A stretch of DNA of 64,000 nucleotides, from IMG/VR virus record IMGVR_UViG_3300011335_000775, positions 49,803-113,802 of that record, one strand, 5' to 3'. Origin of the DNA: a virus. The translations under genes and the position numbers were made by a program. The notes beneath the pieces were generated by a model that did no database searches, was not told the DNA's origin, and worked only from the letters and a program-made list of their open reading frames with translations. This document shows positions 1 through 64,000 of this stretch, one piece after another; position 1 is the first letter of the stretch; each line of letters opens with the position of its first letter.

Positions 1-173
1 ATCAGAGCACTCCTCATCTTAGACCTGGCAACCCGTGCCCTGCACATGTCGCTCCTATTTCTAGTGGAAGTTCTAGTGTGTTTGTTGATGGCATTGCGTT
101 GGCAAGAGTGGGTGATGGACTGGCTGGTTGTACCGCAGTGGCCACCGGCAGTTCAGATGTATTTGCAGGATAA
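1..173 (+). CDS. PAAR-domain spike-tip protein (T4 gp5.4-like), 3' part only
   Basis: Manual translation from nt 3: ...PHLRPGNPCPAHVAPISSGSSSVFVDGIALARVGDGLAGCTAVATGSSDVFAG*; typical PAAR motifs (GS..VFV.G...ARVGD, GS.DVF.G). Confidence 0.85.
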   Translation, partial: QSTPHLRPGNPCPAHVAPISSGSSSVFVDGIALARVGDGLAGCTAVATGSSDVFAG

Positions 174-176
174 CAC

Positions 177-2099
177 ATGGCCACTGGTATATTAACTCCT
201 TTACAAATGATTGCCGGTGCTGCACTGAGCAGCAATAGCGGTGTTGAGATTGCCAACACATGGACTGCCGCGGTCAATTCATATACTGGTACAACATTAC
301 TCACACCATTCTTTGCTGCTGTGGCCAACTCATCAGCAGCCAATATCAGTGCTAATACATTGACCAGTATGTTTACATTTTGTGCCAGTACTGTGCCGGC
401 ATTGGCTGACAATACTCCTGCGGCATACAGCGGACTTGGAACCAATATCTCTGCTGGATTTACTGGAATAGTAACTACTCAAGGCAACAGTTATCTTGGC
501 AATGGCAACAACACTGTATTTGCACAAGTATTCCCAGCAGCACAGGGATATGTGGTTGCCACAAATAGTTATATCAACAGCAGCATTAACAGTCAAACTT
601 ATTTGGGATCAACATTCACCAGCATGAATAGTTTGATCACTGGCAATCTCAGTGATGCCACGTTGGCCATGCGATCATTTGGTACTGATCTAACTGCATT
701 GGGACAAATGATTGATCTTGACAATCTTGGTAACTTTGGATCACCTGCTGCACTGCTACGTCGATTGGCCACACTGACCAATATCACTCCGGGAGTAAGC
801 AATGCATTAACGCAAGCTGGAATCAACCAGGCCAATATCAACAACATAGTAGATCCAAATGTCAACGTTGATGACAATGTACAACGACTGGCATACCTGG
901 GCATGGTAAATGTCACAGGTACAGACCTGGAGCAAGTGTTGGCAGTATTTGGTGTAAAAACGCCTAACATAAACACCATGGCTGATTTGTTAAATCCTGT
1001 CAAGATTTTCCCCAACAGTTATCCCAGTCTCACAGTGAGAACTTACAGTCAAGATACATCAAGTGTATTGCGGGCAATCTACGATAACAATCAAGGTACT
1101 GTAAATTCAAAACTGTTGATTTATTTGCCACAATATATTTTGGTTACCGGCAGCAGCGATATGATCACATATCACCGACTGAGTTTGATTGTACCACCAG
1201 ACCAAGCATTAGCGTCCAAGGCTATTCAAGTCAGCTTGCAACAGATCAAGAACATTAATAATATGAGTTTGACACAGTTGGCCGCAGCGTTCACCAACAT
1301 GCAGACCACTCGAGATCTTGATCTCATCAGTTCGTTGCCGGAGGCAGTACCTCCATCTGTGGCAGCATTTTATTCCAGTACATACGCAACTGGATCAGGT
1401 CCAAATGGAACATTGGTCATAACAGATCTGTTGGGAGCAGCAGTAGGAGTACCATTTACCAGTGACCTTACCAATGTTACCACCACAATCAACAGCATGA
1501 CTTTGGATGGAATATTGACCACATTAACCGGCACTTATGTGAGAATGGAAAACACAGTGAACGGTGTTTACAATGTAGGTAATGTTGTGATTATTCCACC
1601 CGGACCGGGTGCAGGCACTTATGGCAATGCAGATGCTGCATTGAATGCATTGATCAGCAACGCAGCAGTGGAAGTGGCCAGTATTGAAAGTTCTTATCCC
1701 ACACAGTCCGGCGTGCTAAACAGCAATTTCATTGCCATGGCTGCTAATCTCAGTTCAGAACTTACCAATCTATCATTGGCCAGCATAGACATAGCCAATT
1801 TGTCAACAACCGGTCGTGGCCCTATCATGAGCTTTGTACAGAGCCTGCCTGATTATGGAATCAACACTGAACAAAACGGTCCAACTCAATTTCTTGAATC
1901 AGTAGCCGATCTCAACACACAAGGTGGGCAAGCCATAGTGGCCTGTTTGAGAGAAGGTAAAAATGTATCGGCGTTAGATGCTGCCGGTGCCGGACAAGAC
2001 ACAGTGATTCCCAGCACACCCAGTTCGGTTCCTCCACGTGCAAACTTGATTCCGAGCACATACACCGACGCAGAAGCAGCCAATTTAGTTGTAAAATAG
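177..2099 (+). CDS. Putative virion structural (baseplate/tail-associated) protein, 640 aa
   Basis: Long A/T/S/N/G-rich, low-charge ORF directly after the PAAR gene. Confidence 0.55.
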   Translation: MATGILTPLQMIAGAALSSNSGVEIANTWTAAVNSYTGTTLLTPFFAAVANSSAANISANTLTSMFTFCASTVPALADNTPAAYSGLGTNISAGFTGIVTTQGNSYLGNGNNTVFAQVFPAAQGYVVATNSYINSSINSQTYLGSTFTSMNSLITGNLSDATLAMRSFGTDLTALGQMIDLDNLGNFGSPAALLRRLATLTNITPGVSNALTQAGINQANINNIVDPNVNVDDNVQRLAYLGMVNVTGTDLEQVLAVFGVKTPNINTMADLLNPVKIFPNSYPSLTVRTYSQDTSSVLRAIYDNNQGTVNSKLLIYLPQYILVTGSSDMITYHRLSLIVPPDQALASKAIQVSLQQIKNINNMSLTQLAAAFTNMQTTRDLDLISSLPEAVPPSVAAFYSSTYATGSGPNGTLVITDLLGAAVGVPFTSDLTNVTTTINSMTLDGILTTLTGTYVRMENTVNGVYNVGNVVIIPPGPGAGTYGNADAALNALISNAAVEVASIESSYPTQSGVLNSNFIAMAANLSSELTNLSLASIDIANLSTTGRGPIMSFVQSLPDYGINTEQNGPTQFLESVADLNTQGGQAIVACLREGKNVSALDAAGAGQDTVIPSTPSSVPPRANLIPSTYTDAEAANLVVK

Positions 2100-2175
2100 C
2101 AATTATAGTGCTATACTAGCTAAGTAAGAATGTGCCTTTTGGTACATAACAACAATTTTTTAAAAGGAAAACTTC

Positions 2176-3075
2176 ATGAAGAAATATGCTTTACTACTGG
2201 CCCTGGCATTGGCCGCAGGTTTTGCTCAGGCACAACCCATCCCTCAAGTCAGCGTCTATGGCAAAGTGCGTGAGTATCAAGAATCGTACACCTTGGGCAC
2301 CGCTAGTGCATTGACACGTTTGACCAACGATTCCAGTCGCCTGGGCGTCAAAGCCACAGCCAATGTTGGCAACGGTATCACTGCTAGTGCTGTGATTGAA
2401 ACTGGTGTTGCTGTGGACGCACCCAGTGCCACCACACTTGGTGATCGCATTTCTGTGTTCAGCTTGAGCAACAGCATGGGATCCGTGGGCGTGGGACGCG
2501 ACAAGCACTCAGTAACTCGTGTGTTGGATAACTTTGATGTGATGGAAAATGCGTATGGTACTACCGTATCTGCTATCCACAGCGCACAAGGTAGCCGTTT
2601 GCAAAACGCAGTGTTCTTGAGCACCGCAACTGTGGCCGGATTCAAAGGCAACTATGTAATGGCCAACAGCGAAACCGCTGGTGTGACCAATGTACAAACT
2701 GCCAGTATTGATTATGCAGCAGGTCCTTTTGCTGCTACCGTGGCACGTTACGACAGCAGCACAAACAGCACAAGCACCATCCTTGGTGCCAAGTACACCG
2801 TGGCTGCTACAGGTACCACAGTGTTTGGTATCTACAGCGATGACACAGTGTCTGGTGCAAGCACCACAGGTAAGAGCGTGGGTGTTCGTCAACCCGTTAA
2901 CTCACAACTTGCAGTATTGGGCGGCTACGGTGAAACCAATACTGGTGTAACTGCCAAGGCTGTTGGTGTGGCTTATGCCATGAGCAAGGCACTGACTGTG
3001 CATGGTCGTTGGAGTTTCACTGACGCTGCAACAGATGTCACACAATATGGCGTTGGCGTAGAATACAACTTCTAA
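2176..3075 (+). CDS. Gram-negative outer-membrane porin (Neisseria/Burkholderiales type)
   Basis: Signal peptide (AQA), VSVYG start, SSRLGVK motif, amphipathic beta-strands, C-terminal YGVGVEYNF; SD AAGGA. Confidence 0.85.
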   Translation: MKKYALLLALALAAGFAQAQPIPQVSVYGKVREYQESYTLGTASALTRLTNDSSRLGVKATANVGNGITASAVIETGVAVDAPSATTLGDRISVFSLSNSMGSVGVGRDKHSVTRVLDNFDVMENAYGTTVSAIHSAQGSRLQNAVFLSTATVAGFKGNYVMANSETAGVTNVQTASIDYAAGPFAATVARYDSSTNSTSTILGAKYTVAATGTTVFGIYSDDTVSGASTTGKSVGVRQPVNSQLAVLGGYGETNTGVTAKAVGVAYAMSKALTVHGRWSFTDAATDVTQYGVGVEYNF

Positions 3076-3118
3076 ATTGCCAATTGTAATTTGCGACAAA
3101 ATGTCGCAAAATAATCAC

Positions 3119-3146
3119 AAAAACCCTGCCCTGTGCAGGGTTTTTT
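3119..3146 (+). terminator. Rho-independent terminator (probably bidirectional)
   Basis: AAAAACCCTGC-CCTGT-GCAGGGTTTTTT; near-identical copy at 41019-41045. Confidence 0.8.
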
Positions 3147-3171
3147 GTTGTAAAAAACCCACAATTATTGT

Positions 3172-3222
3172 GGTTGACCAGAATTGGCAGATCGGGTATA
3201 ATACATACATTGCAACAAGGAG
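3172..3222 (+). promoter_or_regulatory. Sigma70-type early promoter cassette, copy 1 (with SD)
   Basis: TTGACC-17 nt-TATAAT (3174-3202), then ACATACATTGCAACAAGGAG. Confidence 0.85.
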
Positions 3223-3228
3223 TAGACT

Positions 3229-3396
3229 ATGAAAGTCAAGACAGCAGTTAAACGAGTTGAAGAAGCGATCAACGTCGGGGAGTTCAAGATGGCCAACCAC
3301 CTGCTGAACAAGTATCGCCGTCGCTTTGGCAACCGGCACTTCACCTACTGGTTGCGTCTGCACATTGCCAACGGACTGTATTTTACTGCTGAATAA
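3229..3396 (+). CDS. Small early hypothetical protein, 55 aa (MKVKTAVKRVEE...)
   Basis: Manual translation; SD AAGGAG; fills the gap between two promoter repeats. Confidence 0.7.
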   Translation: MKVKTAVKRVEEAINVGEFKMANHLLNKYRRRFGNRHFTYWLRLHIANGLYFTAE

Positions 3397-3397
3397 A

Positions 3398-3448
3398 GGT
3401 TGACCGGAATTGCAAAATCGGTTATAATACATACATCGCAACAAGGAG
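3398..3448 (+). promoter_or_regulatory. Early promoter cassette, copy 2
   Basis: TTGACC(3400)-17-TATAAT(3423), then ACATACATCGCAACAAGGAG. Confidence 0.85.
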
Positions 3449-3453
3449 TTTTT

Positions 3454-4089
3454 ATGTTCGCTACCCAAACTCGTAAAACTGTGCAACTGAATTCAGTACA
3501 ACAAACTCAGATAGAAGCACTGAGTTCTGTGTTAGGTAAACTGAGCAACAGCGATGGCAACTTTGCTTCCAGTTTGATCCAGAACTTTTATCGTTATGGT
3601 AGCTTGTCTCCCAAACAGCTGACCTGGGTTGATACTTTGACCCAACGTGCCACACAGCCCGCACCGGTTGCGCAGATTCAAGTGAACTTTCAAAAGATCC
3701 AAGATCTGTTTGATTTGGCTGCTAAGAAACTGCGCCGTGTCAAAGTCAAATTACAAACCGCACAAGGACAGCCAGTGGCGTTTGTCCGTGCAGGTGCTAA
3801 CAGCAAATATGCGGGTCAGATCCTGATCACTGACGGTGGCCCATTTGGCAACAACAAGTTCTTTGGACGTGTGGATGTTACTGGTGAGTTCTTTGCTACT
3901 CGCAGTGCCACACAAGAAGTGTGCGACCTGGTTAAAGAGTTTGCAGATGACCCATCTGCCACCGCAGGACGTTATGGACGCCTCACTGGTGGTTGCAGTT
4001 TTTGCAATCACGGGCTGAAAGATAACCGTTCTGTGCAAGTTGGATACGGTCCGGTATGCGCTCGCAACTTTGGTCTAGTATGGGGTTGA
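3454..4089 (+). CDS. DUF6011-like Zn-finger protein
   Basis: C-terminal CSFCNHGLKDNRSVQVGYGPVCA (CxxC...S...G.GP.CA); start moved to the ATG after the SD. Confidence 0.7.
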   Translation: MFATQTRKTVQLNSVQQTQIEALSSVLGKLSNSDGNFASSLIQNFYRYGSLSPKQLTWVDTLTQRATQPAPVAQIQVNFQKIQDLFDLAAKKLRRVKVKLQTAQGQPVAFVRAGANSKYAGQILITDGGPFGNNKFFGRVDVTGEFFATRSATQEVCDLVKEFADDPSATAGRYGRLTGGCSFCNHGLKDNRSVQVGYGPVCARNFGLVWG

Positions 4090-4114
4090 CCAGAATTGGC
4101 AGATCGGTTATAAT
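4084..4114 (+). promoter_or_regulatory. Early promoter cassette, copy 3
   Basis: GGTTGACCAGAATTGGCAGATCGGTTATAAT; the upstream TGA stop lies inside the -35 box. Confidence 0.85.
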
Positions 4115-4143
4115 ATACACATAAACAGCAAAAGAGGTTCAAA

Positions 4144-4368
4144 ATGAAAGTGTATTCGTTATTGGGATTTGTATCGTATGAAGGTTCGGATCTGATAGGT
4201 GTGTTTGGATCCGTAGAGGATGTGATGAAGTGTGTGCGTGAAGGTAGGTGGTTCTGTGATGAGTTGGGATACGTAGAGTCCGAACTGGGTGTGAAGATAG
4301 AAGATGTGTTGGGTGATGTGGTGTACGTGTCCTTTGTACGCTACAACGGCAAGGTGGTAGAAGTTTAG
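4144..4368 (+). CDS. Hypothetical early protein, 74 aa
   Basis: ORF with SD GAGG between promoter repeats. Confidence 0.7.
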   Translation: MKVYSLLGFVSYEGSDLIGVFGSVEDVMKCVREGRWFCDELGYVESELGVKIEDVLGDVVYVSFVRYNGKVVEV

Positions 4369-4418
4369 GTTGACCAGAATTGGCAGATCGGTTATAATAC
4401 ATACATCGCAACAAGGAA
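4368..4418 (+). promoter_or_regulatory. Early promoter cassette, copy 4
   Basis: Core identical to copy 3, then ACATACATCGCAACAAGGA. Confidence 0.85.
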
Positions 4419-4424
4419 CACATT

Positions 4425-4754
4425 ATGCAAGCACTACTCAACATTGAAAACATTCATAACACCGCAACAGCCGCAGCCCGCAAGACCACTGAAGACTTTC
4501 TGGTCAAGCACGGCGATCGCGATGCTTGCGGCTTTGCTTGGGTTACAGTCTACGAAAAAGGCTCTACCAAGTTGGGTCGCGCATTGAAGTCAGTGGGATT
4601 TAAACCAGCATACGGCGGTGGCCTCCAACTGTGGAACCCATCAGGCAGCTGGACCCAATGCATCACTGCCAAGGAAGAAGGCGCCCGCGCCTATGCTGAA
4701 GTGCTACGCAAATTTGGCATTGAGCAGGCATATGCAGGAAGCCGGGTAGACTAA
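4425..4754 (+). CDS. Conserved phage hypothetical protein (CGFAWV family)
   Basis: DACGFAWV...Q...KE.GA.AYA..L...GI motif common in phage early regions. Confidence 0.7.
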   Translation: MQALLNIENIHNTATAAARKTTEDFLVKHGDRDACGFAWVTVYEKGSTKLGRALKSVGFKPAYGGGLQLWNPSGSWTQCITAKEEGARAYAEVLRKFGIEQAYAGSRVD

Positions 4755-4759
4755 GCATT

Positions 4760-4790
4760 GGTTGACTGATATTGAGTTTTCGGTTATAAT
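4760..4790 (+). promoter_or_regulatory. Early promoter cassette, copy 5 (diverged)
   Basis: TTGACT(4762)-17-TATAAT(4785). Confidence 0.75.
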
Positions 4791-4818
4791 ACATTTTTAA
4801 TTTAACTTAGGAGTTTTT

Positions 4819-5238
4819 ATGTCTTACACTTTCGCTGGTACTTCTGTTCTCAAAGGTGTTCTCAAAGTTCGTTTTGCCAACTCTGAGGCTCGTGCCAAAC
4901 AACTGGCCAAACTGGGTGACACCGATGTGAATATTGTGCCGCTGCCGTCTACCATGGACAAGGCAGGCGCTGTGGCTTATCTGTTGGGGCTAGCAGGGTT
5001 TGCTGACACTGATGCTGTGCGTGAAGCACTGCAAGCAGAAGTGGCTGTGAAGACTCGTCCGGCTAAGGCTGCAAAGACTGTAAAAAAGAAAGTTTCCAAG
5101 ACTGTAACAGTCAAGGCCCGTCCTACTATGGATTCCATACGTGCCAAAGCAGCCCGGGCTCGTGCCGCAGCAGCCGAAGTGACGGTAACCGAAGCCGAAG
5201 TTGACAGCCTGATGATGGCTGTGTTCGGTACCAAATAA
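4819..5238 (+). CDS. Hypothetical protein with K/A-rich tail; paralogue of 50096-50446
   Basis: Shared AGT...G..KVRFAN....R.K.L.K...T..N...LP..M.K domain. Confidence 0.7.
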   Translation: MSYTFAGTSVLKGVLKVRFANSEARAKQLAKLGDTDVNIVPLPSTMDKAGAVAYLLGLAGFADTDAVREALQAEVAVKTRPAKAAKTVKKKVSKTVTVKARPTMDSIRAKAARARAAAAEVTVTEAEVDSLMMAVFGTK

Positions 5239-5291
5239 TCAACGTCCACAGGGCAGGTGCAATGCCTGCCCGCCCTCACTTAGGAATAGTC

Positions 5292-5645
5292 ATGGCAGGC
5301 TGGAATACAATCAAACAAATTCGTGACATAGAAGCACGAGCTGATCTTCTTGGAATGAAGTTTACTGCATATAAACATGATGATAGTTTTGGTGCAAATA
5401 TAGCATTGGTTCCCAAGGATAATCACACATTGCCCATCTACGCTCGTGATGCTGTGTTGTTTGCTGGCACATTGGAAATGGCTGACAAGTTTATGCAAGG
5501 TGTTGAGTGGGCACGTGATTATGATCGTATGGTTATTGACCGGAAGATAGATTCAAAGCGTGAACGCAAAGAACAAGATGAACGCAATCGTATTCTACTG
5601 CGCACACTCAAGGATGGCAAAGTGCCTAACCTAGTACAGACATAA
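5292..5645 (+). CDS. Hypothetical protein
   Basis: ORF with SD AGGA. Confidence 0.65.
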   Translation: MAGWNTIKQIRDIEARADLLGMKFTAYKHDDSFGANIALVPKDNHTLPIYARDAVLFAGTLEMADKFMQGVEWARDYDRMVIDRKIDSKRERKEQDERNRILLRTLKDGKVPNLVQT

Positions 5646-5709
5646 GTCAAGATAGAAGAAACTCATCCATTCATGTAGGTTGGGATAAATAATATATAGG
5701 AGATATAGT

Positions 5710-6450
5710 ATGATTCCGTATACTTACTTGATTGGGTGGACTGAACAAAACAAATTTTACTATGGAGTTAGGTATGCGTCAAATTGTACCCCATCAGAGT
5801 TAATGATCACTTATTTTACTAGTAGCTCAAGAGTAATAGAAATGATTGGATTATATGGATTGCCAAATATTATACAGGTAAGGAAGACCTTCACAACCAC
5901 AAAAAAAGCAAGACTTTGGGAACATAAAGTCTTACGCAGAATGGCAGTAATCAAGTTGGATAAATGGCTAAACAGAACTGACAATAAATCAATTGAGCCG
6001 CAAGTTGGTCAAAAAAATCACATGTTTGGTAAGTTTGGTAAATTATCGCATAGATATGGAACAACATTGTCTGATAAATCTAAGAATATTATAGGTGAAA
6101 AAAGTAGAATGAAAAAAGGTAATATGTCTGAAGATTTTAGTGAAAAGATGCGTAAACTTGTCACTGGTAGGAAGCAAAAAAACTCCACTAAAGAAAAAAT
6201 AAGTGAGCGATTAACTGGCAAGATATTAACTGACGAACATAAGAAAAATATTTCAGCCAATCATGCCGATACTTCGGGAGAAAATAATCCGTTCTTTGGT
6301 AAGAAACATACAGAAGAACAGAAGAAACTAATGTCAGAGCAAAGGACTGGGACAGTAATGATAAACAAAGATGGAGTCTTAAAACGTATTCACAAGGGAT
6401 CCTTGGAGAGTTATCTACAACATGGTTGGGTTAGAGGTAAGGGAAAATAA
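5710..6450 (+). CDS. Putative free-standing homing endonuclease (GIY-YIG-like N-terminus, NUMOD3 repeats)
   Basis: YTYLIGW...YYGVR start; NPFFGKKHTEEQKKLMS NUMOD3 motif; AT-rich; upstream TAAATA. Confidence 0.75.
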   Translation: MIPYTYLIGWTEQNKFYYGVRYASNCTPSELMITYFTSSSRVIEMIGLYGLPNIIQVRKTFTTTKKARLWEHKVLRRMAVIKLDKWLNRTDNKSIEPQVGQKNHMFGKFGKLSHRYGTTLSDKSKNIIGEKSRMKKGNMSEDFSEKMRKLVTGRKQKNSTKEKISERLTGKILTDEHKKNISANHADTSGENNPFFGKKHTEEQKKLMSEQRTGTVMINKDGVLKRIHKGSLESYLQHGWVRGKGK

Positions 6451-6451
6451 A

Positions 6452-6817
6452 ATGGGATTAGATCAATACATGTATGTTGCAAGTGGCACTAACTCTAATG
6501 ATTCTGACAGACGAGATTTAGGATATCGACGAAAACACCCCAACCTGCATGGATGGATGCATCGGTTGTGGGAAAGCAAAGGCTGTCCAAACGGTCATCC
6601 AGAAGATCAGTTCAATGGTACTGAACTAGAACTCACCTGGGAGGATCTTGAGGAACTTGAACGTGCAGTCACACACAAACAATTGCCTGCCACAGGTGGA
6701 TTCTTCTTTGGTAACGACAGTGATGATTATTATCGCGAACATGATTTGAAATTTGTGCGTGAAGCCAAGGCTGAAATATTCACTGGCCTAAAAGTGTTCT
6801 ACAACAGCTCATGGTAA
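6452..6817 (+). CDS. Conserved phage protein (MGLD.Y / RK.P.LHGW / GFFFG family)
   Basis: Characteristic motifs; C-terminal YNSSW. Confidence 0.7.
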   Translation: MGLDQYMYVASGTNSNDSDRRDLGYRRKHPNLHGWMHRLWESKGCPNGHPEDQFNGTELELTWEDLEELERAVTHKQLPATGGFFFGNDSDDYYREHDLKFVREAKAEIFTGLKVFYNSSW

Positions 6818-7275
6818 AAGCAGTATTTTACGAAAAGGTAGGACGCAAGTATGTCCCTGTGCGTGAGTACGATAGCCTGTTGATGGAATCGTTTCCCGAA
6901 GGAGCTCATCTTGTGATAACATATCCTGGTGGTCGCAGCACACGTTACAATGTTGATCCTGACCATGCTGGATTGATTGCTGCTAGTCGGGTTGCGGAAG
7001 ATGCCATGACCACTGCCATGCGTATGGCCAGTGAATTGAAACCAACAACAACTCCTCTCACAGAATCACAACGCAAGGCATGGAAAAAACTGGCCAAAGA
7101 ATTTGGTACTGAACTTTGCACACTGCAAGCATCCAGCGCACACGATATCGCACAAGCAGGAATTAATGCTTTACTTTCACAAGCAAATGTGCTATACTCT
7201 AATCCAGCAGTACGTGATGCCTACGAAAAGTTTCTATTCGTGTGTGCATTAACCAAACAGAAGGATAATAAGTAA
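6811..7275 (+). CDS. Hypothetical protein
   Basis: Translationally coupled ORF. Confidence 0.65.
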   Translation: MVKAVFYEKVGRKYVPVREYDSLLMESFPEGAHLVITYPGGRSTRYNVDPDHAGLIAASRVAEDAMTTAMRMASELKPTTTPLTESQRKAWKKLAKEFGTELCTLQASSAHDIAQAGINALLSQANVLYSNPAVRDAYEKFLFVCALTKQKDNK

Positions 7276-8664
7276 ATGTTATATGACCCACTTGCCCCTT
7301 ACTCTGTGGATGATGTCCGTTTCACTGGAACTATGTCGTCAGGTTGGATAACTGACCTCAACAGTTCCGACAGTCGCATTCACAAAGAGAAAGTGATTGA
7401 AAAAGCCCTAATGGCTGCAAAATTGGGCAGTGCCGATGCACAGTCTTTTTTGTTCAATTGCTATCAAGCATACAATCCTTTCTATACCTTCCATGTAAAA
7501 CAAGTTCCTGAAACGCAAGGTCTTACGGGGCGTGATAATCCTTGGCCATTGTTTTGGGGCTTGCTAGAAAGTCTACGTACTCGAACCAATACTGGACATG
7601 CAGCTCGTGACTTCATGATTCGTGTGAGTGAAGAATTTGACTCGGAAGAATGGAACACAATCTGTGCTCCTGTGATCCGCAAAGACCTACGCTGTGGTAT
7701 CAGTGAAAAGACACTGAACAAGGTGCTGGGCAAAACACAATATCGCATTCCGGTGTTCTCATGCCAGTTGGCACAAGATTCAACAGATCGTCCAGCCAAG
7801 ATGAAAGGTGTCAAACGTCTAGAAGTCAAGCTGGATGGTGTGCGTGTGATTGCTGTGGTCACTGCCAATGGTTGTACCCTGTACAGCCGCAACGGTAAGC
7901 AGTTTGCAAACTTTCCACAGATTGCTGATGCTGTGATGGATGTGCGTCCCATCTTGATAAAGAATAGTACACTCAACGCTAGCTTTATACTTGATGGTGA
8001 GATTGTGGGAGAAAGTTTTCAAAGGCTCATGCGTCAAGCACATCGTAAGAGCAATGTCGAAACGTCCGACACGGTGTATCACATCTTTGACGCCATGCCC
8101 TTGGCTGAATTTATGGAAGGACATTGTAATGCCATGCAAGCTCGGCGCCTTGAATGGTTGGAAGGCAGTCGAGATCGACTGATGAGAACTGACTGTTTGC
8201 GTATTATGTCAGGTGTTAATGTGGATCTAGACACAGCAGAAGGGCATGACGTGATGAATCGTTATGCACAGGATGCAGTAAAGGACGGATTCGAAGGAAT
8301 CATGATCAAAGATCTGTCTGCACCTTACGAGTGCAAGCGATCCAGCTTTTGGATGAAATGGAAACCCACAATCACTGTGGATCTCAATATCGTGGGATTC
8401 GAACAAGGAACTGGTCGCAATGAGGGCCGGTTGGGTGCTATAGTATGTGAAGGAGTTGATAATGACAGAAACATCAGAGTTAATGTTGGTAGCGGTTTGT
8501 CTGACAGCGATCGTGATGAGTATTGGGCTTCCCGGGATCAGTTACTTGGTCATGTGGTTGAAGTCGAAGCGGACGCAGTCACCCAAAATCAAGACGGAAC
8601 ATACAGTCTCCGATTCCCAAGATTCCTAAGATTTCGCAGTTTTGAACCAGGAGATAAACTATGA
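7276..8664 (+). CDS. lig: ATP-dependent DNA ligase
   Basis: Motif I EVKLDGVR, LDGE, FD, EGIMIK, WMKWK, OB-fold VGSG, LRFPRF. Confidence 0.95.
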   Translation: MLYDPLAPYSVDDVRFTGTMSSGWITDLNSSDSRIHKEKVIEKALMAAKLGSADAQSFLFNCYQAYNPFYTFHVKQVPETQGLTGRDNPWPLFWGLLESLRTRTNTGHAARDFMIRVSEEFDSEEWNTICAPVIRKDLRCGISEKTLNKVLGKTQYRIPVFSCQLAQDSTDRPAKMKGVKRLEVKLDGVRVIAVVTANGCTLYSRNGKQFANFPQIADAVMDVRPILIKNSTLNASFILDGEIVGESFQRLMRQAHRKSNVETSDTVYHIFDAMPLAEFMEGHCNAMQARRLEWLEGSRDRLMRTDCLRIMSGVNVDLDTAEGHDVMNRYAQDAVKDGFEGIMIKDLSAPYECKRSSFWMKWKPTITVDLNIVGFEQGTGRNEGRLGAIVCEGVDNDRNIRVNVGSGLSDSDRDEYWASRDQLLGHVVEVEADAVTQNQDGTYSLRFPRFLRFRSFEPGDKL

Positions 8665-8897
8665 GCAGATATAGAACCGTGACCGCAGAAGTTGAAGTTG
8701 AACTATCGGACTTTGACACCGATGACCTTATCGAAGAGTTAGAGAGTCGTGGCGCAGACTATAACACCAATGGTGTGAATGCTGATGAGATGCGACTGTT
8801 GCTGGAGTCAATTTGGCACAAGCGTCGACTGGGCAATAACGACTACCAAGCAGAACTGGACCGGTTGATATACGGTGTGCTTGGGCATGTAGTGTGA
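8661..8897 (+). CDS. Hypothetical protein
   Basis: ATGA-coupled ORF; L.DFDTDDLIEELESRG motif. Confidence 0.65.
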   Translation: MSRYRTVTAEVEVELSDFDTDDLIEELESRGADYNTNGVNADEMRLLLESIWHKRRLGNNDYQAELDRLIYGVLGHVV

Positions 8898-9169
8898 TCA
8901 ATCTAAACTTCAGCATTGCTAATCCTTGGCGCCGAGATCTTTGGAACATCCTGTGGAACATCAGCAGGTCGATTACCAAACACAAAGCCGTGGAGTTCAA
9001 TGGATATCGCACTGGGCATATGATTGATATAGAATTTGAGTGGAGATTCAATGGCGATCATGCAGGCGCCAGAGTCATGCTGGTGATGCTGGGATATGGT
9101 GTGGAACTGCATTTCTACGATATGCGGCATTGGGATTATGATAGAAACACCTGGGACAAAGTTCTATGA
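8894..9169 (+). CDS. Hypothetical protein
   Basis: GTGA-coupled ORF. Confidence 0.6.
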   Translation: MINLNFSIANPWRRDLWNILWNISRSITKHKAVEFNGYRTGHMIDIEFEWRFNGDHAGARVMLVMLGYGVELHFYDMRHWDYDRNTWDKVL

Positions 9170-9375
9170 ACGCATTGATTGAACGCATGATCAGTGAAGC
9201 CGGACTCAAATACTCTCCTGAACAAGCAGAAGCAGTGGAACGACTGGTGCGGATAACAGCTACTTTCTGTATTGATCAATGCGGCGGCAAAGGTGTATGT
9301 GTAGGATCCACCCTGGTCAAGAACAAGATTCTCACAGCATTTGAAATGAATCGACCCCCGGAAAGAACTTTATAG
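9166..9375 (+). CDS. Hypothetical protein, possible remote relative of the MNERI family
   Basis: MNALIERMISEAG...ERLVRITATFC...I...FE pattern. Confidence 0.55.
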   Translation: MNALIERMISEAGLKYSPEQAEAVERLVRITATFCIDQCGGKGVCVGSTLVKNKILTAFEMNRPPERTL

Positions 9376-9614
9376 TGAGTCGAGATCTATGGACAGAAAT
9401 GGTACAGGAACTGTCACCAAGAATTGACAAAAATGCAGCAGAACTTCTATATCACCGTGCCGCAGCAGCCCGGGGGCATGGTCAAAAACTCGAAGTGCCC
9501 AACGGTATGGGCAAGTGGGTAGACTTGACAAAATTGTTTGAACAGTATACAATGATACAGATTTTAAAAGGAAAAAATGATGGCAACAGCAAAAACAGTA
9601 AACAAACTCAGTGA
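9375..9614 (+). CDS. Hypothetical protein
   Basis: Coupled ORF. Confidence 0.55.
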   Translation: MSRDLWTEMVQELSPRIDKNAAELLYHRAAAARGHGQKLEVPNGMGKWVDLTKLFEQYTMIQILKGKNDGNSKNSKQTQ

Positions 9615-9792
9615 CAAACTGGTCAAAGTGAATGAGAACTTCACCATCAACATGTACGACAATGGCTTCATGGTTGAAGTAGGTGGACGCAACAAAAAGA
9701 GCGATTATGTCAGTGCCAAAATCATATGCAGTACCGTGGATGAGGTGTTAAGTCTTGTACGTGAAGCATGTGAAATGGATCGAGATAGCTAA
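9577..9792 (+). CDS. Hypothetical protein
   Basis: SD AAGGA; coupled ORF. Confidence 0.65.
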   Translation: MMATAKTVNKLSDKLVKVNENFTINMYDNGFMVEVGGRNKKSDYVSAKIICSTVDEVLSLVREACEMDRDS

Positions 9793-11060
9793 TGCAGGTA
9801 ATGTGCAATTGCGGCAGAACACTAAACCCCGAAGGCTGGTGTGATGCCAGCCACTCACTGAGTGAAGATCAATATGTTGCGATGTTGGAACGCCAACGGC
9901 AAAAGCAGATAAGATCAAAAATTAGTATTGCTGACAAATCTAATCAGATGGTCGAGTTTGATAACCGGGCTAATTTTAGTACCACAAATTCAAATAGTGT
10001 TGGAATTTATATAAATTACAGTGTTAATCATTTAATAGAAAATCAACTTTCTACAGATTGTGTAATATATCAAGATAATTTTGATATTTTTTTAAAATCT
10101 AAGCATAGTCAATACATTGCAATTTTGACTATGTTTGGGGGGCATGATGGATGGGCAGATCAAATTGAACCGTTGATTGCTCTCTGCGATCATGTGTTTA
10201 TAATCTGTACAGAAGTTGTACCTCCTGTTGTTGATTTTATTCAACAACATGATCATCACAACGTTACTTATTATCTTTGTGGGCATTTGAATTTTGAATT
10301 AAAGCATAGTGTTGTACATCAATATATGTATTGGTTTAATATCACTACAGATTTTTATCGTAACTGGCTTCCTGAACTGTTGCATAGGCTACATCCATTT
10401 GACACAAAAGAATCAAATTTTGATATCTTGTTAGGGTCTCAAAAATCACATCGAGACTTTGTATTTGAGCAAGCAACAAAAACCCCTGGATCATACGTTC
10501 TAACATATTTTAAAAATTTATTAAATTGGGACGTGTTACAGCAACCTGAATGGGAACAGCAAGGTGTTAAGATGCATCACATTCCAGGATGGACTGTGGA
10601 GACCGTTGAATACTACGGATATATGCTTAGTTTAAGTCAAATTATTCCATTTAAAATTTATAATCAAACTGCGTACTCTGTGATTACAGAATCTGTTGCA
10701 CAAAATCAATTTTCATTTTGTACTGAAAAAATAGTCAAACCGATAATTGCACGTAGATTGTTTGTGATATTTGCTGGAAAGGGATATCTAGCCAATTTAA
10801 AAAAACTAGGATTTCAAACATTTGATAGCATTATTGACGAAAGTTATGATAACATAGATAACGACATTGAGAGATGGCAACATGCATGGAATCAAATTGA
10901 ATGGTTAAATTGCCAATCACAAGAACTTATATTAAAAAAAATACTCTCAATTGTGGAACATAATTTTTCAATTATGATGAATACAGATTGGCCTGGATTA
11001 TTTAGACAACAATTAACACAAGAATTTGTTAATGTAATAGACTTCCAAGAACAAAATTAA
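9792..11060 (+). CDS. CDGSH-type Fe-S motif fused to a glycosyltransferase-like (TEK..KP / GF.TF..DESYD) domain
   Basis: N-terminal CNCGRT..P..WCDASH; C-terminal SVITES...TEKIVKP...GFQTF..IDESYD shared with 16624-17976. Confidence 0.6.
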   Translation: MQVMCNCGRTLNPEGWCDASHSLSEDQYVAMLERQRQKQIRSKISIADKSNQMVEFDNRANFSTTNSNSVGIYINYSVNHLIENQLSTDCVIYQDNFDIFLKSKHSQYIAILTMFGGHDGWADQIEPLIALCDHVFIICTEVVPPVVDFIQQHDHHNVTYYLCGHLNFELKHSVVHQYMYWFNITTDFYRNWLPELLHRLHPFDTKESNFDILLGSQKSHRDFVFEQATKTPGSYVLTYFKNLLNWDVLQQPEWEQQGVKMHHIPGWTVETVEYYGYMLSLSQIIPFKIYNQTAYSVITESVAQNQFSFCTEKIVKPIIARRLFVIFAGKGYLANLKKLGFQTFDSIIDESYDNIDNDIERWQHAWNQIEWLNCQSQELILKKILSIVEHNFSIMMNTDWPGLFRQQLTQEFVNVIDFQEQN

Positions 11061-11062
11061 AC

Positions 11063-11091
11063 TTGACAACATCCAGGATTATTGTTATAAT
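11063..11091 (+). promoter_or_regulatory. Consensus sigma70 promoter
   Basis: TTGACA-17 nt-TATAAT, perfect. Confidence 0.9.
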
Positions 11092-11093
11092 TA

Positions 11094-11256
11094 CTTGGCA
11101 TGGGCAAGGAGGTGGAGCAGCTCAATGGTGTCAGCAGGGTGGATCAATTCCCCGGGCCTGCTAACGCCGTGGCATGTGAGCATAAGTCTTATAGGTTGCG
11201 ACCAAGACCTCGATTGAAAAATCAAAACCAGGCTGGTACCCTGGGAGTATGCCAAG
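11094..11256 (+). ncRNA. Candidate structured non-coding RNA (family not recognised)
   Basis: Closing stem CTTGGCAT/ATGCCAAG enclosing four hairpins including GATT-GAAA-AATC; begins at the predicted +1 of the promoter. Confidence 0.65.
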
Positions 11257-11276
11257 AGGAATAATCTGGAAAGGAT

Positions 11277-11609
11277 ATGAGAATGTCTGTTGAAATTGGG
11301 ATCTCTGCGTCGAGCATGTCCGAGTCACTCAATTTGCTTAAAACAACGCCCTTGCCCATGCACCGTATTTGGGTAGAGCTCGATGGCACTGAAAAGTGGT
11401 ACAAGATCATTGCCGAAGCCAATCGTGAATTTGGTATTCGTGGATGGCGCGGCCAATCAGGTGCCAAGCGCCGATTAGATCGCACACGTACTTGGCCATC
11501 CTTGATCAAAACCACCCAACGTGTGTGGTTTGATGTGCCTGACGAAAAGTTTGCAACTTGGATAGCTATAAAGTATGCGGTAACGGTGCTTGCATCACCC
11601 GGTAAATAA
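11277..11609 (+). CDS. Hypothetical protein
   Basis: SD AAGGA; C-terminal WF..PDE..ATW..IKY resembles the F..L(K/R)W family. Confidence 0.65.
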   Translation: MRMSVEIGISASSMSESLNLLKTTPLPMHRIWVELDGTEKWYKIIAEANREFGIRGWRGQSGAKRRLDRTRTWPSLIKTTQRVWFDVPDEKFATWIAIKYAVTVLASPGK

Positions 11610-11613
11610 TCTT

Positions 11614-13143
11614 ATGTTTCTCAGTCTTATTACTTTAGCTGTGGCCCTGGGGCTCAGCATCATTGCTGCATATTACAGCATTGCTGGGCTCACAGCCATT
11701 TTTGCCTCAGCTGTGGTACCCATTATAATCATGGGCTCTATACTAGAGTTAGCCAAAGTTGTAGTCACATTATGGTTACACGAATACTGGGCACGATGTC
11801 GCTGGCTAATGAAGCTGTATCTAGTGCCAGCAGTGATCATGCTGATGTTGATTACCAGTATGGGTATATTTGGATTCTTGTCAAAAGCTCACAGTGATCA
11901 AAGTTTAGTATCAGGTGATGTCACAGCAAAGATTTCCATATATGATGAAAAAATCAAGACTGAGAAGGAGAACATAGATGTTAGTCGTAAATCCCTTAAA
12001 CAAATGGATGAGGCCGTGGACCAAGTTATGGGTCGTAGTTCAGACGAAAAAGGTGCAGACAAGGCTGTGGCTGTACGCCGTGGCCAACAAAAGGAGCGTC
12101 AGCGCCTGCTTGCGGAAATCTCAGAAAGTCAAAAACGTATCACAGCACTTAATGAACAACGTGCTCCTATTGCTGCCGAAGTTCGCAAAGTTGAAGCAGA
12201 AGTAGGACCAATCAAATATATTGCTGCACTGATCTACGGCGATAATCCCGACGTTAATATCCTGGAACGTGCTGTACGTTGGGTGATCATCCTGCTGGTA
12301 TGTGTGTTTGACCCCTTGGCCATAATGATGTTGTTGGCTTCCACTGAAAGTTTAAAGTGGGCTAGAACACCACCAAAGAAAGAAGTCCAGGAAGAAATTC
12401 CTGAAGATGGATACAAAACACCTTGGTCAGAGTCAGTTACTGAATCAGAAGAAAAGGACTTTGACGTAAATGATCATCCATACTTGTTTACAGCACCGGG
12501 CGGTACTAGTCCACCGGGCATAGACCCTGCCCCAATACAGGTATACAACGAGCCCGGCGAAGAAACATTGGAGCCTTGCTATAAGTGTGGCACACCATTA
12601 ATTAATGCGCCTGGTATTGGACCGTTTTGCCCAAACAAAGAATGTGATGTTGTTGATAGTTGGGCTTTACAAGATAATGAACCAGTCAAGATAACATATA
12701 TCTCACCAACTGCACATCTTGATGACGAACGTTATGATGATGACAGTCCCGAGATGAAACAGGCCAAAGCACAATGGAAAGCTGACAACCCAGGCGACAC
12801 TCTCAAACGACATCGTTACCTGCTTGAAACAGGATCAATCGATCAGTTGCCATGGATGCAATATCTAAACAAATTGCCCGAATCGGGATTTGGTCCTGTG
12901 CTGCCCGAGTACGGTTCCAAGGGTGATACATTTATATCCACTATAGGGATCCCACATCGGCTATATAAACATAATGGTACCGAGTGGATCAACATTGACA
13001 ATACTCAACAACACAGCTATACTTACGATACAGCCTACATTGATCATTTGATCAGTCAAATTGAAAAAGGTCTATACGACCCCGACATGCTGAATGATAG
13101 CGAACGTGACCAGATTGAACAACGAATAACACAAAATAAATGA
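11614..13143 (+). CDS. Multi-pass membrane protein with coiled coil (DUF4407-like) and CxxC region
   Basis: Three N-terminal TM helices, [10 protein letters not shown], coiled coil, VFDPLA TM; TAAATA-N5-ATG start. Confidence 0.7.
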
Positions 13144-14342
13144 CCAAAGAAACATATACCTCTTGCAGCTTTTGTGGCAAGAACAAAGACTCAGTTAAAA
13201 AACTCATAGTTGGTGAATACGCAGGTATTTGTAACGAATGTGTGGAATTTTGTCGAGATCTACTTACAGATGAACCAGTTGTAACTGTCCCTGACCATCC
13301 ATCAGACAAGATGGATCCTATTGCTTTAAAGAACTATTTGGATCAATACGTGATTGGGCAACATGCTGCCAAAATCATGTTGGCCGTGGCCATTGTAAAT
13401 CATTACAAACGCATCAGCAAAACCACAGCGGAGCCCGAACTAGACAAGGCCAATATCTTGATGTTAGGACCCACTGGGTCAGGTAAAACATTGTTGGCCA
13501 AATCAGTGGCACGTTATCTTGACGTTCCGTTTGCCATTGCAGATGCAACATCAATCACAGAAGCAGGCTATGTGGGTGATGATGTGGAAAGCCTTATCAG
13601 CAGACTATACGCAGCATCGGGTAATGATGTGGCCAAAACACAGCAAGGTATTGTGTTTGTGGATGAAATTGACAAGATCTCTCGCAAAGGAGAATCAACT
13701 TCGATCACACGTGACGTATCCGGTGAAGGTGTACAGCAGGCCTTGTTAAAGATGGTCGAAGGTACAGTATGTCGTGTGAGTGCCGGCGGCGGACGTAAAC
13801 ATCCAGGCGGTGAAATGATTGAAATTGATACCAAGAATATCTTGTTCATTGCCGGTGGCGCCTTTGTGGGACTAGACAGTATTGTAAAGAACCGTGTGCA
13901 AGGCACCAGCATTGGATTCAATGCCAGGGTAGAAGCCAACATGGACACAGATCTGGGCATGACCACTCCGGATGATCTAGTAAAGTTTGGAATGATTCCT
14001 GAGTTTGTGGGACGTTTTCCTAACTGGGTCAGCTTGAAAGAACTTTCAAAAGCAGACTTGATCCGTATCCTTACCGAAGTCAAGAACAACTACATTGAGC
14101 AGTATCATTGGCTGTTTAAAGAAGATGGAGTGGAGTTGACATTTACAGCGCCTGCACTGGATCTTATTGCTGAACACACACTGGCCAACAAAACTGGTGC
14201 TCGTGGGCTGCATTCAGAACTGGAACGCACATTGATTCCGCACATGTTTAATCTACGTCGCTATGCCAGCACAGGTATCAAATGTTTGGAAATCGATCCT
14301 GCACAAGTAAACAAACCAACTGCACTAACAGGTACAGACTGA
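13140..14342 (+). CDS. clpX: Clp protease ATP-binding subunit ClpX
   Basis: C4 Zn finger [18 protein letters not shown] pore loop, DEIDK, RKH, IGF loop, TGARGL. Confidence 0.97.
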
Positions 14343-14346
14343 TGCC

Positions 14347-14583
14347 ATGTATATCGCATTTGATCTTGTGAACCAGCAGCACTGGAATGATATTCAGGAT
14401 GCATTAGATGAGTGGCAAAAAAAATACGATATACCTTTCCAAATCAAAACAGTAAAAAATGTCACTCGAGTGGTGTTTGCATCCGACAAACTTTATAGTT
14501 TTTTTGCTATAACATGGAATCCGCCATATGAGTACCTTAAAACATATCGAGTAATTGAGCCAATGAAACTTGACAGCCAATAA
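14347..14583 (+). CDS. Hypothetical protein (F..D..Y.FF.I.W family)
   Basis: ORF; C-terminal motif. Confidence 0.6.
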   Translation: MYIAFDLVNQQHWNDIQDALDEWQKKYDIPFQIKTVKNVTRVVFASDKLYSFFAITWNPPYEYLKTYRVIEPMKLDSQ

Positions 14584-14600
14584 TATTTCCTGTATAAATA
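14570..14600 (+). promoter_or_regulatory. Overlapping sigma70 and T4-late-type promoter of hsp20
   Basis: TTGACA-17 nt-TATAAATA. Confidence 0.75.
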
Positions 14601-14604
14601 CACT

Positions 14605-14668
14605 TGTAGATGCCCATGGTGGGGTCTACATTATTCAGTCATAACTTGCTTACAAAAGGAGAAACAAC
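14605..14668 (+). promoter_or_regulatory. 5' UTR hairpin plus ROSE-like RNA thermometer
   Basis: TGTAGA-TG-CCCA-TGG-TGGG-G-TCTACA hairpin; CTTGCT able to pair with SD AGGAG. Confidence 0.65.
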
Positions 14669-15115
14669 ATGACAAAAACTCTACATCTACGTAGTTTCGA
14701 TATCCCCGCACTCAACAAATTTGGAATTGGTTTTGAAAATGTGTTTGACGACCTAATGCGGGTCACACAAAATCAAAGTTCAACCAATTATCCTCCACAC
14801 AACGTGATCAAGACCGGTGACGACACAGTTACCATCGAAGTCGCAGTGGCCGGATTTTCTGAAGGCGAAATTGATATCAGCTTAGACCAGCGTTTGCTTA
14901 CTGTGACAGGTAACAAAAATCGCAATGATACCATTGAGCCTGAGTATCTACATCGTGGTATTAGCAGCAGAGATTTCAAACAGACATTTCCGTTGGCTGA
15001 ACATGTAGAAGTCAACGGTGCAACTATCCGGGATGGTATATTGACTGTGCTGTTGGAGCGTAAAGTTCCTGAGTCAGCCAAGCCAAAGAGTATTGCAATC
15101 ACATACAATTTGTAA
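14669..15115 (+). CDS. ibpA: Small heat-shock protein Hsp20 (IbpA-like)
   Basis: NYPPHN, AVAGF, YLHRGI..R.F...F.LAEHVEV, C-terminal I-x-I. Confidence 0.95.
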   Translation: MTKTLHLRSFDIPALNKFGIGFENVFDDLMRVTQNQSSTNYPPHNVIKTGDDTVTIEVAVAGFSEGEIDISLDQRLLTVTGNKNRNDTIEPEYLHRGISSRDFKQTFPLAEHVEVNGATIRDGILTVLLERKVPESAKPKSIAITYNL

Positions 15116-15170
15116 TATAATTGTGTAAATACAGTGGCAGGAATCAACCTGCCACTTCAAGAGGACCCAT

Positions 15171-15479
15171 ATGTCAAACGCAGAAGCAGCAACCATTACT
15201 CGAACTAAAAAAGCCGTAAAAGAACCACCTCTTTATCGTGTGATCTACATCAATGATAATACCACCACAATGGAATTTGTAGTTGAAAGTTTAGTGGAGT
15301 TTTTTGATTACACTATCGAAACTGCTACACAATTGACTGTGAGTATACACGAGCACGGTCAAGCTGTTGTGGCTGTATTGCCGTTTGAAATTGCCGAGCA
15401 AAAAGGTTCTGAAGTACAAATCAGCGCACGTGAGCAAGAATATCCCTTGCAAGTCAGGCTAGAACCCGACTCCAAGTAA
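15171..15479 (+). CDS. clpS: Clp protease adaptor ClpS
   Basis: PPLYRVI..ND..T.MEFVV, H..G.AVV, EIAE.K, YPL. Confidence 0.92.
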   Translation: MSNAEAATITRTKKAVKEPPLYRVIYINDNTTTMEFVVESLVEFFDYTIETATQLTVSIHEHGQAVVAVLPFEIAEQKGSEVQISAREQEYPLQVRLEPDSK

Positions 15480-15480
15480 T

Positions 15481-16284
15481 TCAAGTTGTTATGTCTATAC
15501 GTTTAGGAAAATAAGCATCTTGTCGGTACGGTGAGTCACCGCGACCCCGACAGTTGTTTACAAATCTTATTCCGTTGACCATCTGATCCACCCTACCGTG
15601 ATAGTGACCAAAACACCAAGTGTTTATCTTACGTTCAGTATCATTGGTATGCACTAGATGCATGAGTCGATTGCCCATGTGATTGAACTGTGTAGTGCCC
15701 GATAAGTTGATATCGTGTTTGATCAAGTTTGCACCGGGAACAGTATGGGTGACAATCACAATCTTTTTCACATCATTGTGTGTTTGCAATCGTTGTACAC
15801 TGTTGACCAAGTAGGCCACATCACGTCTGGATAGATCGCTAAGTTCTTCAGGATTCATTTCATGTCCGGGCATTTTCTTAGCATACCAATCAATCATGTG
15901 TTGTTTGCAATCATCACGATTGACAGTTTCGTCTAGATCATACCCCCACCAGCCATTGGTGCCAAGAATGGCCACACCATCTATCACAATCACATTGTCC
16001 TGTAGATATGTAACTCTATTCAATCTGTTTATGCTTCGGGCTAGTTCTTGATAGCTTTCGCCTAGTCTATGATAGTTGTAAGTGTGTTCGTCATTGCCAT
16101 CTATGTAGAACACAGCAGCATAACAGTTAGCTAGATGTTTTAAACAGTTTCTTACTATTCTAGGGTCTGAACTTATGTCTCCAGCTACCACACACACCGG
16201 ACTAGTGGGTTGTCCAGTCCAGTCAAATTCTCCGGGCCAGGTCTCCAAATGTAGATCTGAAATTAAGTCGAATGCCATGCTCAT
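15481..16284 (-). CDS. Calcineurin-like metallophosphoesterase
   Basis: SDLH, AGD, GND(E), TH, FGHYH, N.RG. Confidence 0.85.
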   Translation of the reverse strand: MSMAFDLISDLHLETWPGEFDWTGQPTSPVCVVAGDISSDPRIVRNCLKHLANCYAAVFYIDGNDEHTYNYHRLGESYQELARSINRLNRVTYLQDNVIVIDGVAILGTNGWWGYDLDETVNRDDCKQHMIDWYAKKMPGHEMNPEELSDLSRRDVAYLVNSVQRLQTHNDVKKIVIVTHTVPGANLIKHDINLSGTTQFNHMGNRLMHLVHTNDTERKINTWCFGHYHGRVDQMVNGIRFVNNCRGRGDSPYRQDAYFPKRIDITT

Positions 16285-16308
16285 GATACATATTTAAAAG
16301 GATTACAT

Positions 16309-16668
16309 ATGAACATAATATTTAGAGACTCAATTCCACAGCAGGTTGACGACAAGTATATACTGCTGGAATTGGATACATTTCTCATTGAAGGAAATGC
16401 CCTATCAAAAGTTGCGTATGCTGTGGTGCATCAAGTGCCATTGACAGAAATGACCACTTTGCATCAGTTTAAAGAGTTGCATAGCAATCTACTGACAGAG
16501 TATCGCAGACAAAATTGGAAATATTGCGAAGATGCCATGGAACATCTACAAGGCAAATGGAATGGTGAGTTAGACACATTTTACAGTGAGTTGACTAGTC
16601 GTATTCAAGAACTAAAAACTCAGTCATTGCCCAGTGATTGGACCGGGGCGATTCTGCGATCTGCTTAG
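16309..16668 (+). CDS. Hypothetical protein
   Basis: SD AAGGA; Y..QNW..C...LP.DW.G helical C-terminus. Confidence 0.6.
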   Translation: MNIIFRDSIPQQVDDKYILLELDTFLIEGNALSKVAYAVVHQVPLTEMTTLHQFKELHSNLLTEYRRQNWKYCEDAMEHLQGKWNGELDTFYSELTSRIQELKTQSLPSDWTGAILRSA

Positions 16669-17976
16669 TCTATGTTGACGTAACGCTCTAATAGATCGGT
16701 ATGCCCAATTAGACCTTGTTGTAATAGGCCATTGTTTAATAAGTCCAGTACGACGAATGAATTTTCGCCAATACCACGCATTATCACCACGATTCTCAAG
16801 ACAAAAATCTAATGCAACCTTGAGATTTTGTGTTAATTCTTGGGACACCTGATCAATGAATTCTGTGCTAAAAAAATGTCGTTGATTGTGTTTTGCAATG
16901 CATTGTATTTTTTGCCAATCATCTTCTGTTAGATTTTGTATCTGTTTCATTGTGTAAGTTATTTTTTCTAATCTCAATATAGTATCAGGTTCTTGATCGT
17001 AACTTTCATCCCAAAAATCACTGTAAGTTTTAAAACCATAACTTTGAAGATATTTCAATGCACCTGGTCCTGCAGCCAACACAAAAGGATGAGCACAAGC
17101 AATAGGTCGTAGTATTTTTTCGGTTAAGTGTATTTTATTGCTGTCAACTACAGTTTCTAATACCACGCTTACTCTAGTAGATGATATGTGATTCACATCA
17201 TAATCGGCACTAGATGATGAAGGTGAATTATTGTCAGGAATTGTTCTCAATATTTCGCCGATATCAACGTTAAATTTTGAATTTTGTATCTGATAATCTT
17301 TAAGATGCACACCTTGAGTGTTTACATGTTGTGTGCTGATAACACAATCTTCAGTTAACTTTTGTTGTACAATCAATTCTAAAAATTTAAGACGATATTC
17401 TCGATTTGGAGTCCAATCTCTACAGTAAATTAAAAAATTTTTGTTTGATTTTTGGGGCAGCAACCTAGAATCAAATTGCGCAAATCTATACCAATCTCTG
17501 GCTATTACAGCATGACTCCAGTAATAAACTGGATAAAATCCCACACGAGAAAAACGATCAACATCCTGACTATTCATTTCACTGTGTAACAAAATAGTCC
17601 AATCATGAAGGTGAATGACATTGAACCAGGTAAGTTCAGAGTTTGATTGATGCGGAAAAATAACTGGGTAAGAGTGAGTAACTGTATATTGCTCAATTAA
17701 TTCATTTATTTCAAATTGAGTTGATTCACAACATTGATGCTTAATTAAACTAATTAGTCTATCAACATTACCATTGAATTGGTAAAAATCAAAATCCAAC
17801 GGCTCTTGGTCATGACATATGATCATTGGGGTCAATACTGTGGCTTGATCATAATTTTTAAAAGCGTCGAGATCAAAAATATCTTTGCTGCCATGCGGTC
17901 GGAATACATAAAGTATCACAGGATGCTGTGCAAGGCCTTGTATCCAGTGATACAGATTATCTAAAGGAATGTTCAT
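16624..17976 (-). CDS. Glycosyltransferase-like protein (TEK..RP / GF.T...DESYD family)
   Basis: SVVLET...LTEKILRP...PFVL...GFKTY..FWDESYD; AT-rich; start inferred at MNIPLDN. Confidence 0.6.
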   Translation of the reverse strand: MNIPLDNLYHWIQGLAQHPVILYVFRPHGSKDIFDLDAFKNYDQATVLTPMIICHDQEPLDFDFYQFNGNVDRLISLIKHQCCESTQFEINELIEQYTVTHSYPVIFPHQSNSELTWFNVIHLHDWTILLHSEMNSQDVDRFSRVGFYPVYYWSHAVIARDWYRFAQFDSRLLPQKSNKNFLIYCRDWTPNREYRLKFLELIVQQKLTEDCVISTQHVNTQGVHLKDYQIQNSKFNVDIGEILRTIPDNNSPSSSSADYDVNHISSTRVSVVLETVVDSNKIHLTEKILRPIACAHPFVLAAGPGALKYLQSYGFKTYSDFWDESYDQEPDTILRLEKITYTMKQIQNLTEDDWQKIQCIAKHNQRHFFSTEFIDQVSQELTQNLKVALDFCLENRGDNAWYWRKFIRRTGLIKQWPITTRSNWAYRSIRALRQHRLSRSQNRPGPITGQ

Positions 17977-19221
17977 ATGAAGAAAATAGGATTTATTGGC
18001 ATTGGTAAATTGGGATTGGATTGCGCTGAAGTCATGGCAGAGAAACATGAAGTTAGAGGCTATGATATTTACCCACGAACCAGTGACTCAGTAAAAGTTT
18101 GTGATATTAACGAATTGGTCAATGAAAGCGAATGGATTTTTATTGCTGTACCGACTCCACACGCAGAAGGATACGATGGCTCTGTGCCCAGCAGCCATCT
18201 GACTCCGCGAGACTTTGGGCATGATGCTGTGATTGATGCCATACACAAAGTTAATCAACATGCTCGCAGTTCAAAGAAAGTGGTGTTGATTAGCACTGTG
18301 CTACCGGGCACCACACGTAAAAACTTTGTGCCATTACTGGATAAAAAGCATCAGTTCTTGTATAACCCATATCTCATTGCCATGGGGTCAGTCAAATGGG
18401 ACATGGTCAATCCAGAAATGATCATGATTGGAACTGAAGATGGTGACTGGAATGGCGTTGCTGGTGAACTCAAAGATCTTTATGACACAGTGATGCAGAA
18501 CAATCCACGCTACGAAATTGGCACCTGGGACGAATGCGAAGCTGTTAAAATTTTTTACAATACATTTATCTCAGCCAAAGTAGGATTGGTGAATATGGTG
18601 CAAGACTTTGCAATGAAAATTGGCAATATCAACGTGGATGTGGTCACAAACGCATTGGCACGTAGTACCATGCGTATCATGGGTCCAAAATACATGACAG
18701 CCGGCATGGGAGACGCCGGTGCTTGCCACCCACGTGACAACATTGCACTACGCTGGTTGGCACAAGAATATGAAATCGGCTATGACCTGTTTGACACAGT
18801 GATGCATGCTCGAGAAATTCAAGCAGAAAATCTAGCCAAATTTCTAGTCGGCGAAAGTCAAGTCAATAACAATTTACCTATTGTGATTCATGGCAAAGCA
18901 TACAAACCAGATGTGGCATATTGTATCGGTAGCTATTCAACCTTGGTTGGGCATTATGTTGAAAAACACGGACACAAAGTAGTATATGTTGATCCGCTGG
19001 CAGATGATCCAACTGGTGTGGTAGACCACGTTGATGGTGCTGCGGTATTCTTATGGGCACACAATCGTAAAATCACATACGAATACACCGGTGATCAAGT
19101 TGATACACAACCCTATTGTAAAATACACACAGGCAGTGTTATTGTGGATCCCTGGCGTAAACTGTCACAGACCATAGATGGTATCGAAGTGGTCCATTAT
19201 GGCAACACCCGTACAAAATAA
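17977..19221 (+). CDS. ugd: UDP-glucose/GDP-mannose 6-dehydrogenase family
   Basis: GIGKLG Rossmann motif, IAVPTP, STV.PGT, K.FYN, G.C.P.D, AYKPD. Confidence 0.88.
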   Translation: MKKIGFIGIGKLGLDCAEVMAEKHEVRGYDIYPRTSDSVKVCDINELVNESEWIFIAVPTPHAEGYDGSVPSSHLTPRDFGHDAVIDAIHKVNQHARSSKKVVLISTVLPGTTRKNFVPLLDKKHQFLYNPYLIAMGSVKWDMVNPEMIMIGTEDGDWNGVAGELKDLYDTVMQNNPRYEIGTWDECEAVKIFYNTFISAKVGLVNMVQDFAMKIGNINVDVVTNALARSTMRIMGPKYMTAGMGDAGACHPRDNIALRWLAQEYEIGYDLFDTVMHAREIQAENLAKFLVGESQVNNNLPIVIHGKAYKPDVAYCIGSYSTLVGHYVEKHGHKVVYVDPLADDPTGVVDHVDGAAVFLWAHNRKITYEYTGDQVDTQPYCKIHTGSVIVDPWRKLSQTIDGIEVVHYGNTRTK

Positions 19222-19720
19222 CGCCTGGGCGCAAGGACATGTAGATCCTTGGTGGGGTCTACAGCATAGAGATCTAGCCTACATCAATGAACCATTCAAT
19301 GACCGTGTGGCCCTAAATGATTGGCGTGATTTGGGTTATACACAAAGCAGATTCACCGGCAATATGTATGACATGCGAAATGCAGCACCTGACTGGATTG
19401 ATGGATTCTACAAGATATTTCCGTTTGAAAGATTTGCCTGGAGCGTGTATTGTATGCCTCCGGGATCTGTGTTGCCCGCACATAGTGATACCTATGATAG
19501 ATTCAAATTGATACACGGATTAGAAAACACACATTCTGTAGTGCGTACCATTGTGTTCATGGAAGACTGGTCCAGCGGACACTACTTAGAAATGAATGGT
19601 GCCCCTGTTACCAAATGGCATGCAGGAGATTGGGTAAGCTGGCGCGACGACTTTGTGCATTTAGCAGCCAACATGGGACGAACCGATCGATATACATTGC
19701 AACTTACCGGTACTGTATGA
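19199..19720 (+). CDS. Cupin / 2OG-Fe(II) oxygenase-like protein
   Basis: PG..LP.H.D ... H..AN.G...RYTLQ.TG. Confidence 0.7.
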   Translation: MATPVQNNAWAQGHVDPWWGLQHRDLAYINEPFNDRVALNDWRDLGYTQSRFTGNMYDMRNAAPDWIDGFYKIFPFERFAWSVYCMPPGSVLPAHSDTYDRFKLIHGLENTHSVVRTIVFMEDWSSGHYLEMNGAPVTKWHAGDWVSWRDDFVHLAANMGRTDRYTLQLTGTV

Positions 19721-20634
19721 AAATCCACAGTTTCAATGAATGGGATCCGCTGCGATCCGTGGTAGTAGGGCGTGCTGATCATGCCAATTGGCCGTCAAAA
19801 GATCCTGTGTTTCGTTCTGAAAGTGAACGCACATTGTGGAAAGAAACTCCGTTACCATCGGGCCCAGTGCCTGACTGGATCATTGCAGAAGCCAATCAAG
19901 ACCTTGATCAACTGGCCGGTATATTACGATCATTGAATGTAGAAGTATTTCGTCCAAGTGATCTTGATTTTCAAGAACACAATGGCATGTATAACTATTG
20001 CCCTAGAGATCGATTGTTAGTGTATGGTGATACTGTTGTTAATCCTGCCATGATGTATCCTTGCAGAGATATGGAAATTGAATGCTATCGTGACATAGCA
20101 GATGCTGCCAACAACTATCTATTCATGCCCAGACATGAAGGCATGACCCTGGACGCGGCCAACATAGCACGACTCAATGACAAATGGATCTTTTTAGAAT
20201 CTGCATCGGGCAATCGTGCTGCATATGATTGGTTGTGTAAACACTTCCCCCGAGTTGATATTGAGTTGGTTAATTTTTACGCAGGGGTGCATATTGACTC
20301 AACCATAGTGCCGTTACGTGAAGGCCTGGTCTTGGTCAACGGCAGTAGAGTCACTACAGAAAACTTACCACGGGTATTGAAAGACTGGGAAGTGATCTAT
20401 TGCAATCATGTGGAAGAACAAGGATTCTACCAGTATCCATATGCATCAAAATGGATAGCATTAAACATGCTGGTTGTAAATCCACACACAGTGATTGTGG
20501 ATAAGAATCAACCCATGTTGATTGATTTCCTGGAAAAGAATCAATTCACAGTGGTACCTATGCAACTACGTCATAGTCGAACATTGGGCGGCGGGTTTCA
20601 TTGTGTCACACTAGACCTGCATAGAGAGCCATGA
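19717..20634 (+). CDS. Amidinotransferase (glycine / inosamine-phosphate amidinotransferase family)
   Basis: NEWDPL..V.VG, CPRD, HID, GGGFHC.TLD catalytic Cys. Confidence 0.9.
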   Translation: MKIHSFNEWDPLRSVVVGRADHANWPSKDPVFRSESERTLWKETPLPSGPVPDWIIAEANQDLDQLAGILRSLNVEVFRPSDLDFQEHNGMYNYCPRDRLLVYGDTVVNPAMMYPCRDMEIECYRDIADAANNYLFMPRHEGMTLDAANIARLNDKWIFLESASGNRAAYDWLCKHFPRVDIELVNFYAGVHIDSTIVPLREGLVLVNGSRVTTENLPRVLKDWEVIYCNHVEEQGFYQYPYASKWIALNMLVVNPHTVIVDKNQPMLIDFLEKNQFTVVPMQLRHSRTLGGGFHCVTLDLHREP

Positions 20635-21176
20635 ACGTAGCATGGTTATTTGCCGAGAATACCATGCTGCCTCCTACCACACCGGTGCAGGCCATAAAAA
20701 ATCTTGCACCCATTTGGGGCAGCTGGCGCACCCAACGAGGCTATAACACCGACAATGTGGTGTGTTGGGATGCAGAGCAAGCCACAAAGTTGGTAGCACA
20801 AGGATATGCAAAGATATGCAATCTTTATATTCCACAAACAGTTTATGAACAGTTGAAGTCTCCAAAAGGTGTGCGAGCATTTGGCGGCGAGTTTGATTTT
20901 GTTGTGGATTCGGTTGATGACATAATTGCTGCCCATTTGGTAGCAAGTGTAGCTGATGTGATCCTTATGGTAGGATTTGATCTGGAAACCAAACTTACCC
21001 AACGCAGAACCAACTATGTTGGACTGCTAGCCGAAGCTGTACGCAGCAGCGGTAAACAATGGGTTGTGGTAGATCATCACACTGATCTTGCCGAACCCAT
21101 CCAAAAACTTGCCAATATCACTAGAGATCTATTGCCAAATGTGTTACAATTGTTGGGTAACAACAACGGTGAATAA
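20631..21176 (+). CDS. Hypothetical protein (Rossmann-like, possibly glycan-related)
   Basis: ILMVGFDL motif; coupled to the amidinotransferase. Confidence 0.55.
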   Translation: MNVAWLFAENTMLPPTTPVQAIKNLAPIWGSWRTQRGYNTDNVVCWDAEQATKLVAQGYAKICNLYIPQTVYEQLKSPKGVRAFGGEFDFVVDSVDDIIAAHLVASVADVILMVGFDLETKLTQRRTNYVGLLAEAVRSSGKQWVVVDHHTDLAEPIQKLANITRDLLPNVLQLLGNNNGE

Positions 21177-21178
21177 CT

Positions 21179-22201
21179 ATGCATCCTCGATTTGGTTTCT
21201 GCTGCAAATGGCTCAACAATCCTGATGAAACCGGCGGTATGAAAGTCAACGCTGTTGATCGTGATATCAATGGCCGAAGTACCACCATGCGTTGGCTACG
21301 CGAACACAAAGATCTAGCTGAACAACGTCAGTGGGATATCATGAATCACAATGCTCGTGCAGCATTGATGATGGTAGAACGTGTGGGTGCAATGGCACCT
21401 GAACGACGTATGGTACGCCTAGGCAGTGAAATGCTACAAGGCTATACTGAACCCAGCTGGATTGCATGGTGGCAACGTCAAGAAATACAAGACCACTGTG
21501 CAAAAATCTTTGCCCCTATTGGTGAAGCTGCACGGCGACTTGGTGTGCGGATCAGTTTCCATCCAGGTCAGTTTTGTGTGTTGGCATCAGAAGCTGATGA
21601 AATTGTAGAACGCAGTATCTTGGAATTTGAGTATCATGTGGACATGGCTCGTTGGATGGGATACGGCAGCACCTGGCATGATCACGGTTTTAAAATTAAT
21701 ATACATTTGTCGGGCAAAGGCGGCCCTGCAAAGTTCCTACGCACTCTGGGTCGACTTACCCCAGAAGCTAGGAATCTAATCGCTATTGAAAATGATGAAA
21801 TGACCAATGGGATCGACGTTACTTTACTTGTGGCTGAGCATTGCGCTCTTACGCTGGACATCCACCATCACTGGATCCGAACTGGAGAATACATCACTCC
21901 TACAGATGATCGCTCGCGTCGTGTTCTGGAGTCTTGGCGTGGTACTCGTCCTGCTCTTCACTATAGTGTTAGCCGTGAAGACGTTTTGGTGGATCACGAT
22001 GCCAATACTCGGCCCGACCTTGAGCAACTCCTTGCTGCTGGATACCGCAAGCAGAAACTGCGAGCTCATAGTGACTTCTTGTGGAATACGGCTGTGACTG
22101 ACTGGGCTGTGACCTTTAGTAAAGAATGGGATATGCAAGTTGAAGCCAAAGGCAAAAATCTGGCCACTGACCAATTGCACCAACATTGGCTAAGTCTGTA
22201 A
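21179..22201 (+). CDS. uvsE: UV-damage endonuclease UvsE/UVDE
   Basis: RLGS, SFHPGQF, INIH, IENDE, LDIHHH, H.S, AHSD, EAK.K. Confidence 0.92.
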   Translation: MHPRFGFCCKWLNNPDETGGMKVNAVDRDINGRSTTMRWLREHKDLAEQRQWDIMNHNARAALMMVERVGAMAPERRMVRLGSEMLQGYTEPSWIAWWQRQEIQDHCAKIFAPIGEAARRLGVRISFHPGQFCVLASEADEIVERSILEFEYHVDMARWMGYGSTWHDHGFKINIHLSGKGGPAKFLRTLGRLTPEARNLIAIENDEMTNGIDVTLLVAEHCALTLDIHHHWIRTGEYITPTDDRSRRVLESWRGTRPALHYSVSREDVLVDHDANTRPDLEQLLAAGYRKQKLRAHSDFLWNTAVTDWAVTFSKEWDMQVEAKGKNLATDQLHQHWLSL

Positions 22202-22217
22202 CACAATTGTAACAATT
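22196..22217 (+). promoter_or_regulatory. Pho-box-like PhoB site upstream of pstS
   Basis: CTGTAAC-ACAA-TTGTAAC, 11-bp-phased direct repeat. Confidence 0.75.
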
Positions 22218-22255
22218 TTGTGTTTAAATAACTATATCAACCAAAGGAAACATCA

Positions 22256-23251
22256 ATGAAAAAACTCATCGCCATGCTACTCACAGCAGTTGCATTCTCA
22301 GCAACAGCACAAGAAATTACCGGAGCCGGAGCAACATTTCCGGCTCCCCTATATTCAAAGTGGGCAAGTGATTATAATAAATCTACCAACATCAAGATCA
22401 ACTATCAATCAGTAGGATCAGGTGCAGGTATCAAACAAATTGAAGCCAAGACAGTTACATTCGGTGCCAGCGATATGCCACTGACTGATGAAAAACTAGC
22501 AGCATTGGGCTTGTTCCAATTCCCCACCGTGATTGGCGGAGTGGTACCAGTTATCAATCTCAAAGGTATTGAACCTGGACAAATGAAACTGTCCGGTCCT
22601 GTAATTGCAGACATCTTCTTGGGCAAGATTACCAAGTGGGACGACGCTGCTATCAAGACATTGAACCCCGCATTGGCATTGCCCAGTACAGATATCACAG
22701 TTGTTCGCCGTGCAGACGGATCAGGTACAACATTTATCTGGACCAACTATCTAAGCAAAGTAAGTCGAGAGTTCAAAGATGTCATTGGTGAAGGCACTGC
22801 TGTGAGTTGGAAAGTAGGAGCAGGCGGCAAAGGCAATGAAGGTGTTGCAGCCATGGTTAGACAACTTCCAGGCACACTAGGATATGTTGAATATGCTTAT
22901 GTAAAACAAGCCAAGATGAATTGGGTCAATGTACAAAATGCAGCAGGTACATGGGTTGCACCCACAGAAGATACTTTCAAGGCAGCGGCTGCTAATGCAG
23001 ACTGGAACAAGTCATACTATCAAATTCTTACCAACCAAGCAGGTAAGGAAGCATGGCCCATCACTGGTGCTACATTTATCCTGGTACACACCAAGCCAGA
23101 CGATGCTGCTAAATCCAAAACTGCTATGGCTTTCTTTGATTGGGTATTTGCCAATGGTGACAAGGCCGCAGATGATTTAGATTATGTTGCTTTACCCACA
23201 GCAGTCAAAACAAAGATCCGGGCAGATTGGAAACAGCTGGGATTGAATTAA
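22256..23251 (+). CDS. pstS: Phosphate ABC transporter periplasmic binding protein
   Basis: GAGATFP, GSGAG, FGASD, RADGSGTT, GKGNEGV, WPI; signal peptide. Confidence 0.97.
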   Translation: MKKLIAMLLTAVAFSATAQEITGAGATFPAPLYSKWASDYNKSTNIKINYQSVGSGAGIKQIEAKTVTFGASDMPLTDEKLAALGLFQFPTVIGGVVPVINLKGIEPGQMKLSGPVIADIFLGKITKWDDAAIKTLNPALALPSTDITVVRRADGSGTTFIWTNYLSKVSREFKDVIGEGTAVSWKVGAGGKGNEGVAAMVRQLPGTLGYVEYAYVKQAKMNWVNVQNAAGTWVAPTEDTFKAAAANADWNKSYYQILTNQAGKEAWPITGATFILVHTKPDDAAKSKTAMAFFDWVFANGDKAADDLDYVALPTAVKTKIRADWKQLGLN

Positions 23252-23298
23252 ACCGACCGCAAAATTGGGCGGACGCTGGAACTCGTAACCAGCACTAA

Positions 23299-23318
23299 GG
23301 GCCGAAAGGCTCTTTTTT
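23299..23318 (+). terminator. Rho-independent terminator
   Basis: GGGCC-GAAA-GGCTC plus T run. Confidence 0.8.
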
Positions 23319-23370
23319 ATTGGCTTTTATTTCAATAACGGTATAAATAGTTTTTGAGGATGGGCATGTT

Positions 23371-23529
23371 ATGAAACAATCAAAATTGATCACAAAATTA
23401 TACCGGGCCTGTGTTGCTCACGATAGCGAAGCAATTGCAAAACTGCGTAAAAAAGAGTTTGAAAAAATATTAAAACACAAAGCCCAGGGCAAACTATTTA
23501 CATCCAAGTGGACCTTGGTACAGATTTAA
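23371..23529 (+). CDS. Small basic protein, 52 aa ([11 protein letters not shown]...)
   Basis: Manual translation; TATAAATA at 23343 and GAGGA upstream. Confidence 0.6.
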
Positions 23530-23546
23530 TGTAACACAACTGTAAC
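23529..23546 (+). promoter_or_regulatory. Second Pho-box-like site
   Basis: ATGTAAC-ACAA-CTGTAAC followed by TATGAT (-10-like) and TAAATA. Confidence 0.75.
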
Positions 23547-23578
23547 ATGATTAGTATGATTTTCTGCGTAAATACCCT

Positions 23579-24343
23579 ATGCAGAAAACATACCGATCAA
23601 TCTTTGTATCTGACGTACACCTTGGTACACGAGATAGCCAAGCTGAAAAGTTAAACAATTTTCTCAAACACAACACCTGTGATACTCTCTACCTTGTGGG
23701 AGATATCATTGATGCATGGAGAATTCAACAAAACAAATGGCGCTGGAAACAAAGCCACACCAATGTGGTACGGCGTGTGCTAGGTCATGCCAAACGTGGT
23801 ACCCGTGTGGTTTATATTGCAGGCAATCATGACGAATTCCTGCGCCCAATGATACCATATGGGTTCAGCTTTGGACTAGTAGAAATACACAATCAAATTG
23901 AACATATAGGCGCAAACGGCAAACATTATCTTGTGGTACACGGAGACTTGTTTGACGGTATAACTAGACTAGCACCATGGATAGCATTTTTAGGAGACAA
24001 GGCATATGATGTCATTTTATCGTTTAATAGCAAATTTAATTGGGTACGTCATCGTTTTGGTTTTGGGTACTTTAGTCTTAGTCAATATCTCAAAACAAGG
24101 GTAAAAAAAGCAGTAGACTTCATATTCCATTTTGAGAAGAATCTTGCTGGCTATTGTAAGAAACGTGGGTTCGATGGAGTAATCTGCGGGCACATACATC
24201 ATGCAGAGATAAAAGAGATAGACGGTGTGATCTACATGAATGACGGCGACTGGGTCGAGTCTTGTACTGCATTAGTAGAACGTCACGACGGCACGTGGGA
24301 AATAGTTACTTGGACCAAGGAGAAAGACGATGAAACTCAGTGA
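23579..24343 (+). CDS. PlcP-like phospholipase C / LpxH-family metallophosphoesterase
   Basis: SDVHLG, LVGDIID.W, W.QSH, GNHDEFLR, HGD.FD, CGHIH, Y.NDGDWVESCTALVE. Confidence 0.85.
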   Translation: MQKTYRSIFVSDVHLGTRDSQAEKLNNFLKHNTCDTLYLVGDIIDAWRIQQNKWRWKQSHTNVVRRVLGHAKRGTRVVYIAGNHDEFLRPMIPYGFSFGLVEIHNQIEHIGANGKHYLVVHGDLFDGITRLAPWIAFLGDKAYDVILSFNSKFNWVRHRFGFGYFSLSQYLKTRVKKAVDFIFHFEKNLAGYCKKRGFDGVICGHIHHAEIKEIDGVIYMNDGDWVESCTALVERHDGTWEIVTWTKEKDDETQ

Positions 24344-25040
24344 TAAAATTACTATTGTAGTACCTTGCAAAAACGAAGAAACGTATATTCATCATCTGTT
24401 GGACACGTTGCGTTCGCAGAACATTGGTGATACCAGAATCATCATCGCTGACTGTTCTACAGACAACACTAGACAAGTTATACAGGATAACAGTTTTGAA
24501 TTGAATGTTGAAATAATTCCTGGTGGGACAGTTAGTGTTGCCAAGAACAACGGAGCACGATTGGCCACCACACCATACATCTTGTTCATTGACGCCGATG
24601 TGCGTTTCTTTAAGTATGATGTGATTCGTGATGCTGTTGATAAAATTGAATCTGGCAATTTAGATCTTGTGGGATTGAACATCAAATGCTATGACCGAGA
24701 CTTAAGAGCAAAAGTTGGGTTTGTTGTTTTTAACACAATTAATCACACATTGAAATATTTTTCTCCCTTTGCTGTTGGGGCATTCATGCTGACTCGTCGA
24801 GATAGATTTGAAGAATACGGTGGTTTTCCAGAAAACTTTTCAACATCAGAAGACTACTTTTTATCAAGAAAGTACAGCCCTCAGAAGTTCAAAATTGTCA
24901 GGCATCATCTTGGACAAGATAGTCGACGGTTTAAAAAGATGGGATATTTTGGCATGGCCCGATATCTTGTGACAAATTTCATCAATCGCAATAACAAAAA
25001 GTACTGGGATAAATTGGACTCAAGTAAGTATTGGAATTAA
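24330..25040 (+). CDS. GT2-family glycosyltransferase
   Basis: IVVP.KNEE, D.STD.T, N.GA, FIDAD, GGF, ED. Confidence 0.88.
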   Translation: MKLSDKITIVVPCKNEETYIHHLLDTLRSQNIGDTRIIIADCSTDNTRQVIQDNSFELNVEIIPGGTVSVAKNNGARLATTPYILFIDADVRFFKYDVIRDAVDKIESGNLDLVGLNIKCYDRDLRAKVGFVVFNTINHTLKYFSPFAVGAFMLTRRDRFEEYGGFPENFSTSEDYFLSRKYSPQKFKIVRHHLGQDSRRFKKMGYFGMARYLVTNFINRNNKKYWDKLDSSKYWN

Positions 25041-25080
25041 AATTGTATATTACGAGACAGTTGCGATACTAAGTATCTGT

Positions 25081-25248
25081 ATGAGTTGGTTTAAACGTAG
25101 ACCCCCAAGGCCGCCTCCTCCGCCGGCACATACTGATGTATTTCAACATAATTATTACATTCAATGACGTATTGTTTTTATTAGCGTGTGTTCCGTTGGC
25201 GATGATATTTTGGGTGATGTTCAAAGACTGGATAAAGGATCGGCACTA
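25081..25248 (+). CDS. Small Pro-rich single-TM protein, 55 aa
   Basis: Manual translation MSWFKRRPPRPPPPP...; TAAGTA-N5-ATG. Confidence 0.55.
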
Positions 25249-25848
25249 ACCTCCGTTTTTTGCAGCCTCTTCTAATTCCAACTGTCTTTGTTGTTGTTGC
25301 TGTCTCTTAATTTGCTCATATCTCAGTTGCTTGGCTTCGTATGCTTTTTTTTCTTCAGCCATGCCGTAAAACTGAAGACCTAACATAACAATCACCGTGA
25401 TAAGAAACCCAAACGCAATAATGTATGTGCCCATCATTCCAAACTGGGCCATTTTTTCTTTGTGAGCTTGTTTGGCTTTTGCAGCTTCTGCTTCACCTTC
25501 GCGTTTTTCTCTTAGTAATCTGGCACGCTCTGCAATCATTTCTTCCCAGATTTGAGGCTTGCCCATTTCCCATATGATCATATCTTTAAGGGCTTTTTCA
25601 TCTTCACGCAACTGATTACTGTGCATGGCAAATTCAAGTGCCTGACGACCCAACTGCGCATCCGACTTGCCCATGGCACTGTGCTTGGCTTTGATGCTGG
25701 CCAAATGCACCGTGTCGGCAGCTTCAAAGAACTTGCCCATTTGCCCAATGATGCCGTTGACATCTTTGCCCAAGGCAATGGCTTGTTTGATATAACCTAC
25801 TGCTTGTTGTGCTGCTGTAAAAGCAAGACCAATGGTAATTGGGTCCAT
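25246..25848 (-). CDS. Membrane-anchored coiled-coil protein (MDPIT family)
   Basis: ORF with C-terminal TM and coiled coil. Confidence 0.65.
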   Translation of the reverse strand: MDPITIGLAFTAAQQAVGYIKQAIALGKDVNGIIGQMGKFFEAADTVHLASIKAKHSAMGKSDAQLGRQALEFAMHSNQLREDEKALKDMIIWEMGKPQIWEEMIAERARLLREKREGEAEAAKAKQAHKEKMAQFGMMGTYIIAFGFLITVIVMLGLQFYGMAEEKKAYEAKQLRYEQIKRQQQQQRQLELEEAAKNGG

Positions 25849-25851
25849 GAC

Positions 25852-26082
25852 TTAAACACCCCCACGTTTACATATATCTTTGTGTAATCTATTTGAGCAA
25901 TCTTGTTTTGCCCATTCCGTACAATTTACTTTACCTTCAGCAGCAGTGCTGGCCCATTGCCACTTTACACAGATCCATACTTGATCTTTTGTTAATGTGT
26001 TGGATTTTTGTTCGCTGGCAACTACCATTATCAGCAATGGAAGTAAAATAACCAACCATCTTACAATGGAAACCATAGCCAA
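25852..26082 (-). CDS. Small exported Cys-rich protein
   Basis: Hydrophobic N-terminus, four Cys. Confidence 0.55.
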   Translation of the reverse strand: MAMVSIVRWLVILLPLLIMVVASEQKSNTLTKDQVWICVKWQWASTAAEGKVNCTEWAKQDCSNRLHKDICKRGGV

Positions 26083-26588
26083 ATTCCTTGGCTCATTAAC
26101 ACAGCACCAACCAAGCCCACACCAATACTGGCATAAAACATACCCATACTCACTGCCAGAATACTAGCACTTAACAACACAATACTGAGTTGTAATGCTG
26201 ATCCTGCAAAGGTCAGCCATGGGCTGTGTTTCTTTGCTTGATCACGAGAATTTTCCAGTGACCTGGCACGAGCCATGAGTTCTTTTTTGCCTTCGCCGGT
26301 GACCGGATCACTTTCGTAACGATCAATCCGGGCAGTGAGTTCTGCTACCTTCTTGACATCATGACGTGCTAGTGCATCATCTCGGGCATTTTCTGCAATG
26401 GTTTGCTTGATGCTTTTGCTTTGATAAAAGTTCCAGGTGTCATTGGCGCGGATGGTGTTGGTCAGCACTTCGCTGCTGAGACCATTGGCAATGTAAGTAT
26501 TCACAGCCAACATGGCTGCTATTACTGTGATTACCCAGCCTGCTCGATCTTTGATGTGTGCTTCGCGTTCACTACGTGATTCTGCCAT
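26061..26588 (-). CDS. DUF4337-like membrane protein
   Basis: D.W.FYQ.KSIKQ motif flanked by TM helices. Confidence 0.75.
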   Translation of the reverse strand: MAESRSEREAHIKDRAGWVITVIAAMLAVNTYIANGLSSEVLTNTIRANDTWNFYQSKSIKQTIAENARDDALARHDVKKVAELTARIDRYESDPVTGEGKKELMARARSLENSRDQAKKHSPWLTFAGSALQLSIVLLSASILAVSMGMFYASIGVGLVGAVLMSQGIWLWFPL

Positions 26589-26623
26589 GATTGCTCCTTG
26601 TTATTGTTGTTTTTAATCAAAAT

Positions 26624-26707
26624 AAAACCCCACTTGTATTTAAGTGGGGGTTGTGGCAGAAAAAGTTGGTGGTTTACTGCGGCGGCTTTTTGACTCTAGG
26701 CTTGGGT
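26624..26707. repeat. Direct repeat copy A (terminator/late-promoter hairpin plus 3' end encoding PKPRVKKPPQ*)
   Basis: 26661-26707 matches 27637-27683 with one mismatch; flanking hairpin also repeated. Confidence 0.85.
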
Positions 26708-27405
26708 ACAACTTTTTTAACTGTCACACGTCGCGGAGTATTACCTTCTTTATGTTTGATAACCATTACTAGTAAAATTAAACTTACATTTATAACAATA
26801 ATCATAGTCCAGGCAGCTGTCATATAAAATAAATATTCTGACTGCAATCTATTCACTACTAGGGTATAAAATTCATCAGTGGTGTTTACAATTTCTTTCT
26901 TGTATTTTTTGTAATCATCTCCAAACATCAACATCTGTGCTTCTGTATAATGATGCATCTGGATTTCAAAATTTAATTCTGGTCGTCCTTTGTCAATCCA
27001 GGCAAACGCTTGGACTTCTAGTTTGGCAAGATTGTTACTTAATTCTTCTGCTTTCAATAATCGATCCAATTCAGACTGCAAGAACGGTACTTCTTTTACT
27101 CTGTTTTTGAATGATTTTGTAATGTTCTTTTCATCTGGCATTTCACCGTTGCGTATTTTAAGTACATTGTTAAACTCTGTTCTCCATTGTTCGTTTTTGG
27201 TTGTTACAAAAAATCTGGCATAGTTAGTTAAATCGTCAGATGATTTGGCCATGGCACGACTAAGTGAAGCAGCATGGTTAAGTGTGGTCAACTGAGTTTC
27301 TGCACTTTTAAAACAACTAAGCACAGCCAAACTACAGAAGAATATAACCCCAGCAATAACATACGGAGTTTTCTTAAATTCTAAAATTTTATCTAATATT
27401 TTCAT
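26674..27405 (-). CDS. Two-TM periplasmic four-helix sensor-like domain lacking a cytoplasmic output domain
   Basis: SSDDLT..AR.FV.T....F...L.IRNG...E...L..A...SN.L..LE..AF...MFG..Y...K..I resembles N-terminal sensor domains of chemoreceptors, kinases and cyclases. Confidence 0.6.
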   Translation of the reverse strand: MKILDKILEFKKTPYVIAGVIFFCSLAVLSCFKSAETQLTTLNHAASLSRAMAKSSDDLTNYARFFVTTKNEQWRTEFNNVLKIRNGEMPDEKNITKSFKNRVKEVPFLQSELDRLLKAEELSNNLAKLEVQAFAWIDKGRPELNFEIQMHHYTEAQMLMFGDDYKKYKKEIVNTTDEFYTLVVNRLQSEYLFYMTAAWTMIIVINVSLILLVMVIKHKEGNTPRRVTVKKVVPKPRVKKPPQ

Positions 27406-27569
27406 GTTAATGTTTTCACTATTAATGCTAGTACCTGCTTGACTTCAGCCTGATAATTGGTGAGGATCACCATACCCATCCCCAACATAGCAGTTGGGAG
27501 ACTTTTTGATGATGAAGGAGGAGGAGGCGCAACTACTTTTCGTTTAGCAGTGACCTTTTTTGTTACCAT
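27402..27569 (-). CDS. Small protein, 55 aa (MVTKKVTAKRK...)
   Basis: Manual translation; GGAG SD; ATGA-coupled to the next gene. Confidence 0.55.
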   Translation of the reverse strand: MVTKKVTAKRKVVAPPPPSSSKSLPTAMLGMGMVILTNYQAEVKQVLALIVKTLT

Positions 27570-27600
27570 TATGTACTCCGTATTATTTTATGGGCAAAGA

Positions 27601-27683
27601 AAAACCCACTCGTATTTAAGTGGGTTTTTATGCTATAAAAGTTGGTGGTTTACTGTGGCGGCTTTTTGACTCTAGGCTTGGGT
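27601..27683. repeat. Direct repeat copy B
   Basis: See copy A; offset about 976 bp. Confidence 0.85.
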
Positions 27684-27964
27684 GTGGCTTTGATTGCTGC
27701 GGGGTTCTTTGCTGCTTTTGGTTCTGCTGGCTTCCTGGTAAACGTGCGTTTTTTCTTTTCAACAACTGGTACATTATCTGCAGGATTGCTGTTGGTAACA
27801 ACCAATGGAATTGGTGTTATTGCAACAGGTTCGGGAACTTTGTATGGTGCTGTGGCAGGTGCTTCTACCTTGTATGGTGCTGCGGCAACTGGGGCGGCAA
27901 CCGCTGTAATTTCGGGTTCAGCTGGTTTCCGGCCAGTAAAAAAGTCAATAATTTTCTTTAACAT
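27650..27964 (-). CDS. A/K/P-rich (histone-like) protein
   Basis: APYKV repeats, KPA/KAAK tail; SD AGGAG; TATAAATA late motif upstream. Confidence 0.7.
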   Translation of the reverse strand: MLKKIIDFFTGRKPAEPEITAVAAPVAAAPYKVEAPATAPYKVPEPVAITPIPLVVTNSNPADNVPVVEKKKRTFTRKPAEPKAAKNPAAIKATPKPRVKKPPQ

Positions 27965-28074
27965 GTTGTTGTCTCCTATATGTTATTTATAACTGAATAG
28001 TTTTTGGCAAAAAAATCTGACAGAATATTGCCTAAAAATGCTGCATTGCCGCAATTTGTCATATATAATAGCAC

Positions 28075-28131
28075 ATAGGATGCTGCACGGTGCGGGTCCT
28101 ATAGTCTACTTGCTTATCTAAGGAGAAACAT
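28075..28131 (+). promoter_or_regulatory. 5' UTR hairpin plus ROSE-like element, same architecture as the hsp20 leader
   Basis: ATAGGA-TG-CTGCA-CGG-TGCGG-G-TCCTAT; ACTTGCTTA...AAGGAGAAACA. Confidence 0.65.
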
Positions 28132-28410
28132 ATGTTTACAGCAGACACCATGATCGACACCATTCAAAATGGTAAAAAACAATTCGTTAAGACTTTTGTC
28201 ACCAACGAAACAATGGCCACTTCAATGAATCAATTTGTTGACATCCAAGCCGAATATACCAAGAAAGCTTTCAAAGCATCCACAGATGCAGCCACAGTGC
28301 TCATGCAAGAAGCTATCAAGGTAACTAAAGATGCTTCCAAATTTGACTACGTGAAGTTCGGCGAAGGCATCATGAAAGCCTATCAAACCACGCAGAAAAA
28401 GGGCGCCTAA
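28132..28410 (+). CDS. Phasin-like helical protein
   Basis: Small amphipathic all-helical A/K/T/Q-rich protein; phasin assignment is inference. Confidence 0.5.
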   Translation: MFTADTMIDTIQNGKKQFVKTFVTNETMATSMNQFVDIQAEYTKKAFKASTDAATVLMQEAIKVTKDASKFDYVKFGEGIMKAYQTTQKKGA

Positions 28411-28411
28411 T

Positions 28412-28612
28412 ATGAAAAGCCAAGCATCGCCTTGGCCGGGCGAAATACATCGGTCAGTATTGGATATATCCATTAATGATTTGTTAGATTGGATAAAGGA
28501 TACCTTTACGCCATCATACCGAAAAGAAGTTGAGTCGTATCTAGCCGATTCTACAGATATATTTGATTTAGAACGCAGAATTCAAATTCTACAACGTAGA
28601 GGAATTGTGTAA
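28412..28612 (+). CDS. DUF3563-like protein
   Basis: YLA.STDI.DLERR...L.RR motif. Confidence 0.7.
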   Translation: MKSQASPWPGEIHRSVLDISINDLLDWIKDTFTPSYRKEVESYLADSTDIFDLERRIQILQRRGIV

Positions 28613-28746
28613 TGACCGTATTTAAATCCTTTTATAATTTTTTAGGAAATTATGGACGCTGCTGTGTTGCTGTTCATTTGACTGCACTTGGAGATCATGC
28701 AGGTGCTCAACGAATTATGATGGAAGATTTCCAGGGCTGGATCTAA
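28612..28746 (+). CDS. Small hypothetical protein, 44 aa
   Basis: Manual translation MTVFKSFYNFL...; GAGGA upstream, TAATG coupling. Confidence 0.5.
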   Translation: MTVFKSFYNFLGNYGRCCVAVHLTALGDHAGAQRIMMEDFQGWI

Positions 28747-28765
28747 AAAAGTCTCAAATTCCTGG

Positions 28766-28812
28766 TTGACCACTAATCCGGTTCGTGCTATAATTACAGC
28801 ATAGACCGGATT
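28766..28812 (+). promoter_or_regulatory. Sigma70 promoter embedded in an inverted repeat, driving the cassette array
   Basis: TTGACC-17-TATAAT; arms AATCCGGT(28775)/ACCGGATT(28805). Confidence 0.75.
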
Positions 28813-28828
28813 TTTTACGGAGATTGTG

Positions 28829-28984
28829 ATGAGACCCATGAGTTTTGTGATTGAATTACCTCGACAGCGCCGTCGTGCTGTGGAACTGTACTCACGCGAC
28901 ACACCATTCCGTCACCGTGTGGAGCAGAGCAAAACTCAATATCGTCGTCGTGCTAAACATGTGAAAAAAGGGGCTGAAGAATGA
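28829..28984 (+). CDS. ArfA-like small basic protein, 51 aa
   Basis: Manual translation: ...TPFRHRVEQSKTQYRRRAKH... versus ArfA PLFRQRVE...Y.RK.KH. Confidence 0.55.
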   Translation: MRPMSFVIELPRQRRRAVELYSRDTPFRHRVEQSKTQYRRRAKHVKKGAEE

Positions 28985-29226
28985 ACGAACGAATTGAAAA
29001 ACTTGCCGAACAGTGTCGAATTGAAACTTATGGCGTCAATGGCGAACTGTTGACATTTGGGTTTGACGAAGAAAAATTCGCCGAGTTGATTGTGCGAGAA
29101 CTTTCTGCTGTTGCTAATCATTTTAGTGATGGACATGAAGTGAGACAATTTGACGATAGCAAAAGGTATCTTTATTTTGTTGATATCGGTCAAGTTATTT
29201 TAGAACATTTCGGAGTTGAAGAATGA
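28981..29226 (+). CDS. MNERI/FAELIV/HFGVEE family, copy 1
   Basis: Constant N-terminal, central and C-terminal blocks. Confidence 0.8.
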   Translation: MNERIEKLAEQCRIETYGVNGELLTFGFDEEKFAELIVRELSAVANHFSDGHEVRQFDDSKRYLYFVDIGQVILEHFGVEE

Positions 29227-29465
29227 ACGAACGAATCTTTGAACTGGCTAAACAGGCTGGCCTTATTCAATGGGACTCGCTTCCTTCAGGTGCTAGAACA
29301 CCCGATCACGAAAGTGTTGTCAAGGCACAAAAGTTCGCCGAGTTGATTGTGGCTGAATGTGCTGAGTCGTTGTGGACAGAAGAATGTTACAATAGTGATT
29401 TGGCCTTAGAAGAATTTGAAAAGAATAGTAAGAAGATTCGAGAACATTTCGGAGTTGAAGAATGA
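29223..29465 (+). CDS. MNERI/FAELIV/HFGVEE family, copy 2
   Basis: Same blocks; ATGA overlap. Confidence 0.8.
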   Translation: MNERIFELAKQAGLIQWDSLPSGARTPDHESVVKAQKFAELIVAECAESLWTEECYNSDLALEEFEKNSKKIREHFGVEE

Positions 29466-29833
29466 CCACTGAAATCACTACAGAAATGCTGGACCGTACT
29501 ATTGCATGGTGTGAGCAAAACGCATTTTGGGGCAAACCTTCTGCTGTGCCGCGTATGCTGGATTTCTACTTTGAAAAGACTCGAACCAGTGTGAAAGAAG
29601 ATTGGCCCGAGACATTCACATTTCAGGATCTAGCCAAGGCCCTGGGCGAGTACCCGGTGCGGTATAGGATTTATTACAGTCAAGATAACCTCACTTTACG
29701 ACTGTTTGTATTCAGACCTCGCTGCACTTGGTCTGAAGAAAAAAAGATGTTAGACTTGGGCTTTGTTGTTGCTCAAGATGGTGATACAGAAAACATCCCA
29801 GACCAACCTGTGAAACAAGTGGTGGAAGAATGA
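29462..29833 (+). CDS. Unrelated hypothetical gene embedded in the array
   Basis: Starts and ends at GAAGA-ATGA junctions; ends VVEE. Confidence 0.75.
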   Translation: MTTEITTEMLDRTIAWCEQNAFWGKPSAVPRMLDFYFEKTRTSVKEDWPETFTFQDLAKALGEYPVRYRIYYSQDNLTLRLFVFRPRCTWSEEKKMLDLGFVVAQDGDTENIPDQPVKQVVEE

Positions 29834-30033
29834 ACGAACGAATTAAAGAACTCAGAAAACAGGCAATAGAATTCGCAAATGCCACCGAACGTGATACTGA
29901 CTATAGATGGGATGTAGCATGTGATACAAAGTTCGCCGAGTTGATTGTGAAAGAATGTGCCAATGTTGCTGCCGATCATGATGCATTAGACATTTACGAA
30001 GAGATTAGAGAACATTTTGGAGTTGAAGAATGA
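29830..30033 (+). CDS. MNERI/FAELIV/HFGVEE family, copy 3
   Basis: Same blocks. Confidence 0.8.
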   Translation: MNERIKELRKQAIEFANATERDTDYRWDVACDTKFAELIVKECANVAADHDALDIYEEIREHFGVEE

Positions 30034-30251
30034 ACGAACGAATCGAATCCCTACTACCTACCCCATTTAGAAAACAGGGGCAGCAGATTGAAGCAGACGG
30101 TGAAGTAAATGTATTCTGCGATATGTATTGTAAAGAGCAGATGATTGAATTCGCCGAGTTGATTGTGAAAGAATGTGCTAAATTTTTATGGGACAGTAAT
30201 GACATTTTAGATGAGTATCGTATCAAAAAACATTTCGGAGTTGAAGAATGA
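30030..30251 (+). CDS. MNERI/FAELIV/HFGVEE family, copy 4
   Basis: Same blocks. Confidence 0.8.
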   Translation: MNERIESLLPTPFRKQGQQIEADGEVNVFCDMYCKEQMIEFAELIVKECAKFLWDSNDILDEYRIKKHFGVEE

Positions 30252-30466
30252 AAAAAATTGAATTGGATGGTGAAATTGCAGACGGCATTGCCCTGGCAGT
30301 GCTCAAAGACCAACGTGCTTATCTCAAAAAAGAACTAGCACAATGGAAAAAGAATCCCCGGTCAGATACCAATCCCACTGGCTATTGGCTACATCCTGAC
30401 GATGTGGTAGGCCATGCTCAACTGATTACTGCCCTGGACACAATCATTGAATATTTTGGAGGTTAA
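30248..30466 (+). CDS. Hypothetical protein
   Basis: Starts at the last array junction. Confidence 0.7.
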   Translation: MKKIELDGEIADGIALAVLKDQRAYLKKELAQWKKNPRSDTNPTGYWLHPDDVVGHAQLITALDTIIEYFGG

Positions 30467-30467
30467 C

Positions 30468-30623
30468 ATGACCGCAGACACCCGTGAAATTGTTGAAATT
30501 GAAATTGAACCTGAACTGTTGTATCAGATCATGCTGCTGGCACACGAACAAGATATCACACTGAATCAACTGATTGAACGTGTTCTACGTGAATACATTG
30601 CAACACATACCAATCTAGTATGA
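30468..30623 (+). CDS. Ribbon-helix-helix-like small protein, 51 aa
   Basis: Manual translation; AHEQDITLNQLIE..L motif; GGAGG SD. Confidence 0.6.
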   Translation: MTADTREIVEIEIEPELLYQIMLLAHEQDITLNQLIERVLREYIATHTNLV

Positions 30624-30838
30624 AATACCTACTGCTGGTATTGCTGCTAACAGGGTGTGGTCATTTTTCACCCAAGACATCACCACCCGTGGATGTGAGT
30701 CTTATACCCAATGACTGTGCCAATCAACAACGTATAGTTCGCTGGCTGGAAAGCCAATCACAAGGAGAATGGAATGAACATGTCGCGCAAATCAAAGGCC
30801 GTATCTGGAATCTGCGTTACACTTGCAATCCTGTGTAG
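30620..30838 (+). CDS. Lipoprotein
   Basis: Lipobox LLTGC. Confidence 0.7.
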   Translation: MKYLLLVLLLTGCGHFSPKTSPPVDVSLIPNDCANQQRIVRWLESQSQGEWNEHVAQIKGRIWNLRYTCNPV

Positions 30839-31121
30839 TGGCTGTGCCACATCCAGGCCGCAAGCAATGAACTTTGTGGATTTGGACTATTTCCAAATCA
30901 ACTGCTCTCAAAGATATGAACAAATGGCTCTATTGCAGAGCATGCGTAGCACCCCGGATGATCGACTGTTTGCAAGAGCCAGCAATGCATTGCAACCCTG
31001 GCGAGCATATACCAATCCTGAACAATACAATAACAATGCTGCTCAGGGATATGGACGCAGTGACTGGGTGATCAACCAAAAACTTATTGAACTAAGAGAC
31101 AACTGTAGGAGCAATCCATGA
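30774..31121 (+). CDS. Putative lipoprotein
   Basis: LCSGC lipobox-like motif; AGGAG SD. Confidence 0.6.
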   Translation: MNMSRKSKAVSGICVTLAILCSGCATSRPQAMNFVDLDYFQINCSQRYEQMALLQSMRSTPDDRLFARASNALQPWRAYTNPEQYNNNAAQGYGRSDWVINQKLIELRDNCRSNP

Positions 31122-31678
31122 AATTGCTAATGTCCATACTAGCCCTGGTTGCTATCACAGCACAAGCTGATTGTGTGTTGCAAGATAAAACTGTAAGCCA
31201 AAGTTCAGCAGTGATTGCAGAACGCAGTCAGATAACTGCCACAGTGGTGCCTGATCCGCAAACAGGCAAACGTTGCTTGGTGACTTTTCGAGCACGAGTT
31301 GGTGCCACTTGGTACACAGCCATGGGTGAGCATGCATGGCCCGGTGATACCCCTAGAGATTCGGCCTGTGCTGTGGCCATGAAACGTGCAGAAGATTCAG
31401 TTCGAGAACAAGTGGCTGCAAGTCGAGTGATTTCAGAAAAGATTCTAGTATGTCGAGATGATCCTACCTTGGATTCTGTACGTCAGACCAATCCAGGCTC
31501 TGTGGCGGAATTGGCGCAGTTCAGACCACATCCGGACTATCCTCGAGAGTTCTGGCACAATGGTACTCGATGCCGTTGGTTTTTGGATTCAGGATTCACA
31601 GGACGCGACATTCGAACTTGGCAAGGCATCATTTGCCAAATACATGATTCCAAGTGGGTAGTGATTGACAAGTTCTGA
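31118..31678 (+). CDS. Exported Cys-rich protein
   Basis: Signal peptide AQA-D; six Cys. Confidence 0.65.
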   Translation: MKLLMSILALVAITAQADCVLQDKTVSQSSAVIAERSQITATVVPDPQTGKRCLVTFRARVGATWYTAMGEHAWPGDTPRDSACAVAMKRAEDSVREQVAASRVISEKILVCRDDPTLDSVRQTNPGSVAELAQFRPHPDYPREFWHNGTRCRWFLDSGFTGRDIRTWQGIICQIHDSKWVVIDKF

Positions 31679-31727
31679 TGTTTGTGTTATTATATATTTT
31701 TCCAACTCGTGATCTAAAAGGACACAT

Positions 31728-31856
31728 ATGAAAACAACTTTTATTTTAGTAACTATCATAGCAGCCGTACTTTCTGCGTGTGGCACACTTGGTGGCGCAG
31801 TCAGTGGTGCAGGCAAGGATCTCAGCAAAGCCGGTGAGTGGATTCAAAACAAATAA
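31728..31856 (+). CDS. Entericidin A/B-like lipoprotein, 42 aa
   Basis: Manual translation MKTTFILVTIIAAVLSAC-GTLGGAVSGAGKDLSKAGEWIQNK. Confidence 0.75.
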   Translation: MKTTFILVTIIAAVLSACGTLGGAVSGAGKDLSKAGEWIQNK

Positions 31857-31864
31857 GGAACTGT

Positions 31865-32425
31865 ATGAAAAATATCATTGCATTAGCTGTAGTGGCCTTG
31901 TTGGCTGCTTGTGGTAGCACTCCCAAAGAGGAATACGAAAAGCGAGCATATCAAGAGCGTCAACGTCAAGAAAAAACAGTAGAAGCATCCATCAGCAATG
32001 CACCCAAATGGATGACTGAAACTCCTACCAGCACCAATGCTGTGTTTGCTTCAGGATCGGCCACCAGTTCAGACATGAGCATGTCGGATTGGAAAGCCAA
32101 GATGTTTGCATACGGAAAGATCTGTATTGCAGCAGGTGGTCGTGTGAGCCAACAAGGTAAAATGTTCATGCAGGACAGTGGAGACACCTCAATTGAATCT
32201 TCTGAATTGGCCATTAAAACCATGTGCCCAACTGTGGATATCACCGGTACAGAAGTACGTGAAATCAAACGTGTGGCTGAAGGCTCACGGTATCGTACCT
32301 ACGTGCTAGTGGCGTTACCTACAGGTGATGCCAACTTGCTGCAAAAACGAAAAGATGCAATTGAAGCAGCACGCCGCGCTCAAGTTCGCAGTGTGGAAGC
32401 ATTCAAAGAACTCAACGCACAGTAA
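31865..32425 (+). CDS. LPP20-like lipoprotein
   Basis: Lipobox LAAC; P.W...P; G...S.D...; R.YVLVALP. Confidence 0.7.
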   Translation: MKNIIALAVVALLAACGSTPKEEYEKRAYQERQRQEKTVEASISNAPKWMTETPTSTNAVFASGSATSSDMSMSDWKAKMFAYGKICIAAGGRVSQQGKMFMQDSGDTSIESSELAIKTMCPTVDITGTEVREIKRVAEGSRYRTYVLVALPTGDANLLQKRKDAIEAARRAQVRSVEAFKELNAQ

Positions 32426-32433
32426 GTTCACAC

Positions 32434-33003
32434 ATGGCAGAAATAGACACCAGCACTTGGTCCCATGCACAACACCTACAGGCCAATGGTATATTTGTGC
32501 TGATGGGGCCTATTGAAACAGACACAGTCAAGCCAGTGATTGAATGGATCTTGAATGAAAACTTTGTGATCAAACGTCGTCACAAAGAACTAATCTTGAG
32601 TATTTGCAGTGAAGGTGGTGATATGAGTGCAGCCTTTGCACTGATTGATGTAATGCGCAGTTCCACAGTGGCTATCAAAACAGTTGGGATTGGGCAAATT
32701 GCATCAGCTGGATTGTTGATATTCTTGGCTGGCACACCCGGACGTAGAACCCTAACACCCAACACCAGTATTCTGAGTCATCAGTTCAGTTGGGGCAGTG
32801 ATGGCAAAGTACATGAATTATTTGCCACCATACGTGAGTTTGAGCTCACACAACAACGCATGGTTCAACACTACAAAGATTGTACTGGTCTAGATGATGA
32901 TGTGATCAAGGCCAAATTGCTGCCGCCACATGATGTTTGGCTTGATGCCACTGAAGCGTTACAGTTGAATATTTGCGATTCAATATCGCAATTGCAACGT
33001 TAA
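32434..33003 (+). CDS. Divergent ClpP-family protease
   Basis: I.S.GG, GQIASAG (Ser), SHQ (His), D.WL.A.EA (Asp). Confidence 0.85.
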   Translation: MAEIDTSTWSHAQHLQANGIFVLMGPIETDTVKPVIEWILNENFVIKRRHKELILSICSEGGDMSAAFALIDVMRSSTVAIKTVGIGQIASAGLLIFLAGTPGRRTLTPNTSILSHQFSWGSDGKVHELFATIREFELTQQRMVQHYKDCTGLDDDVIKAKLLPPHDVWLDATEALQLNICDSISQLQR

Positions 33004-33013
33004 TGTTTATGAG

Positions 33014-33655
33014 TTACCAGCCGCCCAACACATAAGGATCATTAAACACTGTTTGCCCGTTGGGTCTCATCATGATGTTGCCGGGGTGCAGATCCCACCT
33101 GATTTGTGTTTTCTGTTGGGTCTTGTGGATCAACTCCAGCAAAGTATTCAACAACAATGGAATATGATCTTCACCCACTGCTTGACTCACACGTTGATAC
33201 TCGTCTGGATATTGTTTTGCTAGATTAAAAAAATTGGCTTTACCTTCTTCAAGAGCATAGCCCAATTTAGAAATTGCATATACCAACATCTTTTGTTGGG
33301 AAGTTCTTGGTGATTTCAATAATTCGGTACGAATCTGTAGATACAATTTTCCTTTGTATTCAAAACTGGTCCACCCTGAATACTTGGGCAAGAATGGATT
33401 GTCTGAATTACGTTGACAAAATTCAGCCCATTTAACAAACATTTGTTGATCTTGGCTGAGGTGTTTCTTGTTGCCTTTTGTACCAAATATTTTCAAAACT
33501 GTTTGGCCACCTGGCTCAAGATACGCCTCTTGATCTACTCCTGCTTTCAGATACTTGTAGCCTTTCTCTTCCAATTCCTTGCGAATTCCCCGGTCCATAT
33601 TGCTGAACTCATCTAGCACCTCTTTATTTTCAACTATAACGTCTTGTATTCTCAT
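33014..33655 (-). CDS. Protein-kinase-like / phosphotransferase protein
   Basis: G....AY, VLKI, E.L, DLHPGNIM, NDP. Confidence 0.75.
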   Translation of the reverse strand: MRIQDVIVENKEVLDEFSNMDRGIRKELEEKGYKYLKAGVDQEAYLEPGGQTVLKIFGTKGNKKHLSQDQQMFVKWAEFCQRNSDNPFLPKYSGWTSFEYKGKLYLQIRTELLKSPRTSQQKMLVYAISKLGYALEEGKANFFNLAKQYPDEYQRVSQAVGEDHIPLLLNTLLELIHKTQQKTQIRWDLHPGNIMMRPNGQTVFNDPYVLGGW

Positions 33656-35202
33656 CAGGTACGTCGCTCTCTACCCAGGGTAGCACGATCCATTCTAGGT
33701 TCGTTCTTGATTCTAGCTGCCTTGGCGCCTGGGCCAGCAAGTCTTGGTGTGCTGGTAACTGCATCTAGATCTTCAGCACCAGTAGCAGCTGGAGCATTGT
33801 CCCAACTGGCTTTTCGGTATTCGGTCAGTTTTTCCAACAGCGGTCCTTTTTCAATGTAAGTGCGAACATAGATACCGCCCTTGGGTTTATTCTCTACTTT
33901 CATCCTGATGGTCAGCAGTTTACTATTAGGGTTACCGCGTTCATGAATGACCACTTCTGGCCAAGTTTTTTTATCAACGTAAGTGGCTTCAAGATCTGTA
34001 TTCTTTAATTTTTCAACCAGCTTGTTGAATCTCAAAATCTTGAATCCACCATCGCTGAAGTCCACCAGTTCAACGTTGGGATCGCCTAGTGTGGCAAAGT
34101 GTGTGATACCAGTGGCAATGTCATCAATTATGTTGGCTTCATCTTCAGGGCTGGCGTTTTTCAATTCGTTGTCTAGTTCGGTAGCAGCATATTGATATAT
34201 TTGTTTGAATGCATCTCTGGTTGCTGTTGGTGAATTGGATTTCATTGCCTTGGTAAATTTGGCCAACGCAGAACTTGCATCAACACCAAAATAATTCCAT
34301 AAGATCTGTTGGGTTTCTGCACTGTCGCCACCCACTTGTCCAAACTGTTTAATACCACCTACCTTGAGACTGGTATTGAGTCTGAGTTTGCGTGGCTGGC
34401 CATTTTCATCAGTGACAAACACCCACACATCGGTCTTTTGTTCTGTTTCACCAGTGACACCGTCAGCCATGATCACGATCTGATCTGACCTGCCATTGAT
34501 GTAGAAATACTTGCTGTATCGTTCAGCGTCCGAACTGTTGACATAAGCAGCGGCACTGGAGAATTCACTGGCCAACAGCGGTCGCTTGGCCAGATCCATG
34601 AGATCCTGATACGGCCCGGATTTAAGTCTCAGCACAAACGAAATCACATCCGCATGTTCATTATCAAAATCTTCCACTTCCACTTGATATTGGTCTTCAC
34701 CGGTTTGCTTCAAACTGTCAAGCACATTGCCGATATCCTGAGCGGTCACTGTGCCGATATCTTCGTCAGATTCACGTTTGGTGAATTTAGCAAACATAGC
34801 AGCGCCCAGGATACCTTCGGCTGTTTCGCCGCGATTGGCAATTTTTCCAACATCGTCGTCGGCAGTGGCTCCAGTATACACATTGAACGCTGCCCCAATG
34901 GTACTAGAACTGCCAACAATCAAAACAGATTGCCCAGCATTGTTGGAAAAAATATAACCGTCGCCGCCTTTTCCATAGGTAACTGTGGGGAGATTTAAAA
35001 TATCTTTTTCGCCCAATTCTGTGTCGTCTTGCCTGGTCAATGGCGGAGTAGCATCAAATCCTTGTTGCTGCAACAATGTCAGTAACTTTTTTCCAGCTTC
35101 TGACCCTGCGGAAACAGAAAATTGAGTTCCGGGTCCATATTTGGGTTTACTGATGGTCACTTCAGTTATTATGCTGTCAAGTACGTTGATTAAATCTCTC
35201 AT
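33655..35202 (-). CDS. Large late hypothetical protein, possible PD-(D/E)xK-like fold
   Basis: KTDVWV...SLK pattern; TAAATA-N4-ATG start. Confidence 0.55.
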   Translation of the reverse strand: MRDLINVLDSIITEVTISKPKYGPGTQFSVSAGSEAGKKLLTLLQQQGFDATPPLTRQDDTELGEKDILNLPTVTYGKGGDGYIFSNNAGQSVLIVGSSSTIGAAFNVYTGATADDDVGKIANRGETAEGILGAAMFAKFTKRESDEDIGTVTAQDIGNVLDSLKQTGEDQYQVEVEDFDNEHADVISFVLRLKSGPYQDLMDLAKRPLLASEFSSAAAYVNSSDAERYSKYFYINGRSDQIVIMADGVTGETEQKTDVWVFVTDENGQPRKLRLNTSLKVGGIKQFGQVGGDSAETQQILWNYFGVDASSALAKFTKAMKSNSPTATRDAFKQIYQYAATELDNELKNASPEDEANIIDDIATGITHFATLGDPNVELVDFSDGGFKILRFNKLVEKLKNTDLEATYVDKKTWPEVVIHERGNPNSKLLTIRMKVENKPKGGIYVRTYIEKGPLLEKLTEYRKASWDNAPAATGAEDLDAVTSTPRLAGPGAKAARIKNEPRMDRATLGRERRT

Positions 35203-35296
35203 GTGGTATTTAGCGAAGAATAAATTCCTTACCAAAATCACTTGCTATTAAATAAAATACACTGTAAAATAACACAACCAAACAACAAGGAATTTA

Positions 35297-35881
35297 ATGT
35301 CAAATCTAGTACCCATTGTTCTCGAACACACATCCAAAGGTGAACGCAGTTACGATATTTATAGTCGCTTGCTACGTGATCGCGTGGTCATGCTGGACGG
35401 AGAAGTCAACGGGCATAGCTCAAGTCTAATCTGTGCGCAGTTATTGTTTTTGGAAGCAGACAATCCGGACAAAGACATCAGCTTGTATATCAATTCGCCG
35501 GGTGGAAGTGTAACAGCAGGGATGGCCATTTATGACACCATGCAGTTTATCAAACCCGATGTTGCAACCATTGTGATGGGCCAAGGTGCAAGCATGGGAT
35601 CGTTGTTAGCAGCAGCTGGAGCAGCAGGCAAACGATTTATTCTGCCCAATGCACGTCACATGATTCATCAACCGTTAGGTGGTGCGTCAGGGCAGGCCAC
35701 AGATGTAGAAATCCAAGCCCGTGAATTGTTACGTTGGAAAAAAGTTCTTACAGACATGTATGTCACACATACCGGCCAATCTTATGACAAGTTACGGGCT
35801 GATATGGAACGTGATAACTTTATGACTGCAGAAGAATCAGTCACATACGGACTAGCCGACAAAGTAATCACCAAACGTTAA
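35297..35881 (+). CDS. clpP: Clp protease proteolytic subunit
   Basis: [36 protein letters not shown]. Confidence 0.97.
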
Positions 35882-36351
35882 TCCGTAGGCCAGATCCATC
35901 CCATGGATTCCAGTTGATGTATCCAGGTGAATACTGGTGTACTAAAATTTAACAGCCATCGCCCATTCCATCCCAGACAACTAATGCCTTGCTGTACTGC
36001 TGGGGGAGGCGGTGTTTGTTGACTATGCCAAGGTTCGGGATACTTGGGTTTATATGTAGCAGCCCAATTGAATTTTGGAGAACAAATACCATTCACGGTA
36101 ATGTTGCCTATGACAATAAATTTGTCTAATCCTTGATCAAGTACACAATCAGCATCTGATTTGTTTAAAAAGTCTACAAATACTGAATGTGTGCCGGGCA
36201 GCAAGTCATTGTTAAATTTTAATACACAAGATTGATTTAAGACTATTTGATCAATGATTACGTCATCAATGCCATAGGCAATTGTTGGTGGTTCTTGATG
36301 ATATGTGGGAAGGACTTCTAGTTCAATGTGTGTGTGATATTTTGTAGTCAT
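35878..36351 (-). CDS. Hypothetical protein accompanying the radical SAM gene
   Basis: LGWNG.W...F.TPVF.W motif; overlaps the upstream gene. Confidence 0.6.
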
Positions 36352-37651
36352 ATTTTTGTAAAAAATCACTCCATTCAGGATAGTGATCTCTGGCGTTCAG
36401 TTTATATGCACTGTCCCAACGACTCAACCACATTACTAATTCTCGCCTGAGATCTTCAGCATTTACAGGCTCGGGTTGTTGTAACATTTGGTAAACTGAA
36501 TGTAATTCATTATACAAGTTAACAGCATTTTGTTCAACCATTCTTGACTGTGACATATCCTGATGTGCGTCACCTGTATGGTTTTGTAATTTTTCTAACA
36601 CACGCTGATATTTAGGCAAATACGATTGACGTATATCCCAGGGCAGTACCGAAACTTGCAAGTATGCTGGATCCCAGCACACATTGTTTTCGGTTATGAT
36701 GTTGTTGTCTAAAAAATATTCTATTAGTTCGGGGAAAGTCGAAACTGATAGTAATGACACAACTGGTTTTAAGCAAATAGCAAATGTATCAGTTCGGTGT
36801 TTTAAATACTTGCTAACATTGGCTAAGAATAATTCTTTGTTTAGCCCTTGCCGAATGTAGTAATTATTGTCTGATATACTTTCTATACTGATATCAATAT
36901 CGGCTCTACGAAATTTCTGCATCTTTTGTACTAGTTCTGGAGAATACAAGGTGCCATTGGTAACAAAACTTATAGCAAAGTCGGTTCGCCCATGCTTGAT
37001 AAAGAAATCAAAAAATTGTTCTAGTCTAGGACTCATAGTGGGTTCGCCACCCATGAAATGCACACTTTGCAAATTTTTTATACTCAAAAGTTCATGACAA
37101 AATTTATCCCAAGTTGCGTCATTATCAGTCCAGTTTATTCTTGTAGGTGTTTTACGATCTAGCAATCCCCAGATTTTGTATTTGCTGGCAATTTGTGTAC
37201 TCACACCAGGATGACAAAATTTGCAGGCCAAATTACATTCGTTGCCCATGTTAATATGAAAGTCAATGGGCATTAGATGATCTACTTTGCCTTGAAATTT
37301 TGACAGGTGGGGACTTTGTGCAAAACTTTCGTCAAATGCTTGCCGGGTAAAAATTACACTGCGCCAGTTCTGAGCAAGACGATAACTGGCATTGCCATGC
37401 TGTTCTTCGGCAGCACACCCAGAGCAAAGATCAATGGGGGTGTCTCCTAACATATTACGACGATATTCATTCATAATGTCGCTGTTGTACCAGTCACTGA
37501 TACTGTGAGTATGTATGTTATATCCAGAATCGGATAGTTTTTGGAACCCAGGAACGTTTGATCTTTCTGCGCAACACATTCCGAACTTACCATCCTGATA
37601 TAATTGAAAATTAAACCAGGGCACGTTGCAAAATATATTTTTATTAGCCAT
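36323..37651 (-). CDS. Radical SAM enzyme with N-terminal SPASM/Twitch-like Cys cluster
   Basis: CNLACKFC, GGEP, TNGT; FC..PW...CC...C..C N-terminus. Confidence 0.88.
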   Translation of the reverse strand: MANKNIFCNVPWFNFQLYQDGKFGMCCAERSNVPGFQKLSDSGYNIHTHSISDWYNSDIMNEYRRNMLGDTPIDLCSGCAAEEQHGNASYRLAQNWRSVIFTRQAFDESFAQSPHLSKFQGKVDHLMPIDFHINMGNECNLACKFCHPGVSTQIASKYKIWGLLDRKTPTRINWTDNDATWDKFCHELLSIKNLQSVHFMGGEPTMSPRLEQFFDFFIKHGRTDFAISFVTNGTLYSPELVQKMQKFRRADIDISIESISDNNYYIRQGLNKELFLANVSKYLKHRTDTFAICLKPVVSLLSVSTFPELIEYFLDNNIITENNVCWDPAYLQVSVLPWDIRQSYLPKYQRVLEKLQNHTGDAHQDMSQSRMVEQNAVNLYNELHSVYQMLQQPEPVNAEDLRRELVMWLSRWDSAYKLNARDHYPEWSDFLQKYDYKISHTH

Positions 37652-37759
37652 ATATCTATTTATTAGCATCAATTGTTACTGCAATATTTACTCTGAGTTG
37701 GATGGGCACACGCCGGGAGGAAATGTTGTTCTATCACTTTTCAATCACAACAAGATTTA

Positions 37760-37815
37760 TGTTGTAAAAAAACCACAATTTTCTGGTTGACCGGATTTGT
37801 CAAATCCACTATAAT
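37760..37815 (+). promoter_or_regulatory. TGTTG-N8-CCACA element plus early promoter
   Basis: TTGACC(37787)-17-TATAAT(37810), followed by ACATACAT. Confidence 0.8.
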
Positions 37816-37848
37816 ACATACATACGCAGCAACAAACCGGAGTTAGAT

Positions 37849-38079
37849 ATGAATCTTAATATTAACGACACAGTTTCTTGGTCTTGTGCAGCAGGTAATC
37901 TTGAAGGTGTTATCACCAACATCTGCTTGAATCTCAATGCTGCTGAACAAACGGTTCCTTGGATTGATATTGCAGTCATTGGTCAGGTCACTGGTCATGT
38001 TTATTCGGTCCGCCTGTGTGCTACTCATAGCAACCTCAAAATGATGCGTGTTGTTAAAATTGAAACTGAAACTGTTTAA
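37849..38079 (+). CDS. Hypothetical early protein
   Basis: SD GGAG after the promoter. Confidence 0.65.
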   Translation: MNLNINDTVSWSCAAGNLEGVITNICLNLNAAEQTVPWIDIAVIGQVTGHVYSVRLCATHSNLKMMRVVKIETETV

Positions 38080-38088
38080 GGAACTATC

Positions 38089-38361
38089 ATGAACATTAGT
38101 CAAATTAATTCAACTATCATTGCTGGCACATTTACCAATGACGAACTCACCAGCATTGTTGATGCTGTGAAGTTTGCTCGGGCACGCCTGACAGAAAAGA
38201 ACAAGCGAGCTCTGTGTGTAGGAGAAGCTGTTGAGTTTACCAACAGTCGCACCGGAATGACTGTGAAAGGAAAAGTTCGCAAGATTGCAATCAAGTTTGT
38301 TACCGTGGACACTGGACAAACTCTGTGGAAGGTGCCTGCTAACATGTTGCGGGCTGCTTAA
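38089..38361 (+). CDS. SH3/KOW-like small phage protein
   Basis: VG..V.F...G.V.K...K...V....W.VP..ML. Confidence 0.65.
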   Translation: MNISQINSTIIAGTFTNDELTSIVDAVKFARARLTEKNKRALCVGEAVEFTNSRTGMTVKGKVRKIAIKFVTVDTGQTLWKVPANMLRAA

Positions 38362-38382
38362 TTAATTACAAAGGAAAGTATT

Positions 38383-38601
38383 ATGAAACTCATTATTGAA
38401 GCCGTTGGAGCGTTTGTTGGCCTTATTGCGGTTGCTCTGTTACTGAGCTTTGTGATGGCATGGCCAGTGATGGCTCTGTGGAATGGCTGCTTGGTTGGTG
38501 CCATGGACGGGGTCCGAGAGATTGGTTGGCTACAAGCATGGGGTATACAGTTCTTGTTCAACTGCCTGTTTAAGACTTCTATCTCTACCAAGAAAGACTG
38601 A
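38383..38601 (+). CDS. Small membrane protein
   Basis: TM + LWN...I.W.QAWG motif. Confidence 0.65.
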   Translation: MKLIIEAVGAFVGLIAVALLLSFVMAWPVMALWNGCLVGAMDGVREIGWLQAWGIQFLFNCLFKTSISTKKD

Positions 38602-38602
38602 A

Positions 38603-38770
38603 ATGATATCACCATTCCGCACTTGGTTAGCTGAGCTGTGGCGCAACAATTGTGAAGAATTAGATGGCTACGGCCAACCGCGCTATACCTTGCAAGAATA
38701 CTTTGCTCGACACAAATGGTGGCTCAAACGTGAATATCAATATCAGCGTGGTGCCCGGCGCCTAAGCTAA
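38603..38770 (+). CDS. Hypothetical protein
   Basis: FR.W...W..N.EE...YF..KWWLKREY. Confidence 0.6.
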   Translation: MISPFRTWLAELWRNNCEELDGYGQPRYTLQEYFARHKWWLKREYQYQRGARRLS

Positions 38771-38779
38771 GGAACAACA

Positions 38780-39127
38780 ATGAAATGGTTTTCTGAAATC
38801 ACTGAATGGAAAGGTACTGCACCCAATCATGTGTATCTCATGGATGATTCCAAAAGCAAGATGTTTGCTTATGTTCCAGTGGGAGCTGATCAACCAACCA
38901 TCTTCAAAAAACCCATACGCATTGATGTGCGTGGTCGCAAGTTCAAACTGAATCCTGTGCAGTTCAAGACAGCGATCAAACCCGAACAGCCCGAAGGCCG
39001 TACATGGGAAGTGCAAGGCAGCAAGGGTGATGTTTACAAAGTAAGCGAAGTTCGTGGAGAGTATTCATGTTCATGCAGTGGTTTTAAATTCCGTGGTGAT
39101 TGCAAACATGTGAAAAGTGTAAAATGA
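38780..39127 (+). CDS. SWIM zinc-finger protein
   Basis: V.GSKG..Y.V...CSC.GF..R..CKH. Confidence 0.8.
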
Positions 39128-39344
39128 TCCTGCTGTACATCCTGTTGGGATTGTACGTTTTAGAAATCACTGTTGGATTGTTTATCAGTTGGGCAATACA
39201 ACGTTACGGTACCTTTGGTCCTGAATATGAGCATATAACGATAAAACCACCCCAAAATCGCATCTAAATCCTGCCATTGTGTGCAGCATCTGTAAATATA
39301 TTCAGTACATTATAACAGGTGTGCGTAACAAAGGAGTTTATTTT

Positions 39345-39575
39345 ATGGACAATGTAATGGTAAAGGCCACCGGTCTTTTAAACGGTATCATCGATATCGG
39401 CATCAAGTTAATCGCTGCTGGCGTAATTCTGCAAATCCTATTTGGTGCCGCAGTTCCCTTCTTGGCAATTGACGTCACCTCAAGTGTGATCAAATTCGTG
39501 GGTGCCCTTGGTAGCCAAGGTTTGGTTGGTCTTGCTGCATTAGCAGTGATCTATTGGTCCTTCACCAAGAAGTAA
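39345..39575 (+). CDS. Small membrane protein
   Basis: LQILFG..VPFL...LG..GLVGL; SD AAGGAG; TAAATA upstream. Confidence 0.7.
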   Translation: MDNVMVKATGLLNGIIDIGIKLIAAGVILQILFGAAVPFLAIDVTSSVIKFVGALGSQGLVGLAALAVIYWSFTKK

Positions 39576-39594
39576 ATTCCAGTAGCACAAATTA

Positions 39595-39619
39595 AAAAGC
39601 CCCTTCCGGGGCTTTTTTT
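39595..39619. terminator. Bidirectional terminator
   Basis: AAAAGCCCC-TTCC-GGGGCTTTTTT between convergent genes. Confidence 0.85.
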
Positions 39620-40079
39620 ATGCAGCGTCTACAAACTTTTTGCTTCTCTGAGTCATTGATATTTTCCTTTTGGTCTCCTCAGATTGGACCCTTCCTGGTT
39701 TTCCTTTCTTAGACATGCTCATTTTAAGTCTTGCCTCTTCAGACTGTTTACGACCCTTAAACCCAACCATGTTTTCTTTTATTTTTTGTCTATGGGAAAT
39801 AGATAGTTTTTTACCAATCGGATTTGGTGGTAATCCACCACCTTCGGCAATGTTTAAACCAATGTTGCGTGTTGGACGCAACGATTTTTCTACTTGTTTA
39901 CAATAGAGTTTATCACCATAAAGAAAAACATCTACTGTTCTGTTGTCCAGAAAGTTATGTTTTCTTCTGTGTTCTTTAAGTCTGCGAGTTAGATCTTTAG
40001 TAATACCAACATAGCCTTGTGTTTCTATGTTGGTTTCTTGATCACTGTGGATCCAGTAGATTAGATATTCCTGATACAT
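39618..40079 (-). CDS. GIY-YIG/NUMOD3 homing endonuclease-like protein
   Basis: IYWI...YVGIT...RR..EH; N...GG; SEETKRKIS. Confidence 0.8.
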   Translation of the reverse strand: MYQEYLIYWIHSDQETNIETQGYVGITKDLTRRLKEHRRKHNFLDNRTVDVFLYGDKLYCKQVEKSLRPTRNIGLNIAEGGGLPPNPIGKKLSISHRQKIKENMVGFKGRKQSEEARLKMSMSKKGKPGRVQSEETKRKISMTQRSKKFVDAA

Positions 40080-40145
40080 ACACCCTCCTATTGGTTAATG
40101 GAATATAGAAAGTGTGTGTGATGTGTGTGTATTTTATTTATCTAA

Positions 40146-40577
40146 TCACTTATAGATGTAGTTGATGGTGTTGATATTTTCACGCAGTTCCCGAGCACCA
40201 TTCTTGATATGGAAACGACGAGCCATTTCAGTCTTGGGACTCAGCGTTACATAAGTCTGTATACCCGGAAACTCATGTTCGATTGATTTCTGTGCTTCTT
40301 GAATCAAAGTACGCCCTGCACCTGCTGCATAACTCCAGATGGTATAAAATACCGCAGTTGTGGCACTCCCAACCAATGCAGCCATATCTTCCACAGCAGC
40401 AGGTACATTCTCTAAAAACTTCACACAGGTCACAGCAGCAGTTTCATCACCATTTTTCCAAACATAGATTCGACTGTTACTATTCACACGGTCGCTGAGA
40501 GGGATCTCTGGTCTTACAGGATCATCTTTTATCAAAGACAATAGATATTCGTTGGGTTGTGTCAAGGTATGTAACAT
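40146..40577 (-). CDS. GNAT-fold-like conserved phage protein
   Basis: DDPVRP, FYTIWSY..GAG, VTLSP.T.MA..FH..NGA. Confidence 0.65.
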   Translation of the reverse strand: MLHTLTQPNEYLLSLIKDDPVRPEIPLSDRVNSNSRIYVWKNGDETAAVTCVKFLENVPAAVEDMAALVGSATTAVFYTIWSYAAGAGRTLIQEAQKSIEHEFPGIQTYVTLSPKTEMARRFHIKNGARELRENINTINYIYK

Positions 40578-40729
40578 GGGTGCCTCCGGTTACATTGTTA
40601 TTTATGTGCGCCGTTTATTTTTTAGATATTCTGGCAAAATTGATTGCCAAAAAGTGTTGCAATCATGTGACAGATCGCTTATACTACAATCATGCTGTGG
40701 CAACAGCAACTTTATAGGAGATTAAAAAC

Positions 40730-40996
40730 ATGCGTATTAGCGAAAACACCAAGACTCACAAACTGTTCACTGCCCTTCAGGCTGGAGAAAAGGTAAGTCC
40801 AAGCCAAGCCGAAAAGCGTTTTGGCATCAAGAACATTTCGGCTGAAGTCAGCCGTATCCGTCAAAGCGGATTTGCAGTGTATGCAAACCGTCGCATGGCT
40901 GCTAACCATGTTGAAGTTACCGAATACCGTATTGGCAAGCCCAGCCGTGCATTGATTGCAGCTGGCTACAAAGCAATGGCACTTGGCCTGGCCTAA
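40730..40996 (+). CDS. Winged-HTH DNA-binding protein
   Basis: RFGIKN..A.VS.IR..G..VY.N...YR.G.PSR. Confidence 0.7.
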   Translation: MRISENTKTHKLFTALQAGEKVSPSQAEKRFGIKNISAEVSRIRQSGFAVYANRRMAANHVEVTEYRIGKPSRALIAAGYKAMALGLA

Positions 40997-41018
40997 TCCG
41001 GCCCGGTAGGTGGCACAC

Positions 41019-41075
41019 AAAAACCCTGCCTGGCGCAGGGTTTTTCTTGACCGCAAATTGCAGTTCATGTATAAT
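41019..41075 (+). terminator. Terminator followed by a sigma70 promoter
   Basis: AAACCCTGC-CTGGC-GCAGGGTTTTT; TTGACC(41047)-17-TATAAT(41070). Confidence 0.8.
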
Positions 41076-41097
41076 ACAGCAATAAAGGAATTGATCA

Positions 41098-41550
41098 ATG
41101 ATTAAGAAAATCTTCCAAAAGCTAGGTCGACATCGCATCATTCGAGATCGCCTAGACGACGAGCCGTATCTGGAACGCTACTATGTTTTTCTCAAAGACC
41201 GCACCTGGTTTCCATTCAACATCTTTGTGCATAAGTTCTTGAAATCTGATCCAGACGATGTGCATGATCATCCCTGGCCCTTTGCCACTCTGATCCTGCG
41301 TGGTGGTTATTGGGAATGGCGACCACAGTTTGATAGTAAAGGACGCAAGATGGGCGAGATTGCTCGTTGGTGCGGCGCAGGCAGTTTCCGTACAGCCCGA
41401 GCCAATACCTATCACAGGATTGAACTAGATCCTGACATCACTTGCTGGACCTTGTTTATGCCCGGTATCAAACAACGTGATTGGGGTTTCTTGGTCAAGA
41501 ACAAGTGGGTACAGTGGGAACAATATTTGAAACAAAGGAAACTAGCATGA
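41098..41550 (+). CDS. Cupin-fold protein
   Basis: HDHPW...IL.GGY.E...HRIEL...WTLF. Confidence 0.75.
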   Translation: MIKKIFQKLGRHRIIRDRLDDEPYLERYYVFLKDRTWFPFNIFVHKFLKSDPDDVHDHPWPFATLILRGGYWEWRPQFDSKGRKMGEIARWCGAGSFRTARANTYHRIELDPDITCWTLFMPGIKQRDWGFLVKNKWVQWEQYLKQRKLA

Positions 41551-41867
41551 AATGGTTTAAACGCATGATCACCCGTTGGGTGCGTGAGGATTGGGATACC
41601 GTCAACCAGGAACTTAATCGCAAAGAAGCCAATTTGTCGATCCAAACGGCTCGCGGCCTGATTCGCAGCAACAGTGACACCATCGACGGGAATGTAGGTT
41701 TGAACATCACGGTGATGGCAGCTATAGGTGGCAAGATCATCACATTCCGACACTACGATCGCCGAAAGGATGACAATCAATTCCGTCACTATGTTATTCC
41801 GGATGACCTGGACTTTGAACGCGAATTGGGCAAGATGATCACAATGGAATCGCTTCGGCAGGGGTAA
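41547..41867 (+). CDS. Hypothetical protein
   Basis: A.GG.I.....YD motif; SD AAGGA. Confidence 0.65.
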   Translation: MKWFKRMITRWVREDWDTVNQELNRKEANLSIQTARGLIRSNSDTIDGNVGLNITVMAAIGGKIITFRHYDRRKDDNQFRHYVIPDDLDFERELGKMITMESLRQG

Positions 41868-41874
41868 TTACTGT

Positions 41875-42228
41875 ATGTTAGATTTTTTACTTCCGGTTGT
41901 GATAGGTATCCTTATTGGAGTGGGAATATTTCGATTCATGATCAGGCGAGCAGAGACAATTTCTCCGGAAGCACAAGACACTTTGGCAAAATTGATCAAT
42001 GAAACATTGGTTATTTTGGAGGTGGAACCAGTAAATGAGCAATTTCTGTGTTATAATTACTTTACAAAGGAATTTGTGTGCACCGGAAGAAATATGGAAG
42101 AAATCCGAGATCGATTCTGGCAACGGTATCCTGACAAAGACGCAGCAGTGGCCAAAGGCGATCCTGCTGCACTGCGCATATTGAAACAGCAACTGGAAGT
42201 ATTATATGAAAATCGCACTAGCAAGTGA
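41875..42228 (+). CDS. Single-TM hypothetical protein
   Basis: N-terminal TM; TAATTA-N4-ATG. Confidence 0.6.
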   Translation: MLDFLLPVVIGILIGVGIFRFMIRRAETISPEAQDTLAKLINETLVILEVEPVNEQFLCYNYFTKEFVCTGRNMEEIRDRFWQRYPDKDAAVAKGDPAALRILKQQLEVLYENRTSK

Positions 42229-43099
42229 TGTACATTTGGAATTTGGACCACTAGAACTTCACAACACTGATCAGGCTGATGTATTGATTCTCAGCGGAGA
42301 TATCTGTGTGGCACGTGATCTGTCTGATCGTGATGTACCCAATCTCCTGGGTGAACATACCAAGAGCTATAGATACCACATGTTCTTTGAAAACTGTGCA
42401 GCACAGTTCAAAGACGTGATCTATATTGTAGGCAATCATGAGCACTACAATGGTGACTACGGTACCACCGTGAGTCACATTCGTGAAAAACTGGCCTACA
42501 TGAAGAATCTTCATGTGCTGGAAAAACAAAGCATTAAACTAGATGATGTGACCTTTGTGTGCGGCACATTATGGACTGATATGAACCGGGAAGATCCAAA
42601 TACCTTGTACAGTATTCGTGGCATGATGAATGACTACCGCTGCATCAAGAACAGTCTCAAAATGGTAACATTCAAAAGTCATCAGCCCAATCCAGAACAT
42701 CCAGATGATCCCAGCCGAGACATTGTGACATTTCACGAGCGGCCAGCCACGTTTGCTCCTGAAGATTCTGTGGAAGATCACAAAGCCATGCTCACAGTTA
42801 TTCGTGCAGCAGTGGCAGCAAATCCTGCAGGTAAGTTTGTGGTAGTAGGACATCATTCTCCCAGCAAACTCAGTACCAAGCCACAGTACCAGGATGACGT
42901 CATAGTGAATGGTGCTTACAGTTCAGACTTGAGTGAGTTCATGTTGGATTATCCGCAGATCCGGCTGTGGACACATGGGCACACACATCACAACTTTGAC
43001 TACATGATTGGTGAATGTCGTGTGGTATGTAACCCACGTGGTTACCATGGATATGAGCCACAAGCTGACTCTTGGACTTTGCAAACTTTTGAGGTGTAA
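42206..43099 (+). CDS. Calcineurin-like metallophosphoesterase
   Basis: SDVH, SGD, GNHEHY, GTLWTD, HH.P, HGHTH, CNPRGY. Confidence 0.9.
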   Translation: MKIALASDVHLEFGPLELHNTDQADVLILSGDICVARDLSDRDVPNLLGEHTKSYRYHMFFENCAAQFKDVIYIVGNHEHYNGDYGTTVSHIREKLAYMKNLHVLEKQSIKLDDVTFVCGTLWTDMNREDPNTLYSIRGMMNDYRCIKNSLKMVTFKSHQPNPEHPDDPSRDIVTFHERPATFAPEDSVEDHKAMLTVIRAAVAANPAGKFVVVGHHSPSKLSTKPQYQDDVIVNGAYSSDLSEFMLDYPQIRLWTHGHTHHNFDYMIGECRVVCNPRGYHGYEPQADSWTLQTFEV

Positions 43100-43100
43100 C

Positions 43101-43262
43101 ATGAGAGATGAAAAACTAGTAGCATACACAGTGCGGTGGTCACAGCCGTATCCGGTAGACACAACCATCCGTGAACTGCAAGAAACACTAGAGGAGTTTT
43201 TGCTGGAGCACAGTGACTTCAGTGAATCTCAGCAAGTGCTTGATCGTATCCGGAGCAAATGA
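43101..43262 (+). CDS. Hypothetical protein
   Basis: GAGG SD; coupled. Confidence 0.5.
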   Translation: MRDEKLVAYTVRWSQPYPVDTTIRELQETLEEFLLEHSDFSESQQVLDRIRSK

Positions 43263-43456
43263 TGACTGAACAAAATAACAAAACATGGCAAGTAACTCTT
43301 GAAGAAGCTGACGACGGAAGCGGTGACCTTGTGTTGCCATTCCCGCAGGACATGTTGGATGAAGTAGGTTGGAATCCAGGTGACAATTTGACATGGGTGG
43401 ACCGTGGAGATGGCACTTGGGAAATCCGAAAAGTAGACAACGAAGGTGAAAAATGA
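43259..43456 (+). CDS. AbrB/MazE-like swapped-hairpin protein
   Basis: LP.P...L..VGW..GD.L.W. Confidence 0.7.
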   Translation: MMTEQNNKTWQVTLEEADDGSGDLVLPFPQDMLDEVGWNPGDNLTWVDRGDGTWEIRKVDNEGEK

Positions 43457-44106
43457 AAGTATATCTATCTGGTTATCGCAACCACTGGCTGAGCCCGTAT
43501 ACCATACTAGAGAAGGTGTTCTTCTGGCGTGAGATTGATTACGACGAGCCCGTGATTGAACGTTGGAGTGATCGTCTGAATCCACTGTGTGTGGCTGCAC
43601 AAAAATTTCTGGACTTTGTGCATCCTAAAATTGAGTACGTGAAGATTGATCGTTACGATACCTGGAGCATGGATCATACCCTGGCACATATTGTGTTGCC
43701 CATGCTTCGGCAGTTGATGAGAGACAAGCACGGGGCTCCGTTTGTGGATGATGAAGATGTGCCTGCCGGTATGGGCCTGCGTAGCACAGAAGCAGGGCCC
43801 AAGGAAAACGAGTACGATACTGACGACAACCACTTTAAGCGTTGGGATTGGGTTATGAATGAAATGATCTTTGCATTTGAATCCAAACTGGATGACTCGT
43901 GGGAAGATGCATTCCGTTCAGGCAAGATCGACTGGAAGTCGGTACCAACTGCATGGGATGCCAACGGTAAGCCTACACTTTATAGCATGGAAGATGGCCC
44001 TGACAACACATACAAGTGTGATTATGATGGCATGAAAGTAGTATACGATCGAATTCAAAACGGATTCCGACTGTTCGGTCGATACTATCAAAATCTTTGG
44101 GATTGA
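43453..44106 (+). CDS. Conserved T4-like-phage hypothetical protein
   Basis: DTWSMDHTLA.I.LPML, RWDWV..EMIFAF, GF.LFG.YY..LWD. Confidence 0.75.
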   Translation: MKVYLSGYRNHWLSPYTILEKVFFWREIDYDEPVIERWSDRLNPLCVAAQKFLDFVHPKIEYVKIDRYDTWSMDHTLAHIVLPMLRQLMRDKHGAPFVDDEDVPAGMGLRSTEAGPKENEYDTDDNHFKRWDWVMNEMIFAFESKLDDSWEDAFRSGKIDWKSVPTAWDANGKPTLYSMEDGPDNTYKCDYDGMKVVYDRIQNGFRLFGRYYQNLWD

Positions 44107-44112
44107 GCCCGG

Positions 44113-44346
44113 ATGTTTAAAAATATGGTAGACCAACTGAGTGCTCGTTTTGATGCTAGGGATCTTAAGATTTCACAATCTGACTTTGAACATTGGCAAA
44201 AGCTCTATACCTGGGATGCGTTGAAAGGCATCAAGTATGGTGCAAGTTTTTGCCAGTATTTTGAGATATATGATGCGGTGTTGCAGCTATTTGCTCTCCA
44301 TACAGATGACATAGAAAAGTACATACGAGAATCATATGTGGCATGA
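44113..44346 (+). CDS. Hypothetical protein
   Basis: ORF in operon. Confidence 0.55.
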   Translation: MFKNMVDQLSARFDARDLKISQSDFEHWQKLYTWDALKGIKYGASFCQYFEIYDAVLQLFALHTDDIEKYIRESYVA

Positions 44347-44569
44347 AATTGTGTTTGAGAATACTGGCTCTGCGGATGGCATAGCAATGTTTCATCAATT
44401 GCGTAAAGATGGTCTCCAACCAGGAGTGGACTTTGATTGGAAATACATGCCAATGGGATTTATATCAGCTGCTGAATTACCTGCTGATCAGATCAAAGGA
44501 AAAGCTGTAATATTGATGTTTCAAGATCCAGCCCTAGCAACCTTTTATACTCTAAAGTGGCAGCACTAG
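44336..44569 (+). CDS. F..L(K/R)W family small protein
   Basis: C-terminal FQDPALATFYTLKW. Confidence 0.65.
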   Translation: MWHEIVFENTGSADGIAMFHQLRKDGLQPGVDFDWKYMPMGFISAAELPADQIKGKAVILMFQDPALATFYTLKWQH

Positions 44570-44596
44570 CAGATAACTGTATATATAATTGCATAC

Positions 44597-44830
44597 ATGC
44601 AAGTTTTAGATCACTATACTGTACGCGACAAGGAAAGTTTTGAATATTCACATGAACTCAAAAAGAAATCAGGCATCCTGGATCATGTGATTGAATGGTG
44701 CAAACAAGAACTGATACATGATTGGCGATGGCACCTGTTGGAGATGAGCAACCATCAGCAACCAGGTAGATATATTTTTTACTTTGACAGCGATAGAGAT
44801 TATTTTGCATTCTTGTTAAAGTGGCAATGA
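44597..44830 (+). CDS. F..L(K/R)W family small protein
   Basis: WC...FYFDSDRDYFAFLLKW. Confidence 0.65.
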   Translation: MQVLDHYTVRDKESFEYSHELKKKSGILDHVIEWCKQELIHDWRWHLLEMSNHQQPGRYIFYFDSDRDYFAFLLKWQ

Positions 44831-44831
44831 A

Positions 44832-45113
44832 ATGAGTACAGAACAAGACCGAATCAAAAAAAACAAGCGCATTCAAAAAGATGAGAATGCTATAAAAAAG
44901 CAAACCAAGATTGCTAAAACTTTTGGAGTGCCAGTCAAGGAACCTCACAAGTTTGCCAAACATCATGCTTTAGATTGTGGTAATCCCAAATGTTTACTCT
45001 GCTCCAGAGAGAAAATATTTGGCGAACCCACCATGCAACAAAAACGATTTGATCAAGATGTGGATCACACATCAGATCGACGCAGTAACGGTTTAATCAA
45101 CAACAAGGAGTAA
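44832..45113 (+). CDS. Basic Cys-motif protein
   Basis: KHHALDCGNPKCLLC. Confidence 0.65.
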   Translation: MSTEQDRIKKNKRIQKDENAIKKQTKIAKTFGVPVKEPHKFAKHHALDCGNPKCLLCSREKIFGEPTMQQKRFDQDVDHTSDRRSNGLINNKE

Positions 45114-45116
45114 CTC

Positions 45117-45323
45117 ATGGACGTGGAAAAAGCAGCTGGCATTTTTGTAGGAACAATCCTGATTGGATTTACCTGTGTGACTGCGGCAGGGGTAGTGGTA
45201 CTGATCAACAACATGTTTGCTCGCTGGTGGAAGCCAGTGCAATTGCTATCTTATCCGTGGACTAACCAAGGCATTTATGCAGAGCCAGTGCAAACACCTG
45301 CTGATCCTATCAAACCCAATTGA
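45117..45323 (+). CDS. Small membrane protein
   Basis: TM helix; SD AAGGAG. Confidence 0.6.
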   Translation: MDVEKAAGIFVGTILIGFTCVTAAGVVVLINNMFARWWKPVQLLSYPWTNQGIYAEPVQTPADPIKPN

Positions 45324-45360
45324 GATCCATATGCCAAGATGGCGTTGTAAAGTAGGAACC

Positions 45361-45585
45361 ATGCTGATAAAAATTGACAACCTCACACGGGCACAGTGCA
45401 TGATGCTGGATGAAATTTGGAACTGTGTCACACAAGATGAATTTCTTTCCTGGTATGAAAACCTCGATGACCAAGACCAAGTGCAAGCTGACACGTTAAT
45501 GCGTCTCTTAGCATATGAGACCATAGAGCTCAACATCAAGAACTTCAACTCAGCCAAGCAAGTGCTAAAGCAATTTCAATTATGA
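45361..45585 (+). CDS. Hypothetical protein
   Basis: AGGA SD; ATGA-coupled. Confidence 0.6.
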   Translation: MLIKIDNLTRAQCMMLDEIWNCVTQDEFLSWYENLDDQDQVQADTLMRLLAYETIELNIKNFNSAKQVLKQFQL

Positions 45586-45938
45586 AACAAGACCAAGAAG
45601 AACCACGCATGCGAGCGTTTGCTGTGATGTGGGATTGCAACGGACTAGAATCCATTGGAGAGATTGTTGACCCCGCCATGAAGTCCTGGGCCATATTAGG
45701 CAACAAGTCTGTGCCCAGAGAAAACTTTAACCTCGAGCACTGGAAGCTACGGGCACGATTCAATACACAACGTCATTATGAAATCTACGCCATTGGTGTG
45801 GATGGTAATATTTCTAAAGAAGACCTTGTGGAAATGTTCACTCAAGATCCACAATACGCAGCTGATTTGATCCGGTCACGGGGAGAAAAAATCTACAGTG
45901 ATCGCAGAACTTCTGACGAAAAAATAGCAATTGTATAA
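45582..45938 (+). CDS. Hypothetical protein
   Basis: WDC.GLE...RAR.N.QRHYEIY motif. Confidence 0.65.
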   Translation: MKQDQEEPRMRAFAVMWDCNGLESIGEIVDPAMKSWAILGNKSVPRENFNLEHWKLRARFNTQRHYEIYAIGVDGNISKEDLVEMFTQDPQYAADLIRSRGEKIYSDRRTSDEKIAIV

Positions 45939-46331
45939 ATGTTTTCTGAATTGTTTGAAGGCGCAGTTGAGCCTACTAAAGTTTGCGGAATGTGTTTAAA
46001 AAATTTGCCATTGAATAGATTTGGTAAAGATGGTGGTGCAACTTATCTAAGATATGAATGCAAATCCTGTGCAAAAACACAAGCTAGAATAATAGCAACC
46101 ATCAAGAAATCAGCACCGGCTATTCCAAAAGATTATCGATGTCCAATTTGTCTTAGAAATGAACAAGAAGCAAAAGGGCATAATCCAAACAAAAAGGGAA
46201 TCTGGTGTGCAGATCACGACCACAAAACCAACGTATTTCGTGGTTGGTTGTGTCATAAATGTAATTTAGGTTTAGGTAACATGAATGATGACATATCAAG
46301 GTTAAAAAGAGCAATCGAATACCTAAATTAG
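45939..46331 (+). CDS. Endonuclease VII-family HNH nuclease
   Basis: CPIC...DHDH.T..FRGWLC..CN..LG. Confidence 0.85.
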   Translation: MFSELFEGAVEPTKVCGMCLKNLPLNRFGKDGGATYLRYECKSCAKTQARIIATIKKSAPAIPKDYRCPICLRNEQEAKGHNPNKKGIWCADHDHKTNVFRGWLCHKCNLGLGNMNDDISRLKRAIEYLN

Positions 46332-46332
46332 G

Positions 46333-46361
46333 TTGACCAATATAGTAGAGTCTGCTATAAT
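46333..46361 (+). promoter_or_regulatory. Sigma70 promoter
   Basis: TTGACC-17-TATAAT. Confidence 0.75.
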
Positions 46362-46392
46362 GAACACTTATTAACTAATTAGGCATGAAATT

Positions 46393-47499
46393 ATGGCAGC
46401 TAATCCGTTTGCACCCGCACCTAAACTGGCACAAACACCCTTGGTGTCTGTGGGCAATATCTATGATCCATTGGTAAGTCGTTCGCAGACCATTGTGAAT
46501 GATCCTCGAATTGTAGAAGCCATTGAAAAATTGCGCACACGTCTTGGTGGTGCCACGTACACACAAGAGCATTTTGGTCGGTTGGAGTTGCATGCTGCTA
46601 GCCTGATTGACATTAACGTTGACATCCAACGCCTGCTAGAAACCCCACACATTGGAAAGAACATCATTGAACTGTTTGATCCTCGTATCATGCAGCCGCT
46701 CAACGTGATTCATATCAAAAGCACCGGGCGCTACAGTGCCTGGGAAGGGCAACAAAGTGGAACAGCATTTGCCTTGATGATGCATTTTGGACTAATCACT
46801 CCAGACACGTTGCTTCAATGCAAAGTAGTAGACGATGACTTGGAAGTTCCAGGATCGGATCTTGTGGGCGAAGCAGTAGGTAACTATGGATTCCGTTGTA
46901 TCAATTATAAAGGACGAAAAGAGCCTGACCTATTTTGGATTTTTCGCAGTATGGTCAATGGGGTGCGGCTATATCATAGTAATCTCACAGAGGACTTGCA
47001 AGCCAATGAGATTCAGAACACCCTACAGGCCAACAATATGTTTGCGGCACCGGCTGCTGATGCACAAGGCCAAAAGGCAAAACCGGGCATGATCAGTCAC
47101 GTTAGTGCAATCTTGAATCTTTCAGGACACGGCACCGATGCATTTAATGAAACCAAGAAAGATCTTGAGTGGACGTTGAAATGGCATGACAAATACTACG
47201 CCAGCGAAAAAGGTGTAAACGGGGGTTACATTATTCAGTTTGGTCGATTTGCTACTCTTTGTCGTGACCAAGGTATTGAAATTACCAAAGAGCACGAACA
47301 AGAATTTTACACACACATGAAGCGATATGGATCTCCAAGTGCATTCCACAGTGATTGCAAACTGCGTTATACTAAAGTTTATGGCAAAGGTTGGAAGGAT
47401 GCATGCTTGTTGCCAATCTGGGTCAAAGACTACATGAAACGTGGTGGAACATTGGCTCTGCCAACAGTGCCAGACTACGATACCTACAAAACTTGCTGA
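46393..47499 (+). CDS. ParB/Srx-like N-terminal domain protein
   Basis: I.VDIQR.L...I...FDP....P..V....Y..WEGQQ (compare DGQHR). Confidence 0.55.
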   Translation: MAANPFAPAPKLAQTPLVSVGNIYDPLVSRSQTIVNDPRIVEAIEKLRTRLGGATYTQEHFGRLELHAASLIDINVDIQRLLETPHIGKNIIELFDPRIMQPLNVIHIKSTGRYSAWEGQQSGTAFALMMHFGLITPDTLLQCKVVDDDLEVPGSDLVGEAVGNYGFRCINYKGRKEPDLFWIFRSMVNGVRLYHSNLTEDLQANEIQNTLQANNMFAAPAADAQGQKAKPGMISHVSAILNLSGHGTDAFNETKKDLEWTLKWHDKYYASEKGVNGGYIIQFGRFATLCRDQGIEITKEHEQEFYTHMKRYGSPSAFHSDCKLRYTKVYGKGWKDACLLPIWVKDYMKRGGTLALPTVPDYDTYKTC

Positions 47500-47504
47500 T
47501 CACT

Positions 47505-47873
47505 ATGACTACAGATACTACTAATCTATACACATTTTATCTTTGGCGTCATCGTTATGTAAATGATGACACCGAAGCAATTGTGTGCCGCACATGTTTT
47601 GGTATCACTTCTAACCTTGACGGGCGACAGCATGGATATGAAGGGCATGTAGGGCATCCAATCCGCTGGGCTGCGTTGTGGGCAGGTCCCGAACGTCAAA
47701 TCCGTGAATTGGAACATCGATTGAACGCAACCTTTAGAGACTACTTGTTTTCGGGACACAAGGATTTTGTGTACGAATGGGTAGACGAAACTATTCCGTT
47801 TGAAGATATCAAGAATTGGGTAGAGTGGGAAGTAGAAAATACATTCGCTGATATTGTAGAAATCAAGGTATAA
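47505..47873 (+). CDS. GIY-YIG-like (T5orf172-type) small protein
   Basis: FYL...FGIT.N...R...Y...E...EW pattern. Confidence 0.5.
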   Translation: MTTDTTNLYTFYLWRHRYVNDDTEAIVCRTCFGITSNLDGRQHGYEGHVGHPIRWAALWAGPERQIRELEHRLNATFRDYLFSGHKDFVYEWVDETIPFEDIKNWVEWEVENTFADIVEIKV

Positions 47874-48337
47874 TGTTTTATTTTGCATATGGCATGAACA
47901 CAAACCGGGACAGCATGCGCCTTCGTTGTCCCGGTGCCATCTGCATGGGCCCAGCTATCCTTCAGGATCATGAATTTAGATTTGCACGCCATGCAGATGT
48001 AGTGCCAAACACTGACTCTGATGTTGATGGTGTGCTGTGGTTGATTGATACTGAACATTTGGAATCTCTGGATCAATTGGAGGGATTTCCGTATTATTAC
48101 GGTCGTGACATATTACCAGTTGAATATCACGGTAATATAATAATGGCAGAATGCTACCGCATGCAGCCTGACAATCCTGATGATTACCCCAGCCAAGGAT
48201 ACTTGGATATGCTGTCTGAAGGGTATGAAGAACATGGTGTGCCCTGGGATCAAATTGAAGCTGCGCTGGATAGTGTGGCACAAAAACAACAGACTTTTGT
48301 TGCAAAAAACCCACAAAAATTTGTGTCTTTTTTGTAA
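47873..48337 (+). CDS. Gamma-glutamylcyclotransferase-like (AIG2) protein
   Basis: YFAYG.N...M..RCP, GVLW, LD..EG.P..Y, PS..YL. Confidence 0.85.
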   Translation: MFYFAYGMNTNRDSMRLRCPGAICMGPAILQDHEFRFARHADVVPNTDSDVDGVLWLIDTEHLESLDQLEGFPYYYGRDILPVEYHGNIIMAECYRMQPDNPDDYPSQGYLDMLSEGYEEHGVPWDQIEAALDSVAQKQQTFVAKNPQKFVSFL

Positions 48338-48353
48338 AAATATGGTATAAAAC

Positions 48354-48414
48354 GGTAGACCGGTATTGAAAGATCGGCTATAATATACACATGTTCAGCA
48401 AAAAGGAGTTCAAA
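48354..48414 (+). promoter_or_regulatory. Early promoter cassette repeat
   Basis: TAGACC-17-TATAAT + ATACACATGTTCAGCAAAAAGGAGTTC, nearly identical to 49113-49173. Confidence 0.8.
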
Positions 48415-48693
48415 ATGAGCTACTACGTAATTGTCAAAGCTACTGGTCTTATTGCCACTGATGGTCCTAATCGCACTCGTAGTTACAATACGTTCGGTGC
48501 TGCCAAGGCCACTCGCACTCGTCTTTGCAATAAAGCAGGTTGGGGCATTAACGAGCTGGACATTGTTGACACCAAGACCTACCAACCGCGCATGGTCACT
48601 CGCAAGAACTTGATGAGTGGTGCGGAGTTCCAAGAGGACGTGAACACCCCTTACTACTGCTCGCCCTCCAGCGAAACTTTCTGGAGCATGTGA
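48415..48693 (+). CDS. Conserved early phage protein
   Basis: V..KNLMSG....D.NTP..C.PSSET.WSM. Confidence 0.7.
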   Translation: MSYYVIVKATGLIATDGPNRTRSYNTFGAAKATRTRLCNKAGWGINELDIVDTKTYQPRMVTRKNLMSGAEFQEDVNTPYYCSPSSETFWSM

Positions 48694-48694
48694 T

Positions 48695-48895
48695 ATGGGA
48701 AAGATTAAGTTGAAACCGCTTGATGTGGTTATGACAAAATTTAAAACCATCACTGTGGTAGATAGGGTTGGTACTGGTGGACGGGTCAGCATTGTATTGC
48801 CCGACAATTCTATGCAAAAGGTTGCATGGTACGAGCCCAGTGAATTGACCTACATTGGTAAATTAACCGAATTGATTAAGGAAAATGTAGTATGA
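48695..48895 (+). CDS. Hypothetical SH3-like protein
   Basis: GGAG SD; AWY...EL. Confidence 0.55.
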   Translation: MGKIKLKPLDVVMTKFKTITVVDRVGTGGRVSIVLPDNSMQKVAWYEPSELTYIGKLTELIKENVV

Positions 48896-49112
48896 ATCAA
48901 GCACTGATCAATCTAGCCATCGTATTGGCACCAATCTGGATTTTTGGAATCGCAGTCATGCTTGAGGAGATATTCAAATGATGGATCAATTTCGAGTGTG
49001 CTATATCCCCGGCGGAATGAGCCTGTATCACAGCGGGTGGTGGTTGTGTAGTGTTCAATCCTTTCGTGATGGTATGACCTACGAAGCCCCTATCAAAATG
49101 CTGAAAAAAGCA

Positions 49113-49173
49113 GGTTGACCGGAATTGGCAGATCGGCTATAATATACACATGTTCAGCAAAAAGGAGTTCGAA
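49113..49173 (+). promoter_or_regulatory. Early promoter cassette repeat
   Basis: GGTTGACCGGAATTGGCAGATCGGCTATAAT. Confidence 0.85.
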
Positions 49174-49446
49174 ATGAAAGTATCAGCATTGACAGCGTAT
49201 GTGGATCAAAAGAACCGTTGGAACAGTATCTTCAAGGGCAAGCAGTACGATTTCCAAAGCCCAGCTGGTCGCCAGGAGATTGCTCGCATGCTGGATGCAG
49301 ACCTAAGCCCAGAGAACCTGACGTGTGATGGTGAACTCAGCCGCACACAAATCAATGCTCGCTACCGGGCGTTGACCAAGGCTGCACAAGAGTTGGTGCA
49401 GTTGGACCCTAGCGTTCGTATCTACGAATTCTACACTGGAGAATAA
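49174..49446 (+). CDS. Conserved early phage protein
   Basis: LSPENLTCDGE motif. Confidence 0.7.
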   Translation: MKVSALTAYVDQKNRWNSIFKGKQYDFQSPAGRQEIARMLDADLSPENLTCDGELSRTQINARYRALTKAAQELVQLDPSVRIYEFYTGE

Positions 49447-49729
49447 TATGTCGGAACTGGAAGCACTACAGGCCAAAGCCAAGGCCATCCTGGAAAACTG
49501 TGAACATTGGAAAAGCTGCCAGGATGGCTCCTACGAAATGTCTTTGCACTATGCAGGATATGATCAGGTGCTCAAACAAATACAGGAATTGAAGGCAAAA
49601 TCAAATGTCTAAGTTCCTAACAGGATTTGTATTGGGCATCGTAGTCAGCACCATTGGCTTTTCGGGATTGGCTCGAATGGCAGACCGTGGTGTTGATCAG
49701 TTAAAACAAACTTCACAAGAGGTAGCAAA

Positions 49730-49984
49730 ATGAAAAAAGACAAAAGCAAAAGCAAATCCGTAGCAATGGATTTTGAAACTCATGTAGATCGATTTGATCT
49801 GGAACAGCAAATCATGCAGTGTTGGAGCATGGTAGATGATGTCAAGCTGTTCGCCGAGCAAGGCGCACCCAGCGATGAATTTGCTGCGCTGGCCACTGTG
49901 TATCATCGCAAGTTTGAAACACTGTTTGACACCTTTGAGCTCATGCTGCGCACAGGTCAATTCACCAATACTGGTTCCAAATGA
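49730..49984 (+). CDS. Hypothetical protein
   Basis: DRFDLEQQIM.CW...DD...Y..KF..L. Confidence 0.65.
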   Translation: MKKDKSKSKSVAMDFETHVDRFDLEQQIMQCWSMVDDVKLFAEQGAPSDEFAALATVYHRKFETLFDTFELMLRTGQFTNTGSK

Positions 49985-50095
49985 ACCATCCCCAATCTAT
50001 TGTAACAAAGAGGTTGACAACTCGTCGCCTGTGTGTTATACTTAGGTCAGCTGTGCGGAACAGCATTTTAATCAACTCGAAAGGCAACTTAAATC

Positions 50096-50446
50096 ATGAA
50101 TGAAAAAACTTTTACCGTAGCAGGAACCGCAACCAATGCCGATGGCACCGTTAAGGTACGCTTTGCAAACGACTTGGTAGCACGTATCAAGATTCTCAAC
50201 AAAAACAACTGCACCAATATTAACTTGGTTGAACTGCCTCGGGCAATGACCAAGCTGGAAGCTCTGCAACACTTGCAGACTCTGGGTATCACAGCAGGTG
50301 ATGCTGGCTTTGCTGTGGCTAACAAGATCTCTGAAAAGAGCAAAGTGGCCAAGAAGGGCGAAATCAAAGTCAAGGCCACCAAGGCCGCGGCAGTGCCAAA
50401 ATCTACCGAAACCAATCCCGAAGGTTGGAACAAGGTCACGGTATAA
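50096..50446 (+). CDS. Hypothetical K/A-tailed protein; paralogue of 4819-5238
   Basis: KVRFAND..RIK.L.K...LVELP..MTK; promoter TTGACA..TATACT upstream. Confidence 0.7.
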   Translation: MNEKTFTVAGTATNADGTVKVRFANDLVARIKILNKNNCTNINLVELPRAMTKLEALQHLQTLGITAGDAGFAVANKISEKSKVAKKGEIKVKATKAAAVPKSTETNPEGWNKVTV

Positions 50447-50469
50447 CCAACCGCAACTTCCGCACGCCG

Positions 50470-50490
50470 AAGGCCCGCAAGGGCCTTTTG
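50470..50490 (+). terminator. Rho-independent terminator
   Basis: AAGGCCC-GCAA-GGGCCTTTT. Confidence 0.8.
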
Positions 50491-50532
50491 TTTTGGCTAA
50501 ATATTTCATGAACACAAGTTCATGCTAATTCT

Positions 50533-50748
50533 GTGCAATACATAATACTATATCGCGGCGAAGCACCGGATGCCAAATTCAAGGCCTGGATCAAAAACAA
50601 TCCCGCAGGTCATGCTCGCATACAAGACAATCGCTTACAGTTACCTGACTATCGTGCTCTGGGCTTATTCCAACTTAGTTGGATGGGTGATTGGAACCTC
50701 ACGGTGATATGGGACTCCTGGGAACGTCGCCATATTGTTATAGAATAA
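50533..50748 (+). CDS. Hypothetical protein
   Basis: ORF after a TAAATA motif. Confidence 0.55.
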   Translation: MQYIILYRGEAPDAKFKAWIKNNPAGHARIQDNRLQLPDYRALGLFQLSWMGDWNLTVIWDSWERRHIVIE

Positions 50749-50824
50749 TATTGACTTCTGTTGATCAAGAGTATATACTACTGACATGGACACACAATCC
50801 AGTCATTAACAAAGGAAAAATATT

Positions 50825-51013
50825 ATGACCAATCACGAACAAATCGTATCAGCTTACGAAACTTATATTGCTGAGAACGAGAAATTCACAGCCAAGGGTG
50901 TGAAAGCCGCTGCTGCTCGCGCTCGCAAGGCCTTGCAAGAAATGAGCAAGGGTATCAAAGAACGCCGTAAAGAAATCACTGCGGAAAAAGAAGCACTGTC
51001 TACCAAGGTGTGA
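50825..51013 (+). CDS. Hc1-like small DNA-binding protein
   Basis: KF..KG.KAAAARARKAL.E..K..K..RKE. Confidence 0.75.
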   Translation: MTNHEQIVSAYETYIAENEKFTAKGVKAAAARARKALQEMSKGIKERRKEITAEKEALSTKV

Positions 51014-51609
51014 TAATGAGCCAGGAGTTGCCGCCTCTAACTTTAGGTGAAGCGTTGACGACTACGTCCCTATACGATGACGGGTATACGGAAAAAATCC
51101 GTGGTCTCAACCAAGCAGTTAAAAATGCTGCCTCCACACCCTTATACCAAGAAACTGATTGGACTACTGGTGTCATGCATTCAATTGACCACGGTACTAT
51201 AGGGCCACTTACCTCAGGTGCTACTGGTGCCACTGGATCAATAGGATCAATAGGATTACAGCCCGGATTTACCTATACTACCAATACCACTAGTCCTTAC
51301 ACCATTGGATCAGGGTATGGCGGCCACGGACAGGGCAATATTTCCATGGCAAACACACAGTTTGAACAAAGTGGCAAGATGGCCCTGAAGGGCGAAAAAG
51401 CCGACATTGAGATCAATGGCAAGAGCATGAGCGCCTGGATGGAAAAGGTAGAACAACGACTGAACATTCTCACTCCTAATCCTGACATGGAAAAAGACTG
51501 GGATGACCTGCGCCGACTGGGCGAACGATATAGAAAACTGGAAAAGAAATGCCAAGAGAAAAGCAAAATGTGGGAAGCACTCAAGAAGATGCCACCACCA
51601 AAACTATAA
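51010..51609 (+). CDS. Hypothetical protein (G/T-rich linker, coiled-coil C-terminus)
   Basis: G..ADI.INGKS...RL.IL.PN..E..W. Confidence 0.65.
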   Translation: MIMSQELPPLTLGEALTTTSLYDDGYTEKIRGLNQAVKNAASTPLYQETDWTTGVMHSIDHGTIGPLTSGATGATGSIGSIGLQPGFTYTTNTTSPYTIGSGYGGHGQGNISMANTQFEQSGKMALKGEKADIEINGKSMSAWMEKVEQRLNILTPNPDMEKDWDDLRRLGERYRKLEKKCQEKSKMWEALKKMPPPKL

Positions 51610-52376
51610 CCCCAAAACAACGTATCAACACCATTGTGAAATGGATTCGTGCTTATGCCCGCAGTGCCAAAATTGACACATTAGTGATAGGAATCTCAGG
51701 GGGAATTGATTCTGCTGTGGTCAGCACATTGTGTGCCCGGACAGGCTTGAATGTACATGCAGTGAGCATGCCTGTTCGTCAAAGCAAATCCACCCACAGT
51801 CTCAGCATGGCGCATGGTACTTGGCTTGTGGAGAAATTCCCCAATACGGTATTGCACAAAACCATTGACCTCACGCCGTGTTTCAAGCAGTTTGAAAAAG
51901 CCACAGCGGATGGTGTGTACAATGAACTGGCTTATGCTAACAGTCGAGCTCGACTGCGCATGATGACCTTGTATCAGATTGCACAAAGCATGCGGGGTAT
52001 TGTGGTGGGCACAGGCAACCGTGTAGAGGATTTTGGAGTGGGATTCTTTACTAAATATGGTGACGGTGGCGTAGACATTAGCCCCATTGGCGACTGCATG
52101 AAAACTCAAGTGTGGGCCATGGGACAAGAGTTAGGATTGTTGCAAGCAATCATTGATGCTGCCCCAACTGACGGATTGTGGGAGGATGGCCGAACTGATG
52201 AAGATCAGTTGGGCATGACGTACCCTGAATTGGAACTGGCCATGCGTCAGGATACCTATTCTGAACTGGCCAAATACGCCACTCCGCAACAAAAGAAAAA
52301 CCTTCGCCGATACCGTGAGATTCGCTCAACAAACTTGCACAAGATGTTGCCGATTCCGGTCTGCAAGCTCAGCTGA
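51549..52376 (+). CDS. nadE: NH3-dependent NAD+ synthetase (start uncertain)
   Basis: GISGGIDS, N.RARLRM, GTGN..E, TKYGDGG, PTDGLW...TDE.QLG..Y. Confidence 0.93.
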   Translation: MPREKQNVGSTQEDATTKTITPKQRINTIVKWIRAYARSAKIDTLVIGISGGIDSAVVSTLCARTGLNVHAVSMPVRQSKSTHSLSMAHGTWLVEKFPNTVLHKTIDLTPCFKQFEKATADGVYNELAYANSRARLRMMTLYQIAQSMRGIVVGTGNRVEDFGVGFFTKYGDGGVDISPIGDCMKTQVWAMGQELGLLQAIIDAAPTDGLWEDGRTDEDQLGMTYPELELAMRQDTYSELAKYATPQQKKNLRRYREIRSTNLHKMLPIPVCKLS

Positions 52377-52467
52377 CTGTGTTATAATACACATTGAGAA
52401 ACACAGAACCACCTGGTTTTGTGTGGATCTTCCGGGTGATTTTGCCCATTTCATTAAGTAACATACC

Positions 52468-53040
52468 ATGAAAGCAAATCAACTATCACTTCTGGCACAG
52501 CGTTATACATCACTCATGCTCAAGGCTCTGGGCTTGTTCATAGTGGTCTATACTGTGTTCTCAGTAACAACCACACGTTTTGATATCCTGCGTGAACAAT
52601 CAGGAAATTTATCTCCAAACTATATCAGTGCTGCTCAACGCACCCAAGAACTGGATTGTCTAACACGCAACATCTATTGGGAAGCTGCAAGTGAACCATT
52701 TGAAGGCAAAGTAGGAGTGGCACAAGTCACCTTGAACCGCCTGGCATCGGGCAAGTTCGCCCCATCTGTGTGTGGTGTGGTTTATCAGAAAAACATCTTC
52801 TATGAAAAAGTAGTATGTCAATTTTCATGGTTCTGCGAGCCGGCACACAAGGTCAAAGCCATTCATAAACCTCTATGGACAGAAAGTGAAGAAGTGGCTA
52901 AAAAAGTGTTGTTGGAGGGATTCCGCTTGCCCGGACTCAAAGATGCACTATATTATCACGCCGACTACGTAAATCCAGGTTGGAATAAACCCAGGCTAGA
53001 AAAAATTGGACATCATATCTTTTACGGAGAAAAACCATGA
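52468..53040 (+). CDS. SleB/Hydrolase_2 cell-wall hydrolase with N-terminal TM
   Basis: CL..NIY.EA..E...G...VAQV..NR, CQFSW, YYHA.YV.P.W, IG.HIFY. Confidence 0.92.
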   Translation: MKANQLSLLAQRYTSLMLKALGLFIVVYTVFSVTTTRFDILREQSGNLSPNYISAAQRTQELDCLTRNIYWEAASEPFEGKVGVAQVTLNRLASGKFAPSVCGVVYQKNIFYEKVVCQFSWFCEPAHKVKAIHKPLWTESEEVAKKVLLEGFRLPGLKDALYYHADYVNPGWNKPRLEKIGHHIFYGEKP

Positions 53041-53351
53041 ACTTTGACCCTATCACCTGGGCGGAATCTGTTGCCAAATGGATGCAAGAACACTTGCCTC
53101 GACTGAGTGCAGAAACTCTAGGTTGGCTTGCAGCCATAGTATTTCATGCTGCAACCATACCCACGTTGTTGGCCTTGATGACTGGGCTCAGTGATCGAAC
53201 ACCCAGCTTGGATGTGGTTTTGTTCATGTGGACTGGTCTGGTTTTGTTGTTCATGCGAGCTGTGGTGCTCAAAGACATGCTCAATATTGTCACAGTTGGT
53301 GTGGGATTCATTGTGCAAGCTGTGCTGATGGCGCTGATCTTGTTCAAATAA
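53037..53351 (+). CDS. Three-TM membrane protein (PQ-loop/SemiSWEET-like or holin-like)
   Basis: Three hydrophobic helices; coupled to the SleB gene. Confidence 0.55.
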   Translation: MNFDPITWAESVAKWMQEHLPRLSAETLGWLAAIVFHAATIPTLLALMTGLSDRTPSLDVVLFMWTGLVLLFMRAVVLKDMLNIVTVGVGFIVQAVLMALILFK

Positions 53352-53409
53352 GCATTGACCAGTAATTCGAGCTGTGTTATAATAAGCACATGATCACCAG
53401 GAGAATACA

Positions 53410-53799
53410 ATGACCATGCACATGTGCGGCCCTGCCTTGAGTCTCAACGGCAAGAAAAAAGGCCGAGTAAAATTCCGTAATGCAGCTGAAGCACAAAAGG
53501 CCCGCGAGCTGGATTTGAGCTGGAAAGAACTGCTGGCACGGCAAGGCGTAGAAGCAGAAGAAAAAAAGCGTCGACGTGCTATGGCAGCAGAGCCCTTGGT
53601 GTACAAATTAGAAACGCCAGTGGGGCGTACCAACACTCATCACATTCCCAGCAGAGTCACGGCAGGGCATGATACCACACCCAACGTCAAAGTGTACACA
53701 GGAACTGAAATCATTGGCGTGACCGTTCTACATAAATCTTGTTTGCAGCCGGTATTCAACCAGCAACAAGCAATAGACGCCGCTTCGATGAGACGGTAA
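53410..53799 (+). CDS. Conserved phage protein
   Basis: YTG....G...HKS...PVF...A.D...MRR; sigma70 promoter at about 53356-53384. Confidence 0.7.
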   Translation: MTMHMCGPALSLNGKKKGRVKFRNAAEAQKARELDLSWKELLARQGVEAEEKKRRRAMAAEPLVYKLETPVGRTNTHHIPSRVTAGHDTTPNVKVYTGTEIIGVTVLHKSCLQPVFNQQQAIDAASMRR

Positions 53800-53813
53800 T
53801 ACACTGGTCTAAA

Positions 53814-54056
53814 GTGATCGATCTTGAAGTGGTAAAACGCCTAGAAACTGGCCTTGCTAAAAATCAGCCTGACTGGCCATATTGGGTTCGACCATACAAT
53901 TACTCTGAGAAAGAGTGGAATGAGATAGACACTTGGGTTCGTAATACGTTTGGTGACACTGATTGGGGTTACGAAGGTCGGTGGGTTGGCAGTAGTAGAA
54001 AATATTGGTTCCGTGAAGCAGCAGATAGAACCTTTTTCTTGTTGAGATGGACATGA
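53814..54056 (+). CDS. F..LRW family cassette 1 (start uncertain)
   Basis: WFREAADRTFFLLRWT. Confidence 0.65.
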   Translation: MIDLEVVKRLETGLAKNQPDWPYWVRPYNYSEKEWNEIDTWVRNTFGDTDWGYEGRWVGSSRKYWFREAADRTFFLLRWT

Positions 54057-54310
54057 AAACAAACGAACAAAACACAGTATACGGACGACCGTATCATACC
54101 ATACCTGTGCCTGATCGTGGCTACGATTGGGGGCCTCAGGTGCGTTGGTGTGATGAACAGTTTGGTCAAACTACCAGCAGCATTACACATCTGGATGGTC
54201 CTAAAAAGAGAATGAGCCTGCCCAATGAGCGATGGTATACAAACGGTTCTTACTTCTGGTTCCGTGACGAAGCAGACTACATGTGGTTCCTGTTGAGGTG
54301 GTCATGCTGA
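54053..54310 (+). CDS. F..LRW family cassette 2
   Basis: WC.EQFG...WFRDEADYMWFLLRWS. Confidence 0.7.
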   Translation: MKTNEQNTVYGRPYHTIPVPDRGYDWGPQVRWCDEQFGQTTSSITHLDGPKKRMSLPNERWYTNGSYFWFRDEADYMWFLLRWSC

Positions 54311-54495
54311 TTGTTGATTACGGGCATGTGCGTGTGGAGATGCCACATAGTGCCCAGGGTGATTTTGCCCGTTTGTATCAGCAGGCCAAATGGTGCAAAG
54401 AAATCTTCAAGTGGGAGCACCACCGTCTTGCAGGCAGCGTGTTCTATTTTAAAAGAAAAAAGGACCTAATGTGGTTCCTGTTGAGGTGGTCATGA
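54304..54495 (+). CDS. F..LRW family cassette 3
   Basis: WC...YFKRKKDLMWFLLRWS. Confidence 0.7.
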   Translation: MLIVDYGHVRVEMPHSAQGDFARLYQQAKWCKEIFKWEHHRLAGSVFYFKRKKDLMWFLLRWS

Positions 54496-54869
54496 GTAAA
54501 AGTGAAATCAACGGTATCTTTTGGTCGAGCAAAAAATGTTGGATACCTTGCGGTCTTAATCTTAAGGATAAACTCTGGTGGAGATTCATGCCCGGTGTTG
54601 TGATCAATGTAGCATGGCCCAAGGGCAAAGTTCGAGTTGGCCCCAGTCATAGAGATGGATACTCTGGATATGGCCCAGAATTTGAATATGTTGATAGCGC
54701 CGATCCTAACGACTTCTATCGCCCTTGGCTGGAAGAACATGTTGGCAAGCAAGGCTGGGATTGGAACTGGGGCATGGCTGACCGTGATGCCACAGACAAT
54801 AGATTGACCATAAAGATTAGACGCAAGCATGAGAAGTATGCTACAATAGCAGCATTGAGGTGGTCATGA
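54492..54869 (+). CDS. F..LRW family cassette 4
   Basis: WL..HVG...ATIAALRWS. Confidence 0.7.
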   Translation: MSKSEINGIFWSSKKCWIPCGLNLKDKLWWRFMPGVVINVAWPKGKVRVGPSHRDGYSGYGPEFEYVDSADPNDFYRPWLEEHVGKQGWDWNWGMADRDATDNRLTIKIRRKHEKYATIAALRWS

Positions 54870-55162
54870 CAGGTGATAAAATGATTCAAGATTTTGCAAA
54901 ACGATATAACGCCAATATAAATCATCAGTACGATCGCAGCACGTTTCATACCTATGGTCGATCGTACGACTACTATGATGATAGTAAAACTGTGGTATCA
55001 ATCGAAATGCCTTCACGTAGTTTTCGTCACATGGTTGAAATGGAACATGAGGCAGACGAGCGTTATCAAGCGCAACGTGAAGAAAAGCGTCTTCGTGCAA
55101 CGTATCCTGCGGTCAAAGACGCATACGAGCAATATCAAATGGTACTAGCATTGTGCAAATGA
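54866..55162 (+). CDS. Hypothetical protein
   Basis: E..LR..YPAV..AYE.Y...L.L C-terminus (similar to the end of 6811-7275). Confidence 0.65.
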   Translation: MTGDKMIQDFAKRYNANINHQYDRSTFHTYGRSYDYYDDSKTVVSIEMPSRSFRHMVEMEHEADERYQAQREEKRLRATYPAVKDAYEQYQMVLALCK

Positions 55163-55413
55163 TCTCACTTGAACACAAATATCTTGATATACTGGCCAAA
55201 GACCTGGCTGATAGTATTGATACTGAAGTTCTGTACACAGCCCGGGGGTGGACTATTGTTAAAATATCGCATCCATGGTACATTCCTCACCTGCTTAATA
55301 ATACAGTAACAGACTGGGTAGAAACCCATTGTGGAGAATATCATTTGTGGGATGGCCAGATTGCTTTCAAGGAAGCTAGAGATGCTACGTTATTTTTGTT
55401 GAAGTGGGCATGA
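55159..55413 (+). CDS. F..LKW family cassette 5
   Basis: W...C...FKEARDATLFLLKWA. Confidence 0.7.
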   Translation: MISLEHKYLDILAKDLADSIDTEVLYTARGWTIVKISHPWYIPHLLNNTVTDWVETHCGEYHLWDGQIAFKEARDATLFLLKWA

Positions 55414-55448
55414 TTAAAAAACGCAATTTAACTTTTAGAGGAGATGTT

Positions 55449-55853
55449 ATGGATATAATGGATTGGGAAAAACAAGAAGTGTTTCGCTTGCTGAAGGGTC
55501 AGCCAGGCACATACTATCAAGAAGCTGATGAGTCAGGGCGTGAACAAATGCGCAATTGGGTCAAAGGACTATTGTCAAATACCGAAGTCACAGTGAAGTT
55601 TATCAAAGCCGACGGCACAGTACGTGAAATGCTATGCACACTGGATCACAGTAAAATTCCTGCAAAATCTGCACCTGCCACTGTGGTCAGCGCCAGCACG
55701 GCAAATGTGGACGGCTTGACCGAAAGTAAACGGCCACGCAAGGAACCAGATCCGCACAGCATCAGGGTGTATGACCTGGAAAAAGCAGAATGGCGCAGTT
55801 TCCGCTATGATCGATTACAGAAGATCACAGCAGAGATTGATTTTGCTAAGTAA
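55449..55853 (+). CDS. WYL_2 / SH3-like domain protein
   Basis: V.F.K.DG..R.M.CTL...VYDLEK..WRSFR. Confidence 0.8.
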
Positions 55854-55860
55854 TAGGTTA

Positions 55861-56079
55861 ATGGCAAAAGAAGAAACCTTAGAACTCGAGGGCAAAGTAT
55901 TAGAAGTCTTGCCCAATACCATGTTCCGTATACAGTTAGATGGTGTAGATAAACCAGTCATCGGCTATATCTCTGGCCGTATGCGCAAGCATGATATCAA
56001 GATCTTGCTGGGGGATCGAGTGTTGATTGAATTTTCACCTTATGATCTCACTAGAGGTCGTATTACTCGACGACGATAA
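55861..56079 (+). CDS. infA: Translation initiation factor IF-1
   Basis: MAKEE...EG.V.E.LPN.MF...ISG.MR...I.IL.GD.V..E.SPYDL.RGRI. Confidence 0.96.
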
Positions 56080-56087
56080 ATACTTGT

Positions 56088-56630
56088 ATGCGTGAACACA
56101 TTGATCTTGTAGAAGCCAGCACCAGACCGGCAAAGTTAGAAACCACACCCCTGCCCTATTCGCCTGATGATTTGGCACCTGTGCTGAGTGCAGACAGTCT
56201 CAACTACCACTACGGGCATCTGGCCACAGGCTATGCCAAACGCTACAATGCCGGCGAAGGCGATCCAGATTTCAATCGTGCAGGTAGTTTTTTACACAAC
56301 AAATTCTTTCCACAACTACAACCACCCAAGGGCACAAATCGCCCAAGAGGCGCTGTGCTGGAACTGATAGAACGCAAGTTCAAAAGTTACGAAGCATTTC
56401 AAGACGCTGTGAAAGAAACAGCTATGAAGATCCAAGGATCTGGTTGGGTGTATCTAAGCACCGGTGGTGAGATCAAGACCATCAAAAATCATGCTGTACG
56501 TACAGATATCTGTGTGCTGATTGACTGGTGGGAGCATGTGTGGGCCACAGATTATCAGTGGGAAAAAGAAAAATATCTCAACAACATTTGGCGTATCATC
56601 AACTGGGATGTGTGCTCAGATAGACTATAA
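56088..56630 (+). CDS. sod: Fe/Mn superoxide dismutase
   Basis: LPY...L.P, YH, H, GSGW, DWWEH. Confidence 0.88.
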   Translation: MREHIDLVEASTRPAKLETTPLPYSPDDLAPVLSADSLNYHYGHLATGYAKRYNAGEGDPDFNRAGSFLHNKFFPQLQPPKGTNRPRGAVLELIERKFKSYEAFQDAVKETAMKIQGSGWVYLSTGGEIKTIKNHAVRTDICVLIDWWEHVWATDYQWEKEKYLNNIWRIINWDVCSDRL

Positions 56631-56642
56631 ACGGACCATATT

Positions 56643-56966
56643 ATGAAACTAGAACTTGGTGCAGTTGCCAAACTGCGAGAACTCATTGCCGAAGAAGCCA
56701 ACCCTGCGATCAAGCTGAGAGTGTTTGTGCAAGGTGGTGGTTGTTCAGGGTTCAGTTATGGATTTACCTTTGATGAAGTTCAAAACGAAGATGATTTTGA
56801 CTTCAATTATGAAGAAGTGCGTGTTCTAGTAGATGCCATGAGCATGCAATATTTGCAAGGGTCATCCATTGATTTTCGTGAAGATGTCATGGGATCCAGC
56901 TTTGTGATCAACAATCCCGTTGCAAAAACCAGCTGTTCATGTGGAAGTTCATTTAGCCCATACTAA
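56643..56966 (+). CDS. erpA: Fe-S cluster insertion protein ErpA/IscA (HesB family)
   Basis: GGGCSG..YG, VD.MS.QYL.G..ID, NP....CSCGSSF. Confidence 0.92.
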
Positions 56967-57023
56967 TTTAATATGCTAATTTAATACAGCGTTTGGATTT
57001 ATAAATACATGTAAGGAGAATAT

Positions 57024-57587
57024 ATGTATCTTTATGAATCAATTGTGGAATCAGAACACGAAAAAAATGGTCGATGGGGGAAACCCGTAAAATACAAAAC
57101 TAAAAAAGTTTTTCTGCATTTCAAATGTAATAACTGCGGTAATGAATTCAGTCGAGGAAAAAACGGAAAACGCCTGCAAAAAACTGACACTCATTTCTGT
57201 GATAATTGCCCTAAACACTCATTAGCAAATAAAATAACCCACCAGATAGTAAGTAAAAAATCTGAACTCCGAGGTCAAAAGTTTGATCGTGGATATAAAG
57301 AAATTTGGGTAGGTAATGACTATCCATATCGTGATGCCCTGTGGCTCAGAGAGCACATAGTAGTCATAGAACAAAGTATCGGAAGGCGAATTCCTGTTGG
57401 AATGGTAGTTCATCATATCGATGGAAGCAAAACAAACAATAATATCAATAATCTATTACTTTGCACAGTAGCAGAACACAATAATTGTCATGCAAAAATT
57501 GAAAGATTAGTTTTTGAATTGTACAATAAAGGACTAGTTGAATTTGACAGTACAACTCTTGAATACTATTTCAAAGGGTTACCCTAA
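57024..57587 (+). CDS. HNH homing endonuclease
   Basis: EH..V....G.......VHHIDG.K.NN...NL; Zn ribbon; TATAAATA upstream. Confidence 0.85.
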   Translation: MYLYESIVESEHEKNGRWGKPVKYKTKKVFLHFKCNNCGNEFSRGKNGKRLQKTDTHFCDNCPKHSLANKITHQIVSKKSELRGQKFDRGYKEIWVGNDYPYRDALWLREHIVVIEQSIGRRIPVGMVVHHIDGSKTNNNINNLLLCTVAEHNNCHAKIERLVFELYNKGLVEFDSTTLEYYFKGLP

Positions 57588-57614
57588 TGATTACCCTCTG
57601 TATAACCTCTAACA

Positions 57615-57661
57615 CATAGATACGCAGCTCTGGTAAATACACCAGAGGATATGTATCTATG
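57615..57661 (+). promoter_or_regulatory. Late promoter in the loop of an RBS/start-sequestering hairpin
   Basis: CATAGATAC..CTCTGGT-AAATAC-ACCAGAG..GTATCTATG. Confidence 0.7.
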
Positions 57662-58306
57662 ACCTATGAATATGTAAATGTTGGCACTGCGCCCAATGAC
57701 GGATTGGGTGACCCATTACGCACTGCGTACATAAAAATAAACAACAATTTTGCCCAATTACAACAGGTTGGCACACAAATCAATGCTACCGCGGTCACAA
57801 CAGGCACATATTATCCTGTGTTTGTGGCAGCAGCTGGATCAGCTCAAACCCCTAGTGTAAGAACTGCTTCCACTTCATTCAGTATTAATGCTGCAACCAA
57901 TGTGCTCAGGGTCACAGCAACCACATCCGAAGCCGGGGATTTAGCTGAAGTATACGCAGCAGATGCAGATTACCCACCTGGGACAGTGGTCAGTTTCGGC
58001 GGCGACAAAGAAGTTACATTGACTCAACTGTCCAGTGACACCAGAGTGGCCGGTGTTATATCACAAAATCCTGGGCACTTGATGAACCATAGACTCACTG
58101 CTGACCATAGAGCCATTGTGGCACTGACCGGGCGTGTGCCAACCAATGTCATTGGTACAGTGACCAAAGGTGACATGATGGTATCAGCTGGCAATGGTTC
58201 TGCTCAAGCATCAGCCACCCCGGCCCTGGGCACTGTGATTGGTAAGGCATTGGAAAACTTTGATGGTGAAACTGGAATTATAGAAATTGTTGTGGGACGA
58301 ATGTAA
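57659..58306 (+). CDS. Baseplate/tail-fibre protein (T4 gp9/gp10-like N-terminus)
   Basis: VGTAPNDG.GD.LR.A..KIN.NF; C-terminal DLAE.Y...GRVP..V.G..IGKA domain. Confidence 0.8.
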   Translation: MTYEYVNVGTAPNDGLGDPLRTAYIKINNNFAQLQQVGTQINATAVTTGTYYPVFVAAAGSAQTPSVRTASTSFSINAATNVLRVTATTSEAGDLAEVYAADADYPPGTVVSFGGDKEVTLTQLSSDTRVAGVISQNPGHLMNHRLTADHRAIVALTGRVPTNVIGTVTKGDMMVSAGNGSAQASATPALGTVIGKALENFDGETGIIEIVVGRM

Positions 58307-58309
58307 ATC

Positions 58310-61300
58310 ATGGCACAACCAGTTTGGGTCACCAATGCAGGCAGTTTAGGTACTGTGCCCGAGGGCATTTTTTATCAAGTGCCATTGTTAGCATACGATC
58401 CAGCAAATCCTGAAGGTAACACTGTTTATTATGAATTATTGGCTGGGCAATTACCGCCGGGTATACAATGCAGTGCATCGGGGATAATTTCTGGAACGCC
58501 ACAGGCCAGTATACAAGGTGTACCATTGCAGGTCAGCGGAGATACCACCAGTACATTTGCCATACGTGCCTATACCAAAAAAATAGTTTCTAACAAACTT
58601 GTAATTGATCGATTGGCAGATCGAACATTCTCTCTCACAGTGACCGGGCAAAATCCTCCAAAGTTTGTTACCGCCGCTGGTAATGTAGGAACTTTCTATG
58701 ATGGTACTCCAATTACCCCCATCCAGATTGAAATTTCAGATCCTGACCCAGGAGATGTCACTGTAATAACTGTGGTGGCCGGTGCGTTGCCGCCGGGATT
58801 ATCAATCAGCACAACAGGACTCATAACTGGGTATATCATACCGGTCAATCCCATTACCGAAACTGGTGGGTTTGATCGAGTTGGACAGAATTTTGATATG
58901 TTTCCGTTTGACTTTGTCACACAAAGTCCCAACACCAATTATCAATTCACCTTAAAAGTGTCTGACGGTAAGAGCAATGATTTACGAAGTTATCAAATCT
59001 ACGTGTTCAGTAGAACCACTCTACAAGCATCTACTACAGATATCACTGCGGATGATACCTTTGTTGATGCTTCACAAACGTCTGACTACTTGCCATTCCT
59101 GACCAATGCTACACCTAGCAATCTTGGTACTGTTCGATCAGATAATTTCTGGGCATATCAATTCCTGGGACTAACATATGGTCCATACACAATTGAATAT
59201 TTAGAATATCCTGCCGTAGATTCGTCGGCGCAATTGCCGCCGGGCACAACACTTGATCCATTCACTGGATGGTTGTATGGATATTTGCCCAATTTGGGCA
59301 TAACAGAAATTACCTACGACTTTGCTATCTATTTGATAGATACCAATGATGCACAAATAAAATCCGATCCATACTATTTTAGTGTGACCATAACTGGGCA
59401 AGTTGAAACACAAGTAATATGGCTCACCGATTCTGATCTAGGTAACATAATCAACGGATCAACTAGTTTGTTAAAAGTTCAAGCAGTCAACACTGGCGGG
59501 CGGACCTTGCAGTATCAACTGCGCCCGGGTGCAATTCCGCCTACTGACTATGTACCTGGGTTTTACAACAAGTTGCCGCAGGGTCTTGAATTACTACCAT
59601 CAGGAGATATTGCCGGACGTGTGAGTTTTAACACCTTTGCGTTGGATCTTGGCACCACTACCTTTGATCAAATAGCACAGAACAATTTGGTACAAACTCC
59701 TCAGGAAACCACATTTGATACTCAATATACATTTACTGTTAATGCATTTTCTGTTGACGGACAAATATCAGTATATAAAACTTTCACTGTAACAGTTTTA
59801 CGAGTATACAACCAGCCTTACGAAAATCTCTATATCAAGGCCATGCCACCGTTCTCGAGTCGAGCATTGATCAACAATTTGATTCAGAACTCAGATATAT
59901 TCCCACCCGATTTGATATTTCGATCTCAAGATCCTAATTTTGGAATTGCAACTTCGGTGAGATACAATCATTGCTTTGGGCTAACCAGCGCAACTTACGA
60001 ATTGTATGTAAACAGTTTGGTTATAAATCATTATTGGAAAAATCTAGTTTTGGGTGAGATAAAAACTGCACAAGCTACTGATGCTGCCGGCAATGTGATC
60101 TACGAAATAGTCTATAGTGCCATACAAGATAACTTGGTTAATAATTCAGGTACGAGTGTAAGCAAGCAAGTCACATTGCCTTATCCAATCAATTCTGGTG
60201 ATAGTACAGAGATTTCTACAGTATATCCCAATAGCCTGGATAACATGCGTAATCAAGTCATTGATGTGGTAGGGCAGATATCCAATTTGTTACCATTGTG
60301 GATGTTGAGCAAACAAGCCGACGGTAAAGTTTTAGGATTTACACCAGCCTGGGTCATAGCGTATTGCAATCCAGGAACTTCGGGGCAAGTGGCATACAAT
60401 GTACGTACCCAATTTACACAACATCTTAATTTAGTAGATTTTGAAGTTGATCGATATGAGTTAGATAGATTGCTCAGTATAAATTGGGATCCTGTTGCTC
60501 CTACCATGACATTTGATCCTGAATACACTGGCAATAATATTGAATTGTCCAATCAAGATCTCATAGCCACAGCAACAGCAGGTATAGTTGATTACCCGTC
60601 ATCTTTGACCACCTATGCCATTAATCCTGGATACAAAGTGATGTTCAGCATTACCTTGGATGTGTACCCGCCAAGATCTGGCTATACCGGTGTGGGGATT
60701 GCCAATCATTCTTTTGTTATTAATACGTATTTGGGATACGATACCAACAGTATAGGATTTTTTGATGATGGCAATTTTTATGCAAACGATAATCCCACCG
60801 GAGGATATCCCACATTCCAAGATAACGGTGATGTCTTAGATGTGGCTGTGGATCGTGTTCGCGATCTAATTTGGATACGTGTGAATGGTGGATATTGGAA
60901 CAACAATTCTTCAGCAAACCCTGCAACAGCACAAGGCGGAGTTGACATATCATATATTCCAGGTATAGTGTATCCGGGAATTAGCCCGTATTACTATTCA
61001 GGTACAGCTGGAAAAATGTCAATTAATACTGCATCTGAGTATTCTGTCCCTGCAGGATTTGACTTTATTGGTGGAGAAGCCGGCGCTTGGGTACCACCAG
61101 CAGCTGAAACCACATTTGATTTGGTGTTGCACTATGAGATTACAGCGTTGCTTAATGCCGGAACTAATTATCAAATTGGTGATCGTATACTGATACCAGG
61201 TAACACTTTGGGAGGTACAGATGCATTAAACAGTGTGACCATCACTGTGCAGGACACAGATACTGCAACAGGTGCTATAACCATTGTGAATCTTGAAGGA

Positions 61301-61522
61301 ACTGCTCCATTATTAAGTTTTGGTGACACATTTATCTATATCACTGGAACTACTATAGTTGGAACAGGTAGTGGTGCTGTGTTTAATTTTGTAGTAGGGT
61401 CAGGGGAAACTACTACATTTGATGCTACCAGTATGCGATTTGAAGCACCTGTTGATATCTATACCAACACAGACGCATTCGATAAATATCTAGTATTTCC
61501 CCGTAGGAACATTTTAGTGTAG
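58310..61522 (+). CDS. Large virion protein with He_PIG Ig-like repeats and a SPRY-like domain
   Basis: Repeated G.LPPG....G.I.G; GDV..VAVD....IW..NG.W SPRY-like block. Confidence 0.75.
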   Translation: MAQPVWVTNAGSLGTVPEGIFYQVPLLAYDPANPEGNTVYYELLAGQLPPGIQCSASGIISGTPQASIQGVPLQVSGDTTSTFAIRAYTKKIVSNKLVIDRLADRTFSLTVTGQNPPKFVTAAGNVGTFYDGTPITPIQIEISDPDPGDVTVITVVAGALPPGLSISTTGLITGYIIPVNPITETGGFDRVGQNFDMFPFDFVTQSPNTNYQFTLKVSDGKSNDLRSYQIYVFSRTTLQASTTDITADDTFVDASQTSDYLPFLTNATPSNLGTVRSDNFWAYQFLGLTYGPYTIEYLEYPAVDSSAQLPPGTTLDPFTGWLYGYLPNLGITEITYDFAIYLIDTNDAQIKSDPYYFSVTITGQVETQVIWLTDSDLGNIINGSTSLLKVQAVNTGGRTLQYQLRPGAIPPTDYVPGFYNKLPQGLELLPSGDIAGRVSFNTFALDLGTTTFDQIAQNNLVQTPQETTFDTQYTFTVNAFSVDGQISVYKTFTVTVLRVYNQPYENLYIKAMPPFSSRALINNLIQNSDIFPPDLIFRSQDPNFGIATSVRYNHCFGLTSATYELYVNSLVINHYWKNLVLGEIKTAQATDAAGNVIYEIVYSAIQDNLVNNSGTSVSKQVTLPYPINSGDSTEISTVYPNSLDNMRNQVIDVVGQISNLLPLWMLSKQADGKVLGFTPAWVIAYCNPGTSGQVAYNVRTQFTQHLNLVDFEVDRYELDRLLSINWDPVAPTMTFDPEYTGNNIELSNQDLIATATAGIVDYPSSLTTYAINPGYKVMFSITLDVYPPRSGYTGVGIANHSFVINTYLGYDTNSIGFFDDGNFYANDNPTGGYPTFQDNGDVLDVAVDRVRDLIWIRVNGGYWNNNSSANPATAQGGVDISYIPGIVYPGISPYYYSGTAGKMSINTASEYSVPAGFDFIGGEAGAWVPPAAETTFDLVLHYEITALLNAGTNYQIGDRILIPGNTLGGTDALNSVTITVQDTDTATGAITIVNLEGTAPLLSFGDTFIYITGTTIVGTGSGAVFNFVVGSGETTTFDATSMRFEAPVDIYTNTDAFDKYLVFPRRNILV

Positions 61523-61530
61523 GAACAAAT

Positions 61531-62421
61531 ATGACCAGTGCAATTAACCCAAACGACATCGACGGCACATATCCAGTGGCCGGACAAGACAATAACAGTC
61601 AAGGTTTTCGTGATAACTTCACAAATACCAAGACTAACTTTCAATATGCAGCCAATGAAATTACCGATCTTCAAAGCAAGGCCGTGCTCAAAGCTGCACT
61701 AACAGGTACCGCATTAGACAACGACATGGCCGGAAGTCCATTGAGCAATGCCAATATTTCAGATTTTAGTGCTGTGGCAGTCATACTAGGATCTTTGACC
61801 GGCAGCGTGACTATCAACTATGCGACAGGGCATTATCAAACTGTCACAACTGGTAGTTCAATATCATTGGCATTTACCAACTTTCCAGCAGCAGGTAACT
61901 TTGGTATTGTGAGAGTACAGATCACTGTGTCTAACACAGCATACACAGTTACCTTACCAGCAGCAGTCAGCGTGGGCACTGCTAATCTGCAAGGTTACAG
62001 CAGCAATGTGATTACTTACAATCGTACTGGAACATACACATATGACTTTACTACCAGCGATGGTGGGACTACAATTTCAGTATTTGATTGCAGCCAAAAT
62101 CAAGATCCAATCTATTTGCCCAGCAGCCAGAGCATGTCCGGCACTGGCGCATTGGGCGCAGTGAGTTTGACCACAACTGCCACATATATCACCACCACAG
62201 GTGCAGCAACTGCCACATTGGCAGCAGGTGTTAACGGGCAAATTAAAACTATCATGCTGCTGACAGATGGTGGTGACATGGTTATCACCGTAACAAACGC
62301 AGGGTGGAAATCATCAGGCACAGGAACAATCACATTCAATGACATTGGCGATGGCGTTACCTTGCAATATATCAATAGCAAATGGTTCTGTATTGGAAAC
62401 AATGGAACTGTATTTGCCTAA
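61531..62421 (+). CDS. Virion structural (tail) protein
   Basis: YPVAGQDN.SQGFRDNF N-terminus; T/G/A-rich beta-rich C-terminus. Confidence 0.75.
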   Translation: MTSAINPNDIDGTYPVAGQDNNSQGFRDNFTNTKTNFQYAANEITDLQSKAVLKAALTGTALDNDMAGSPLSNANISDFSAVAVILGSLTGSVTINYATGHYQTVTTGSSISLAFTNFPAAGNFGIVRVQITVSNTAYTVTLPAAVSVGTANLQGYSSNVITYNRTGTYTYDFTTSDGGTTISVFDCSQNQDPIYLPSSQSMSGTGALGAVSLTTTATYITTTGAATATLAAGVNGQIKTIMLLTDGGDMVITVTNAGWKSSGTGTITFNDIGDGVTLQYINSKWFCIGNNGTVFA

Positions 62422-62473
62422 ATGAGTTGACTTCCATTGGTGTTTGCTGTAAACTAGTTCAGCAAGGAGTCAG

Positions 62474-62713
62474 ATGGAACATCCGTTTATCAACAATTTA
62501 GAAGATTTGACCATAGAACAACTAGGGTCAAAGATTTCTGAACTTCATAAAAAACTCAGTATAGCCCATAGAATGGGCAATGGTTATCTGTGTGATCAAA
62601 TTCGCATGGCATTGACCAGCTATAACACCAAACACCAACAGAAAATGCAAGCCCTTAATGCACCACCACCTGGTGAAGAAGATTCATTTAACAAAAAGAT
62701 TGATATATCATGA
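62474..62713 (+). CDS. Hypothetical coiled-coil protein
   Basis: SD AAGGAG. Confidence 0.65.
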   Translation: MEHPFINNLEDLTIEQLGSKISELHKKLSIAHRMGNGYLCDQIRMALTSYNTKHQQKMQALNAPPPGEEDSFNKKIDIS

Positions 62714-63324
62714 ACGTAAGATTAGAATATGACATGAACTGGAGCGCCGCTATATGGTTTGAAGGTCAGCTGCAAATCAATAACTACACTGCTGAATTGG
62801 CCATATGTACCAATACATCAGATCAAGAGGACCATGTCACATGCTTGGCCCGTCTCAATCACTTTGTGTATCACGAACTTACCAATACTGTGTTCATCAG
62901 TCAGAACAATCAGGAACAGATACAGGCACTGGCCGCAGCTGGAATCAAAGTCACACCCTTGCCCGAAGAACCCATTGACCAGATCGTGGGTATTGCGCTA
63001 TACTGCAAACTCAATGCTATTTTGGAAAAACGCATGATGGTAACTGATGTGACTATACAAAGCAATCTTGGTGATAATGTACGCTACTTGCACAGCGATC
63101 AAGAAAGCCTGGGACCGTGTGAAGATTCTGGTTGGTGGTTTGATACTGGACCTGCACACAGCAACTTCAAACCCAGTCTGGGTGGTAAAAAACGTGTGGT
63201 CAAACTGAACCGTACACCTGCTTGGAAAGATCTAGATCTCAGCTGGAGTGGCACAATAGAACCCATTGTTGAATCAACATCAAATACTGTGGTATTTGCT
63301 AAATTCCCAACAGATGAAAACTGA
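62710..63324 (+). CDS. Hypothetical protein
   Basis: ATGA-coupled ORF. Confidence 0.65.
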   Translation: MNVRLEYDMNWSAAIWFEGQLQINNYTAELAICTNTSDQEDHVTCLARLNHFVYHELTNTVFISQNNQEQIQALAAAGIKVTPLPEEPIDQIVGIALYCKLNAILEKRMMVTDVTIQSNLGDNVRYLHSDQESLGPCEDSGWWFDTGPAHSNFKPSLGGKKRVVKLNRTPAWKDLDLSWSGTIEPIVESTSNTVVFAKFPTDEN

Positions 63325-63832
63325 TCATTTAGGTCAACTGATCTACAACGAAAACGATTGTGTAGACATGCTCATGCGTGGACAAAACATACCAGTCGGT
63401 GGCATGCTGGTAGATGCCACTGTGGATCTAGAAACTGCTGCTGGAATTTTGGAAAACGTTCCTGAGTTTATAAAGTACAATGAATTGGCATCACAGGCCA
63501 TGACCGTAGAAGACTTTGATCATGTAAATCAAGGCCATTGGCTCATGCCTGATCTATACAAAAACTTAGACATTGCAGAACATGTGCTAAATCTATGCAC
63601 ATCAGAAGCAGCCCTACAACGTGTGGGACAAGAACTATTACTGTATCAAGCACGTGACCTGTTTGATCTATTACGATATCTCAAATTTCTAGTAGATATC
63701 ATGAAACAGAACAATCTAATTTGGGGTGTAGGGCGCGGCAGCTCAGTTGCCAGCTATGTGTTATATCTGTTGAATGTACACAGAGTAGACAGCCTACACT
63801 ACAATTTAGATATCGCAGAGTTTCTGCGTTAA
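63314..63832 (+). CDS. Stand-alone DNA polymerase III alpha (DnaE)-like fragment
   Basis: RV..EL...L..LVD.......WGVGRGSSVASYVLYL..VH..D...Y.L...EFL. Confidence 0.85.
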   Translation: MKTDHLGQLIYNENDCVDMLMRGQNIPVGGMLVDATVDLETAAGILENVPEFIKYNELASQAMTVEDFDHVNQGHWLMPDLYKNLDIAEHVLNLCTSEAALQRVGQELLLYQARDLFDLLRYLKFLVDIMKQNNLIWGVGRGSSVASYVLYLLNVHRVDSLHYNLDIAEFLR

Positions 63833-63850
63833 ATATCCCAAGGAGAAATT

Positions 63851-64000
63851 ATGTCAAAGAAAATTTACAGAACCGCACAGGGTAAGATTGTGGATCTTGG
63901 TGCATTACAAGCACAAAATGAACATGTACGAGCCGTAGGTAACATGCAAGTCAACGCCAGAGGAGACACATTGGATGCTGATGTCAATGTGATCTCACCC
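63851..64000 (+). CDS. Conserved phage protein, 5' part only
   Basis: MSKKIYRTAQGKIVD...AVGNM.VNARGD; TAAATA + AAGGAG upstream. Confidence 0.65.
   Translation, partial: MSKKIYRTAQGKIVDLGALQAQNEHVRAVGNMQVNARGDTLDADVNVISP

Follow-up and report, generated by a model that had tools for sequence, protein, structure and literature searches.

Small genes of an uncultured lake phage are probably shuffled at short in-frame blocks that are conserved as DNA

Sequence comparison indicates that a family of small phage genes is probably shuffled by homologous recombination at short in-frame homology blocks, a reading to which we assign a probability of about 80%. The genes were found in an uncultured lake phage, in a stretch of 64,000 nucleotides (the window) that is part of a 113.8-kb IMG/VR phage fragment with an estimated completeness of about 33%. 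At 28766–30466, seven small genes with overlapping stop and start codons (ATGA) lie 3' of a near-consensus sigma-70-like promoter, and this region is best explained as an early-type operon in which one strong host-type promoter is followed by ATGA-coupled small genes. Four of the genes, p1 to p4, are tandem paralogues that are 36–42% identical to one another and have the architecture MNERI / V1 / KFAELIVxEC / V2 / HFGVEE. The family is accordingly defined by three constant blocks in this order with two variable segments between them, and by a length of about 65–90 aa. The features are as follows, all on the plus strand.

28766–28794, plus strand: sigma-70-like promoter at the operon head (TTGACC, 17 nt, TATAAT, with TG 5' of the −10 hexamer; 11 of 12 consensus positions)
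28775–28816, plus strand: 8-bp inverted repeat (AATCCGGT / ACCGGATT) around the −10 hexamer, then a T-run (read from the sequence)
28829–28984, plus strand: non-family ORF, Arg-rich, 51 aa, whose tail ...GAAGAATGA overlaps the p1 start
28981–29226, plus strand: p1, 81 aa, MNERI – V1a – KFAELIVRE – V2a – HFGVEE (alignment)
29223–29465, plus strand: p2, 80 aa, with V1b and V2b (alignment; AF2 model)
29462–29833, plus strand: non-family gene, 123 aa, inside the array, kept in related phages and used as anchor for orthologous loci
29830–30033, plus strand: p3, 67 aa, with V1c and V2c (alignment; AF2 model)
30030–30251, plus strand: p4, 73 aa, with V1d and V2d (alignment)
30248–30466, plus strand: non-family gene, 72 aa, starting within the ATGA overlap with p4
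29077–29094, 29334–29351, 29932–29949 and 30150–30167, plus strand: block B, in-frame FAELIV, four identical copies, where the putative half-gene crossovers fall
29203–29237 and 30010–30044, plus strand: junction block A, full copies, with the HFGVEE C-terminus, SD GGAG, TGA/ATG overlap and next MNERI
28976–28994, 29442–29465, 29825–29843 and 30228–30251, plus strand: junction block A, half copies

The original prediction had described four genes of alternating constant and variable parts behind a sigma70 promoter, and all of these features lie where it had placed them, including the packing of C-terminus, SD GGAG, stop and next start into the junction block. Invariant residues in the alignment of p1–p4 are M1 N2 E3 R4 I5, F-A-E-L-I-V and H-F-G-V-E-E, whereas the V1 and V2 segments are, as had been anticipated, of unequal length, dissimilar and not alignable. 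The junction also joins genes outside the family, another expectation that held: the same ...GAAGAATGA stop/start overlap was found at all three non-family genes (28829–28984, 29462–29833 and 30248–30466). The first of these has weak matches to DUF7230 / phrog_6310 at most; the last ends in a ...YFGG tail that is 83% like the family 3' block at the DNA level (repeat family D4), and it has a homologue in locus L087, there too 3' of family genes.

The constant blocks are kept as DNA beyond what the protein needs, and this across many phages. The 18-mer TTCGCCGAGTTGATTGTG, predicted to be identical in all copies of block B, does occur exactly four times (starting at 29077, 29334, 29932 and 30150) and is absent elsewhere in the 113.8-kb record, even when three mismatches are allowed. 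With background codon frequencies taken from the variable parts of the family itself, it is expected in 1.75e-4 of FAELIV genes, and four exact copies in four genes are therefore far beyond chance. GAAGAATGAACGAACGAAT likewise has exactly four occurrences, and GGAGNNNAAGAATGA has five matches versus 0.34 expected. The window genes use the block codons that are found family-wide (ATGAACGAACGAATT; TTCGCCGAGTTGATTGT; CATTTCGGAGTTGAAGAATGA). In 154 FAELIV genes from 80 loci, located by degenerate peptide patterns, the block B codons compare with background as follows: TTC 83 versus 21%, GCC 89 versus 19%, GAG 91 versus 17%, TTG 91 versus 22% and ATT 97 versus 66%, while the Val codon varies freely at its third position. 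The same codon bias is found in the 5' and 3' blocks (CGA 92% versus 16%, GGA 98% versus 25% in the background). The result was replicated in 80 metagenome loci that were recruited only via the non-family 123-aa gene, where the exact 17-mer is present in 48 of 67 FAELIV genes. Normal synonymous divergence of the repeats, which would have pointed to plain duplication, is not what we see: between-locus pS of the constant blocks is 0.19–0.23 versus 0.93 expected from background codon usage, and the major-codon fraction at conserved residues is 0.84 in the family versus 0.42–0.67 in neighbouring gene clusters of the same loci. Homogenisation within arrays is slight (1.88 versus 2.55 differences in 63 nt, p = 0.037), and block 8-mers show no Chi-like over-representation of note elsewhere in the window. 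The exactly conserved core of block B comprises about 17–20 nt, which is short for efficient homologous recombination, so that a helper, for example a nuclease, or very many trials must be assumed; around the block, p3 and p4 have an exact match of 29 nt.

V1 and V2 assort almost freely, with breakpoints at the blocks, and the independent assortment at the middle block that the original prediction had proposed as a check is thus borne out. A DNA-level comparison of 337 unique genes gave 56 pairs with only the left flank in common, 54 with only the right flank and 7 with both; the sharing of one half is 16 times commoner than the sharing of two, and the contigs concerned come from different metagenomes. 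At the protein level, 609 pairs have V1 segments that are at least 85% identical, and in 585 of them the V2 segments are less than 50% identical (r = 0.05). Halves of the window genes recur in other combinations: P0003 has V1 of p2 and V2 of p1, P0007 has V1 of p1 and V2 of p3, and P0005 has V1 of p2 and V2 of p3. V1a of p1 is combined with unrelated V2 segments in P0007–P0009, P0015, P0020 and P0023, and V2b of p2 with unrelated V1 segments in P0018, P0019, P0024, P0029 and P0108. Such mosaic proteins were found repeatedly, P0029 on 26 contigs and P0015 on 11. Similarity ends at +17 to +33 past, or at −1 to −9 ahead of, the Phe codon of block B, and the blastn matches of the window genes end at block B. 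A gene of another phage, L209:3370-3615, equals L194:5631-5888 up to block B and then the adjacent L194:5885-6133; it is a clean recombinant that joins V1 of one gene to V2 of the next. The cassettes themselves are ordinary coding sequence under purifying selection, with pN/pS of 0.23 for V1 and 0.15 for V2. A diversity-generating retroelement was considered and rejected: RVT_1 has no match in the record, the variable segments are unalignable and of unequal length, and related cassettes, with pN/pS of 0.15–0.23, show no hypermutation.

Gene order, which would be fixed between strains if the genes were plain tandem duplicates, also turned out to vary. We compared the slot directly 5' of the 123-aa anchor gene in 38 loci, and related phages bear different family genes at this orthologous position. 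Where the anchors are at least 95% identical, the family gene already differs in 5 of 15 pairs; with anchors of 80–95% identity, both halves differ in 109 pairs, and V2 only is shared in 5, V1 only in 2 and both in 3. These data bear on the simplest alternative, namely that the genes are ordinary tandem paralogues diverging by point mutations and indels, with blocks kept for the protein only and with mosaics that are chimeras of metagenome assembly. The most conserved residues do lie in the blocks, which fall within predicted helices, and the 29-nt exact match of p3 and p4 around block B could confuse a very small assembly k-mer. However, the codons retained in the blocks are non-preferred ones, at 80–98%, the exact overlaps are mostly 17–25 nt and thus under the usual assembly k-mers, the same halves occur on contigs of different metagenomes, and identical mosaic proteins occur on up to 26 contigs. 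Low synonymous divergence, the block B breakpoints, the L209/L194 recombinant, the unlinked halves and the turnover of the slot among close relatives all contradict this explanation, which we regard as hardly credible and have rejected.

Since the DNA of the blocks hardly differs among all members in all phages, the blocks may serve as short in-frame homology arms. General homologous recombination would then occur between tandem copies, by unequal crossing-over, and between co-infecting phages. A crossover in the middle block would create a new V1/V2 pairing, and a crossover at the junction of 3' block and 5' block would insert, delete or replace whole genes; because the junction provides the SD and the start codon of the next gene, the reassorted products would stay in frame and translationally coupled. 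The enzyme would presumably be a phage RecA/UvsX-type or a host recombinase, and a RecA/UvsX-like gene is present elsewhere in the record (G000:C1:4760-5521). We infer that recombinational exchange maintains the blocks at the nucleotide level, or that they are maintained for its sake.

The blocks could instead be kept by a direct function at the RNA or DNA level, with coupling and ribosome binding at the junction and a site for a regulator, a nuclease or an RNA-binding protein at block B, and recombination as a by-product. This explanation fits the junction, in which GGAG lies 7 nt 5' of the ATG that overlaps the stop and which feeds non-family genes 302 times, and it fits the synonymous conservation in all three blocks rather than in block B alone. 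It would also agree with the core TTCG..GAGTTGA, which had been predicted to be common to blocks A and B; the letters are indeed shared, but only marginally beyond chance, as 86 of 5000 shuffles reach the score. On the other hand, no excess RNA folding was found around the genes (z = +1.1 and −0.26), Rfam gave no family match, a tRNA search gave none either, and block B lies in the middle of the gene, where use as a start codon is impossible because the Val codon varies freely at its third base. The near-free assortment of the halves is left unexplained, since it needs recombination whatever keeps the blocks. We consider this explanation of the conservation unlikely.

A dedicated enzyme is a further candidate, either a homing-type nuclease with cleavage sites in or close to the blocks or an integron-type site-specific recombinase, so that cassettes would be moved by double-strand-break repair or by site-specific joining. 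In 35 of 200 loci, a small GIY-YIG-like gene lies close to the array and on its strand, with the nearest family gene downstream of it in 30 of the 35 and with its stop overlapping the family gene start in four loci; moreover, locus L118 has a T5orf172-type gene with an HFGVEE tail, and the window contains a GIY-YIG/NUMOD3 gene at 39618–40079. However, no such gene lies in or beside the present array, the nearest being 9 kb off on the other strand, and 165 of the 200 loci are without a GIY-YIG-like gene within the flanks examined. Neither a tyrosine integrase (PF00589) nor a reverse transcriptase (RVT_1) is matched in the 113.8-kb record, although this is weak evidence in a record of only about 33% completeness. 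The gene junctions consist of direct repeats within coding sequence and have no attC-like inverted repeats; two weak and distant inverted repeats are all that 28500–30800 contains. A dedicated enzyme thus appears very unlikely to us, and as a RecA/UvsX-like gene is present and the record has no integrase or reverse transcriptase, the array does not look integron-like. Of the interpretation in the original prediction, the shuffling at DNA-conserved blocks is supported, and the integron-like or otherwise dedicated site-specific system is not. What the array has in common with integron cassettes is that a single promoter is followed by a chain of small genes with no promoters of their own and that the content varies among relatives, whereas IntI (in the same partial record) and attC hairpins are lacking and the apparent exchange points of the array are in-frame coding blocks that delimit half-genes as well as whole genes.

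Two phage systems were the only comparable ones that we found in the literature, in which no paper with the family motifs turned up. In T4-type phages, hyperplastic regions contain promoter-early stem-loop (PeSL) cassettes, short conserved DNA repeats that lie among small non-essential genes, and genes are inserted, deleted or replaced by recombination between PeSLs (Arbiol et al. 2010, PMC2839356). The junction block would have that role here for whole genes, and the inverted repeat at 28775–28816 is reminiscent of the promoter/stem-loop cassettes of such phages. PeSLs, however, are intergenic cassettes of promoter and terminator, whereas the present repeats are coding and in frame, with SD, stop and start in place of a promoter, and the one within the gene would swap half-genes. 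PeSL-type intergenic cassettes were not found between the array genes, and the single promoter-like site, with the hairpin around it, is at the head (28766–28794). The second system comprises the gp38 adhesins of T-even phages, and the His-box motifs of gp37, in which conserved glycine-rich motifs lie between hypervariable segments; segments of gp38 are shuffled modularly between phages, a process that can be mediated by the conserved motifs (Trojet et al. 2011, PMC3157838). Here, too, constant framework motifs frame hypervariable segments within one protein. There is no sequence or fold relation, as the family has no Pfam or PHROG match and a helical predicted fold, and its proteins, of 65–85 aa, are not virion adhesins as far as visible. 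They are encoded in multi-copy, translationally coupled arrays with an early-type promoter, and they have two cassettes only, with blocks that are synonymously conserved across thousands of members. In polymorphic toxin loci (CdiA VENN motif, Rhs core) and in antigenic-variation cassettes (Neisseria pilE/pilS, the 17-bp repeats of Borrelia vlsE), homologous recombination at a conserved coding boundary attaches alternative variable modules. In contrast to these loci, all copies in the array look expressed and complete, with no silent or orphan cassettes and, unlike in the toxin loci, no immunity genes, and exchange would take place between phages besides within the array.

The family comprises 7,766 clusters at 50% identity (E ≤ 1e-3); a profile search with the four genes found at least 7,990 proteins, and 200 viral loci have 1–12 copies each. 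The Cys of KFAELIVxEC is nearly invariant. Pfam and PHROGs, searched with all operon genes, gave no significant match for the family (none at E ≤ 0.1), 50,697 GenBank phage records (blastn, tblastn) contained no member and a single chance match (E = 3), and the ESM Atlas had unnamed viral clusters only. The AF2 model of p2 (pLDDT 94.2) has a helix, a beta-hairpin (V1) and two long helices, and that of p3 (pLDDT 83.8, pTM 0.70) is a three-helix bundle. Comparisons of the two models with the PDB (Foldseek, VIA wide) gave only generic helical matches, with best Z of 5.5 and 4.9, and in BFVD only uncharacterised proteins of uncultured phages were matched.

Together the proteins may serve as a combinatorial set that binds host or defence targets. 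It is possible, although we hold this only tentatively, that selection favours recombinability itself: a lineage whose blocks stay identical as DNA could still draw on a common stock of hundreds of V1 and V2 cassettes. In that case the family would amount to a natural combinatorial library with two variable positions, whose small binders phages use against host targets that change fast, defence proteins for example, and it would be the shuffling-based equivalent of diversity-generating retroelements. Descriptions of modular exchange in phages usually concern gene boundaries or tail-fibre genes. In this family of early-operon mini-proteins, exchange would occur within the gene, at a block of about 17–36 nt in which synonymous sites hardly vary among thousands of members that are otherwise unrelated, and the two halves behave like separate, old cassettes under purifying selection. 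The family thus offers a natural data set on how short a homology can sustain recombination in nature, on whether sequence can be conserved for recombinability, and on how phages may diversify host-interaction proteins without hypermutation. As it has no isolate, name or assigned function, any functional result would annotate thousands of genes of viral dark matter, and protein engineers could take an interest in a scaffold of about 70 aa that is modelled with high confidence and has two segments open to replacement.

Some minor observations concern the composition of the family and its loci. The most frequent 'neighbour cluster' of family loci was discarded, as it consists of antisense shadow ORFs of the family itself. 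Single-cassette minigenes were sought as an ancestral form, but none turned up, and every member found has a B-like block. Longer fused forms are rare (129), offer no hint at a function and are tandem fusions or fusions to neighbouring genes or to zinc-ribbon domains.

The four family paralogues, p1–p4, belong to an operon of seven small genes, each of which overlaps the next by ATGA, downstream of a near-consensus sigma-70-type promoter (TTGACC-17-TATAAT, with TG extension) at 28766–28794.

Genes of the operon and its continuation (window coordinates)
28829–28984, Arg-rich ORF, 51 aa
28981–29226, p1, family gene
29223–29465, p2, family gene
29462–29833, 123-aa gene, non-family
29830–30033, p3, family gene
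30030–30251, p4, family gene
30248–30466, 72-aa gene, non-family
30468–30623, continuation of the operon, 51-aa ribbon-helix-helix (Arc/CopG/HicB-like) gene
30620–30838 and 30774–31121, continuation of the operon, two or more small genes for predicted lipoproteins (lipobox Cys)

An 8-bp inverted repeat (AATCCGGT / ACCGGATT) lies around the −10 hexamer of the promoter, with TTTT after it (window 28775–28816), and looks like one of the promoter/stem-loop (PeSL) cassettes of T4-type phages, here in a single copy.

Each paralogue consists of two variable cassettes, V1 and V2, framed by a 5′ block (MNERI), a middle block B (KFAELIVxEC) and a 3′ block (HFGVEE); the 3′ block, SD, stop/start and the next MNERI make up the junction block A. 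Pairwise identity of p1–p4 is 36–42%, and invariant residues are confined to MNERI, (K)FAELIV(xEC) and HFGVEE. In the DNA, each of the three blocks is the same or almost the same in all four genes, and the remainder is unalignable and of unequal length. An 18-mer of block B and a 19-mer of the junction are each present in exactly four copies and otherwise absent from the 113.8-kb record, and as the expected frequency of the 18-mer is 1.75e-4 per gene, the original prediction of a variable-cassette array with DNA-conserved repeats is correct, far beyond chance. Its additional claim of a core shared by A and B was only marginally beyond chance: block B (29077–29103) resembles block A (29203–29226) plus two small insertions (9 nt in total), with TGT replacing the TGA stop (TTCG[CC]GAGTTGA...GAATG), and this marginal likeness may point to two minigenes having fused long ago, but single-cassette genes were not found.

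The blocks are conserved as DNA beyond the needs of the protein. In 154 genes from 80 loci, which were retrieved by degenerate peptide patterns and therefore without codon bias in sampling, the FAELIV residues use TTC, GCC, GAG, TTG and ATT in 83–97%, and the third base of the Val codon is free; elsewhere in the same genes, the usage of TTC, GCC, GAG and TTG is 17–22%, and that of ATT 66%. Codon conservation in the 5′ and 3′ blocks is alike. The unusual conservation of synonymous sites expected for such repeats was also seen between loci, where pS in the blocks is 0.19–0.23 versus 0.93 expected from background codon usage, and thus lower than the 0.34–0.39 of cassettes that are still recognisably related. 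The major-codon fraction at conserved residues is 0.84 in the family versus 0.42–0.67 in 13 neighbouring gene clusters of the same loci. In a replicate of 80 metagenome loci retrieved only via the non-family 123-aa gene, the exact 17-mer was present in 48 of 67 FAELIV genes, and it is on this replicate and on the effect sizes that the argument rests, as kinship among the genes is not taken into account in the p-values of the codon tests. Homogenisation within arrays was only slight, and the block conservation is thus family-wide rather than a result of local concerted evolution.

The two cassettes assort independently, as had been proposed. Database proteins include the combinations V1(p2)+V2(p1), V1(p1)+V2(p3) and V1(p2)+V2(p3), and many match p1 or p2 in one half only. 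Among 419 distinct V1/V2 combinations, V1 identity did not predict V2 identity (r = 0.05), and in 585 of 609 pairs with near-identical V1, V2 was unrelated. At the DNA level, for which only contigs were used, just the left flank is common to 56 pairs, just the right to 54, and both flanks to 7. Similarity collapses shortly past the block (+17 to +33) or immediately ahead of it (−1 to −9); block B is also where blastn matches of the window's own family genes end. In the clearest single case, the gene L209:3370–3615 of one viral locus equals L194:5631–5888 of another up to block B and from there on the adjacent L194:5885–6133, which is the product expected from unequal crossing-over of neighbouring copies. 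Assembly chimeras are an unlikely source of such mosaics, since exact overlaps are mostly 17–25 nt and mosaics were found repeatedly on many contigs.

Turnover is also seen at orthologous positions, as marked by the 123-aa gene, which is conserved at 64–87% identity in the 80 metagenome loci. The gene immediately before this anchor is usually a family gene, with dozens of different V1/V2 pairings. Gene order between relatives is thus not fixed: even with anchors at least 95% identical, the upstream family gene differs in 5 of 15 pairs. With anchors 80–95% identical, both halves differ in 109 pairs, only V2 is shared in 5, only V1 in 2, and both in 3. Replacement of whole genes at the junction is thus the commoner event, and half-gene exchange the rarer. 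In a few cases (L194/L209, L146/L173), near-identical whole family genes lie inside unrelated flanks.

Two stretches of 48 nt, at window positions 28956–29003 and 29805–29852, have 85% identity (repeat family D2). Each covers the end (~25 nt) of a non-family gene, in one the 51-aa ORF and in the other the unrelated 123-aa gene, and the start of the family gene that follows; this looks like the trace of a duplication or crossover extending past the junction block. The 72-aa non-family gene (homologue at L087:5343–5567) ends with ...EYFGG (window 30449–30466), where its DNA is 83% like the family 3′ block, and FGV[EK] tails are present on 44 non-family ORFs across loci, GIY-YIG-like and T5orf172 genes included. 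The tail seems to be portable.

As to the mechanism, purifying selection acts on the cassettes (pN/pS 0.15–0.23), so that diversity arises via re-pairing of old cassettes and not by hypermutation. Neither a reverse transcriptase nor a tyrosine integrase is encoded in the 113.8-kb record (~33% complete), which does carry a RecA/UvsX-like gene; attC-like inverted repeats are absent from the junctions, and RNA structure was not evident; the integron-like system considered in the original prediction is thus not supported. In the best-supported explanation, the constant blocks are sites of general homologous recombination, which would take place both within arrays and between co-infecting phages. 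Since the junction block doubles as SD and stop/start, every recombination product would stay translationally coupled. The DNA identity of the blocks may result from frequent exchange, which would keep their genealogy shallow, from selection that preserves access to the cassette pool, or from a separate RNA- or DNA-level function. In 35 of 200 loci (L134:3172–3675, L020:3818–4156 and 33 others), family arrays have a small GIY-YIG-like gene (about 110 aa, tail NTFG[VI]K) nearby on the same strand. The nearest family gene is downstream of it in 30 of the 35, and in four its stop overlaps the start of a family gene; it might stimulate exchange as a nuclease helper. There is none near the window's own array.

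A profile of p1–p4 matches at least 7,990 proteins (90% clustering), and the family comprises 7,766 clusters at 50% identity, all members being unnamed and either metagenomic or from 'uncultured Caudovirales phage'. Pfam and PHROG contain no model for it, and no paper in the literature library searched contains its motifs. In 200 viral loci, there are 1–12 copies per locus, and a family-gene stop overlaps the ATG of a second family gene in 147 instances and that of a non-family gene in 302. AF2 models predict a three-helix bundle for p3 (pLDDT 83.8) and a helix, a beta-hairpin and two long helices for p2 (pLDDT 94.2), with the constant blocks in helices and V1 contributing the hairpin or loop; structure comparison gave no specific match among solved structures. 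In family alignments, the Cys of KFAELIVxEC is nearly invariant and the His of HFGVEE invariant, and these residues might bind a metal or take part in contacts between molecules. Rare long forms (database proteins P0123, P0121, P0122, P0150) consist of two family genes fused in frame, of the anchor gene with a family gene, or of a family gene with a Lar-like/zinc-ribbon domain.

The gp38 adhesins of T-even phages have the same architecture of constant motifs framing hypervariable segments (Trojet et al., 2011, PMC3157838), and in PeSL cassettes short repeated DNA has the same role in shuffling small early genes (Arbiol et al., 2010, PMC2839356). By membership tests, the array is neither a gp38 adhesin nor a PeSL, integron or DGR system.

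The window corresponds to G000:C1:49803–113802 of the 113.8-kb IMG/VR record, whose completeness of ~33% (CheckV) suggests a full phage genome of ~340 kb; orthologues of one operon gene are on contigs from lake metagenomes, 371 and 374 kb long. Relatives of the region were not found among GenBank phage records. Typical large-phage content is encoded in the window, namely an ATP-dependent DNA ligase, a UDP-glucose dehydrogenase, a GIY-YIG/NUMOD3 endonuclease, and the window genes listed below.

Further genes of the record
32434–33003 and 35297–35881 (window), two ClpP-family genes
13140–14342 (window), ClpX-like ATPase
36323–37672 (window), radical-SAM/SPASM gene
G000:C1:4760–5521 (same record, outside the window), RecA/UvsX-like recombinase gene (PF00154, E = 9e-17)

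Directly upstream of the operon promoter, a DUF3563 protein (E = 4e-7; window 28412–28612) and a phasin-like small protein (28132–28410) are encoded, both of families otherwise typical of bacteria, not phages.
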